From positions 23,002,001-23,066,000 of the forward strand of contig CM069163.1 of assembly GCA_035221665.1 (NCBI GenBank): 64,000 bases of DNA, read 5' to 3'. The notes beneath the pieces are model-generated. The model made no database searches, was not told where the DNA came from, and saw only the letters and a list, made by a program, of their open reading frames with translations. This stretch comes from Okamejei kenojei (taxonomy: Eukaryota). Positions within the stretch are counted from its first letter, which is position 1. Each line of letters starts with the position of its first letter. Of the stretch, positions 1 to 64,000 are shown in pieces. A program made the position numbers and the translations under genes.

Positions 1-13
1 TGATCCCTCACCA

Positions 14-140
14 GTCTGAAGAAGGGTCTCGACCCGAAACGTCGCCTATCTCCTTTGCTCCTTAGATGCTGCTGCACCCGCAGAGTTTCTCCAGCCTTTT
101 GTGTACCCTCGATTCTCCAGCATCTGCAGTTCCTCTTTAA
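14..140 (+). repeat. Penelope-derived short repeat with hammerhead-like core
   Basis: gtCTGAAGAagggtctcgacccGAAAcgtc...; same family as 53201-53331. Confidence 0.75.
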
Positions 141-1712
141 CATATTTCCTTCTTACGTTTTCTTTTGCTGATTATCCTGGGTTTCCTGTTGCCATGAGGA
201 TGGAATGGATATTGACAGTGATTTCTGTATAGTTCCTATTTACTCTATGTGTAAATATTCTTAATGCCATTTGCAAGTGAAGAACCCAGCCAATTCCTAA
301 AGGTTAGGGGAGAAAAAGTAGAGGGGATTGGCCCCTCAGGCTGCTCTTATGCACAAGATACTGTTCCTAAAAAGGCATTGGAAAATTATAGAATCTGAGT
401 TGGAATAGCTTATTAGTTCTTCAGCTTTAAGAAATACATACACCTTAATTACTTGGCCTTCACTGCCTTCATCCTCTGAGTGAAGAAGTTTCTCCTATCT
501 TAAGTTCTGACGAGTATATCTCAGGTTCTAGAATCACCACCATTACTAACATCCTCCCCGTATCTAGTTTATCTTGCCCTGTTAGAAGTTTATAGGGTTT
601 TATAATATGTCCTCTCATTCTTCCGTAATCCTTTGAATAGGCTCACTGACTTGATCTCCCCTCATGAATATGACTAGCCGTCCCAGGAACCAAGATTGCA
701 TGGAAAACTCTGGATAGGGTCACATCAAGGCCTAAGAGAGCTGCAGGGAGTAATTCCGGCTCCTATACTCTGGTCCTCTTGCGTGGGGTCTGCATGTTAT
801 CCCCGTGGCTGTGGGTTTGTTCCAGGTGTTTCAGTTTCCTCCTACATCCCAAAGTCATTTAGGCTTGTAGATTAATGTGATTTGCCCCAGTGTGTACAGA
901 GTGAATGCGAAAGTGACACAACATTGCTTTCAGCATTTAGTGTAACAGGACACTCAAGTTTTGTTGTGCTTTCTCTTTTCTCAAACTATCACCATTCAGA
1001 TAATAATTTGTATCTCTGTTTTTTGGAAGCTTGCAATTATCCCCATATGTTGCATTTGCCAACTCACCCATCTTTTCTAAATCACATTGGAGCACATTGC
1101 AGCCTACTCACAGCTCATACTACCCTCCCCCCCCCCCCCCCCCCCCCCCCAACAATTCAGGCTCTGTGTCATCTGCAAACATTGCAATATTACATTTAGT
1201 TATCTCATCCAAAACATTGTTATGTATTGTGAATAGTTGTGCCCAAGCACTGATTCATGCAGCATTCCACTCTATCTGCCACCCAGATAAAGACCATTGG
1301 GCAGAACATACAGCAGCTTGAAGCTTCACACCACCAAGTTTCGGAACAGTTACTTTTCAACAACTATCATGTCATTGAACCAACTTGTACAATCCTAATC
1401 CTACTTTAGCAACGGAACTCAACTGATTGCAAACAGAACTACCTACCATGGACTTGTTTTCAATTTGTGTATTTTTACATTCATGTCATTTTTTGCAGTC
1501 TTTTAAAACATTTTTTGCAGAGTTTATGTTTGTCTGAGTCCAACCGCTGTGATGCTGAACCTGTATCTCAATGAACGTGCATGTGACAATAACCTTGACG
1601 ATGAATTTAAATAGAAGAATGACAAAGAATATGGCAAATTCTTGCCTTGAATTAAGTGATAGGTTGGCCACTGATGACAAAAATTGTTAGCTGATTTTTC
1701 TTTTGTGTCTAG

Positions 1713-4700
1713 GAAAACAGGCGCTGAAACAATTGAAAGAATTAAAATTATTGAAGAAGCTTGATAAACAAAGGGCGGAGCAGGAGAAAACAATAGAGCA
1801 AATGAAAAAAAAAGAACTGAAAGGTACAAAAAAAGATTCAGAACATTGTAAATATAAGGGTATAATCTCTAAAATAACACAAAGCTGCCATATTTTCCAA
1901 TGTCTGCATATTTCTTTCTATTACCTCACAGTTGAGTGGATGGGCAGAAATTATGCTTCTTTTACGTTCATGTTATAGGAGTAGAATTAGGCCATTCGGC
2001 CTATCAAGAGTCTACTCCATTCAATCATGGTTGATCTCTGCCTCCTAATCCCATTTTCCTGCCTTCTCTCCATAACCCTTGACCGCTGTTCTAATCAAGA
2101 ATTTGTCTATCTCTGCCATAAAAATATCCACTGACTTGGCCTCCACAGCCTACTGTGGCAATGAGTTCCAAAGATTAACCACCCTCTGACTAAAGAAGTT
2201 CCTCCTCACCTCCTTTCTAAAAGAGCGCTCTTTAATTCTGAGGCTATGACCTCTGGTCCTAGACTCTCCCACCAGTAGAAACATCCTTTCCATATCCACT
2301 CTATGCCTTTCATTAGTTTGTAAGTTTCAATGAGGTCGCCCCTCAACTGTCTAAACTCCAGCAAGTAGAGGCCCAGTGCTTTTAAGTGCTTATCATATGC
2401 TAACCCGCTCATTCCGGAATAATTCTTGCAAAATCTCCTCTGGACCCTCTCCAGAGCCAGCACATCCTGCCTCAGATATGAGGCCCATATTTGCTCACAG
2501 TACTCCAAATGCGGCATGACCAGCACCTTATAGAACCTCAGCATTACATCTGAGTCAATATTATGGAGGAAAGTTGGGCATATAGCCCATCTACAGTGCC
2601 TTCCCTATGATTAATGTTGTAAACAAGGGGTGCAAAATGTAGTTATCAAGAAACATGCAATAATTTTTTGATTATGTCACTAAAATCACCTTTAACAGGG
2701 CCAATTGATGCTTGATTATTTTAAAAGAAATATTTGCAGATTTTCTGTCGTCTGATAATTGTAGTTTACAATCAAATGCTAGAGATATACATGACTCGCA
2801 GATGAAACATAAAGTAAATATTCTTTCATCTTAAGTAAAATTATTGTTGTAAAATAAGGTGTTTAGTTAAAGCAGTTTTTGATTCCTGTTGGAACTGATA
2901 AAGCTATCATCTTTTCCACAGCTTCAGCCAGCAGTACAGGACCAGCAATAAGAATGCTCTACCATTAATGACAATAACCTGAAGAAATGTTTAACATGTG
3001 GGAAAAGAAATCATAAAAATGTTATTCAGATTGTTTGTTCATATTTTTAAACAATTATACACAGGCTGAAAATTTTATATCTAAAACAAGTATATACAAT
3101 TTAAAATTTTACCCTTGGTAAATTCTTTACGAAGAATCCATTAAGGCCTTCACCATTCTGCATTAAGAATTATTAAGCAGTTCCGTAATACAGTCCACTG
3201 TGCCAATTAGCATCTATTTTATGATATATACTGATCATTTTTATATTTTATAGGTCGACTGCATACTATTAGTGTGGCATTACCAGGGTCCGTTCTGGAC
3301 AATGCCCAATCTCCAGAATTCAGGACATATTTGGCTGGACAGATAGCTCGTGCCTGTACGGTGTTCAGCGTGGATGAAATTGTAGTCTTTGATGAACAAG
3401 GAGAAGATGCAAAGTAAGATGACTCAGAAATATTAATTACTTGTACCTCATGGCGAACATGTACACATTTAATTATGCAATGTACAAGAAATGTTTGAAG
3501 GTTAGATGTTTCAAACTTTACAGTCTTTTGATTCCTAGTTATGAGGTAAAGTTTATTTCTAATTCATGTGGACTTAGAAAATAGCTGTGGTCTGATCTGT
3601 TTGTTTCAGCTTTCCTATTGTATGCATATATAAAACAGAACAAAGATACTGAAGGAGGCCATTCGCTGTCTTAAACCTGATTCTTTATATCTCTACTATT
3701 CCGTGCATAAAACATACTGACCTATGTTTTCCACATATCTCTTAATATAGATACCTAAAAATTCCCACCAGCTGATCCATATCACCACATAATCCATTAA
3801 TGTTTTGAGGGAATAGATACAGATCTTCACTAACCTTTGCATATTTTATTTAGAAGCTGCTTCCTGAATACTTTCATATATAGTATAGTTGTAATTTTAA
3901 TCTTTGTCTTGCATAACCCCACAGAAGAGATAGTTTTTCTGTATCATCCTCCTCCAATCTTTTTAACATTTTCAATAGCTTAGGACCAATCTTCCCTTGA
4001 TCTTTTAAACTCGGCATAGTTTCTGTGGATTAAGAAATAAAGAAGATTCCAGGGCAGTGCAAATGTTGACACTTATACTGATTGGAGCTAGCCATATGAT
4101 TATTAATTTGCACTTGCATAGCACTTTTATTAAGTGATAATCAACATGATGACATAAGATATGGTAGTGTTTGATTATTGAGAGTGCTTCATTGGAACCT
4201 ATCTTTGTAAATACAGAACTGTGGAAGGCGAATTTGGTGGAATTGGAAGGAAAGGACATGCCAATGTTCAACTTGCACGAATCCTGCAGTACCTTGAATG
4301 TCCACAGTGAGTCACTTTGGAGTAAAAGTGTGTTTTTAGTTCGGAAACAAGAGCAGCAAAACAGATCCTTTACTATTTATTTAAAAGTTATCTCAAAAGT
4401 GTTCCTCAGAAGTGAAATGAGACAAAAGTTAATATTGAGCCAAACAAAGAGGTATAAATAAGGGATACTAAAAGCTTACTCTAAATTTTGCGTGTTTTAA
4501 AGGACACGAGAGAGACAAACACCTTTAAGAAAATAATTCATGATCTTAGACATAGGAGGTAGCTGAAAAGTGTCCACATTTATTTTACATTAGATCATTT
4601 AGGACATTGCTGGAGAGAAATTGTTTGGTTCACATAGATCATTGGCCAAATCTTATTGCCCACAGTTTAATACATCAGACCCAGTTTCCCTCAGTGGGTC

Positions 4701-7700
4701 TTTCTGGTGCAAGACCTTCCTCAGAGGTAGGAACTATCAAAATTAATTCAGTGTTGAGACTCCATACTAAAGGAATACAGTCTATAGTTCGACAAGGTAT
4801 ACAAACCACCAAACAGCAGTAGGGAGATTGGGGATAGCATCAAGGAGGAAATTAGGGATGTGTGTAGCAAAGGTACAGTGGTTATTATGGGTGACATCTA
4901 CATATAGATTGGGCCAACCAAATTGGTAACAGTGCTGAAGAGGAGGATTTTGTGGAATGTATACGGGATGGATTTGTAAACCAATACATAGAGGAACTGA
5001 CCAGAGGGCAGGCCATCCTAGACTGGGTATTGTGTAATGCGGAAGGATTAGATAGCGATCTTGTTGTGCAAGGTCCCTTGTTGGAATTTTGCATTAGGAT
5101 GGAGAGTGACACGGTTGATTCAGAGACTAGGGTCCCGAACTTGAATAAAGGAGACTGAAGTTATGAGACGGGAATTAGCTAGGATAGACTGGCAAATTAT
5201 AATTAAACCATGGAGATGCAATGGCAAAGATTTAAACACCGCATGAATGAACTCCAGAATTGTTCATCCCTGTCTGGCAAAAAAATAAATCTGGGAAGGC
5301 TGACGAGGGAAATCAAGGATAGTGTTAAAGCTAAGGAAGAGGCATAGAAATTGGCCAGAAGAAGTGGCAAACCAGAGGACTGGGAGAAGTTTAGAACTTA
5401 ACAGAGGAGGACAAAGGGGTTAATTAAGAGGGGGCAAAAAGAGCATGAAAGAACACTTGCGGGGAATATAAAAACTGTCGGTAAAAGTTTATTTAGGTAT
5501 GTAAAAAGGAAAAGATTAGTGAAAACGAATGTAAGTCCCTTACAGTCAGAGACAGCTGAATTTATATTGGGGAAACTGGCAGAACAGTTAAACGAGAACT
5601 TTGGTTCTGTCTTCACTAAGGAAGACCCATCCAATCTCTCGGAAATATTAGGGGACAGAGGATCTAATGGGAGGAACTGTAGGGAATCCACTTTAGTCAG
5701 AAAATGGTGTTAGGTAAACTGTTGGGACTAAAGGAAAATAAATCCCAGGGCCTGATGGCCTGCATCCCAGAGTACTCAAGGAGGTGGCCCTAGAAATCAT
5801 GGATGCATTGGTGATTATTTTTCAATGTTTTCTCGAGCCTGGATTAGTTCCTGTGGACTGGAGGGTAGCCAATGTAACTCCACTTAAAAAAAGGGGGAGG
5901 GAGAGAAAATGGGGAATTATAGACCTGTTAGCCATACATCGGTATTGGGGAAGATGCTGGAGTCGATTATTAAAGATGTTAAAGCAGAGTACTTGGAAAG
6001 CAGTGATGGGATCGGTCAAAGTCAGCATGGATGTATGAAGGGGAAATCATGCTTGACTATTCTTTTGGAATTTTTTGAGGATGTAACAAGTAGAATGGAT
6101 TAGGGAGAGCCAATGGATGTGGTGTATCTGGACTTTCAAAAAGTATTGACAAGGTCCCACACAAGAGATTGGTGTGCAAAATTAGAGCACATGGTATTGG
6201 GGGTAGGGTATTGACATAGATAGAGAACTGGTTGGCAGACAGGAAGCAAATAGTAGGAATTAACAGGTCCTTTTCAGAATGGCAGGCAGTGACTAGTGGG
6301 GTGCCGCAAAGCTCGGTGCTGGGATTCCAGTTGTTTACAATACATATTAACGATTTAGACAAGGGAATTAAATGTGACATCTCTAAATTTGCGAATGACA
6401 CAAAGCTGGGTGGCAGTGTGAGCTGCGAGGAGGATGCTATGAGGCTTTAGGGAAACTTGGATAGGTTGGGTGAGTGGGCAGATGCATGGCAGATGCAGAA
6501 TAATGTGGATAAATGTGAGGCTATCCACTTTGGTGGCAAGAACAGGAAGGCAGATTATTATCTGAATGGTGTCAGATTAGGAGAAGGGGAGGATCTTCGA
6601 GACCTGGGTGTCCTTGTACATCGGTCACTGAAAGTAAGCATGCAGGTACAGCTGGCAGTGAAGAAAGCCACTGCAAGAGGATTTGAGTTTAGGAGCAAGG
6701 AGGTCCCACTGCAATTGTACAGGGCCCTGGTGAGAACGCACCTGGAGTATTGTGTGCAATTATGGTCTCCTAAACCAGGAAGGACATTATTGCTATTGAG
6801 TGAGTGCAGCGTAGGTTCACCAGGTTAATTTCCGGGATGGTGGGACTGGCATATGATGAAAGAATGGATCGACTGGGCTTGTATTTGTTGGAATTTAAGG
6901 ATGAGAGGGGATCTTATAGAAACATATAAACATTTTAAAGGATTGAACAGGGTAGATGCAGGAAAAATGTTTCCGATGTTGGGAGAGTCCAGAACCAGGG
7001 GTCACAGTTTAAGAATAAGGGGTAGGCCATTTAGGACTGAGATGGAGAAAAACCTTTTCATCCAGACAGTGGTGAATCTGTGGAATTCTCTGCCACAGAA
7101 GGCAGTGGAGGCCAAATCACTGGATGTTTTCAAGCAAGAGTTAGATTTAGCTCTTATGGCTAAGGGATTCAAGGGATATGGGGGAAAAGCCAGACTAGGG
7201 TACTGATTTTGGATGATCAGCCATGATCATATTGAATGGTGATGCTGGCTTGAAGGGCCGAATGGACTACTCCTGCACCTATTTTCTATGTTTCCCAGTT
7301 CTCATACACAAACACTGATTGGGACTTGTATTGTAGAAACCAACCACCAAGGTTTGCTTTAAATGTAGAGCATATGCATTTTTCTCTATGACGTTTAGCT
7401 GTACATTAACATGTGCTTTGTGTGTAAACAGGTACCTAAGGAAATGCTTCTTTCCAAAACATCGGGATCTAGAGTTTGCAGGTAAGCAAGTCTGTTATGA
7501 TGCCATATGGTGGCCGCATATTACAAATAGAATAAGTAACTTGCATACCAGTGAGATAGATGGATGTGTGTAGTTTTGTTGTGCTTGTCTGGCTGCCATT
7601 TTACCTACATAACTGTGGAAGTGTTTTGGGATATCACAAAGAATGCTAAAGTATTTCAAAATTATTTCTGTGTTTTATTATTAATGAATGAAAGTAATTC

Positions 7701-10700
7701 AAAAGCAACTATTGGGAAGATGCTGCATTGTGGAAGTCAGTCACTACCACCTTGTGTGGTTGCACTAACTGGCATGGCAGCATTTAAGAGAAAGGTGGAT
7801 AAGCACAAATGAGGAAGGACAAGTGTTTAAATTGTATTGACATTAATTACCATCAATTTATATTGGGTGGCTTTTCCTCGTTAAATCTGTTACCTGGGAA
7901 CCTTGTAAACTTTCTGAGTGCCGTGTGGAATACAGCAGCTGTTTGTAGGCAAGGGTTTGCATGGCGAAGGTCTTATTGAAAGCTGTGGCTATTGTTGCAG
8001 AGTTGTTAAAACCAAGTACATAATTCCATCTGATGTGGCAATATTGAAATAGTGGTCTGGTGTTTGTAAATGGGATGGAGCTGTATTTCACAGCTCAATG
8101 CAGTACAGTAGTACTGTATGGTTATCCCTTTGTTACTGGTTAGCTTTTGTCACTGTTTAAGTTTATCAATATGTATTCCATTTGCCTTGGCACAGAAACA
8201 AACTACTGTCTACTGTTTAACAATACCGTTGAACAATAATAACACCTCTATCAGCACCAGAATTCAGGCAGACCCAACTATATTGGATATCGTAGATCTA
8301 CATTTGTGAAACCTGGAGTTCATATGTACTCCATAGAGGGTACATACTTCATATAGGGAAAAGAGACAATTTATGAGGATGTTGCCAAGACTAGAGGGAA
8401 CTACAGGGAAAAGTTGAGTAGGCTGGGACTCTATTGCCTGGAGCGCAGAAGGATGAGGTGTATAAAATCATGAGAGGACTAGATCGGGTAGATGTACAGA
8501 GTCTCTTTACCAGAGGTGTTTAATCGAGGACCAGAGGACATAGGTTTAAGGTGAACGAGAAAAGATTTAATAGAAATCTGAGTGGTAACTTTTTCACTCA
8601 AAGGTTTCCACACTGTATCACTCTATGACTCGACATCTAAACACTTGTTTTGAAAGTGATACAAGATTAGAAATTACTGCACTCTGTCCAAATCTGGAAA
8701 AGACACATTTTTAGTCATTACAAACTGGGGTGAATAGATATTCTTTCCAAAGGCATGAATAGGTCTCCTGTATTTGAAATCTCAGGAATAGTATGGTGGT
8801 GCAGCTATTAATTCTGCTACCTCATAGCTCCAGTTACTTGGGTTTGATCATGGCCTCTGCTGCTGTGAGTGTGGAGTTTGTACTTTCTCCCACCATGTGG
8901 ATTCTTCCTGATGCTCTGGTTTTCTTTCCCCATCCCAAATTAACCCTGGTAAGTTAATTCATTATTGTAAATGATCCTGCAGTATGGATAAATGGCAAAA
9001 GGATTTTAAAAAAAAGAGTTAATGTGTATGAATAAGATGAGGGGAATGGGATGTTAGGGTTGGTTGGTGGGGGCTGGCACGGATTCAATGAGCCAAATGA
9101 CTCTCCTGTGTTGTAATAATAATTAACCTGCTAATTCTCTTGGGTGCTGCATGGATCCCCAGGTTGGGGCCATGGCCCAACCCAAGGAACAGGAGATTCC
9201 ACACGCAGAACATTGTAGCAGAGGCGTATGCTGATGAAAGAAGTGGCACAGCTAGTGGAGCTGCTGCCTGCAGCACCAGAGAGCTGGTTTCAATCCTGTT
9301 CTTGGGCGCTGTCTGCGTGGGATTTGCATGTTCTCCCTGTGACCGGTTGTTCCGGTTTTTCTCATATGCCAAAGACAAGTGGGTTTGTAAGTTAATTGGC
9401 TTCTGTAAAATTCCACTAATGTATAGGGGATGGATGAGAAAGTGGGATAATATAGAACTAGTGTGAGCGAAGGTCGGAATGGACTCGGTGGGCCTGACTT
9501 CACGCTGTATCTCTAAACTAAATCAATTAAAAGATAAATTAATGAATATTTTCACCTGCATTATGATTTTCTTTGAAGCCTGTACGTGCCAGCAGCAGGT
9601 ACTGCCACTGGAAGTCATCGCTTAGTATGGAACCATCGGACTTTTCCATATTTTTTTCCTCCACTCACACTTCGCATATTAAAAACTGGGTATCTCATTT
9701 TCCCCAGTTATTATTAAATCGATACATTAACTGTTTTGTCCTCTATGAATGCTGAATATTTCTATAATTTTCTGCTTTTATTAAAGATTACCAGCATTTG
9801 CAATATTTTTCTCTGAGATGTATTTCTGCACATTATGTTCTAGGGGTCCTGAATCCGTTGGACAGCCCACACCATCTGAGGATTGATGATGATGCAGAAT
9901 ATCGGGAGGGAGTGGTTGTTGATAGGCCTTCTAAGCCCGGGAAAGGATCGTTTGTCAACTGTGGCTTGAGAAAGGTTTGTATAAGGATCCAAATTCATGC
10001 AATTTCTGATTTCAATGCATACAAAGCACTGTAGCTTGTTTTCGTTGCATCGTTCCTAAAAGTTGGCAGGAGATCTGAATAAGTTGCTGATCAGATTGTA
10101 AATCAGTCATGCTAATGAGTAGTTATACCAACTAATCAGACTGTAATGATAATGTGAGGCAAGGTAAAGAGAAGCTCATTGTTTCCTGGCCTATGTGGAA
10201 ACTCTTTGAAAGAACAATCCCACTTCCCTGCCTCCAAATGTATCCTCTTTTTCATTTGGCGAACATTACTTCATGAGATTCTTGAACTGGAATTTCAGTT
10301 TTGCTTTTTGTAATTTAAACTAGGAAGTGCAGATTGACAAACAACTTCAAGCTGGCCTCCGTGTTACAGTTCGTTTACACAAGATGGATAATCCAGGTAA
10401 AAGGACCAGGACATGCTGGTTATATCTGGGTGTATATATTTGATTCTATAATGCTGGATAAAATCTCAATGTATTTTCTTGAAGCATTCTTTGGGTGTTG
10501 TACCTGTAGAGTAACATTTTTAACTTTGTAAATTTCTCTGTATTTCCCGGACCATTGAAATATATAGTTAGGAATAGGACACAAAATGACTAATATAATA
10601 TTAGTGTTTATAATTAGACCACTGTTTAAAACTTCAAGCATTTTGCTACAAACTCCGTTAATCCTCATTGGTAATATTTTTTACAGTGTGACAGTGGCAG

Positions 10701-13700
10701 ATGAATTCCACTGGCTCCTAAAAAAAAAAAATCACTCCTAATGTGTAAGGATAACATTGAACTATTGTGAATGTGTGATCGATGGTCAGTGTGGACTCAG
10801 TAGACCAAAGGGCCTGTTACCATGCTGTATCTCTTTAAAAAAAACCCTCCTGATTGAGTAAGAAGGGTGTTAATTTTATAAGTGTTACGTCCCCATGAGC
10901 TGGAGCAGTTAAAAGGGTCCCAAACCATCGGCCATCAGCTTATCATGCATGTGGTACAGGCACATTCCTGTAGAAAAGATATATTGAGCAGGAGTGCAGT
11001 CCAAATTTACCAGGGAACCCAAGTCATAGGGGCACATCATCAGGAGACACAAGGAACTGCAAATGCTGAAGTCTTGAGCAAAACACAAAGTGCTGGAGGA
11101 GCACTGGGTCAAGCAGGATTGGATAGATGAACTTTCGGATTGGGACCCTTCAGACTGATTGCATTAAAATTGTGTGGGGAAAGCTGGAAAAATGATGTGG
11201 GAGTGGTTCATACCCTGGCAAGTGATAGGTGAATACAGGTGAGGGGGTTTTAGATGGCAGATGGGTGTCACTTATTCCACTTGGCCTATCCATTCTCCCC
11301 ACACAGATGCTTCTGACCTACTGAGTTCCTCCAGCACTTTGGGTTTTGGCAGGATCATATACAAGACTTGTAAAACTAGAATGTTAAGGGTCTGTCCCAC
11401 TTTCCCGAGTTACTCACAAATTCTCCCTAGTTTTCCCCTTGATTCAAACTCGGAGAATGTCCGTAACGAGTCCGTGGATATATCGTAGCGGCTCGTTATG
11501 CCAGCCGTAGGTACACGGGGCTATTTCTTTACACGAGGACATTTTTCATCAGGCCAAAAAAATGTCCCGACTTACCTGATGCCCCTGTATATCTACGGAC
11601 TCGTTACGGACATTCTCCGAGTATGAATCAAGGGGTAAATGCGGGAGAATTCGTGAGTAACTCGGGAAAGTGGGACAGGCCCTTTAAGAGGAGTGAATGG
11701 ATCTGTAACTAAGATTTGAAAGGAGCTGCAAATGCAAATATAGTAAAGATAATATTTTTCATTGGTGCGGAATCAACAGAGGTAGGCTTTTGGGTAGGCC
11801 TAAGAGGCATTTGGGGAGACAACATTCACACAAAAAGCTTGACCAGAGTTCGATTAATACTTTTAAATCCAGACAATAGATTTTTGGTAGACTAATTTAT
11901 AAAAGTCAAGGCAGATAAAGGACATTTTCAGGGCTGCCATCTCAGTGAATAGTGCAACAATTCAATGGGCTAGAGCACTATGATCTTTGATTCCAATTAA
12001 TGTGGTATTTTAGAACACAGTGTCTGTCACAAATAGAGACAATTTATTTCCATAGTTTTTTTTTCACCATTCCTGTTATTTAGAATTTAATCCTTTTGGG
12101 TTTTTTTTGCCGCTTTTGAAATAACTGACTGTTGGAATATTACTGCACCAGAATTATGTTCTATTTACCATTGCTTGGAAACGGATTACGTGCTATTGCA
12201 GCAGCAAGATTTTTTTATAGTCAAGTGTCTTTCATTTACTGTTCTGAAAAGAGGTATAGTTTCTTGAAGGACCACATTATTCTGAAAGCCATTCTTCTAA
12301 ATGTTTTCAGAGACCAAAGTTTTGAAGGGTTCAGTTATCGCCCCTGACGTTCCCCGAATGGAGTCTGGTCTGTACTGGGGTTACACAGTTCGTCTTGCTT
12401 CTTGCCTCAGTGAGTTCTAAATCTGTATTTGGATCTTGTAGATATTACCCATGGACAACATTTTAAAATGGGAAAAGGCCTGACTGTCTGTGTTTGGTAG
12501 GTTCGGTATTTACAGAGTGCCCATTTGAGGGTGGCTACGATCTTACAATCGGTACATCTGAGCGAGGGTCAGACATTGACAGCACGATATTTCCCACATT
12601 CAGGTAAGATGTTCTGCTGTGTGCCCCTACTAGGAGAAGTAATCCTTTAATCTGTTACTCTGGCGACTGCAGATGTTCAGGAAAAGCTGCAAATTCACTT
12701 ACTTTATTTAATAACCTTTTCTGTGTTGAGTGCCATTTATAGAATCTATTTTTAACACATTCATTGTGGTTTTCTTGATTTGTTTCTGTTCTCAGCAATG
12801 TTCTTCAATCTACAATTTACCTGTCACATAACCCCTCCAAAATAAAGTGTTCTAACTCTTCTGCACTACCTTCTCTGATAGATATATTGGCATATTATAA
12901 GCAGGATGTAATCATCTAATCTGCCCACCCAAAATTGCAATGAAAAGATGAGGCCCATTCCAGAAATCATTTTATTTTCAGGCAAAGACAGGCTGTTGGC
13001 ATCTGCTTCTGACAACCCCTTCCAATCTGTAGGGTCCCCATATCTAATAGGACAAATGGGGGGGAAAAAAGGTCCTGCAAGCTGGTTCCAACATTCAGTA
13101 AGGCCTCAGCTCAAATGTATTTGGCTGCTCCTCCGTTTTTGTGTCCAAAATACACATCCCGTCACCCCCACTGGTTCTAGGGAAATTCGTCCTCCTTTTG
13201 CATCTACCTGTGAATTCATTTTGATCTAGTATGTTTCATTGAGCTTGCCTAAATAAAATAAACTAAATTGAGTATACGTAAGCATTTCTCTGCTTCTCTT
13301 CATAGGACCACTTTTCATCTTGGGCATCAATGTAGTAACTCCAAAGAATGTACAATATTTAGAAAGAAAGGCAAAGCTGCATGCAGCATTCCAAAATCAG
13401 CCTTGCCAAAGATTTGTGCAATATCGCTAAGATTTTCTTATCCACACTTCCACAGAACACCATTTACCTGCTCCGCCTGTATGTTTACTTTTTCTTAAGG
13501 CCACAATTGAGTTACCAATGTTATGATACTACAATTTTGTAGCTTTCTGCTACAAACCCACTTACGATCAATCAAACTTCACCAAGCATTTTTTAAGATG
13601 GCAGTTGTATTTTTTATGTTTCACTTTTTGGGAAGTAATTATACAGGGCTATTATTCTATTCTCAACCTTTTTACAGGATTTAACTCATCGTATGTATTT

Positions 13701-15013
13701 TTTCTGTCATTGTTATTAGGCACATGTTGATAGTGTTTGGTGGTCTTCAGGGGCTTGAGGCCAGTGTTGATGCTGACCCAAACCTCAACCTTACAGATCC
13801 TTGTGTCCTCTTTCACCACTACCTGAACACCTGCCCTGGTCAAGGCAGCCGTATCATTCGCACTGAGGTATGTTTTGCTTAAAGATCTCACTAGTAGACA
13901 ATGTACTGGTTTATTATGTATTCAAAATCAGGCTTGTAGAATGTATCCTGCATCCAAGGAAATACCTTCCCCACTTATAATCTGTTATTGTGATCCTTTA
14001 TAAGCATTTGTGTACCTAAATAATTTTCAGTAATCTAGTCCGGTCCATCATGTTCTGTAACATTATCAATCATGGCAGATATTATGTAGAAACAGGTTTA
14101 AATCGATTTGATTTTCACGTGTTATTGTAGCTTAATGTGCTTTGAAGACATTGCAAACTGCTGATTAATGGAGAGTTAGTGATTGTGCAATACTAGTACA
14201 CCATGTGGGGGTGGAAGGTTGCATTCTTCACGTGGTCCGCCCTGTTTCAACTAACATCGACTCAACATGCACAAACGGCAGATCAAATAGAACAACTTTA
14301 GGCTGTGCACGCCACACGAAAGAAGAAGTACACCATGTAATATAGTCTTGGAGTTCTGCCTTCTGCATAGAATAGAAGAAAATGTTCTTTTAAGTGCACA
14401 GCAGTTTTTAGTTATATTGAGAAAACACTTGGTGTATTACAATATATATTTTGTGAGCAGTTCTGCGTCTTCTAGCTTAATAAGAATATATTAGTTTTTG
14501 GGAGAATACAGCAGTTTTGTCAGAATAATAACAGGTTTGCAAAATTACATGGTAAGGCTGTTCAAACTAGGGATACATATTTTAGAATTTAGAAGGATCG
14601 GGGAGTGCTTTAATTTTTGTAAAGTTTTTAGGGGACTTGATAGGCTGGCTGTAATCTAATTCCATTGTTTGGGAGACCATGAATAGAGAAGTTGCTCTAA
14701 AAATTAGAGCAAGTCCTTTCACAATCGAAATTAGGAAATAATTTGCTGGGAAATGGTCAAACTCTGCCAGAAATGGATGCTGCATCATCACGCTGCATGG
14801 TATTAGGAGATATTTTGGAAATGTGTGCACATGGAGCAGGGTTACCGATCAACTGAGTTTAGTGAATTGTTTAAATTAGCATGTCTTCTAGACCAATATC
14901 TCTGTGTTTGGGGAATGGATTTTACCATGAATTTTCTTTTTGTTTTCCAGGAAGCCATCCTCATCACTCTTTCTATATTGCGACCAAAGATTGACAAAGC
15001 ACTCAAAAGCTAA
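1713..15013 (+). CDS. SPOUT1: SPOUT domain-containing methyltransferase 1 (C9orf114 orthologue), 5'-partial, spliced
   Basis: GT-AG bounded, phase-compatible exons at 1713-1823 (donor could instead be 1847), 3254-3413, 4217-4306, 7432-7481, 9844-9974, 10324-10396, 12311-12409, 12501-12603, 13720-13867 and 14951-15013 (TAA). Peptides include TISVALPGSVLDNAQSPEFRTYLAGQIARAC, LARILQYLECPQYLRK, LNPLDSPHH, GLYWGYTVRLASCL, GYDLTIGTSERG and NTCPGQGSRIIRTEEAILI, matching human SPOUT1 as recalled. The first exon(s) were not found in the window. Confidence 0.95.
1976..2548 (-). mobile_element. CR1 LINE 3' fragment
   Basis: ORF 2206-2544 reads PHLEYCEQIWASYLRQDVLALERVQRRF...LRGDLIETYK. Confidence 0.85.
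4795..7293 (+). mobile_element. CR1-clade LINE, 5'-truncated and degenerate (end of APE + RT)
   Basis: Fragments [67 protein letters not shown]; ends with the cctgcacctattttctatgtttc 3' tail. Confidence 0.92.
8345..8610 (+). mobile_element. CR1 LINE fragment
   Basis: Degenerate similarity to the RT C-terminal 'RTRGH.FKV' region of the other CR1 copies. Confidence 0.6.
9243..9521 (+). mobile_element. tRNA-derived SINE
   Basis: A/B-box-like head (gtggcacagctagtgg...gtttcaatcc), core tgcatgttctccc, ctaaactaaa tail. Related copies at ~8795-9110, 25060-25335(-), 36130-36420 and 57760-57990(-). Confidence 0.75.
11387..11683. mobile_element. PIF/Harbinger-type MITE
   Basis: Long TIRs starting agggtctgtcccactttcccgagttactcac; TTA duplicated at 11384-11386 and 11684-11686. 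Confidence 0.85.
14207..14326 (+). mobile_element. Short (~120 bp) non-tRNA SINE with (AGA)n tail, possibly Ingi/Vingi-dependent
   Basis: 12-bp TSD agtacaccatgt at 14195-14206 and 14327-14338; a second copy lies at ~45518-45644 on the minus strand. Confidence 0.7.
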
Positions 15014-15337
15014 TTCAAGTTGAATTTGTGAAAACATTTTGCATCATTGCCATCTTTTATTCTAACCTTGAAAGATTAATTACCAGACATTTCTCATTCT
15101 CCTGCCTGAAATTGGGGCTATCTCTAAATTACAGAGATCCATTTTCAGCATGTTTTGGTGTTTATCTAGGAATCTGCAGATTGGTTATCAGATTAAAAGT
15201 TTTGGGGAACATTTAAAATGCCAATTTTCCAAAGGTAATGTTAAACATCTTCAAACATTCAAGTAATTATACAGAATGTGTAGATCCAAACGGAGTAATC
15301 ATGCAACTGCTATTCAGATATTTTCTGTCAATTACAG

Positions 15338-15343
15338 AATAAA
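15338..15343 (+). terminator. Candidate polyadenylation signal (AATAAA) of SPOUT1
   Basis: AATAAA about 325 bp downstream of the SPOUT1 stop codon. Confidence 0.45.
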
Positions 15344-15842
15344 TGATTTTATAGAAGAGCAGATAGCAGCACATGAGTCCAGGAAAGTTTCTTGTAACCT
15401 TTCTTGGAATCACATTTCAGGTGTGTAGGCTGATTATTGACTGCTGTGCAGAATCTCTCCAGTGTAACACTGCTATTAAATTGTAATTTTATGAATTATT
15501 TACATTTTATGTGGAGTAAAGACCCTATTTTTTTTTTAGAAGTGTTTGATTTTTGGTTCACATGTTACTTGAAAAATTGTCGCAGAACAGGCACAGACCA
15601 CATGATCATAGTTTTGTAATACCCTGTGAATAACTTTTCTGTCCGCCATATTACTGCCTGTTCACCTCCAGCTATTCCTTCTACGAAAAGCTGATTTACG
15701 CAAATTAGCTTCTGTGTTCTGTAACTGATGAGCTATTTCTGAATGCAGTTGGGATACAATAGGATAATGTTCAACATCTAGAAGATGTCCAAAATTAAGG
15801 TTTTTTTTAAATTGCAAACTAATCAGACCCTTACACACAGGT

Positions 15843-28842
<13,000 letters not shown>

Positions 28843-28890
28843 CTCACACACAGGTCTGCACTTTGAATCTGAGCTCTTCCAACATGCATG

Positions 28891-28898
28891 TTTATATA
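28891..28898 (-). promoter_or_regulatory. TATA box of CEL
   Basis: Minus strand reads TATATAAA about 50 bp upstream of the CEL ATG. Confidence 0.65.
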
Positions 28899-29249
28899 CA
28901 TGAATCTATGCCAACATTGAGTATTGACCACAAATAACAGTCAAGGTTGGCTTGTTTATTTTAATAAATAAGCATATCTTAATGACATTATTTAACATGG
29001 ACAGCATTAATATCAGCAAAAGACTAGTTTTCAAGGTCAGTGACAATATTTTATCAATATTACAGAAGTTTAGTAAACCTCATGCTTAAAGTAGGAATGT
29101 TTCAGATGGTTTCTTTGTTCACTCTCCTCCCCCACAATTTAAACCAAACCATTGAGATATATTCACAAAATCAATATATCTCTATATCAGAGGACAAGGC
29201 GGGGACTCATCCTGGCCAGTTGCTTTCCAATGGTTCACTTTCAGGAACT

Positions 29250-29690
29250 GATAGCTGATGGTGGGTACAGGTGGACCCAAGGATGTCGGAATGGGTGACA
29301 TCGTTCCATTGCCCTTCTATTCAAAATAAGCATTGGATGCTTTGAGCTCCTCGTGGAGGGATGTGTTGATGCCAGCAGTACTCCCCAACTTCACTTTGTA
29401 GCCCGTTATGGCATGTAAGCCTTGCCACAATTGATAAGTGGCTGTGGGGTTATTCTGAGATTCTAGTCGTCAGGAATTTTCTCTTGACATCGTTGATGGC
29501 TTTGCAGAGATTCTATATGGATTTCCCGTCCCTCTCGCAATCACCCGACTTGTACGCCTCAGACTTGGCCTTCAATAGAGGGTGGATCTCACGGATCATC
29601 CATGGTTTCCAGTTGGGCAACACTCAGATCGTCGTCTTTGGCACATGGTCCTCTGAACACTTACGGATGAAGTCTGTAATTCTAGTAGCA
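29250..29690 (-). mobile_element. Degenerate Rex1/Babar-type LINE fragment
   Basis: Minus-strand remnants resembling 'PNWKPWM', 'LWQGLHAITGYK' and 'LHEELKAS'. Confidence 0.55.
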
Positions 29691-32534
29691 TAGTTTGGCC
29701 AGTCTTGAATGTGCACCAATCAACCTACTGAGGGCAATCATGCGGAATCTCATCTGTTTCTACACATCACCAATCGTGGTCACCATTGCAGAAAGCATCT
29801 GGCCCAGATGAAGTCCTCAGCCCTGTCCTCAGAACGTGCATGGACAAGCTTGCAAGAGTATTTGCATCTTCAAATACTCGCCCTAATCCATTCTGAGGTT
29901 TCCACCTGCTTCAAGAAGACTACTGATCATATATGGTTGCTTTTATAACTTTCAATAACCTTACCATCTCATCTATATAATTGTGTAATCAAGATAAAAA
30001 CATAAATTTGTTTTAGATCTGATATTAGTCCAATGGATAAATGCACCTTATTGCAATTGAGAGATCCTAGGGGCTTGCAGATAGCAGCACAAGCTAGGGA
30101 AAGGTCACTCTGCAGTTACATTAAATGTAAGAATGACACCAAAGTTTAGCTAATAAAGAACAAGCAGAGCACTAATACCTGGAAACTTCTCTTTGCACGA
30201 GTGACTTGTGGAATATGTATCCAGAGAAGACTTACAGTTGGGATTCATTACTAAAACAAGAAAAAACTGAAAAACTGAACAACCTAGGGTTTCTATCTGG
30301 AGAAAAGAGAAGATCAAAAAAAGGCTTTCAATATTACCACGGGGTTCCTTAAGTAGATGCAGAAGCCAAGAAATTGGTCCATCACCTCTGGTATTTCATG
30401 TATACATATCCACACAAAAGTGCTTTTATATAGACTAGTTTGTGCTGGCCATCATTCCTAGGTTAAATGACACTCACCAAAAAATTGGTCGAGGCAATAC
30501 TACACATAATTAAGCAAATACAAGACTGCAGGAGGAATAAAGTGGGTCAGGCAACATCTGTGGACAGTATAACAGAGTGCTGGCTTAACTCAAGGCAGAA
30601 ACTCGGAAGTACGTGGATAGATGACCCTTCTTCAGGCCGATTGTAGTGTGGGAGAGAAAAAGGGAGGGAATAGACAACATTTTAGCTTGTGTCTCTTCCT
30701 AAAGATTCCAATGACTTTACATAAGTTTGACATAGCTGAAAATTTCCTGGCTTCTGTTGCACATTCACAAACCTAATTTCCTTAGTTGTGATGTACACAA
30801 GAGCAATTTTGTTCAAAAAAATTTAGAAACAGTAATACTGCTAGGAACATTTTGTCACGCTAATTGGTGGTTTTATCTCAGGAGATAACTTCTGGGAACT
30901 CAGTACACTACAGAGCTTCTTCAAAACATGGCCTGGATTTGGCATGACATCTTTAGCTTCAATAAGGAATAGCTTCTAAATTACACCCCAAGAGTTGTAC
31001 ACGTCAGAAGGAGTAAGTTTGTGTATTAAAACACCCACCAGGTCAGGTCTTTGCTCTCCGGGATATCCATTCCAGCTGCTAGGACTGTCCATCCCACATG
31101 CCAGCCATGAACAACAGCAGACCGGGCTGGCACTATGCTTGCCATGTGTAGTGTACCGTGGGCACAGGAACAGCATTTGTCACAACATGGAATGAAGCAT
31201 TAAACATGTCTCCCGGTTTCCCAACATAAAGGATTTCCACACCTCTAGTCACAAAGAGGACATCTCCCTGGTATCCATCAACTGACATTTGCAAAAGAGA
31301 GAACTGGCCTTTTACTTCTCCACATTGGTACTCTGAGATTTCATGTGCATGTGAAAGGTAGATTCACCGGAACATATCAGTTCTGAAAGAGGTCATCTGG
31401 AGAATGCTGCCGGTACCAGTTCTTTGAAATACTTTCCAATCTGGACCAGGGATTCTCTGTTAACCCCCGGAAGGGTGCAAATTAATCAATAGGCAATAGA
31501 CAATAATCTTCTTTAATTAAAACACTTGGACAGGTACATTGATAGTATCACTTGTTTGTATACTATAAATGACAGTTCTCTTTATTATGCAATTGAGAGC
31601 ACAGTTTTGCAATGAGTCAGTTTTACAACATCCAGCTAATGATGAAGAAACAAAGAGAGAGAGAGCACCAAAAATAGCAAAGCAGATCTGTGACAGGGAT
31701 GAGAGTCCGGTTTCATGATGGTAGCTCCATACAACATGGAGAAATCAAAAAGATAATTTGTGCTGACCTCACAATAAAAGCCCCCCCCCCCCCCCCCCCC
31801 CAGTCTGGCACTGTTGTTTCTGCTTCCTGTGGAAAACAGTTGCAAGAAGCACACACACTAATCCTGATAACTGTTTTCACAGCTGAGAATTTCTCAAGCT
31901 TGAGATTAGTTTCAGTTGTGAGTTTCAAGCACCTGTTGCCCACATGCTTTCCATTTGCATTGGATCACACCGACTGCACTCCACAATTCCCCGACAACAC
32001 CTATTCTGCACCGATAGCGAGGTCTTTTTGGAATTTTTCCAACATTCTCTGCAAAAGCAGCAAGATGGTGGACAGAAGAACAAAACGAATAACCACAGGG
32101 CCACTACCCCGCACCCATTGTTGGACTCTTTCCTTCTTATTTCATGCTGTGGTCATGTCCTGCCTCAGTCAGATTCAGAATTACCGCAGATATCAAGGTC
32201 AACTGTACATCATTCACCAAATGCAGAAAACAGCCCTTCTGAAGCTGTAGTCACCATGAGTGCAGTCTGTGTCCATTCAGGCCACACACAATCCTTTCCT
32301 AATGCTAACAACCTCCACACCACACTACCAAGAAATCCTCATGGGTATACCAAGGGTGGGGAGTGATTAAAGATGCATTTGGTAATGTGCGTGAGGGGCA
32401 TGTCATATCTAACTATTCACTTGCAAATGTATTAACACGTTCTCTCCCAAACCACAGCCAAGCAATTTACATACAAGCTGAGTGAAACTAGATTCACAGG
32501 CTGTTTTGTAAAGAGTGCAGGTTTGTTCAAAGTA

Positions 32535-33135
32535 CATACCCTTGAAAGACTTGTGCTAGCCCAGCTGAAAAGTATCACAAACCCCCTGCTGGACCCCCTG
32601 CAGTTTGCATACCAGGCCAATAGATCAGTCAACCTAGGCCTGCACATCATCCTCCAGCACCTAGACTGCCAGGGGACCTATGCAAGGATTTTGTTTGTTA
32701 TTTTAGCTCTGCATTCAACACCGTTGTGCCAGAGCTACTGCATTCCAAACTCTCCTAGTTGACTGTGCCTGAACCCTTCTGTCAATGGATCACCAACATC
32801 CTGACAGACAGGAAGCAGCATGTGAGGCTGGGAAAGTGCATCTCAGATCCGCTGACCCTCAGCATAAGAGCACGGCAAGGCTGCGTACTCTCCCTTCTCC
32901 TTTATTCTCTCGACACCAATGACTGCACCGCCACACAGACTCCTCTGTCAAGCTTCTCAAGTTTGCGGACGACACAACCCTGATTGGACTGATCCTGGAT
33001 GGGAAGGAATCTGGCTACAGACAGGAAGTGACACAGCTGGCGTCCTGGTGCCATTACAACAACCTGGAGCTCAATGCTCTTAAGACAGTGGAATTGACTA
33101 TAGGCTTTAGGAGAGCTCCCCCTCCCCTCACTCAC
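32535..33135 (+). mobile_element. Rex1/Babar-type LINE RT fragment
   Basis: LDPLQFAYQANRS, YARILFV, CQWITNILTDRKQHVR, QGCVLS.LLYSL.TNDC, KFADDT, WCHYNNLELNALKTVE. Confidence 0.8.
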
Positions 33136-34096
33136 CATGGTCCACTGTATATCGTGTTGTTATCCTTACGAGCAAAGCAGCAAGGCAAATTCCTTGTATG
33201 TATACATACTTGGCTAATAAAATGTATTCAATTCAATTCAATACACACACAATGGTGAACACCATGCTTTCCCTCACCTCTGCCATGGTCTACTGTATAT
33301 CGTGTTATCCTTACGAGCAAAGCAGCAAGGCAAATTCCTTCAACAGATGGCGGACCCACTGCTCTGTTGAAGGAATTCTCTGTCCTTTCTGGATATCATT
33401 TCATCACAAATGGAAAATCACCACCTCGGAGAACTAGAAGCACGACTGCCCATTCATTGGTTTACAAATTAAAAACACTAAACTATCTAACATTAAAGGT
33501 CTTGCAATTAAACGTTGGTGCCTGTAATGAGAATGCCTGGAACTGGTTCTGGTGCCTACAACGTGACCAGCAACAGGAAGCTGGTCTTGGCGGATGAGCC
33601 GCCTATTAAAGGCCTAACTGGGAATGGATACTCACTGCGGGAGAAGGCATGGAAGGTAAGGAGTCACAGAGAACACCAGCCTGCAGCCCACCACTCACCC
33701 ACACGTTTTCACATGGACATGGACATGCTCAACTAACAACCCATGACCCACCGATAAGTAAATGAGTTACTGAGCCTCCACACAATCCAATAGCCTCCCT
33801 GTTCATATAACAGAGAGACAGAAGATGCTGCACGCCAGCAGTCTGGTTCCATAACTCTTCGTCAGTGATCACCGCGTGCGCGGCTTGGTCACATTCCAAT
33901 AAAAACCAGAAGCAACTGATCAACTGCAACAGCAGTTTCTGTCAGAGAAGCTGGCCCAATGTAGCCAGCTACATGAACACGAGACCGTGCTGCATATTAT
34001 TGCAGACACTCCCTGCATAGTCAGTGTACTTTCAACGCAACAATCAGTGTTTGTCTCTCGTGCCATGTAACCAAGTCCAGCTCACACTCAATACAG

Positions 34097-37000
34097 TCAA
34101 ATGTAGTCGAGAATCTCGGTCTCCATTTCATTTTCGCTTCCCTCTGACGGTGCGTATTCTTCTTCCTCATCCTCCTCCTCCTCCTCTGCAGATTCATGCT
34201 CTTCTTTCTCCTGGGTGACTGATGGTTTCTTTCTCAGACAGGTCGAAGCTGAGCATGAGGGAAAAGGAGAAAAAAATAAAAATTACATATAAAACCCAAT
34301 ATCAGCATTATAGTGTTCGGGAGAACAGATCCAATCTGGACTTCCCGGCTGCCCAAAAGGTTAACACCAGACGGCAACTCCTGACGGTGAATTGTGTAAC
34401 TTCCAAATGCTGAACCATGTTAGTGAAGAAGAGATGTTACCCAAGTCAAATCTCCAATACACCTGTAGACAGAGGATGTTCAGGCAGCTACAACATTCCC
34501 AAAGGTGCTTGAGCTTCAGATATGAAAAATCCCCTAAGTTAGAGACAAACATTCTTTATGTTTCAGTTAGTCTGAGACTGGGGTGGATGTCACAGAATTC
34601 CAAGATTGCCATTTTATACAGATACAAGGATGACAACATCATTGCAAGTGAATGAGTCCAATGAGTTGTAGAAACAAGTGGCTGTGAAACTTGGGGCGAG
34701 CATGAAAGGATGAGCAATGGGGAGGCAAAGAGTGGCACAATGCCAGAGGTTGAAGCGGGCGGTGGGCTGAAGAGTTATTGGCACAGGCAACACTCCTGCA
34801 GAAGTGCCAGCACAAGATATTTGAGCTTAAATATTGGAGAGATATTTGAAGATACAATTTTATATACCCAAATTGAGAATGTTAACCAATTACTTCAAAA
34901 TACCATGTACGCAGCTTTTCCTCCTTATAAGATAGGCAGAAGTGCACTGTAACACCTCTTGGTGTACGGGCCAAACAGACTAGCTTAGATGGGGCAAGCC
35001 AAACTGTACTGTGGGTCTTTATTATAAAATTCTACATCAATGCTACAAAACATCTCTGTGTATGATATATATTTTTCCTATAATAACATTGTCTAATAAT
35101 GGAGGTTTCAGGAATACATCTCCTATGTACAGGTATTACTTAATTCACACATGTCACACACAGATACTGTGTTCAGTTGCAGCAGAGAGCAGTTCGGCAC
35201 TATAGTCATCAAATAAATGCTAGTCACAGGTCAAGGTTCTCATGTTCCAATATAAAATATATTGGAGAACAAGCAGCAAATGTGAACACGACTGGATCTA
35301 GGACACAGGGATACTGGGCTCCGTAGTCTAGGGGAAGTAGTTACTGGGCGAATGCCACCGCAGTAATTAAATAATTTAAATAGCATGAATAAATTTAACT
35401 GGTTACAGCAGAGGAAAAAAGGAGTCACGGGGAACTGCTTTTGCTGGAACCTTTAACAAAATAAAACAAAGTGCTGGAGGAACTTAGTGGGTCAGTCAGC
35501 ATCTGTGAAGGCAATGGACAGGCGATGTTTTAGGTCATGACTCAGTCTTAAGAAGGGTCATGACATGAAACGTTGTCCATCTATTCTGTTCACAGATGCT
35601 GCTTGACCTACTGAGTTCCTCCAGCACTTTGTTCATAGCTGAAAAAGGATGGTCAGTGGTTGAAGCAGAGAGAGAAACAAAGGTACATCGACCCGAAGAA
35701 AAAGATTTTGATTCTTCTTTTCAGTTTAATTACCAGCCTCACCTGCTCGATTTTTGCGACAGACCTCTTTAATCATGTTGGACATCCGATCCCGGAGGTC
35801 ATCACTGGTTTTTGGCAAACACCAGCCATCCCTCTCATTACATGTTGCCTCTTTGCCATTATTGCGATGGATGATCTTTTTTAAACTGAAGTAACAGAAG
35901 GGAACCAGTTTCAGAGAGGAGATGACCATCATTCAACACTTGAAACACTTTGAAAGCTAGGTAAGCCGTTACACAAATCTAAACCTGCATTTCTACTGAT
36001 AAAATTCTACTTAAGGTTACAGAAAATACACAATAGTCTAGGTCACAATGTCCTGATCGTGACAAACTTGAGTCAGAAGTTGAAGGTTAAAGTCCCACTC
36101 CAGACACATTGGCTTAGTGTAGGTCTGACTGGTGGCACAGCGGTAGAGTTGCTGCCTCACAGCGCCAATGACTGAAGTTCGATCCTGACTATGGATCTTA
36201 CTATGGTGTTGTCTGTACAGCGTTTGTACGTCTTCCCCATGACGGCATGGGTTATCTCCGGTTTCCTCCCACATTCGAAAGATGTGCAGGTTTGCAGGTT
36301 AATTGGATTCAGTAAAATGTCCCTATTGTGTAGGACAGTGTTAGGGCATGGTGATCGTTGTTTAGCACAGACTTAGTGGGCAGAAGGGCCTGTTTCTGAG
36401 CTGTACCTCTAAACTAAACTTAACTGACGGAAACTTAAACCAAGGTCTCAGCAGTCTTTTCAGGTCTGTGTACAAGATCTGATGGCACTGTTTTGAAGAA
36501 AACGGGGACGTTTCTTGCTGATGTCCTGGCCAATATTTATCCCCAAGACAACTCAGTTCAATAGTGAGAAGCTTAAAACCAATTCCCCTGGTACTTGCGC
36601 GTCCCATTCACTCTCCCTCTGAAACCCCTTCCTGTTCTAGTCCAATGAACAGCACCTGTCTACATCCAAGTCACACAGCTGGTAAAACATCTGGCGATAG
36701 GGTGGCAAAGTGTCCTCTCGGAAGATGTACACCGACTCCTGGAATTATAAGAATAGGAGATATCAGGACGATTACATTATACAATGAACCTATTGCATTC
36801 TGATCTAATCCAACCCTTTGCTGGCACTCAGTCCATTCAAATCTGCAGGGAGATACAGTTGGGTGGGAAGAGAGAGTGTCAAGACTGGCTAAAACAAAGT
36901 CCACCACGACATCAGAATTTTATAAAACGTGGGAGTGAAAAGAACCAGGTTTGAAATAAGCACAGAAACGTGGGTCATATGTGCAAATGTTAAAAAGTCT

Positions 37001-40000
37001 GAAAGTGACCATTGAGTTAATGAAGTGGACAATTAACATCTATACGATCAGATAATAGTATAAGATGAGACAAATAACATGTAAATAATTTGTACATATA
37101 CTCTCTGGTTCTGTTTTGTTTTCTTGACGAAGGGTAATTATGCCATGTTTCACAGCACATATACGGCTGGTTTTGTAATGTATTATATTATCTAATTAAT
37201 TTAAATGTACTATCAAAGAGAGGGATTGAGGGGGGCTCTCTCGGGTGGGGGGGAGATACCTGCTATTTATTTTTGTTTATAATTGTGATTCAAAAGTCCC
37301 AAAGTGGGAGTTAGAGCAACCTTACTGTAGTTGCAACCACACATAAGTGGGCTACCCAGGAGAGACCTAGTCACATCTCTTCGCCTTTTTACAAGGAGCT
37401 GGTACACCACCTAGTTTAGGGTGTCCAGATGGGTTTGTTAGGTAGGAAGTCCCTTTTTTCTTTATTGTTTTTTGGTCCTATGTGTAAAGTTTTATTGTAT
37501 ATTGATTTAATGATTTGTTTATTGTTTATTGATCTGTTAGTTTGGCAAATGTTTTTCATTGTTACATCATACCCTAGTAAATTGTATTTTGAGTACAGCG
37601 GATATTCACAGGCTAACCAGAGCAAGAAACAAAAATGGTATAGAAAGCAACTAGTAGATCACACCACGTGGGATAATGACTAATTTAAAGATAGTAAGTT
37701 ATAATGTCCACAGTTTAAATCACCCCATAAAGAAGAGAAAAATTCTGAGCCAATTCAAAAATTTAGGATGTGGAGTTGCATTGATTCAGGAAACGCCTGG
37801 TGGAAAAGGAACATAAAAAGCTTAGAAGAGAGTGGGTTGGTGAGGTATTCAGTGCCTCCTATGGGAAAAGGAGAGGAGTGGCTATTCTTTTCAATAGAAA
37901 TGTAGTTTTCTCTGTGGAAAAACTACTTCAAGATACATTGGGGAGATATGTAATGGTATTGGTACAATAAGTGGGATGGTAGTATCGATTATAAATATTT
38001 ATGCACCAACGGAAGATGATTACTCTTTCTTTAGAGACATTGCAAATATAATTGCAGAAAATGCCAAAGGTATGATAATACTAGGTGGTGATTTCAATGC
38101 GGTCCTTGATGGGAGGTTGGATAGATTACCAGATGAGTACAACCAAACAAAAAAACCCAAAATATTAAATAATATGCTAGGGGAGTTAGGATTAGTAGAC
38201 TCATGGAGATATAAAAATCCAAGAGGGAGGGAATTATAGTTTATTTTCGAACGTGCACGGGAGCTACTCACGTATAGACATGATTTGTGTTCTCAAACAA
38301 TATACATATAAAGTGGTAGATTGTAAAATTGGTTCAATAACAATCAGTGACCATGCGCCCATAATCCTTACCTTGGAGTTAGGAACTGAAAAGAGTTTTA
38401 AATATTGGAGAGCAAACATCTCTTTACTGACAGATAATGTAACGACACAGGAAATTAGGAATTGTATCAAAGAGTATTTTGACCACAATGACAATAGTGA
38501 AGTAACATTATCCACGCTTTGGGACGGTGCAAAAGAAGTAATAAGGGGCAAAATGATTGAAATATCGAGTAGAGTAAGGAAGAATAGGTTGAAGAAGTAA
38601 TCTGACTTGGAAAGTAAAATAAAGATATTAGAAGTAGAACACAAAAATAACAATAGAAACACGAATTTGTTAAATGAACTAAAACATAAAAGACATGAGT
38701 TAGAAGAGCTTCTAACATTCTAGCTAAAGGAGCCCTTCGATTCTTAAATCAAAAATACTATGAGAAGGGAAATAGGGCTAGTCGCCTTCTGGCATTTCAG
38801 TTGCGTAAGGAGCAAGCTAATCGAGCAGTTTCTAAAGTTCTACACCCGATTTCTAGAAATTTAGTCTCTCAACCACGAGGAATCACAGAAGCGTTTGCAT
38901 CCTTCTATGAACAGTTATACGACTCTCCTGAACTCATAGATAAAGAGGAAAAGATCAGAACTTTCTTTTCTGGATTAAAAATGCCCTGCCTTTCTCAAGA
39001 AGAAGCGAGAAATATGACAACACAAATAGAAGAGCAGGAAATAAAAGTAATAAAAAAATTAAAGAACAACAAGTCCCCAGGGACAGATGGGATTCCAGGA
39101 GAGTTTTATAAATGTTTTGAGAACGAGCTTTCTCCAATTCTGGCTAGAGTCTATAATTATGCTTGGGCTGAAGGCAACCCACCGAGATCATGGGCCGAGG
39201 CTATAATCTCTGTTATTTATAAGGAAGGGAAGGATCCCACAGGATGTGAAGGATATAGACCGATAAGTCTCTTATGCAATGACTTAAAGATACTCAGTGC
39301 TATGTTAACTAAGAGAACTCAAAAAATTATCAAACAATTGATACATCCTGATCAAACAGGGTTCATACCAGGCAGACAAGGAGCTAATAATATTAGACGG
39401 GTCCTGAATATCATGACATGTGCAAAAAGGAAGCATCAGACGTCAATGCTATTAAGTTTAGATGCTCAAAAGGCTTTTGACAGAGTAGATTGGGTCTATC
39501 TTGAATATACACTAGATATAATGGGGTTCCACACAAAATGTATTAATTGGGTGAAAACATTATATTTAAATCCAAAGTCAAGAGTGAGGGTAAATGGATG
39601 TTGCTCTGAGTTGTCTTAATTAAAGAGGGGAGTTAGACAGGGAGGCAGTTTGAGTCCCCTGCTTTTTGACATGTTTAGAGCCGCTCGCAGAAACTATTAG
39701 GCAAGATGACTATATTGAGGGCATTAAAGATGATCCGGGGGGGGGGGGGGGGGGGGGGGGGGACACACAAAAAATTTCACTATTTGCAGATGATGTTATG
39801 ATCTATGTGAGTAATCCTATTTCCTCAGTGCCTCACCTAATACAAGTGTTACAGAAATATGGAGAAATATCGGGATATAAAATAAATGACTCAAAATCAG
39901 AAGTAATTATGCTGTCAGGTCTGTGGCCCTCGCAATTAAATGATCAGGTCAGGTTCCATTGGTCTCGGGAGGGTTTTAGATATTTAGGTATTGTCATCAC

Positions 40001-43000
40001 TTCCTCTATCACTGCATTGTATGAAGCTATTTATGGTAAATTACTCAAGAATATTAAGGTAGACATGCACAGATGGGATATTCTCCCTTTATCTTTAATT
40101 GGTAGAGTGGAAGTTGTTCGAATTAACATTTTGCCCCGACTGCTTTTCTTATTTCAATCTTTACCAGGAGGGGTCCCTGGCGCGGTATTCAAGGCGTTAG
40201 ACAAAGAGTTAACAAGATTTGTGGGACAAAATAAGAGACCCAGAGTCAGACTGAAGACACTGTTGTTATTAAAACAAAAAGGGGCCTAAATATGCCCGAC
40301 TTTAAATATTATTATTGGGCAGCGCAGCTGAAAACCTTGATAGCATGGTTAACGAACGATGAGGAAACGGGATGGTTGAAAATAGAACAAAATGCATGTC
40401 CTAGTATTGCCCTGGCTGGGCTCCCATTTCTAACTCAAGTAAATTGGAGGAAATTAAAAGTAGATAACGATTGGATTAAATTCATGATGAAAACGTGGTT
40501 AGCTATAAGATATCTAGAGCAATGAAGATAGCTGCTAGTCCCAATTTTATACCCAGCAAAATTGATAAGGGATTTAGAAACTGGGCAGATAAAGGGCTTA
40601 TTACTGTGGACCAGCATTTTTGTGGGGGAGTCTTGAAATCGTACGAGCACTTGCAGAATGAATTTGGACTGTCAGGGTCAGATTTCTTTAGGTTCCTCCA
40701 AATACGGCACTACTTACAGACACATGTAGATTGGGAGCAGATATGTAGATTACCATCAAATTTGGAAAATAGTTTCTTGATGACTATAGAAGGAGTGTTA
40801 TAAAATAATTTGATATCCCATTTATATCAAGGACTTCAAGACTATATAAAAGGAAATACTATAGAAACAAAACAGAAATGGGAATTGGAAATGAACATTA
40901 TTATTACAGATGAAACATGGGAAAGGACATGTCTCTTGGGCCATAAGCTGACAAGCAACCCCTCTTGGAGGGAGTTCGACTGGAAAATTAAAATGAGGGT
41001 ATTTAGGACCCCTTTAGTGTTGGCAAAATACAGTAACACCTCAAATTTATGCTGGAGACAATGTGGGAAAATCGGTGATCACACACATATTTTTTGGGAT
41101 TGTCCCAAATTGTACCAATAGTGGAGAGACATCCAGGTAGAGATTAAATTAATTCTGGGAGTGGATCTACCTTTGTAACCGACTTGTTTTGTATTAGGAG
41201 ATACTCCAGCAGCAACAGATATTCAAAATCAGAAATATTTGCTTGGGGTGATGCTGTTGATTTCTAAAAAGATGATAACAGTGCTGTGGAGAAAGGAAAT
41301 GCCACCAAATGTTCAACAGTGGAGGGAAAGATTGAAAAAATGTATACTTGATGGAAAGTATAACTGCTAAACTCCAGTTGAGGACCGATGCCTTTAATAT
41401 TACATGGAAACTGATACTTTTACAAATGCCAAGATTGATTAAGGATATGAATGGATGAGCTTGCTATGGTGCCTGTGAATAAGATGCTTCTATGATAGAA
41501 TGTTAAGAGGATCCGATGTGATGCAAATAGAGGTTAGGTCATTTGTATTTTGTCATTTTGCGATTGTCTTTTGTGTGTATCTTCGTTTTGCCTGTATGTG
41601 TATTTTGTTATGTCAATAAATGTGGAGTTCAAAAAAAAAGAAAAGAACCAGTTAATCAATTATCCCATTCGGACAAAATAGTGTACAAATGTTCATCACA
41701 ACACCGCCAAGTGGTTGTTCGTGTATTACTTTAATTTTGACTCATTCACGTGTGTCCAATCTTTCACCTTATTCTTTGTAGTATATGCATGTCCCTCCTC
41801 ATGACTCTCTTTGGTCAGTGCACTATCCCTCTCTGACCCCATATTTCGCTACACATAGTCTTATCTTTAAATACATTGAGCAAAATTCTCACACCACCAT
41901 TGTATGTGGAAACTTACTTTGAGTTTGTATCCAGACAGGGTGAGCATTCTCCGATGTGGGAAGCTGAGAATCTTTGGAGCTTTAGTTAGATCCTGAATAC
42001 GCACAACCTGGGGGACTAGAGTTAGAGGGAATATCAAAATCACACAATTAAAAAGCAATACAGTCTCTGTCATTTAATAATCCACACTTGTCAAGTTCAG
42101 TTGCCTACACTGGGCAAAGAGTGTTGATCAACTAGTATTGGCAGTGATTTCAAGGACGATGCTGTTGCTGTTAAGGCATTGAGCAAGATAATCCTGATAG
42201 CTTCATGGGTTTCTTGTTGCTGATTTGATGTCTATTAACTTCAGCTAGTCAGATTTCTGAGCAATTTCGATCAGCACTTCTGATTGCTCATTGGTGACCA
42301 CAGTTTATAGTTACACTGACTTTAATGCAGTGAAACAGGCCCATGCACTTCACAGACTTAAAGAAACATCATAAGGAAGACGAGAGAGGCAGAAATGCAA
42401 GGGATAATTCCAGAGGTAATGCTGAAGGCACAGCTACCTGTGCTGGACTAATTAAAGTGCTGCATGTGTAAGAGGTTCAGATTGGGTCAACTGAATGGAG
42501 GCAAGAGCAAAGAAGACATCAGGGATGGGAAGGTTTTAAACAAACTTCCACATCCTCTCTCTCTTTTCCGATTAATTCTTCATAGAGTAGGTTCTAACAG
42601 AAAAAAGTTCCTCATTCTGCTAATTGGACGTATAAATCAGAAGGCATCACTTTGTAAAAATATCACCTATACAGACAGAAATGATAATGGCTGTAGAATG
42701 TAGTATTAACATGATGTTCCATATAAAACTGTGAAAGACTGCCAGTCCCTAAAGTGGGTGTTTATTCACTGAAATCTTCACTGAATAATTTGTGCTGGAG
42801 ATGAACTACTTATAGGCTGGGTAAAGATCAACATACAACTCATACTCAATATACAGATGTTTATTGGTGTATTTTGTTTCTTTAAGTGAAGGCAGTAAAA
42901 TAGACATAAATCTTCAGTTGAATGAATTTTAAAAACATTTTTATAATCAGAAAGTGTGAGAGCTGAAGTCCACAACACTGACCATACATTGGATCCAGTA

Positions 43001-46000
43001 CTAAAGTATATGGAACTGATGCACTGAAATTCTGAGAACCATGTGCTGCAAACTGTATCTTCCCCTTTCCACTATCTACTGTACTCAAGATGTAATTGTT
43101 TGAATGTATGTATGGTACTGTATGTCTGATCTGTTTGAATTGCATGGAAAACATAGCTTTTCATTGTACTTCAATTCTCATTTACACTTTTATTGTACAT
43201 GACAATAAAAAACCTAAACCTAAAACTTGCTTCCAAGTTACCTGACCCAAACCTGACAGGTTCCAACTATTGTCAAGTTTGGGATTTCTGTACTGGCCAG
43301 GGGAGGTCAAATTTTATATTTTATACCCAAGTTGATCTCAAATACCTGTGGCATCATAAATCATAACTCGTACAGGGAAGGCTGAATTAGAAAGTTTTTT
43401 TGGGTCCAACATTAAACATACACTTGCTGAATCTTACCTGGCTTGCTGATGGTAATGGGCAGGCTGTAGTTAAATGTGCTGCGCTTTGCCTTCACTGGCA
43501 TGTCAGAGGGCATATAACCTGTAAGTAAAATACAATTATGTCTGTATCCTCATTGACACTTAACAGTGATATTTCCATTTACTGGTTCTTTATAGGTTTT
43601 TGTAGACTCAGGAACAGATACTTTCCCTCTGTTATCAGACTACTGAATGGTTCTCCCATAAGCTAGGGTTGCAGTACAAATCTTCCAACCCACCTCAATG
43701 CGGACACTGGACTTTTTCCTCTGTAACTGTAACACTACAATGCTGAAAACTATATTCTGCACTTTTCCTTTGCTCTAATGCCATCCTTTTTGTATGACTG
43801 GATTGTATCCGATCTAACTCGGTAGCACGCAAAAATAAAAACTTTTCATTGTATCGCGGTACACGTGACAATAATAAACCAGTACCATTCAGGAGCGGGT
43901 ATCTTTCCTGAGCAATAATGCTGTGCAGGGAGTTGAACACAAAACATTCCCAGGAATGCTGCACCAACAGAGGAGGAATACTGAGAGAGTGCCTCAGCGA
44001 CAGGGGATACAGTTTTCAAATAAGGTGTCAAATAAGGTGTCAAATCAGGGACTTGGCTGTCCTCCCAGCTCAATAGAGAAGATCCCACAACATCACTTCA
44101 GTGACTGCATTCATCCATTCCAGGAAACATCCTGGTGAATGAGTTGTTTCACCAGGAAGTTGCCTGGAAAGGATGAATGCAGTTACGAGGAGACTGGTTA
44201 GGCTGGGTAAATTCTGTTCGATGAGACAACAACTAGGGAATTATCTGATTGAGATATACAAAATATTGAAGATACTGATGGATAAATACAGAGAAATATT
44301 TTCGCTTAGCAGTGATATCCATGACAAAAGCATAAGTTAAAGGGCAAGTGATAGTAGACACAAGGAACTGCAGATGCTGGTTAACAGAAAACTGCTGGAG
44401 TAGCATCTCTGGAGAACATGGATAGGTAGCGTTTTGGGTCGGGACCCTTCTTCGGACTCCAAGAGATAGGAGATTTAAGGAAGAATATTTTCCATCCTAA
44501 ATTGTTTGAAATCTGACTATGAACATGAAAGATTTCCCAAGCAGCCTAGACCATCTTTATGCCTCAATAAACACTGAAATAAAAGATCTGTTGCTTTTTA
44601 TCACATTGTCATCTTGGTAGTCTGCTGGACGCAATATTCCTTCAAGATGTTGCCATAGGTTCACTCACATCCGCAAAGCCAGATGGGAGTTCAGCTTAGC
44701 ATCTAATATAAAAGATGGCAGCTGATAATGTAGCAGCCCCCCAATACTACACTCGGAGATCAAATGAACAGAGAAGAGAAAATGTAGATAGAAAATACAT
44801 ACATTCCTTTCCTTGTATTACATGCATATTTTTTGGTTTTTAAGCACAGAGTGCAATCAGTTTCTCCTTCCATCAGTTACCATGTTTGGTGCTGCAACGA
44901 AGTCTGAAATCCAACACCTGATAAATCTTTGCCTTGGGATCTTTCCTTGGGTCATATCCGAACCTCACCCAGAGACTTCGCCAGGGACCTGTAAGCTGTG
45001 AAAAAGAGCGGACAAGCATGAGGTAATGCATTTTGGAAGATCAAATCTTTCGTGGGACATACCAAGTAAACGGCAATGGCTTTAGGAGCATGGATGTACA
45101 GAGACTGGAGTGCAAGTTCATAAATGAAAATGGTGATATGAGTGAATAGTGTGATGAAAAAGGCATTTGGTGTGCTTGCCTTCATAGGCTGGGGACATGT
45201 TGCTGTTGTACAAAGTATTGGTCAGACAAGTACACTGTGTACAGTTCTGGTCACCATACGATATGGAGGATATGGTAGCAATAGAAAGTGTGCAGAAGAG
45301 ATTCACCAGGACGTTGTTTAGAATGGTGAGTTGTAGTTATAAGAGATTGAATAGGTTAGCTTTATACACATTGTAAGGTAGTAGGTTGAGAGTAGACCTT
45401 AGAGGTTTATAAGAATGTGAAGGGCACAGACAGTCTGTTGCTTTTTTCCAGGTCAGAGAAGCTCAGATTTAGAGGACATGGGTTTAAGGTGAAAGGGGAG
45501 AAATTTAAAAGACATCTTCTTCTTCTTGCACAGCCTAAAGTTGTCGGACAACTTGTTCTATTTGATCTATTTGTTTGTGCACGTCGGGTTGATTGCATTA
45601 GTCGAAACAGGGTGGACCATGTGAAGGTTGCAATCTCGCACCCCAAAGGACATCTGAGGGGTAGGCTTTTCACATAGAGGGCAGTGAATATCTGAAACAT
45701 CTGCCAAGAAGTGGTGGTGGAGGAAGATACAATTACAATGTTTAAAAGGGGTACAGGCATGTACTCGGATAGGAAAGGCATAGAAGGATAGTGGCCTAAT
45801 GCAGGCAAATGGGATTAGCATAGATGGACATCAAGGACAGTCGGCATGGGTGAGGTGGGCTGAAAGGCCTGATGGTGTGCTGTATGATGCTTTGTCGAGC
45901 ACCCTCTGTGACTCACCATATAATAGGCTACAAAAGGCAGCAGCAGCTTCAGCTTCTCTGGATGCACATTAATATTTGACTTAACTGCATTTCTGGACCA

Positions 46001-49000
46001 AACGGGCCGGATTGCAAAGATCTGAGGAGACAGATAACAGATCTGCACAATGAGATGCCAAGTTCCACCATTCACAAGTACAAGGCCGCATCTCACACAA
46101 CTCACAACAATGTACATGCAATACTATGTTTGTTGATGGAAATAGCCCATCAACACAGGGCAGCACCATCAAAAATACCGGAAACTGAAACAGAGAATAC
46201 TAGAAGCCCTCAGAAGGTTAAGTAACGTATGTGGAAAAGGAAACAGAATTATGTTTCAGGTTTAAGATTCTTCTAATAATCTGAAATATTAATTTTGTTT
46301 CATTTTCAACAGACACAGCTTGACCTGTTGAATATTTCCGGCAGTTTCTATTATTTATACTGTATCACTGCACTACTAAAAAAATTGAAAATGATGACAG
46401 TCTTTCACGAACTCATGACCTCTCAAATCACTTTACAACCAACAAAGCATTTTGAAGTGTTGACAGCTTGTAATATGGGAAATTGCTGCAGCTAATTTGT
46501 CTTACAAACACCAATGTAATAATTCCACCACTAAGAATATTTACCACCCCACCAGGAAGGATTTATCTGCTGTTTATTGAAAGGTTAACTTCAATATAGA
46601 TCTAAATAAGCAACGTTCAAGCACTTTAATTGAAAAATGAACACCAGTACTGCTCACCCCTTTCAGTTCTTCTTCAACTTTCCGGTCTGCTGCCTGAGTG
46701 TTAAATTTGCTCCAGTTCAGAACGGCAGCTTCAAGTGGCTGGGATGGGACCTCAGCATCGTCAAAGTTTACAAATATGGCGTTGTGGGGACGGCGCGCTC
46801 GTCCCAGACCAATCAGATTCTCGTTGGACAGTTTGGGAGGCTGATAGCCTTCCCTGAGAAACAGACAAAATAATTGCCAATGAGTTTTGTTCTCAAAAAT
46901 CACATCCAATATATCTTCCACTGTTCTGCCACAAATCCAAGAATGAAACCATTCGTAGGATGAGAGATCAAAAATTAAATTAGAATGGATTTGTGACCAA
47001 TCATTGGGAAAAGTAACAGGAATTTCTCAACATCAGTTTGTAATTTTAGAGTTTGTGAAATAATTGGTATCCACTAACAGAATGCGAAAGAGTTTGCATT
47101 ATCGTTATATTTTTTGTAACCTTGGGATATCACAAGCACCTTGCAATTAAGTAGGAATTAAGCAGGAATTGGGAGGAGGGGGCGATGAAAATATATTGAT
47201 GGGACTTGGCTTCATTGTTAGAGCTTTGAAGAGTGATATGGACATAAAATGCTGGAGTAACTCAGCAGGACAGGCAGTATCTCTGGAGAGAAGGAATAGG
47301 TGACGTTTCGGGTTAAGACCCTTCAGACTGGTCTCAGAAGGGCGCTGTCCCGAAGCTATGAAATCCTGCTGAGTTACTCCAGCATTTTGTGTCCATCTTT
47401 GATTTAAACCAGCATCTGCAGTTCTTTCCTACACATCTTGAAGAGTGTTAGTTGTCTTTGATTGAAAGATATATACTGAGAGGTCTTGTCAGGGTGGATG
47501 TGAAGGGGAAGCTGCTTCTTGTGAGAGAATCTAGAATCAGAAGTCTGTGTTTACCAGTAAGAGGTTGCCTCTTTGGACAAAGAAGGAAAGATTTCCTTAT
47601 CTCAGAGGGCCTTGACTCTTTGGTCTCTCTGACTAAAGAAAATTCTCCTCATCTCCTTCCTAAAATAACGTCCTTTAATTCGAAGGTCATGACCCCTAGT
47701 CCCAGACTCTCCCACTAGTGGAAACATTCTCTCCACATCCACTCTATCCAAGCCTTTCACTGTTCTGCAAATTTCAATAAGGTCCCCCCATGAAGAGAAT
47801 GTTTAGTGAGATTACAGACAGATCAGTTGTAAACAAGGGGTCACAGTTTAAGGATAAGGGGGAAGTCTTTTAGGACCGAGATGAGAAAATCGTTTTTCAC
47901 ACAGAGAGTGGTGAATCTGTGGAATTCTCTGCCACAGAAGGTAGTTGAGGCCAGTTCATTGGCCATATTTAAGAGGGAGTTGGATGTGGCCCTTGTGGCT
48001 GAAGGGATCAGGGGGTATGGAGAGAAGGCAGGTACAGGATACTGAGTTGGATGATCAGCCATGATCATATTGAATGGCGGTGCAGGCTCGAAGGGCCGAA
48101 TGGCCTGCACCTGCACCTAATTTCTATGTTTCTATGTTTTCTATGTTAAAGCAGGTTGAGAACCAAAGGGGCTTGTCCTGCTCCTAATTTATAAAGGGTA
48201 GTCATAATTAATGCACTCTGAAGTTCAAGAAAAATCTTTCCTAAAGAATGGTGAGAAAGTAAAACCTACTAGTGCATGGATTTGAAGCGAAGGTAAGGAA
48301 GAAGAAATGATGAATAGGAGACTGGAGAACTAAGGTTGGTTAAAAGGAGATGGAAACATTAAAACTGATAAGACCCAATGAATCAAAAGCATCATTTCTG
48401 TTCAATGCTGCCAATACCCTTTCACATTGGTCAAACGTGCTGACCTGTGCTGAACCTCTGGTCGATAGAAGTAATCCACAGGGTTATCCACTCGGGAAAA
48501 TATTGGAGGAGGAATATACAGCGGCAGCTCCTGATCAAAAAACTCCTTGTGTTCAGGCTTGCGGAGAATAACTTTGTCGTACATGGACATTTGTGAGCCT
48601 GCTGATGCATTGTGCATGGCAAGAAACTGGAAATCAGACATTCCTGTAAGACACAATCAGGAGACTCACCAGGCAATGAACCTGTAACAGCACAGCACAA
48701 GAACGGGTCCTTCAGCCCACAATAATTGTACTGAACATGATGCCAAAACCAACTCTGACACATTCCCTCCTCTTCTCCAATTCCCGAACAAAACTCCTGA
48801 ACATTACTGGCCGAATTGAATTGAATATGACATGAATTGAATTCATTTTCCCATTTCTTCTGGAGACAAACAGCTGAATTATACACAATCCAATGATATG
48901 TTACCCTGAAATTTGTAAGTGGTCCCGATAATGCCAAGAATTTCCATTTCATATTTAATCTCTTCTTCACATTCTCCTTCCTTTGGAGGTGTCTCTGCTC

Positions 49001-50759
49001 TGATTTTCTTCTTTTTCCTCTTGACCCGGAGTAGCATGTTGGTTGAGGGGAACCGGTTACCACACACAGGGTGGCAGTAAGGATCCTTTGGACGGAAGTG
49101 TAGTTCAAGTCTCCTGCTCGGATCAGCGTAAATCTATTCCAAAATAAACAGATTTTAAAGAATTATTATCATAAGCACCAGTTGGCCCTTCAGTAGATCG
49201 ATTATTTGAAAAATCAGAGGACAAGGTTTAGTGTAGCAGATGCTTTGCTCAATGTCAATTTGCTCAAACCTAAGCAAATATGTATACACTCCTGTGTTCT
49301 GTGGGATGATTTAGGGCTCATTTGAGATGGCAGATGCGCCAGCAATTAAAGAAAAACACATCTGGAATTCAATTTCCAATGTGCAACTCTCCCAGTAGGC
49401 AGACTAGATCTTTGCACTCAAATCAATGGATGCGATTTGAATGGCAAACATAACTCTAAAAGAGCCCCACCAGCGAGCCAAGTAACCTTGTCCCTAATTT
49501 CAGCACAGCAAGTGAAGGCAACTTTGTTTCACCTGTAAAACACAAAATGCTAGCGTAACAGCGGGTAAGACATCATCTATGGAGGACGTGGACAGGTGAT
49601 GTTTTCAGTCGGGATACTTCAGATTTCCGATCTGAGAGTGGAGCACAACTTCTTCACAGTAGGCATACTTTTAGAAGATTTAGAAGTGGAACAGTAAAAT
49701 GGAAACACAAGGAACTACAGATGCTGGAATCTTATATAGAACACAAAGTGATGGAATAACTCAGCGGGTCAGGCAGCACCTCTGGAGATTATGGAAAGCA
49801 TTTTGTTTTCTACAGATGCAATGTAGAAAGCATTTTCTCTTCGATAGATGCACTACAGAAGGCATTTTATCAGGATGTATCACAGCATGGTTCGGGAACA
49901 GCTCCATCCAAGACCGCAAAAAAATTGCAGAGCGTTGTGGACTCCAACTGCACTTCACGCTGCCTCGGCAAGGCCACCAGCATTATCAAGGACCAATCTC
50001 ACTCCGATCACTCCCTCTTCTCCCCTCTCCCATCAGGCAAGAGTACAGAAGTTTGGAAACACATACCTCCAGATTCAGGGACAGTTTATTCCCAGCTGTT
50101 ATCAGGCAGCCCCTCACACCAGCAAGAGTACAGTCTTGACCTCCCATCTACCGTTTTGGAGACCTTTGAACTATCTTTAATTAGACTTTATCTTGCACTA
50201 AATGTTGTACCCGTTTTCCTTTATTTGTACACGGAGGACGGCTTGATTGTTACCATGTATAAACTTTTCTTTGATTGGATAATACGCAACAACAAAAAAC
50301 TTTTCACTGTACCTCGGTACACGTGATAATAATAAACTAAACTAAGGGTCTCGACCCGACTAAGGGTCACCCATCCCTTTTCTCCAGAGATGCTGCTTGA
50401 CCCACTAAGTTGCTCCAGATCTCCGTGTTTAACTTCAGATTCGAGCATCTGCAGTTCTTTGCGCCTCCTTGTTGTGGCGAGAACCCGCAGGTTGGAGGGA
50501 GAGGTTAAGGCCACTCCTGGGGTTGAGTGGAGAAGGCCGGAGCGCCCCGACTCACCCGGGAGACCCCCTCCTCTCCGCCCAGCGTCTCCAGCATCTTCAG
50601 CGGGTCGCGGACCACCCCGGGGTACTCGGCGCACACCAGTCGCTTCTCGGCGTCAAAGTGCACTTTCACCGCCGTGGTCTGCAAACCGGCAAACTTGGCG
50701 GCGGAGCCCTGCTCCGGTGTGAGCTTCAGCACAGGCTCCGTCTCCATGACGGCCGCCAT
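34097..50759 (-). CDS. GTF3C5: General transcription factor IIIC subunit 5 (TFIIIC63), complete 11-exon CDS
   Basis: Minus-strand exons: 50759-50556 (RLVCAEYPGVVRD), 49133-48905 (RLELHFRPKDPYCHPVC), 48643-48445 (GMSDFQF...PPPIFSR), 46853-46658, 46021-45917 (IRPVWSRNAV), 44995-44881 (TGPWRSLWVRFGYDPR), 43518-43438, 42015-41918, 36738-36656 (LPPYRQMFYQLCDL), 35885-35743 (ERDGWCLPKTSD), 34248-34097 (acidic tail, ENEMETEILDYI*). All junctions are GT-AG. Confidence 0.96.
36130..36420 (+). mobile_element. tRNA-derived SINE
   Basis: ggtggcacagcggtagagttgctgcctcacagcgcc...gttcgatcc head; (ctaaa)n tail. Confidence 0.8.
36949..41639 (+). mobile_element. 5'-truncated, degenerate L1-clade LINE (APE + RT + C-terminal Zn finger), antisense in GTF3C5 intron 8
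   Basis: ORF2 fragments from ~37676: SYNV..., NIYAP, GGDFN, SRID, SDHAP, KSPGTDG, YRPISLL, QTGFIPGR, SLDAQKAFDRV, LFADD, FRYLG, CWRQC..H..HIFWDCP. AATAAA at 41615 then a poly-A tail. 12-bp TSD GAAAAGAACCAG at 36937-36948 and 41640-41651. Confidence 0.92.
45020..45890 (+). mobile_element. CR1 LINE 3' fragment containing a nested short SINE
   Basis: Degenerate CR1 RT C-terminus (FRGHGFKVKG) interrupted at ~45515-45645. Confidence 0.75.
47836..48147 (+). mobile_element. CR1 3' end
   Basis: Highly similar to 6997-7293; ends in tttctatg repeats. Confidence 0.85.
49830..50340 (+). mobile_element. Rex1/Babar-type LINE 3' end
   Basis: RCTTEGILSGCITAWFGN, KATSIIKDQSHSDHSLFSPLPSGK, RFRDSLFPAVIR; ends with an aataaactaaactaa tail. 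Confidence 0.75.
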
Positions 50760-50864
50760 GGCAGCATCTGGGCCCACGCCTAACTACGTCCGGCCTACAA
50801 CTAGGGGGAACAAACGGTCACGATGTGGGTTCCGCTTCACATTAACTTATATACTTGGGCTTGA

Positions 50865-50987
50865 GAGTTTCTGGTTAAACTATGGGCAGAGGTGCCTCCA
50901 AAATAGTACTATTCACTGAGGGGCGCAGCCCCGAAGTGAATAGTACTATTTGGAGGCACCGAGGCCCATAGTTTAAACCAGAAACTC
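50865..50987. repeat. Imperfect ~123-bp palindrome (hairpin 1) at the left end of the Crypton-like element
   Basis: gagtttctggttaaactatgggc..ggtgcctccaaaatagtactattcact-ga-ggggc-gca-gcccc-ga-agtgaatagtactatttggaggcacc..gcccatagtttaaaccagaaactc. Confidence 0.92.
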
Positions 50988-51057
50988 GAAATAAGGCCAA
51001 GGATATTTGTTTTATATTTGGGATCAAACATTTACAAGAATAATTGCTTACCTTAAG

Positions 51058-51265
51058 TTGTTTACAAATTTACATCGCGCGCTATACTCCCGAGTGAAGT
51101 AGAGAAATTATACGCAAGCGGGAGAGCGGGAGATTTTCCGAAAATGCCCTTTCAGCAAGATCGCCCGCTGAAAGGGCATTTTCGGAAAATCTCCCGCTCT
51201 CCCGCTTGCGTATAATTTCTCTACTTTACTCGGGAGTATAGCGCGCGATGTAAATTTGTAAACAA
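51058..51265. repeat. Near-perfect palindrome: two 99-bp arms, 10-nt loop (hairpin 2)
   Basis: Arm 51058-51156 is the reverse complement of 51167-51265 with one mismatch; loop is aagatcgccc. Confidence 0.95.
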
Positions 51266-51290
51266 GTTCAATCGTCTGCTCGATACGAAG

Positions 51291-52577
51291 ATGGCGGCGT
51301 CCAGTACTAGGCGATTTGGTCAGTTTACTGACGAAGATTTGGATGACTTTATTACTTCAGTGGATAGTGAAAACACGCAAAAACAAATCAAATATGGAAT
51401 GTCAGTTTTTCGGCAATTTTGTTCGGAGATGGGAGTTAAAATTGAGCAGATTTTAGGCCTCGAAGACCTTGATGGAATCTTGTCACAGTTCTACGCTGGA
51501 GCGCGAAACAAGAAGGGAGAGCTGTACACGAAGAAGTCAATTCAAGCGATTCGGTTTGCGCTTCAACGCCATTTTATGAAAACCAGAGGAGTGGACATTG
51601 TGAAAGCTGAGCAATTTTCTCGTTCTAACAAGATTTTTAAGGCTCTTCTTGTAAAACTGAAGACCAGCGGTAAGGCCAATGTAAAGCATTACCCCCCTAT
51701 CACTAATGATGATATGGCACTTATCCAAGCCAGTCTCAATTTAAACACGGCTGTTGGTCTGCAAAGAAAGGTGTTTCTAGATACAATGATATACTTTGCA
51801 AACCGTGGAATGGAAAATGTGAGACAGATGAAAGGTGAGGATTTTGTTCTTCATGTGGAAGGTGACATTGAATACTACACTCTTCGTGACATGCATACCA
51901 AAAACCATCAAACTGATGAAGAGGAAAGTCAAGGAGGACAAATGCATGCTCTCAAAGGAAACCCAAGGTGCCCTGTTATGAACATGAAAAATTACTTATC
52001 CAAATTAAACCCTCTCTGTGAGTGGATGTGGCAGAGGCCAAAACAGACTGTTTCTGTTAAAGATGGACCGTGGTACGCCAATTCACCTTTGGGGAAATGC
52101 ACTCTCGCTAACATGACAAGTGTCATCTGTGAAGCTGCTGGTTGTTCAAAACATTATACGAATCATTCTTTGCGAGCAACTAGCATCACTTTGCTAGACC
52201 ATGCAGGACATGCATCTAGAGATATTATGTCTGTATCAGGTCACCGTTCTGAGACCTCGATAAAGAATTATGCACGTACCAGTGAGCATACCAAGCGCCA
52301 GATGTCTGACACCCTGTCTGCAATTCATCCTGATCAACCATCAACATCAGATGATAAAGAAAATGCTGGCATTGATGGTGATGGTGCAGATTTTGCGATT
52401 GATCTATCAAACAGTCAACTGAACGTTAAAGAGATTGTCGATCAACATCCACAACTACCACAGTCAGCACAACCACAACCGGAGCGGATTTTTAGAACAA
52501 TGAACATGAACCAGCAAAATCTCCAGCCCCATCAATACCATTTCCATGGCTGCGTTGTAAATTTTTACAACAATTAG
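51291..52577 (+). CDS. Crypton-type (DUF3504-like) tyrosine recombinase, intronless, 428 aa
   Basis: Uninterrupted ORF with a strong Kozak context (aagATGG). Tyrosine-recombinase catalytic set: R172 (FANRGME), K204 (TKNH), H292-x-x-R295 (TNHSLRAT), H318 (SGHRS), Y327. Also RCPV, WY..PLG and a C-terminal F.GC.VN motif typical of CryptonA/KCTD1/ZMYM/QRICH1-type domains. Confidence 0.9.
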   Translation: MAASSTRRFGQFTDEDLDDFITSVDSENTQKQIKYGMSVFRQFCSEMGVKIEQILGLEDLDGILSQFYAGARNKKGELYTKKSIQAIRFALQRHFMKTRGVDIVKAEQFSRSNKIFKALLVKLKTSGKANVKHYPPITNDDMALIQASLNLNTAVGLQRKVFLDTMIYFANRGMENVRQMKGEDFVLHVEGDIEYYTLRDMHTKNHQTDEEESQGGQMHALKGNPRCPVMNMKNYLSKLNPLCEWMWQRPKQTVSVKDGPWYANSPLGKCTLANMTSVICEAAGCSKHYTNHSLRATSITLLDHAGHASRDIMSVSGHRSETSIKNYARTSEHTKRQMSDTLSAIHPDQPSTSDDKENAGIDGDGADFAIDLSNSQLNVKEIVDQHPQLPQSAQPQPERIFRTMNMNQQNLQPHQYHFHGCVVNFYNN

Positions 52578-52695
52578 CCATGCATAACAAAAAACAAACA
52601 GGATGTAAATATTGTAAATAGATGTTGAAACAATGGTTTGACTTTTCAAGAAGTTTTCCCTGACTGTTTATGTTTACACTTGGATTTCATTGAAT

Positions 52696-52882
52696 TTATT
52701 CTTGTTTAAATGTTTGATCACAAATATAAATTATTCTTGTTTAAATGTTTGATCGCAAATATAAAACAAATATCCTTGGCCTTATTTGGAGTTTCTGGTT
52801 AAACTATTGCCCGGGCAGGTGAAATTATACGCAAGCGGGAGAGCGGGAGATTTTCCGAAAATGCCCTTTCAGCGGGCGATCT
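52696..52882. repeat. Right subterminal repeats of the Crypton-like element
   Basis: 35-bp tandem duplication at 52696-52730 and 52731-52765. 52729-52807 is an inverted copy of ~50968-51045. 52821-52882 is an exact 62-bp inverted copy of 51158-51219. Confidence 0.92.
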
Positions 52883-53200
52883 CCCGACGAAAGCGGCAGA
52901 GTTGGAGTCACTGCACTTGTCGAGACGAGAGGTGGCGCTGTAGCCGTGGCAGCGCGAGAGTTTCCCGTTACATGCACGCGGAGCTGTGACATGATTTCCC
53001 GACATAGTAAATGCTATTTACAAAATGTCGTCATAAAAGTGATGTCATTTTGTAAATAGTACATCGTTGGAGTGTCAGCGTGCCAACATTCTAAAATAGT
53101 TGAAATTATATCAAATCACGTGACGCTCTCTCGACCAATCGCTGGAGGATAAATGTTTGATCCCGAATATAATAACTTATATTCAAGTACTATAATTATT

Positions 53201-53331
53201 GTCTGAAGAAGGGTTTCGGCCCGAAACGTCGCCTATCTCCTTCGCTCCAGAGATGCTGCTGCACCCGCTGAGTTTCTCCAGCATTTTGTGTACCCTCGAT
53301 TTTCCCGCATCTACAGTTCCTTCTTTAAAAC
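53201..53331 (+). mobile_element. Penelope-derived short retroposon with hammerhead-like core and TSD
   Basis: Starts gtCTGAAGAagggtttcggcccGAAAcgtc; 12-bp TSD actataattatt at 53189-53200 and 53332-53343. Confidence 0.8.
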
Positions 53332-53899
53332 ACTATAATTATTAAACTATGTAAACAGCAATGTGATGACAACCAATTCCCCCTCCCAGTAATAATAGTG
53401 AGTGAAGGATACATATGATATGGTCAGGAGTTTGGCTCATGTTCTCTATTTTTCTTTAAGATTACATGATTTTTTCAATGCCCATCTCTGGAAGAGGCAC
53501 TGGTCATCTGTGTAAATGTGTAGGAAGGAACTGCAAATACTGGTTTACACCAAAGATTTACACCCAACATAGACACAAAATGCTGGAGTAACTCAGCGGG
53601 ACATGCAGCATGCCTGGATTCAGAACAAGGGCCTCGAAACGTCACCCATATCTTTTCTTCAGAGATACTGCCAGCCCCGCTGAGCATTTTATGTTTATCC
53701 TATTTTTTAAAAAAGGCTCTCCAGTCACAACAGTACTGGGAGTTGTGTTCAATTTTTGTCCACCACTTTTCTTTCCAAGATCTAGGTGTGAGCGACCTTG
53801 CTTTCAAAGGAAGAGTTTCTTACGTTTACTTGTTCATACTCTTGTGAATAACAGCAGGGATATTTAAATGTACTTACAACATGAAGTCAGAGTAACACG

Positions 53900-55010
53900 T
53901 CAAGGAAACATGCCCTAAGGCGCAACTCATCCACATCAACTGATTTGCTCATTTAATCTAGTTTCATTTGCCTGCTTTGGACCCACATCTCTCTGAACCT
54001 TCCCCACCTATGTACTTGTCCAAATGTATTAAAAATGTTGTTATTGTACCAGCTTCAACCATTTTCTGTGGGAGCTTGTTTGAGCCCTCATGTTGCCCCT
54101 CAGGTCTTTTTTAATCTTTTCCTTCTCACCATTAACCTTTGTCCACTAGTTTTTGAATCTACTTCCGTGGGAAAAAGACATGCATTCCCCTAATCTGCGT
54201 CCCTCATGTTTTTAATGCATGTCCGAGGTTACCCCTTACTCTCCTACACTCTGCAAGGAATACAGTCCTAGCCTGACACTCTCCCTATCACTCAGGCCCT
54301 CAAGTCCCAGTACTATTCTTTCCAAAGATCGCAAAGAATAACTTAGCAATTATGTCTTTCCCCTAGCAAGGTAACCAAACTGTACACAGTACTCCCAAGT
54401 GTGGTCTCAACGACATCATTACAGACACAGTATAACATCCCAACTGCTATACTGAATGTCTTTACTGATGAAGACCAGTGTGTAGTCAAATTCTATTTTA
54501 ACCACCTTGTCCACCTGTGTCATCACTTTGAAGAAACTGTACTTGTGCTCCTAGATCCTTCTTGTTCTACAACATTCCCCAGGGCCTTACCATTCACTGT
54601 GAAAGTCCTACCCTGCTTTGACTTCCCAAAATGCAATATTTCACACGTCAGAATTGAACACCATTTGCCATTCCTTGGCCCCCTTACCTTGCTGACCAAG
54701 ATTTTACTGTAATTTTTGACATCTTCACTATCTACGATATCTCCAATTTGTGTCATCTGCAGACCTAACCATGCCTTGTATTTTCGCATCCAAATCATTT
54801 AAATAAATGAAGACCAGCCGTGGGCCCAGCATCAATCCCTGTAGCATGGCACTAATCGCAAGTCCCCATTAAGAAACCTTCCGCCATAATCCTCTGCTTC
54901 CTATCATTAAGCCAAGGTACCCCTCCCTAGATCCTAAGCGACGTATCTTTCCAGATATGCCTACCATGTGGGACTTTGTCAAAGGCCTTGCTGAAATCCC
55001 ACTGGACAAC
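53900..55010 (-). mobile_element. Degenerate CR1 LINE fragment
   Basis: CEILHFGKSKQGRTFTVNGKALGNVVEQ; KAFDKVPH-like sequence near 54965-54990 on the minus strand. Confidence 0.75.
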
Positions 55011-57205
55011 ATCCGCATCTGGGCTAACACTGCAATTTATGTTGATCATATAATAGGGTTCGGATCACCCAGTCTCTAATGATAATAAAATTAATTTTAA
55101 TATCATGCCAAATGTATTAAAGTTATGGGTTAAGGGTTTTCAAGAGGGACAAGATTTGATACTCACCAAAACCAGGTCTATAATCCCAAGGCCTAATAAC
55201 AAGGTAAGCAGGAGCTGACTTAGTCACCCAGTTAGACAGATGGATGCAAAATCATTCCAGCAGCTTTACATTAGCAAACACAAGAAATTGCAGATGCTAA
55301 TTTACAAAACAAGACAAAATGTTGGAGTAACTCAGGTCAAGCAGCATCTCTGGTGAACATGGAGACGGAAGAAGGGTCCCAATTTGAAACATCGCCTATC
55401 TATGTTCTCCAGAGATAGTCTCTCACCCACAGAGTTATTCCAGCACTTTCAGTCTTTTAAAAAATATATTAAGCTGTTTGCTTCCCAAACCAAATCTCAC
55501 TCATTCTATGCTACCACAGTGGTACATAGCAACACTAGAATGCAATAATTTATTTAGATCTTCCCCGACTTCAAACATGAAGAGCAATGTTTTGGAAACT
55601 TCACATTTCATTCTATTCTAGTGTAGTCATATTTTTCTATTCTTTAACACCCAGCAAATCAATATTCTAACCAGAGCTATTAAGAGCACAGTCGCAAGGA
55701 CTCCAGCAGGTCACAGGCACCAAAAAACTCCAACCCAAAGGAACTAACAACTAAAAGCAGTGAATGTAGCCTGCTGATGATGCTCTCGCTTTGGGGAATA
55801 AACAGCACGTGGACAAATGAGAAATCACCAGCATGATAGAATTTAATCCAGTATTTATTCTCTGCAGACCAGCACTGTCCTTTGATATTGAAACAAATCA
55901 GGCAGCACCATATTAATTAGTTCTTAATCCAATTAAGTAGTAAAATAAGCAATTATAGACCAATTAAAAAGATCTTCCATCATTCAAAACGGTAGAGAAA
56001 CCTTGACTTTTGGGCAATTTTAAAAGTGCATTTCTACTCCCTTGTGTTAATAATGACAATGCAATATCTTACTCATTTTAAACAAGAGGAATTCTATAAC
56101 CTATGAAAAAATGTTTTTCTAGCTTGTATACTTTACTTCACTGTTCATAATATTTGATAGGCCAAAGATTAGTACATCAGAGAGACCAAGGATGAAAGAC
56201 AACAATCAATTCTATTTCCATTTACACCTGAAGCTGTACAAAGGGTTTGCACTGCATCCACATTCCAGTTGAAAATACTGAAAAGGTAATAACAATCGTC
56301 AGAAGATAAATAAATTTAATCAAAAAGAATTGCAATTGTGGAGGGTAGCCCTTTATTGAATCATTGCGCAATATTCATTGTCAACTCAACTGTGAACCCC
56401 CCAAAAAATACTGTATCTGAGCAGTCAAACCAAACCTTTGCCCCCACCTCCAGGTGATGCACGAATCTGGCACAATACGAAGAACAAAACCATCATACTT
56501 CAAATGGTGGGTAAAGGGCTTTAGTTTCGATTCACAACAAGCAGTCCTGCCACCAGCCTCTGGCTTGATTCCAAATGTGGCGAGCAAATTCAAAACTCTA
56601 AATCATTGCAGTACAGTAAACAGCAACTGCAGTGCCGAGGGAAAGTGGTGGCGGTGGGAGAGGAGTTGGGGAGGGGGGGGGTTTAAATCACAGCAGTGTT
56701 TCATTATTTAGAGTACACAGTCCGACAGATCACTCCTGCGGGAAGTTGGTCCAGCCTTTCTTTTGAACACCGCAAGATAGTTAGTCTGCTTGTACGATGA
56801 ACGTTTTCAGGGTCACGCTTCCATCCCAACTGAAGAGGAGCAGTCCGATTGGGTCAGCAGCAAGCATTAGAAGGGGAGGGAGTATAAAAGGTTCCAATCA
56901 GATGTTCCGTCATAACTGGGTGGCCATCGTACACAGACATCATATGTACAACATAATGTAGTGCAAAACATTAAAGACAACATATTTGTTCACAGTTAAA
57001 CAGGAATTTGATGTCTTTTTTCCCCTCTTAAATATATAAACATTCCATTGAAGGAAACACGACTCCTTTACTGGATTGTACCTTGTTTTAAACTTATGAC
57101 ATGCTTACAAAGCAAAGCAGGCATTAACTGCTCAGAATAATACTGACTAAGTTTTTTCCATTCCACCTACCTTTTCCACCCACCCACCCCATCTCCCCCA
57201 AAAAA

Positions 57206-60200
57206 TTAATTCGGGTCATGATGTGTTCCGTCATAGTCCATTATGCTGAGCTGTCTGACACTTTCGGGGCTGGGTTTTTGCACTGGCACCTGCAGTTTCA
57301 AGGGGCCCAAAGAGGTGCCCAGCTCCATGTTGCATTCAGTTTTGAGGGAGTCCAAAAGGCTGTCCATCTTGGGCCGCTCATTGTCACACTGGCTTTCGCT
57401 CTTGTTCCTGAATAGCTCACGGGCACGCATCCCAAGGAAACTCTTGGAATTGGGATAGGAGCCGACAGTGACTGGTGTTGTGGGCTGCTCCAGAAAGATC
57501 ATACTTGGGGCACCCTGGCTCTGGTCCATCAGCTCAGACACCATTAGTGGTGGCTGCGCTTTCCTGTTGGGAGATCGATCAATGCTGGGGGCCATTGGGG
57601 GCTTGGTTTGCTTGTTTTTGTTCTCTGCATCCGAGGTCTCATCGAATGATTCCGAAATAACAAGGTTTTCAGCCCTATTCGTACAAGAAAAAGAGCATAA
57701 GACAAAGACATCACATTTCTGCAACTAAGAGAAGACATCCGAGCTATGCATCCGACGGCTCAGTTTAGTTTAGAGATACAGCGCGGAAACAGGCCCTTCG
57801 GCTCACCGGGTCTGCGCCGACCAGCGATCCCCGCATATTAACACAATCCTACACACACTAGGGACAATTTTTACATTTATCAAGCCAATTTACCGACATA
57901 CCTGTACGTCTTTGGAGGGTGGGAGGAAACGGGAGATTACAGCTGCAAGCACTGTCAAGCAGCAACTCTCCTGCTGCGCCACCGTGCCGCACAACTCATT
58001 ACAAACGGTTCAGCAGAAACATGCTTGATTTTCTACATTTGATTTATTACCCATCAATGGACAAAAACTAATACGATCAGTCATTTGGTGGCGTGGTGAC
58101 TTTAAAGAAATGTCAAAATTAAACTTCAGAATAAAATTATATAAACAAAACAAAAACTGTGCCCATCACACATTCTCAGTGTCGATACATTCAATAGTGT
58201 CATATTCAGAGGTGTTTGTACCCATCTTTAAAACAAAACACCCTTGCCATTCTTGTAGCCCCCTGGGGTGATATCCCTTCCCCATCGGGTGTCGACACTG
58301 GACTCTGCCCTTCAATGTCTGGCTGGGGTGATGAGAGAGCAAACTTTAAAAAAAAGTTTTAACAGTTGTTGATTTTTAAACTCAATCCTAAATGATTAGT
58401 AAGGGCATCAAAGGTTACAGCGAGAACTTTTCATTTCACTGCACATCTCATATGTGTATGTGATGAATAAACTTGACTTGACTTGAGAAGGCAGGAGAAT
58501 GGGGTTGAGGGGGGAAAATAGATATGCTATGATTGAAAGGTGGAGCAGACTTGATGGGCCAAATTGCCTAATTCTGCTCGTGTTTTATGGCCTTGTATGC
58601 AATCTCTTATCCTGATAGAGTTAAGGATTGGGCCATAAGAAACATTTTATTGATTTTTGATTTCACTAGTTCTGGTTGAGTTACATAATTATATAGCACA
58701 GGAAGCAGCCATTTGGCCAAATGTTCTATTTTATTTTAAATGCCACACTGATCTTCTATAAATTAGTTTCAATAAGGCCATCAGCATTACTTCCTATTCT
58801 TCAGGGATTACCATAGGGCATCTAGTACCTTGTACAAGGGGCATTCACTAGTTCATTGTCACAATCACACTAAATAGTGTCCCCATTCAACCTTTACACA
58901 CACGATGGTGGCAGGAGTTACCAGATAATCAGGCAAAGTGGCAAAAATTCTTATTTGCTAACTTGGAGACACGACCAAATGCATCTATTATTCAAATCAT
59001 CTATTATTCAATGGAATTAGAAAGCTAGGTGTATGGTTGGGCATCAGAAAAATAAATTTAAAAGTATTGGCAATTTAAAAAATATCGTATTTCATTGCAA
59101 GTCCCTCAGTCTTGAAATGTAACGGATAAAGTTTGTACCTATAGCAAACCCAAAAAGGCCCATAACACAAACAATTTTTAAATTAAAAAACAGGACAGTC
59201 AATAGGCTACTGCGGCAAAAATAAGTCTCATGGTCAAACTATCTCCAAACAGGAATGCCATGTATCACATTTTTGTCTAATAATTGAGTAAGTTTGAATA
59301 TTGGAAGGGTTAACATTACAGCGCTAGAACAAAGGCGACAAATTAATAAAATAATGGGTTAATTTTGAGAGATCCTAGTTTAGGTTTAGAGGGATATGGG
59401 CCAAACACAAGCAGGAAATAACTAGTGAAGATGTGGCGTGTTGGTCGGCTTGGGCAAGTTGGTCTGTCGGGCCTGTTTCTACACTGTATGACTCTAGTTT
59501 TAATAGAAGTGTAAATGATAGCCTTTCTAATGTCTGGGTGGAGTTCACTAAGTTTCTTTAACACACAAGTTGGAGCTTTCATATTTTTGGACTAGGTATT
59601 AATATTTTAGTACATGTATATATTAATTTGGGCATATGTATTAACTATATATCACCTATGTGTATTAACATATGCCCACATTTGTTCTGTAAAAGGTAGG
59701 TCTCACTCAGTTTCATGATACTTCAGTAGACAACAGTTTTCACGGGGAAAAAAAACTGCTTAGACTCATGACAAAATGCCACGATGTATCAGCTTCCTGG
59801 TCAAATTGTCCACCTCAAGAGGCAAGGTTCAGCTGATTTCTCCCCCCCCCCCCACACCTATCCATGTTTTCCAGAGAATTATAAAATTATAAAAGGACTG
59901 GACAAGCTAGATGCAGGAAAAATGTTCCCAATGTTGGGCAAATCCAGAACCAGGGGCCACAGTCTTAGAATAAAGGGGAGGTCATTTAAGAGGTTTTCAC
60001 CCAGAGAATTGTGAATTTATGGAATTCCCTGCCACAGAGGGCAATGGAGGCCAACTCATTGGATGGATTTAAGAGAGAGTTAAATAGAGCTCTAGGGGCT
60101 AGTGGAGTCATGGGATATGAGGAGAAGGCAGGCACAGGTTATTGATAGGGGACGATCAGCCATGATCACAATGAATGGCTGTGCTGGCTCGAAGGGCCGA

Positions 60201-62206
60201 ATGGCCTCCTCCTGCACCTATTTTCTATGTTTCTATGTCCTAGAGATTACTTCAACAATTTGCACCTTTATTGTAGGCCCGCATCTGCAGTTTCTTGTTT
60301 CTCGCTATTCCAGCTTTTTCTCTACTACCCCGAAGGGTCCCAAACCAAAACGTTGCCTATCCATTCCCTTCAAAGTTGCTGACTGACCCAACATTTCTCA
60401 TTTTACTCAAGATTCCAGCATCTACAGTTTGTTGCGTCTTCAATCATATTTTACAAGAGTCGCATTAAGTTCATTTAATGAACTTACTTTTCCTGTGCAG
60501 ACTGATCGTTATTCTCTGCTGCAGACATTTTCTCTGGAGGTCCCGTTCGCTCCAACTTGCTGTAAAGTTCCAAGATTTCAGTCTGTAGAGTTTGTGTTAT
60601 CCGTTTCTGAGCTTCGTAACGGCTTTCTGCTGCCTGCAACTCTTCACTGAAAGAAATACAGATGAAATAGATCTTTGTAAAACGCTGTGAAGGTGCTCAG
60701 CCATCTCAAAACCTGCCCTCCTGCTACAAAATCTGAAGGACACATTTCAAACCCTTCAGAATGCCATTGGTGCGAAGTAGCAATTCAAATGAACAAATAC
60801 ACCACTGTGGCGAGGAACCGTACCGAGATCTTGGACATGCACTGCACCATCATACCTAGCCATATTTTTTACATTCTCCAGGTATTTTTTTTGCTCCATT
60901 AAAAGATGCTCTTTCTTATTCAGCTGGCTTTCGAGCTCCATGATGCGCCGTTGTGATGCCTCCATCCGCTGGACTTGCTGCTGGATGCGGTTCCTCATTT
61001 TCTCCTTCTCTCGAATTAAAGTGGCTTGAACCATCTCTGTCTCTGCTGCCTGAACAAAATGACAAAGGCGTGGTGGGGAGAGGGAGAAGGAATAAAAAGG
61101 AAAGGATCTTCCATGAATAGTAGCAAATTGTATTCCAGGTAACAGTCTTTATAACATCAAGTTATACTTTTCTTTAATCAGCTAGGGTGCTTAATATTTC
61201 ACCTGGCGAAGTATACTGAAAACACTCAGCACGTCAAACAGCATCTGCTGTGGGAGAGAATGAATTATTGCTTCATGTTTATGAGCTTGCTTCGGAATGG
61301 CATATGTATTTAGGATTACTGATGAAAGATCATGTGTTATTCTCTCTCTCCATGAACTGCAGTATTTTCTATTTTATCTCTGACTTCCCAGATCTGCAAT
61401 ACTTTCAAAATGGGCACTGGTCTTAATATTAAGGCACTACATAATTAGAAAGTAACAAAGAGAAATGTCCCAAAGCACAACATAAAAGCTCATCTAACAA
61501 AATGTGATAGTCGCCAGGAAATTGTGACAGATGAATAAAAGATTGATCAGAGCACTGGAGATTTACAATGTGGAAACATGCCCTTCGGCCCACTAAATAC
61601 ATGCTAAACATCAACTACACATTTACATGAATCCTATATTCATCCTTAAAAAAAAAAAAAAAAAAATTGAATGCCTTACTTGGAAGCTGTGTGGCCTAAG
61701 CCCAAGTACAAAGGGAATCAGGGATGAAAGGGTGGACTAGGTTGGTCAGGCAGACATCAGAAGGTTGAGGGGTAGAGATGGGTAAATGGATAGGGGAGAG
61801 TCACTGGATGGTATAAAACAAGAAAATGTTTGAAAAATATAAATGTACCAACACCACCATGCTTTGCACAGTTTGGTTTCCCCGATGTACAAGGCTAGAC
61901 AGACTAATTAACAAGGAACTTCAATTAAAAACGTTTTTTTTTAAAAAAACATACTACTGCGACAGATTTGGCCAATTTCTCCTGCGATTTCTCAGTTCAA
62001 AGAACTGTTGAACATGAGCATGTTTGTACAGCTTACGCAATACACACAATCAAATTCAAACAAAGGTCTGCCAAAAATCTTACCTTAGCCGAACCCATCT
62101 GAGAGTGTAGCAGTTTCTCCATGTGCAATTCATTCACTTCACTCAGAAGCAGGAGCTGTTTATTCAGCCACTCCATTTGTTGCTGCACAGACTGGGTACT
62201 AGTAAA
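57206..62206 (-). CDS. TSC1: Hamartin, last four coding exons (5'-partial)
   Basis: Minus-strand exons: 62206-62084 ([16 protein letters not shown]), 61049-60856 ([24 protein letters not shown]), 60646-60488 ([15 protein letters not shown]), 57674-57206 ([22 protein letters not shown]...IMDYDGTHH*). These match the human TSC1 C-terminus as recalled. Confidence 0.95.
57760..57990 (-). mobile_element. tRNA-derived SINE
   Basis: Reverse-complement copy of the same family. Confidence 0.75.
59878..60237 (+). mobile_element. CR1 3' end
   Basis: [33 protein letters not shown] followed by the tttctatg tail. Confidence 0.85.
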
Positions 62207-64000
62207 CTAGGAATAATACAACAAGGATGATCAGCATTTCAGTGGGAACAATGGCATGGAGGGGAGGGTTAGGGAAGAAATTGTGTTGTACAAAGGATGA
62301 CGGGGTGGGGGGGGTGGGGGGGGAGGGAGGGAAATCAACAGTTGGACTTTAGTTCTCCTGCTGCAAAAACACTGAGCACCACCACCTACAGCACTAAATG
62401 AGGCAGTGCCCAAAGACCCCTGGAGATACACAATTCTCCTCCGCAAAATGGGAATTTGAAAGGAGACAGGAAAGGGAGAGCCAGTGGATTTGGAGAATTG
62501 ACAAAACTGATACCTTGCCTTAAGTTAATGAAAGTATAAAACCAATTATAAGCGATCAGCTTAAACACAAAATACTTGATTTTGGTATATTACTGTCAAA
62601 CGCACTGCGATATAGTGAAAAGTGTTTTTGTGCTATCCAGTCAAATCATACTATACACGAGTACATTCTGCCCATAGACAAGTACAATAAGCAGTGCAAG
62701 GGGAAAAATACCAGTGTGCAGAACAAATGTTACAGCATTATTATATAAAGTTCAGGATATGAAATGAGGTGGGCTGGAAGATTGAGACTACACACTGGAT
62801 TATAGGAGGATGATCCAAGTGGTCTGATAGTAGTGGGGGACATGCTGTTACTGAATCTGGTGGTACGTGCTTTCATGCTTATATTTATGTACCGTGGTGT
62901 TTTTAAGTTACTGGCAGCCAGACCTCTGGACCATTCAATATTTAAAAGTAATAAATAAATCTGGAATTAAAGTTAGTCCTTGTCATGGTAACCACGTACA
63001 TACTTGTCATAAAAAATAAAAAAAATAAAAATCAGAGAAGATCTTCAGTTTCTATCCATGCTGACCCACCAATAAGGCAGGCTCCAAATGACAAGAGACA
63101 ATTAGGGATGGACAATAAATGCTAGCATTACTAATGACATTCATTCACAGGATGTGGGCAAGTAAAAGCAGCAATAGCCTGCATTTGAAATTTATTTTTC
63201 ATTCAAATTCACTACGGTTTCCTGTTTCACATATTTTCAGCATTCAAATTGCTCAACTCAGAAGCAAATCAGCAGAAATCAACTTGGGGAGTTGCAAGTT
63301 AGAGGTTATAAATTAGAGATTAGCACATAAATGATTATTATTATTGCACTACTATTTTTTTTGTGCATGTATGTGTGTATACTGGTGAATATGTGTATAT
63401 ATACACACACACTGAACTTTTTTCCTCTCGTTTAATATATTGTTTACAGTGTACTATGTTTACATATTTTGTTGTGCTGCAGCAAGTAAGAATTGCATTG
63501 TTCTATCTGGGACATATGACAATAAAACACTCTTGACTCTTGGTATTGCCTGCCTAGGCTATCTAGTTTTGAGTTCGGGTAATAGGATTGCTTACTAAAA
63601 CACCCACATCAATTCAGTAAGTATTTTGATTTCTATCCCAAATAATTTACAGCAAGTTTAGTACTTTTGAAGTCCATATTCCATCAGAAGCAATGGCATT
63701 CGATACGCACAAACAGTATGGTAAGGTTGTCTTATTGGCTTGGTAATAAATGCTGGCCTGGAGATCTGGCCCGTTTTCCTCTTGGAGGAAAGGGCTCGCT
63801 ACGTTTACTACCTATGAAAATGAGCACATCAGGTGGCACTCCCTCAACATTGCTCTGGAATGCTACACTGTTGTGCACTCAAGCTTCTTAAGGAGACTTA
63901 AACCAACACCTTTAACTCAAACGACAGCATTCCCACCAGGCCACAACCAAAAGCAGGGTCTAATTAGGTCTTCCTTCCTTATCTGCAAAAGATCCAAATG

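Follow-up and report, generated by a model that had tools for sequence, protein, structure and literature searches.

A recent, polymorphic CryptonA-type insertion in Okamejei kenojei, probably acquired by horizontal transfer and likely to move as a folded single strand

The stretch of DNA analysed here (the window; 64,000 nt of Okamejei kenojei, contig CM069163.1, positions 23,002,001 to 23,066,000 of the forward strand) holds a Crypton, a DNA transposon whose only gene codes for a tyrosine recombinase (YR). The element, at 50849–53172 on the forward strand, has the R-K-H-R-H-Y residues of these enzymes, belongs to a dispersed multicopy family with fixed ends and carries one ORF in 2.3 kb, with neither a reverse transcriptase nor a DDE gene. 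Its insertion site is polymorphic. Taken as one statement, the reading that this is a recent, polymorphic insertion of CryptonA type, likely to have come by horizontal transfer and likely to move as a folded single strand, is fairly probable.

An intact Crypton ORF in a fish is of an already known kind; this one stands out by its resolved end structure, target rule and one-sided junctions, and by an empty allele and a 99% identical copy outside the host. How animal Cryptons move has been an open question: the portions of PMC3212892 used here report no terminal repeats, and the sole model is a double-stranded circle recombining with a matching target. The present family supplies an enzyme that looks intact, ends defined to the nucleotide, a consensus for the target and an allele without the insertion, and from its junctions both the strand and the position of the cut can be predicted. 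Taken together, end structure, target rule and junction count lead to a mechanism that can be tested and that departs from the published one.

Ends, target site and empty allele

A 10-nt direct repeat, TAACTTATAT, lies at 50843–50852 and 53173–53182, and a preliminary description of this DNA had taken it to bound the element. In run X2, from another sample under the same species label, a contig joins 50842 to 53173, with the 10 letters fitting either side. This contig is the empty allele and contains TAACTTATAT once; the preliminary description had proposed to look for an empty site in related species. The repeat is therefore present as claimed but is not an element terminus: it is a duplicated target, TAACTT, extended by ATAT microhomology. 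The left copy of the host target spacer TAACTT occupies 50843–50848 (forward strand), its match being completed to 10 nt by the element's own ATAT; the right copy, TAACTT-A-TAT at 53173–53182 (forward strand), fits the ^N6-W-TAT half of the target consensus.

The true ends were read from the family. A left-end 22-mer has 123 exact copies in the genome (reversed control: 0), and 100 loci (L001–L060 and L091–L130, some overlapping) gave 97 distinct left junctions and 85 two-ended copies; the 97 junctions are part of the 123 matches, 23 of which lie outside the listed loci, and some listed loci were left out. Left junctions read TATACAA-ATATACTTGG in 84 of the 97 and right ends read CCRAATATAA, giving family ends of TATACAA-ATATAC…AATATAA. 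The preliminary description had proposed to determine copy number and common termini, and both are supplied by these 123 left ends and fixed ends. The window copy is without TATACAA, its first 7 nt, at the left junction and has TAACTT in their place.

On the left flank, positions −4 to −2 are A (86%), T (95%) and A (96%; n = 78), with no C at −1; position +1 of the target is T or A in 98%. On the right flank, positions +8 to +10 are T (96%), A (96%) and T (81%; n = 72), and 74 of 78 right flanks have TA at +8,+9 (background 0.12). The composition is the same once AT-runs are removed. As judged from these flanks the target is ATA-N8-TAT, written ATA-D^N6-W-TAT and opened one base inside the 8-nt spacer, which is the geometry of Cre at loxP. 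Rebuilt targets fit the motif in 56 of 64 cases, against a background of 0.9 per strand-kb. No constant terminal direct repeat, the same in all copies, was found among the junctions, whose arms have only ATA in common. CryptonF and CryptonS carry such a repeat (4–6 bp, at both termini), and its absence in animal Cryptons is reported in the portions of PMC3212892 used here. At L018 and L021 the target seemed to be duplicated over a long stretch, but inspection by eye showed host tandem repeats.

A sequence resembling the target, ATAG^TAAATG-C-TAT, with its cut after 53007, lies inside the element itself; a palindrome with 20-nt arms (inverted repeat I12) comes after it, the two together spanning 53004–53059 (no strand assigned). 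Other copies of the family have inserted there, as the right flanks of L004, L029, L113, L117 and L127 record.

The recombinase and its subfamilies

The ORF at 51291–52577 (forward strand) is stop-free and codes for a tyrosine recombinase of 428 aa. The preliminary description had reported an uninterrupted frame with a full catalytic set, and R172, K204, H292, R295, H318 and Y327 are all where it placed them; in a 36-sequence alignment H292, R295 and H318 are invariant, and R172, K204 and Y327 are at least 90% conserved. Pfam identifies DUF3504 [PF12012, E = 4.6e-7, 30.5 bits, over the cut-off of 29.7], phage integrase just under its cut-off (E = 9e-6) and QRICH1 under cut-off; no further domain appears at E 0.1, and GCR1_C is absent. 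A fold search with an AlphaFold2 model [33-sequence alignment, mean pLDDT 76, residues 350–412 disordered] gives Cre as the top match [E = 8e-8, TM 0.52 (query) and 0.67 (target)], then other tyrosine recombinases, with the QRICH1 chain 9hjt_H among the matches. A sequence search of the PDB returns a weak integrase match alone (E = 0.34), and the fold is assigned from the fold search. The ORF thus models as a Cre-fold, DUF3504-type tyrosine recombinase. The profile and structure searches that the preliminary description had suggested agree with its identification of a Crypton-like YR transposon. Its remark that other transposon ORFs in the window are broken also holds: apart from this ORF, the window has only three stop-free frames of at least 200 codons, all of them fragments, and two were judged LINE-like by eye.

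The DUF3504-type YR without GCR1_C and the animal host suggest that the element is of CryptonA type; the grouping seen for its YR is an indirect one, with the YR exon of ATF7IP. The CryptonA elements of PMC3212892 (medaka CryptonA-1_OL, sea-urchin Crypton-1_SP), in the portions used here, likewise have a single YR/DUF3504 ORF without GCR1_C, many short non-autonomous derivatives, marine deuterostome relatives and a grouping with the ATF7IP YR exon, which that paper derives from a Crypton. No terminal repeats were found for animal Cryptons there. In the present family the ends and the target are resolved, together with an internal stretch complementary to the joined ends; the family also differs in being very young, polymorphic and in an elasmobranch. 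The statement that jawed vertebrates hold few intact elements was too strong: medaka is on record with the autonomous CryptonA-1_OL and a chimaera with an intact YR ORF (both PMC3212892), and Crypton families in salmon are in print as well (PMC5753468, which also treats human Eulor5/6).

That the family is young and recently mobile, as first proposed, is borne out by the 123 left ends, the near-identical A copies and the empty allele. At least four full-length copies are 99–100% identical and a second subfamily stands at about 95% (40 of 885 candidates scored); most copies have internal deletions and measure 0.4–1.2 kb. The window copy belongs to subfamily A. The three other full-length A copies differ from its ORF (1287 nt) by 0, 0 and 1 substitutions and by 1, 2 and 8 small indels, and eight copies of subfamily B have 24 common substitutions and a 12-nt in-frame insertion, seven of them adding at most two substitutions. 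Among the 12 full-length copies in the assembly the window copy alone has an unbroken ORF. We infer that the frameshifts in its sisters, mostly 1-nt indels with almost no substitutions, follow a long-read error pattern; a B-type contig from run X10 has the same 24 differences and the 12-nt insertion, with no frameshift.

In subfamily B the ORF runs toward the hairpin end, as it does in three other host families (C, D and E) and in a marine-metagenome element (run X13). In subfamily A the ORF cassette is inverted, with duplications at both breakpoints, and this inversion probably accounts for the palindrome with 102-nt arms that only subfamily A possesses (51055–51268, no strand assigned) and for the repeats at 52693–52882. 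These repeats, on the forward strand, are a further, incomplete complementary region downstream of the ORF, where subfamily B has it, left behind by the inversion (52693–52807; repeats I3, I7, D2 and D12), and a 62-nt inverted duplicate of 51158–51219, the probable second inversion breakpoint (52821–52882; I2 and D3). The near-perfect palindromes noted in the preliminary description correspond to the 102-nt-arm palindrome and to the terminal hairpin at about 50849–51006. Flipping of the Flp/2-micron type between the junction and the internal copy was considered and rejected, the inversion breakpoints of subfamily A not lying at the junction.

Compared with B and the X13 element, the A protein has lost 4 residues, and its codons have changed in 16 non-synonymous and 5 synonymous cases (in the absence of selection 22% would be synonymous); the codon changes, for which a selection estimate had been suggested, are near neutral. 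A related protein, P0001, carries the non-A residue at 16 of the 16 A-changed positions and the Diadema protein described below at most of them, and H134Y falls in a column that is H in all 12 next relatives. The preliminary description had called the element intact and autonomous. The ORF is intact; autonomy is doubtful, given the loss of 7 nt, the inverted cassette and the 16 derived changes including H134Y, and the window copy may not be autonomous. The A-type copies have moved, perhaps on the B enzyme, and the source of the enzyme is more likely to be the uninverted subfamily B than the window copy.

Folded junction and proposed movement

The left end of the element is the outer arm of an imperfect terminal hairpin of about 158 nt (50849–51006). 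A 5-nt spacer, TTGTT (51007–51011), separates this hairpin from an internal complementary region (51012–51034; inverted repeat I9), which is the reverse complement of the right end (53150–53172) in 22 of 23 nt; all four features lie on the forward strand. For a natural head-to-tail junction (L004) the predicted fold is a single stem, about 215 nt long, at −88 kcal/mol [z = −18.9, 0/200 shuffles; for a palindrome such a z-score shows no more than its being palindromic]. In this predicted fold TATACAA lies opposite TTGTT, an unpaired central spacer of 7 nt facing one of 5 nt, so that 9 nt and 7 nt separate the ATA and TAT arms; the target has 8 nt.

In the core, families C, D and E of the host are 52, 41 and 38% identical; they have different arms and the same layout, the element start pairing with a stretch just before a 3′ hairpin of 150–175 nt. 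Their internal spacer is 2 nt shorter than the terminal spacer, and the 2-nt asymmetry is thus found in four host families. The junction of family E folds at −65.8 kcal/mol (z = −17.2), and a stretch other than that junction, an unplanned negative, gives z = −0.6. In deletion derivatives 177 nt or more of the left end is always retained: of 42 distinct breakpoints, 0 lie within the first 170 nt and 29 in the next 170 (170–340) [breakpoints drawn by hand, repeats of one family counted once, full-length copies and the second unit of L118 left out]. L118, in which one 421-nt tandem unit is without the half that pairs with the right end, counts against a role for the complement. Covariation between A and B amounts to one position, paired in 32 + 20 copies, with a G-G mismatch in 19 short copies and a few others.

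Among relatives from metagenomes (80 loci) the 3′ hairpin is found in 25 of the 57 examined, most of which open on an A-A/G-CA-A/G core. A 13-nt 5′ complement with at most one mismatch occurs in 9 of 23 tested (shuffle p ≤ 0.02), the nine representing about three independent families and one doubtful case; two more of the 23 have two mismatches (p 0.02), and 12 are without a complement, several of these having little upstream sequence. In the literature searched (papers, Repbase entries and supplements apart) there is no account of a hairpin or complementary region in Cryptons, nor of a Crypton family in elasmobranchs. Termini are listed in Additional file 1 of PMC3212892, which may bear on the novelty of the end structure; the word 'hairpin' is absent from the portions used here of a 2026 CryptonA paper (PMC13465315). 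Three features do not figure in the preliminary description: the internal stretch complementary to the joined ends, the consensus of the target and the one-sidedness of the junctions.

The junctions are one-sided. With single-base run variants taken as canonical, 74 of the 85 two-ended copies have the element spacer at the left junction and a host spacer of 6 nt at the right one, five are in tandem with another copy, giving the predicted head-to-tail junction, and six (the window copy included) have other, mostly target-derived, sequence on the left; an element spacer on the right before host DNA occurs in 0 of 85. The donor spacer has 7 nt and the target spacer 6 nt, with little sequence in common. 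Two exchanges between such unlike spacers should yield both products after replication and one exchange only the observed kind, which suggests a one-strand, integron-like exchange; biased repair of a two-strand product could give the same.

On these sequence patterns, and by analogy with integrons, we hold with moderate confidence that the element moves as a folded single DNA strand. One strand would be released, and both its ends would pair with the internal complementary region and be held for joining into a circle. The joined ends would then form a long hairpin presenting ATA-(9 nt/7 nt)-TAT, which imitates, with mismatches, the ATA-8 nt-TAT of the double-stranded target. The recombinase would exchange that strand alone, cutting after ATAD in both partners, with the outcome that TATACAA of the element comes to lie at the left junction and the host spacer of 6 nt at the right one. 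The second strand would be made by replication or repair, by which the target would now and then be copied into the left junction, as may have happened with TAACTT here; the donor may keep a copy on its other strand, and copy number would rise. The chemical steps (circle, single strand and enzyme activity) are those we infer from sequence.

Integrons offer a parallel. In attC × attI recombination the exchange involves a single strand of a folded site, and the resulting junction is resolved by replication (PMC3458562, in the part used here), and attC has an unpaired central spacer (PMC2727003, likewise in part). A folded single-strand site, an unpaired spacer, a double-stranded partner, exchange of one strand and replicative resolution would all be shared, as suggested here from sequence. 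The attC site is bacterial and contiguous, whereas the present site would form only once the element ends join, and the enzyme is encoded inside the mobile unit. If this is true, animals have an integron-like recombination of folded single strands, carried out by a small enzyme that works without homology in the spacer and does hardly any damage to the target. The wider proposition that animal Cryptons are the eukaryotic counterpart of integron cassettes, with this vertebrate family active to the present, and that, jointly, the 99% copy stems from a very recent crossing between a marine non-elasmobranch and an elasmobranch appears to us evenly balanced.

The same element and history could also be accommodated by the published Crypton model, in which a double-stranded circle undergoes two strand exchanges followed by biased spacer repair, the hairpin being a binding-site array or regulatory. 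This model fitted the active CryptonF of Chlamydomonas, from the first Cryptons found to be active, which needs a near-identical target motif (PMC9977147, in the part used here), and heteroduplex repair could give the six copies with target-type sequence on the left. CryptonF-1_cRei is likewise an active YR-only element with a sequence-specific target, rising copy number and insertion near gene starts; its donor and target motifs match closely (CACCG/CAYCG), whereas in the present family the spacers differ in sequence and length and the arms are conserved. A 7-nt donor spacer meeting a 6-nt target spacer with little common sequence, a reciprocal product in 0 of 85 copies and a 2-nt asymmetry that recurs in four host families make this model a serious but unlikely account. 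Movement could instead go through RNA, with a DIRS-type retrotransposon providing reverse transcription in trans and the complementary region joining the cDNA ends as in DIRS1; this would explain the intronless ORF and the presence of a B-type contig in a run that looks like RNA (X10). The geometry of the complementary region is that of the DIRS ICR, with the 5′ half matching the element start and the 3′ half its end (PMC8969392), and DIRS1-type retrotransposons also integrate by a YR (PMC8969392 and PMC13465315, both in the portions used here). The present element lacks a reverse transcriptase, RNase H, gag and the long inverted terminal repeats of that type, and nested, deleted and inverted copies have all moved with precise ends, which would need a full-length transcript of each, from end to end; we regard this route as quite improbable.

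Origin and host gene context

The closest named relative is a protein of Diadema antillarum (XP_071480598; 75% identity overall and 292/344, or 85%, in the core). In a quick tree of 68 proteins, with SH-aLRT support only, the window protein and P0001 are sister to the Diadema protein (98% SH-aLRT) among echinoderm and unnamed marine sequences; the phylogeny against invertebrate homologues that had been suggested thus places the element inside an echinoderm-rich clade. Run X13, a marine metagenome, contains a 2098-nt contig with both ends, a TATACAA start and the B layout, which differs from the B-type contig of X10 at 11–12 positions over 1457 nt (about 99% identity). Depth on the element in X13 is 16, and none of the seven contig records compared falls on the host flank or on the SINE at 53201–53300. 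The SINE bin has a depth of 2e7 in X2, some 49,000 times that of the ORF, and of 0 in X13; these depths are not taken as copy numbers, and contigs cannot prove absence of a sequence in X13.

Host codon changes are near neutral (22 non-synonymous and 8 synonymous, 22% synonymous expected), with P0001 carrying a non-host residue at 22/22, and at the six amino-acid differences between host and X13 the X13 protein has the P0001 residue at 6/6. The latter agrees with a transfer into the host after which selection was relaxed, though a third party may have been the donor. From the X13 copy, the tree and the codon changes, a recent horizontal transfer, as raised in the preliminary description, is very probable. 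The near-identical marine copy would mark a very recent transfer into or out of cartilaginous fish. Vertical inheritance, with the X13 copy being shark or ray DNA in the water, draws on the age of Cryptons in vertebrates (PMC3212892, in the part used here) and on the host's own domesticated YR exon in ATF7IP. We consider it improbable: X13 covers the element at a depth of 16 and has nothing on the SINE, whose depth in X2 exceeds that of the ORF about 49,000-fold, and the vertically inherited ATF7IP YR exon, which is 88–90% identical in Heterodontus, Chiloscyllium and Narcine, falls to 65–73% in birds, turtles and frog, whereas the mobile YR is 85% identical to a sea-urchin protein.

The contig comparison covers runs X2, X10, X13 and X16 out of X1–X21; X17–X20, with small shares, do not enter the argument. 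Two further runs of the study that produced X13 have 25–30% of words in common. Run X16 (organism B) contains short end pieces only, with host-type SINE at low depth, and is uninformative on transfer. A single-protein scan of metagenome contigs found no match; a scan of viral contigs gave five weak matches in the H-x-x-R region only, which were left out of the analysis.

The element is inserted 83 nt upstream of the start codon of GTF3C5, on the opposite strand and head to head with it. The first coding exon of this gene is placed at 50556–50759 (reverse strand; Tau95_N, E = 6.5e-4, under cut-off), and a Tau95 exon at 44903–45037 is over the cut-off. In run X10, labelled 'RNA? (probably DNA)', the GTF3C5 contig leaves the window at 50556, beside the exon's GT, and on this ground we read X10 as RNA (contigs give neither strand nor level). 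X10 does not cover the A-specific palindrome, which is not counted as silence.

The preliminary description had also raised a newly domesticated gene, which here would mean a host gene under the GTF3C5 promoter. In its favour are the head-to-head position and the only unbroken ORF among 12 full-length copies. The empty site in another sample largely refutes it; the breaks in the sister copies are mostly 1-nt indels of the long-read error pattern, the B-type ORF in X10 has no frameshift, and the A lineage has changed at 16 non-synonymous to 5 synonymous codons. A domesticated gene would be single-copy, fixed, syntenic and under purifying selection, and this copy is one of many, at a polymorphic site and with near-neutral changes, so that the idea is scarcely credible. 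The domesticated DUF3504 genes (KCTD1, KIAA1958, ZMYM2/3/4, QRICH1 and the ATF7IP exon) have the DUF3504/YR fold in common with the element and are single-copy and conserved, unlike it; the YR exon of ATF7IP in this host is a separate locus, only 35% identical to the mobile YR. With its site polymorphic, the insertion 83 nt from the GTF3C5 start codon provides a natural test of effects on the host gene.

Junction variants and a non-autonomous family

A minority class of copies (L003, L031, L049, L101 and L106) has a precise right end and a left junction into which 6-17 nt of the target have been copied; in this target-derived left junction they resemble the window's copy. A non-autonomous family of 453 nt, represented by locus L032 and 18 similar loci, has in common with the marine-metagenome element an insertion of 16 nt that lies close to the complementary region (the internal reverse complement of the end junction). 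The full-length copies of subfamilies A and B lack this insertion, and the 453-nt family points to a third, perhaps older, parent element.

Further Crypton families and their landing sites

Besides the main family, the host genome holds three further young Crypton families, C (L131, L132), D (L133, L134, L142, L143) and E (L135-L140, L144-L150); in several of their copies a frame of 405-539 aa is still open. At 274 of 337 positions family C is identical to protein P0014, a likeness that makes a second horizontal transfer possible.

At L030, L095, L140 and L146, GGGGAATAT-N6-ATATTCCCC palindromes sit inside family E, where they are landing sites for both family E and main-family copies, and the ends of families D and E are found also in tandem joints. 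One (TATAG)n-type simple repeat (L098, G000:C8:3710560-3717560; L108), which amounts to a series of target motifs, hosts several independent insertions.

Related recombinases and other window content

In the multiple alignment, the ATF7IP-linked YR exon of the host (L141, G000:C37:4742003-4749046, ORF 2836-4086, minus strand) still has the residues R, H-x-x-R, H and Y. It is 88-90% identical to counterparts in other elasmobranchs and 65-73% identical to those of birds, turtles and one frog, which are annotated as ATF7IP isoforms. The exon is possibly a catalytic domesticated recombinase, as already proposed in PMC3212892.

Among the P0097 and P0100 entries, a protein of the marine catfish Neoarius graeffei (56% identity, 85% query cover) and a 226-aa protein (88% identity across half of the query) show that the recombinase clade extends to other hosts.

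Elsewhere in the window, translation judged by eye shows broken LINE-like reverse transcriptase fragments (38699-40286, plus strand).

What the first reader, a model, noticed from the sequence alone, without database searches (positions are those of the whole stretch)
50865..50987. Left-end hairpin with a GCA triloop and tandem G.A mismatches: possible folded-ssDNA recombination or replication site
Seen: the top strand folds as ttcact-GA-ggggc-GCA-gcccc-GA-agtgaa, with a second purine-purine mismatch (aga opposite gag) further down the stem. Each arm also holds the perfect palindrome aatagtactatt (50902-50913, 50939-50950), allowing branched folds. Known: GNA triloops and sheared tandem G.A pairs are especially stable in single-stranded DNA and are strand-specific. 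Tyrosine recombinases such as integron IntI (attC) and XerCD (CTXphi attP) act on folded ssDNA. Inference: the mismatches are selected, and the element may move via a strand-specific ssDNA hairpin intermediate, a mechanism I do not know to be established for Cryptons.
Basis: partly seen in the sequence, partly recalled or inferred. Interest (0 to 1): 0.75.

Follow-up and report, generated by a model that had tools for sequence, protein, structure and literature searches.

The report
Animal transposon recombining folded single-stranded DNA
This hairpin is one end of a young Crypton-type jumping gene whose one-strand mismatch pattern recurs in distant relatives, and it likely folds into the single-stranded DNA site that the element's own recombinase cuts, a route known from bacterial integrons and a cholera phage but not found in my literature searches for animal transposons.

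Summary
The hairpin is real (z -17.5). It is the inner part of a longer fold (50849-51034) at the left end of a young, polymorphic 2.3-kb Crypton-type tyrosine-recombinase transposon inserted just upstream of a TFIIIC-subunit-like gene. Three other Crypton families in this genome (34-43% protein identity) and 17 of 29 hairpins beside related recombinases in metagenomes carry tandem GA/GA pairs in unrelated stems (32 GA/GA, 0 TC/TC), usually with GNA or GNNA loops. The base of the fold is an inverted copy of the joined right and left ends. Its core is 7 nt on the junction strand and 5 nt on the internal copy, while targets have 6 nt (ATA[G/T/A]-N6-[A/T/C]TAT). The element's core always ends up at the left junction (fam1 80/90 left, 0/77 right; fam3 32/38 left, 0/32 right). 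This fits one-strand exchange on a folded single strand, resolved by replication, as in CTXphi attP and integron attC. No biochemistry or free circle is shown, and 12 of 29 relatives lack GA/GA in the aligned stem. The scan noted the same GA/GA-GNA hairpin design earlier in coral DNA.

The parts
50505..50759 (-). First coding exon of a host TFIIIC-subunit-like gene (GTF3C5/Tau95-like); the element is inserted about 84 bp upstream of its likely ATG
   Evidence: ORF; Pfam Tau95_N E 7.6e-4, below the cut-off; gene name recalled
50839..50848 (+). Host target: left arm ACAT plus 6-nt spacer TAACTT. In this copy the target spacer is duplicated at the left end in place of the usual element core TATACAA
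   Evidence: 72 of 90 non-tandem left ends carry TATACAA exactly and 80 of 90 within one edit; empty site seen in runs X1 and X2
50849..50862 (+). Left end of the element; inner arm of the folded attachment site, pairs with 50990-51006
50863..50989 (+). Long imperfect hairpin with three tandem GA/GA pairs on the top strand (50863-64/50988-89; 50889-90/50961-62 with an adjacent A.G; 50918-19/50933-34)
50902..50950 (.). Two copies of the palindrome AATAGTACTATT (50902-50913, 50939-50950); a similar motif in family 2, absent from families 3 and 4; direct-repeat slippage between them removes the tip in some copies
50918..50934 (+). Tip: GA-GGGGC-GCA-GCCCC-GA, a C(GNA)G triloop above a tandem GA/GA
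   Evidence: Exact in 71 of 98 left ends, homopolymer or 1-nt variants in 13, never flipped
50990..51034 (+). Internal inverted copy of the right-end/left-end junction (ICR-like), with 5-nt core TTGTT at 51007-51011
   Evidence: kept to at least 51025 in all amplified deletion classes
51055..51268 (.). Near-perfect 102-bp inverted duplication found only in subfamily A, without GA/GA or GNA loop; likely by-product of the inversion of the ORF
51291..52577 (+). Intact tyrosine recombinase ORF, 428 aa, with R172, K204, H292, R295, H318, Y327
   Evidence: DUF3504 30.5 bits (cut-off 29.7), Phage_integrase E 9e-6; model pLDDT 81, best fold match Cre; motif positions
52729..52882 (+). Second, oppositely oriented copy of the internal junction-like site (52729-52807) and a duplicated piece of hairpin 2 (52821-52882); subfamily A inversion breakpoint
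53004..53017 (+). Element-internal target site ATAG-TAAATG-CTAT used by nested insertions; fixes the cut register between arm and spacer
   Evidence: Right flanks in L004, L029, L097, L101, L103 read the element's own sequence from 53008
53150..53172 (+). Right end of the element; outer arm of the folded attachment site, complementary to 51012-51034
53173..53182 (+). Host target: 6-nt spacer TAACTT and right arm ATAT

Best explanation
The hairpin is part of a strand-specific fold at the left end of a young Crypton-type transposon, and it likely serves to build a single-stranded-DNA attachment site that the element's tyrosine recombinase joins to a double-stranded target by exchanging one strand only. 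Shown: the element's anatomy, conserved GA/GA pairs and GNA/GNNA loops on one strand, an internal inverted copy of the end-to-end junction, a symmetric target ATA[G/T/A]-N6-[A/T/C]TAT, a core of 7 nt (junction) and 5 nt (internal copy) against 6 nt (target), and inheritance of the element's core at the left junction only. Inferred: (1) when the top strand is transiently single (replication, transcription or supercoiling), the GNA-capped, GA/GA-stabilised stem zips up and pairs the left junction with the internal copy; TC/TC on the other strand disfavours the mirror fold; (2) one top-strand exchange with the right junction releases a single-stranded circle, the bottom strand keeps the element, so copies increase; (3) the circle folds into a roughly 105-bp rod whose base is a recombinase site with a 2-nt bulge; (4) the recombinase cuts the top strands at the arm/spacer border, exchanges one strand pair, and host replication or repair finishes the insertion; (5) the right junction is a new target, which gives tandem and mixed-family arrays.
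For: Element ends, two subfamilies and many deletion derivatives. Same design in families 2-4 with different stems: 3, 2, 3 and 2 GA/GA, 0 TC/TC; loops GCA or GAA. In 29 hairpins downstream of related recombinases, strand set by ORF direction alone: 32 GA/GA, 0 TC/TC, 0 AG/AG, 0 CT/CT, 31 of 32 in Y-GA-R context; 9 of 14 sequence clusters have GA/GA, none TC/TC; 42 unrelated hairpins of this genome hold 1 such motif in 352 mismatches. A natural tandem junction folds at -88 kcal/mol on the GA strand and -78.2 on the other, pairing across the junction. Core 7/5/6 in families 1, 2, 3 and in L164 and L170; TAT arm at spacer 6 in 51 of 67 family-1 right flanks, at 5 in 3, at 7 in 1. Element core at left vs right junction: family 1 80 of 90 vs 0 of 77; family 2 20 of 21 (TATACAA or TGAACAA) vs 0 of 19; family 3 32 of 38 vs 0 of 32. 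A variant core TGAACAA is inherited in 5 family-2 copies of one structural class. The first spacer base is more constrained than its mirror position (T: p 0.009 family 1, 0.0003 family 3). Catalytic residues intact.
Against: No binding, cleavage or free circle was observed; junction-spanning contigs (X6, X1) can come from tandem arrays. The folding program gives only 1 kcal/mol between strands for the 123 nt. 12 of 29 metagenome hairpins and 5 of 14 clusters show no GA/GA in the aligned stem, and some stems are perfect. The right end matching the internal copy was found in only 5 of 24 metagenome loci checked. In family 2 only 6 of 20 copies keep a clean tip, 5 have it deleted, and the full-length copy L031 has a rearranged tip, so the tip may be dispensable. 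The window copy itself carries the target spacer, not the element core, at its left junction. One-strand inheritance also occurs in bacterial SE elements, for which the passages I read (terms included 'hairpin', 0 hits) report no fold.
Confidence: 0.65

Rival explanations
1. Double-stranded route with strand bias, as in bacterial SE elements: the recombinase copies out one strand, a duplex circle forms, and the fold acts only as an extruded cruciform or as an accessory binding or regulatory site.
For: SE elements circularise from one strand with a 6-bp spacer (PMC9345347). A cruciform on a supercoiled circle would give the same top-strand site. One-sided core inheritance does not by itself require a single-stranded circle.
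Against: The duplex junction (7) and duplex internal copy (5) both miss the 6-nt spacing used in targets. A conserved inverted junction copy with one-strand GA/GA pairs is not explained if the duplex junction were the substrate.
Confidence: 0.15
2. The hairpin is a replication or protection signal for a single-stranded intermediate (priming site, nuclease or RPA resistance), and the internal copy is only a splint for joining the ends.
For: d(GNA) loops and Y-GA-R tandem pairs are very stable DNA motifs (PMC3201870, PMC10085684). The tip lies about 70 bp from the cut site, far from the recombinase arms.
Against: No polymerase, primase or HUH gene in the element; no flip/flop of the tip in 84 resolved family-1 ends; a splint would be expected to be exactly complementary to the junction, yet it is 2 nt short in families 1, 3 and 4.
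Confidence: 0.1
3. DIRS-like RNA route: the transcript is reverse-transcribed in trans and the internal complementary copy restores the ends; the hairpin is an RNA or cDNA structure.
For: Same position as the DIRS ICR (downstream of the ORF, complementary to both termini); DIRS-1 makes single-stranded antisense cDNA and needs its ICR (PMC7192593). The GA strand is antisense to the ORF in subfamily B and families 2-4, as a cDNA would be.
Against: No reverse transcriptase; subfamily A has the ORF inverted yet is the youngest (four full copies at 99.2-100% identity); about 190 bp of unrepeated right-end sequence is kept in derivatives; several hairpin-bearing relatives have GT-AG intron-like gaps in the recombinase gene; no Rfam family reaches its gathering score.
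Confidence: 0.07
4. Neutral inverted duplication whose mismatches are inherited by descent.
For: Copies within family 1 are too young to show selection by themselves; accidental hairpins do arise in this element (51055-51268).
Against: GA/GA kept in unrelated stems across four families and nine metagenome clusters, never TC/TC; accidental hairpins lack the motif; a single-copy KCTD1-like relative (L045) has no terminal hairpin.
Confidence: 0.03

Closest known systems
CryptonA transposons and DUF3504 genes (Kojima and Jurka 2011, PMC3212892)
   Same: Single tyrosine recombinase with DUF3504 similarity, no TIRs, many non-autonomous derivatives, marine invertebrate relatives.
   Different: That paper found no terminal repeats in animal Cryptons and cites a circular excision model; the words hairpin and palindrome do not occur in it. 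Here the ends, target, internal junction copy and fold are defined, and most copies have no terminal direct repeat.
CTXphi attP(+) integration by XerC (PMC3089051)
   Same: Two inverted site copies about 100-150 nt apart fold on one strand into a recombinase site; central regions differ from the target (attP1 12, attP2 7, dif 6; here 7, 5, 6); one strand exchange, host resolution, a functional site regenerated.
   Different: CTXphi borrows host XerCD and a unique dif site and replicates by its own phage route; this element encodes its own recombinase, uses a loose AT-rich target, and one half of the site is the circle junction itself.
Integron attC cassettes and IntI (PMC4792948)
   Same: Folded single strand, structure conserved rather than sequence, one-strand selectivity, replicative resolution.
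   Different: attC selects its strand by extrahelical bases read by the I2 insertion; here the conserved asymmetry is GA/GA pairs, a 3-nt bulge and a 2-nt core excess. The model matches Cre best, with IntI at rank 31.
DIRS retrotransposons with ICR (PMC7192593)
   Same: Internal region complementary to both termini, downstream of the ORF; tyrosine recombinase; single-stranded DNA intermediate.
   Different: No gag, RT or RNase H and no inverted LTRs here; the DIRS-1 ICR is described as exactly complementary, while this one is 2 nt short.
SE strand-biased circularising elements of Vibrio (PMC9345347)
   Same: Tyrosine recombinase, top-strand-only exchange, 6-bp spacer, copy-out.
   Different: SEs need four genes and carry over 6 bp from the donor site; here there is one gene, a fixed element core, and a conserved fold.
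CryptonF-1_cRei of Chlamydomonas (PMC9977147)
   Same: Active Crypton whose copy number rises, described as an unexplained complex mode of transposition.
   Different: It recombines CACCG with a near-identical CAYCG target; here there is no homology across the 6-nt core.

Membership tests
Crypton (CryptonA group) | Tyrosine recombinase as the only enzyme, catalytic R-H-R-Y intact | tested here: met
   One long ORF; R172, H292, R295, Y327; Cre-like fold
Crypton (CryptonA group) | DUF3504-type recombinase related to KIAA1958/KCTD1/ZMYM | tested here: met
   PF12012 above cut-off; homologues named KIAA1958-like and ZMYM2/QRICH1-like
Crypton (CryptonA group) | Phylogenetic placement with named Repbase CryptonA or CryptonV families | not testable with these tools
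Crypton (CryptonA group) | No TIRs or LTRs; interspersed multicopy with non-autonomous derivatives | tested here: met
   123 left ends; deletion classes of 19 and 7 copies
Crypton (fungal/oomycete type) | 4-6 bp direct repeats at both termini | tested here: not met
   Only a minority, including the window copy, duplicate the target spacer; 80 of 90 left ends carry the element core. Animal Cryptons were reported to lack such repeats
CTXphi-type folded attP (works like) | Two inverted site copies whose pairing on one strand makes a recombinase site with mismatched core | tested here: met
   Natural tandem junction folds across the junction with 7/5 core; same in families 2-4 and L164, L170
CTXphi-type folded attP (works like) | Only one strand pair exchanged | tested here: inconclusive
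   Genomic footprint fits (element core 0 of 77, 0 of 19, 0 of 32 at right junctions) but the reaction was not observed
CTXphi-type folded attP (membership) | Use of host XerCD and dif | tested here: not met
   Own recombinase; target ATA[G/T/A]-N6-[A/T/C]TAT
Integron attC/IntI | IntI-type integrase with I2 insertion | tested here: inconclusive
   Fold search ranks Cre first and IntI 31st; no IntI chain among profile hits to PDB; I2 not mapped residue by residue
Integron attC/IntI | Recombinase prefers the folded strand in vitro | not testable with these tools
   Needs purified protein
DIRS retrotransposon | Internal complementary region matching both termini | tested here: met
   50990-51034 is complementary to the left end and to 53150-53172
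DIRS retrotransposon | gag, reverse transcriptase/RNase H and inverted LTRs | tested here: not met
   2.3-kb element with the recombinase ORF only
Rolling-hairpin replicon (parvovirus-like) | Flip and flop isomers of the terminal hairpin and an HUH Rep | tested here: not met
   0 flipped tips in 84 resolved ends; no Rep domain

The most novel reading that the evidence does not exclude
CryptonA elements are one-gene eukaryotic transposons that move by copy-out and paste-in of a folded single-stranded DNA circle: an animal counterpart of integron cassettes and CTXphi, with strand choice written in sheared GA/GA pairs, and a self-contained one-strand integrase working on chromatin without double-strand breaks.
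Probability: 0.6. Interest if true: 0.87.

Novelty: new variant of a known kind. Interest (0 to 1): 0.76.

Why it matters
Crypton transposition is untested: ends of animal Cryptons were reported as featureless, and copy-number gain in an active algal Crypton was left unexplained. This locus supplies defined ends, a target rule, a cut position, a minimal 450-bp mobile unit and an intact enzyme, so the mechanism becomes directly testable with oligonucleotides and one protein. If right, folded single-strand recombination, so far described for integrons and CTXphi, also runs in animals, it links Cryptons to the DIRS internal complementary region, it suggests what the ancestors of KCTD1, KIAA1958 and ZMYM proteins bound, and it offers a compact ssDNA-donor integrase active in vertebrate cells.

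Tried and rejected
First metagenome scan with the single protein: none; the alignment scan gave 80 loci. A strict tip-motif scan found only 2 hits in 215 kb, so a looser hairpin search was used; one search returned nothing because of a wrong BLAST setting and was rerun. Flip/flop isomers: none. Long variable target duplications, suspected early from L003 and L018, are rare exceptions. Branched folding through the palindrome: not general. Rfam: best matches far below gathering scores. Laying runs: X21 gave 0 reads; contigs cannot show strand or circles; X16 and X17 held only short pieces. Literature searches found no paper describing a hairpin or single-stranded substrate for Cryptons: terms Crypton+tyrosine recombinase+hairpin+transposon, Crypton+terminal+microsatellite+target site (21), Crypton+single-stranded DNA+tyrosine recombinase (36), CryptonV/A/H/I (47), Crypton+transposition mechanism+ssDNA+integron (79), Eulor+hairpin (87), Crypton+tyrosine recombinase+palindrom+stem-loop (91); most hits were judged from listings only. 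Repbase Reports and subscription journals are not covered, and I recall (unverified) that Repbase/Dfam notes call some Eulor repeats hairpin-shaped. Supplements of PMC3212892 were not read. No complex prediction was run.

Full report
Observation. The sequence at 50865-50987 is as described: GA-GGGGC-GCA-GCCCC-GA at 50918-50934, AGA opposite GAG at 50888-90/50961-63, and the palindrome at 50902-50913 and 50939-50950. It folds at -55.3 kcal/mol as the top strand and -54.3 as the bottom strand, with 0 of 200 shuffles as stable. The fold is longer than reported: it runs on through a third GA/GA (50863-64/50988-89) and a 3-nt bulge to the first bases of the element, and 51012-51034 is complementary to 53150-53172.

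The element. The hairpin starts 16 nt inside a 2.3-kb element (50849-53172) with one 428-aa ORF matching DUF3504 and Phage_integrase. An AlphaFold model (pLDDT 81) matches Cre best and the catalytic residues are present. The genome is 2.76 Gb and holds 123 exact left ends. Subfamily A (four full copies at 99.2-100% identity) has the ORF on the top strand; subfamily B has it inverted and lacks the second hairpin. Both keep the terminal fold, as do the amplified deletion classes of about 449 bp (19 copies) and 529 bp (7 copies). Contigs of two runs of the same species show the empty site with a 10-letter overlap.

Are the mismatches selected? Among 98 left ends in 89 fetched loci the tip is exact in 71, has homopolymer or 1-nt changes in 13, and was unresolved in 14; of those 14, 9 keep it, 2 are damaged and 3 lack it; none is flipped. 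These copies are too young to prove selection, so I used other families. A protein search found three more families in the genome, 34-43% identical. Family 2 has the tip GA-GGGGC-GAA-GCCCC-GA on a different stem. Families 3 and 4 have GA-GTC-GAA-GAC-GA, exact in 43 of 54 ends. Ladders give 3, 2, 3 and 2 GA/GA and no TC/TC. In 80 metagenome loci, 29 had a hairpin within 1.8 kb downstream of the match; with the strand fixed by ORF direction alone and symmetric scoring, they hold 32 GA/GA, 0 TC/TC, 0 AG/AG and 0 CT/CT, 31 of 32 in Y-GA-R context. 17 of 29 hairpins and 9 of 14 sequence clusters (24 hairpins clustered) have at least one; 42 unrelated hairpins of this genome hold one such motif in 352 mismatches. 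Loops are mostly GNA or GNNA (GTCA, GCTA, GATA), which are not GNRA. Y-GA-R tandem sheared pairs and C(GNA)G loops are known stable DNA motifs (passages of PMC10085684 and PMC3201870). Against: 12 of 29 hairpins lack GA/GA in the aligned stem, three have essentially perfect stems, and only 6 of 20 family-2 copies keep a clean tip. The 5 cleanly tip-less family-2 copies fall in four structural classes, one shared with tip-bearing copies, which fits recurrent slippage rather than a tip-less lineage but does not prove that the tip is needed.

The recombination site. Left ends normally begin with TATACAA before ATATAC, and head-to-tail junctions read right end, TATACAA, left end. The base of the fold is an inverted copy of this junction with a 5-nt core. 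A natural tandem junction (L004) folds into a rod of about 105 bp at -88 kcal/mol on the GA strand and -78.2 on the other. Flanks of 61 copies give a symmetric target ATA[G/T/A]-N6-[A/T/C]TAT; the TAT arm lies at spacer 6 in 51 of 67 right flanks, at 5 in 3 and at 7 in 1, and at 6 in 21 of 31 for family 3. Nested insertions into the element's own 53004-53017 fix the cut between arm and spacer. So neither duplex copy of the site has the spacing of the target, while the folded hybrid (7 over 5) brackets it. The same 7/5/6 pattern holds in families 2 and 3 and in L164 and L170; family 4 shows the same 2-nt excess; the matching right end was found in only 5 of 24 metagenome loci checked.

One-strand footprint. 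A two-strand exchange without core homology should place the element's core at either junction. It is at the left junction in 72 of 90 non-tandem family-1 ends exactly (80 within one edit) and at the right junction in 0 of 77; family 2, 20 of 21 and 0 of 19; family 3, 32 of 38 and 0 of 32. A minority of left junctions, including the window's, carry a copy of the target spacer, which is what repair against the uncut target strand would give (inference). A variant core is passed on in five family-2 copies. The first spacer base is more often T than its mirror position (p 0.009 and 0.0003), and A at that position is commoner in family 1, whose internal copy has A there, than in family 3, whose copy has T (16 of 60 vs 2 of 28, p 0.05). 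The last point is weak, as the enzymes differ.

Mechanism. Most likely (0.65) the top strand folds when transiently single, the recombinase exchanges top strands between the folded left junction and the right junction to release a single-stranded circle, the circle refolds into a bulged site and is joined to a duplex target by one strand exchange, and host replication completes it. The right junction is again a target, giving tandem and mixed arrays. All enzymatic steps are inferred. Junction-spanning contigs in runs X6 and X1 do not distinguish circles from tandem arrays. Rivals are an SE-like duplex route with a cruciform (0.15), a replication or protection signal (0.10), a DIRS-like RNA route (0.07; intron-like gaps in relatives, and the inverted but active subfamily A argue against) and neutrality (0.03).

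Comparison with what is known. By protein it is a CryptonA-type element; placement among named Repbase families could not be tested. It works like CTXphi attP and integron attC (passages of PMC3089051 and PMC4792948), and shares an ICR-like segment with DIRS (passages of PMC7192593) and strand bias with SEs (passages of PMC9345347), but is a member of none of these. Kojima and Jurka 2011 (outline and passages) found no terminal repeats in animal Cryptons; a 2026 CryptonA paper has no occurrence of hairpin, single-stranded or circular (passages); PMC9977147 (passages) leaves Crypton copy gain unexplained; PMC5753468 (passages) links human Eulor5/6 to Cryptons. Seven searches found no description of this fold; Repbase Reports and closed journals were not searchable. 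Two earlier notes of this scan report the same GA/GA-GNA design in coral Cryptons; I had reached the reading before opening them, and they are not independent proof. A further look-up for junction or spacer arguments found nothing.

Verdict. Real, selected and strand-specific; a known class of element with a previously undescribed end architecture that points to folded single-strand recombination and makes it directly testable. Interest 0.76; new variant of a known kind.

Noticed in passing
window 50759-50843: The insertion sits about 84 bp upstream of the likely start codon of a GTF3C5-like gene and is polymorphic: runs X1 and X2 of organism A show the empty site. It may affect that promoter.
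   Followed up: partly
window 51055-51268 and 52729-52882: Subfamily A arose by inversion of the ORF with duplications at both breakpoints, leaving a near-perfect 102-bp palindrome in front of the ORF; A is the younger, still intact form.
   Followed up: partly
P0002, P0001; run X13: Close relatives in distant hosts: 75% identity to a Diadema antillarum protein, 94% to an unnamed protein, and a full B-type element with 32 substitutions over the ORF piece in a marine metagenome run. Possible horizontal transfer, or fish DNA in the sample.
   Followed up: no
L034, L042, L137, L077, L041: Different Crypton families insert at each other's right junctions or inside each other, forming mixed tandem arrays.
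   Followed up: partly
G000, pattern: Families 3 and 4 together have 2451 left ends in this genome, against 123 for family 1 and 104 for family 2.
   Followed up: partly
L103 and G000:C14:53054487-53054668: A head-to-head right-end/right-end junction with a 6-nt spacer, and a family-2 left end facing an exact inverted left end 180 bp away.
   Followed up: no
L045:3836-5086 (-): Single-copy DUF3504 exon resembling KCTD1 (name recalled) that keeps R-H-R-H-Y-like motifs and has no terminal hairpin.
   Followed up: partly
window 53014-53059 and 53116-53143: A weak 46-nt hairpin and CACGTG and CCAAT boxes lie in the right-end region kept by nearly all derivatives; similar boxes occur in family 2.
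   Followed up: no
window 57206-57724 (-): ORF resembling the last exon of TSC1 (recalled; no Pfam match), the expected neighbour of GTF3C5.
   Followed up: no
families 3 and 4 hairpin arms: Each arm repeats ATATTGCC twice, resembling the attachment arm AATATTG; these may be accessory recombinase sites, as the palindromes may be in families 1 and 2.
   Followed up: no
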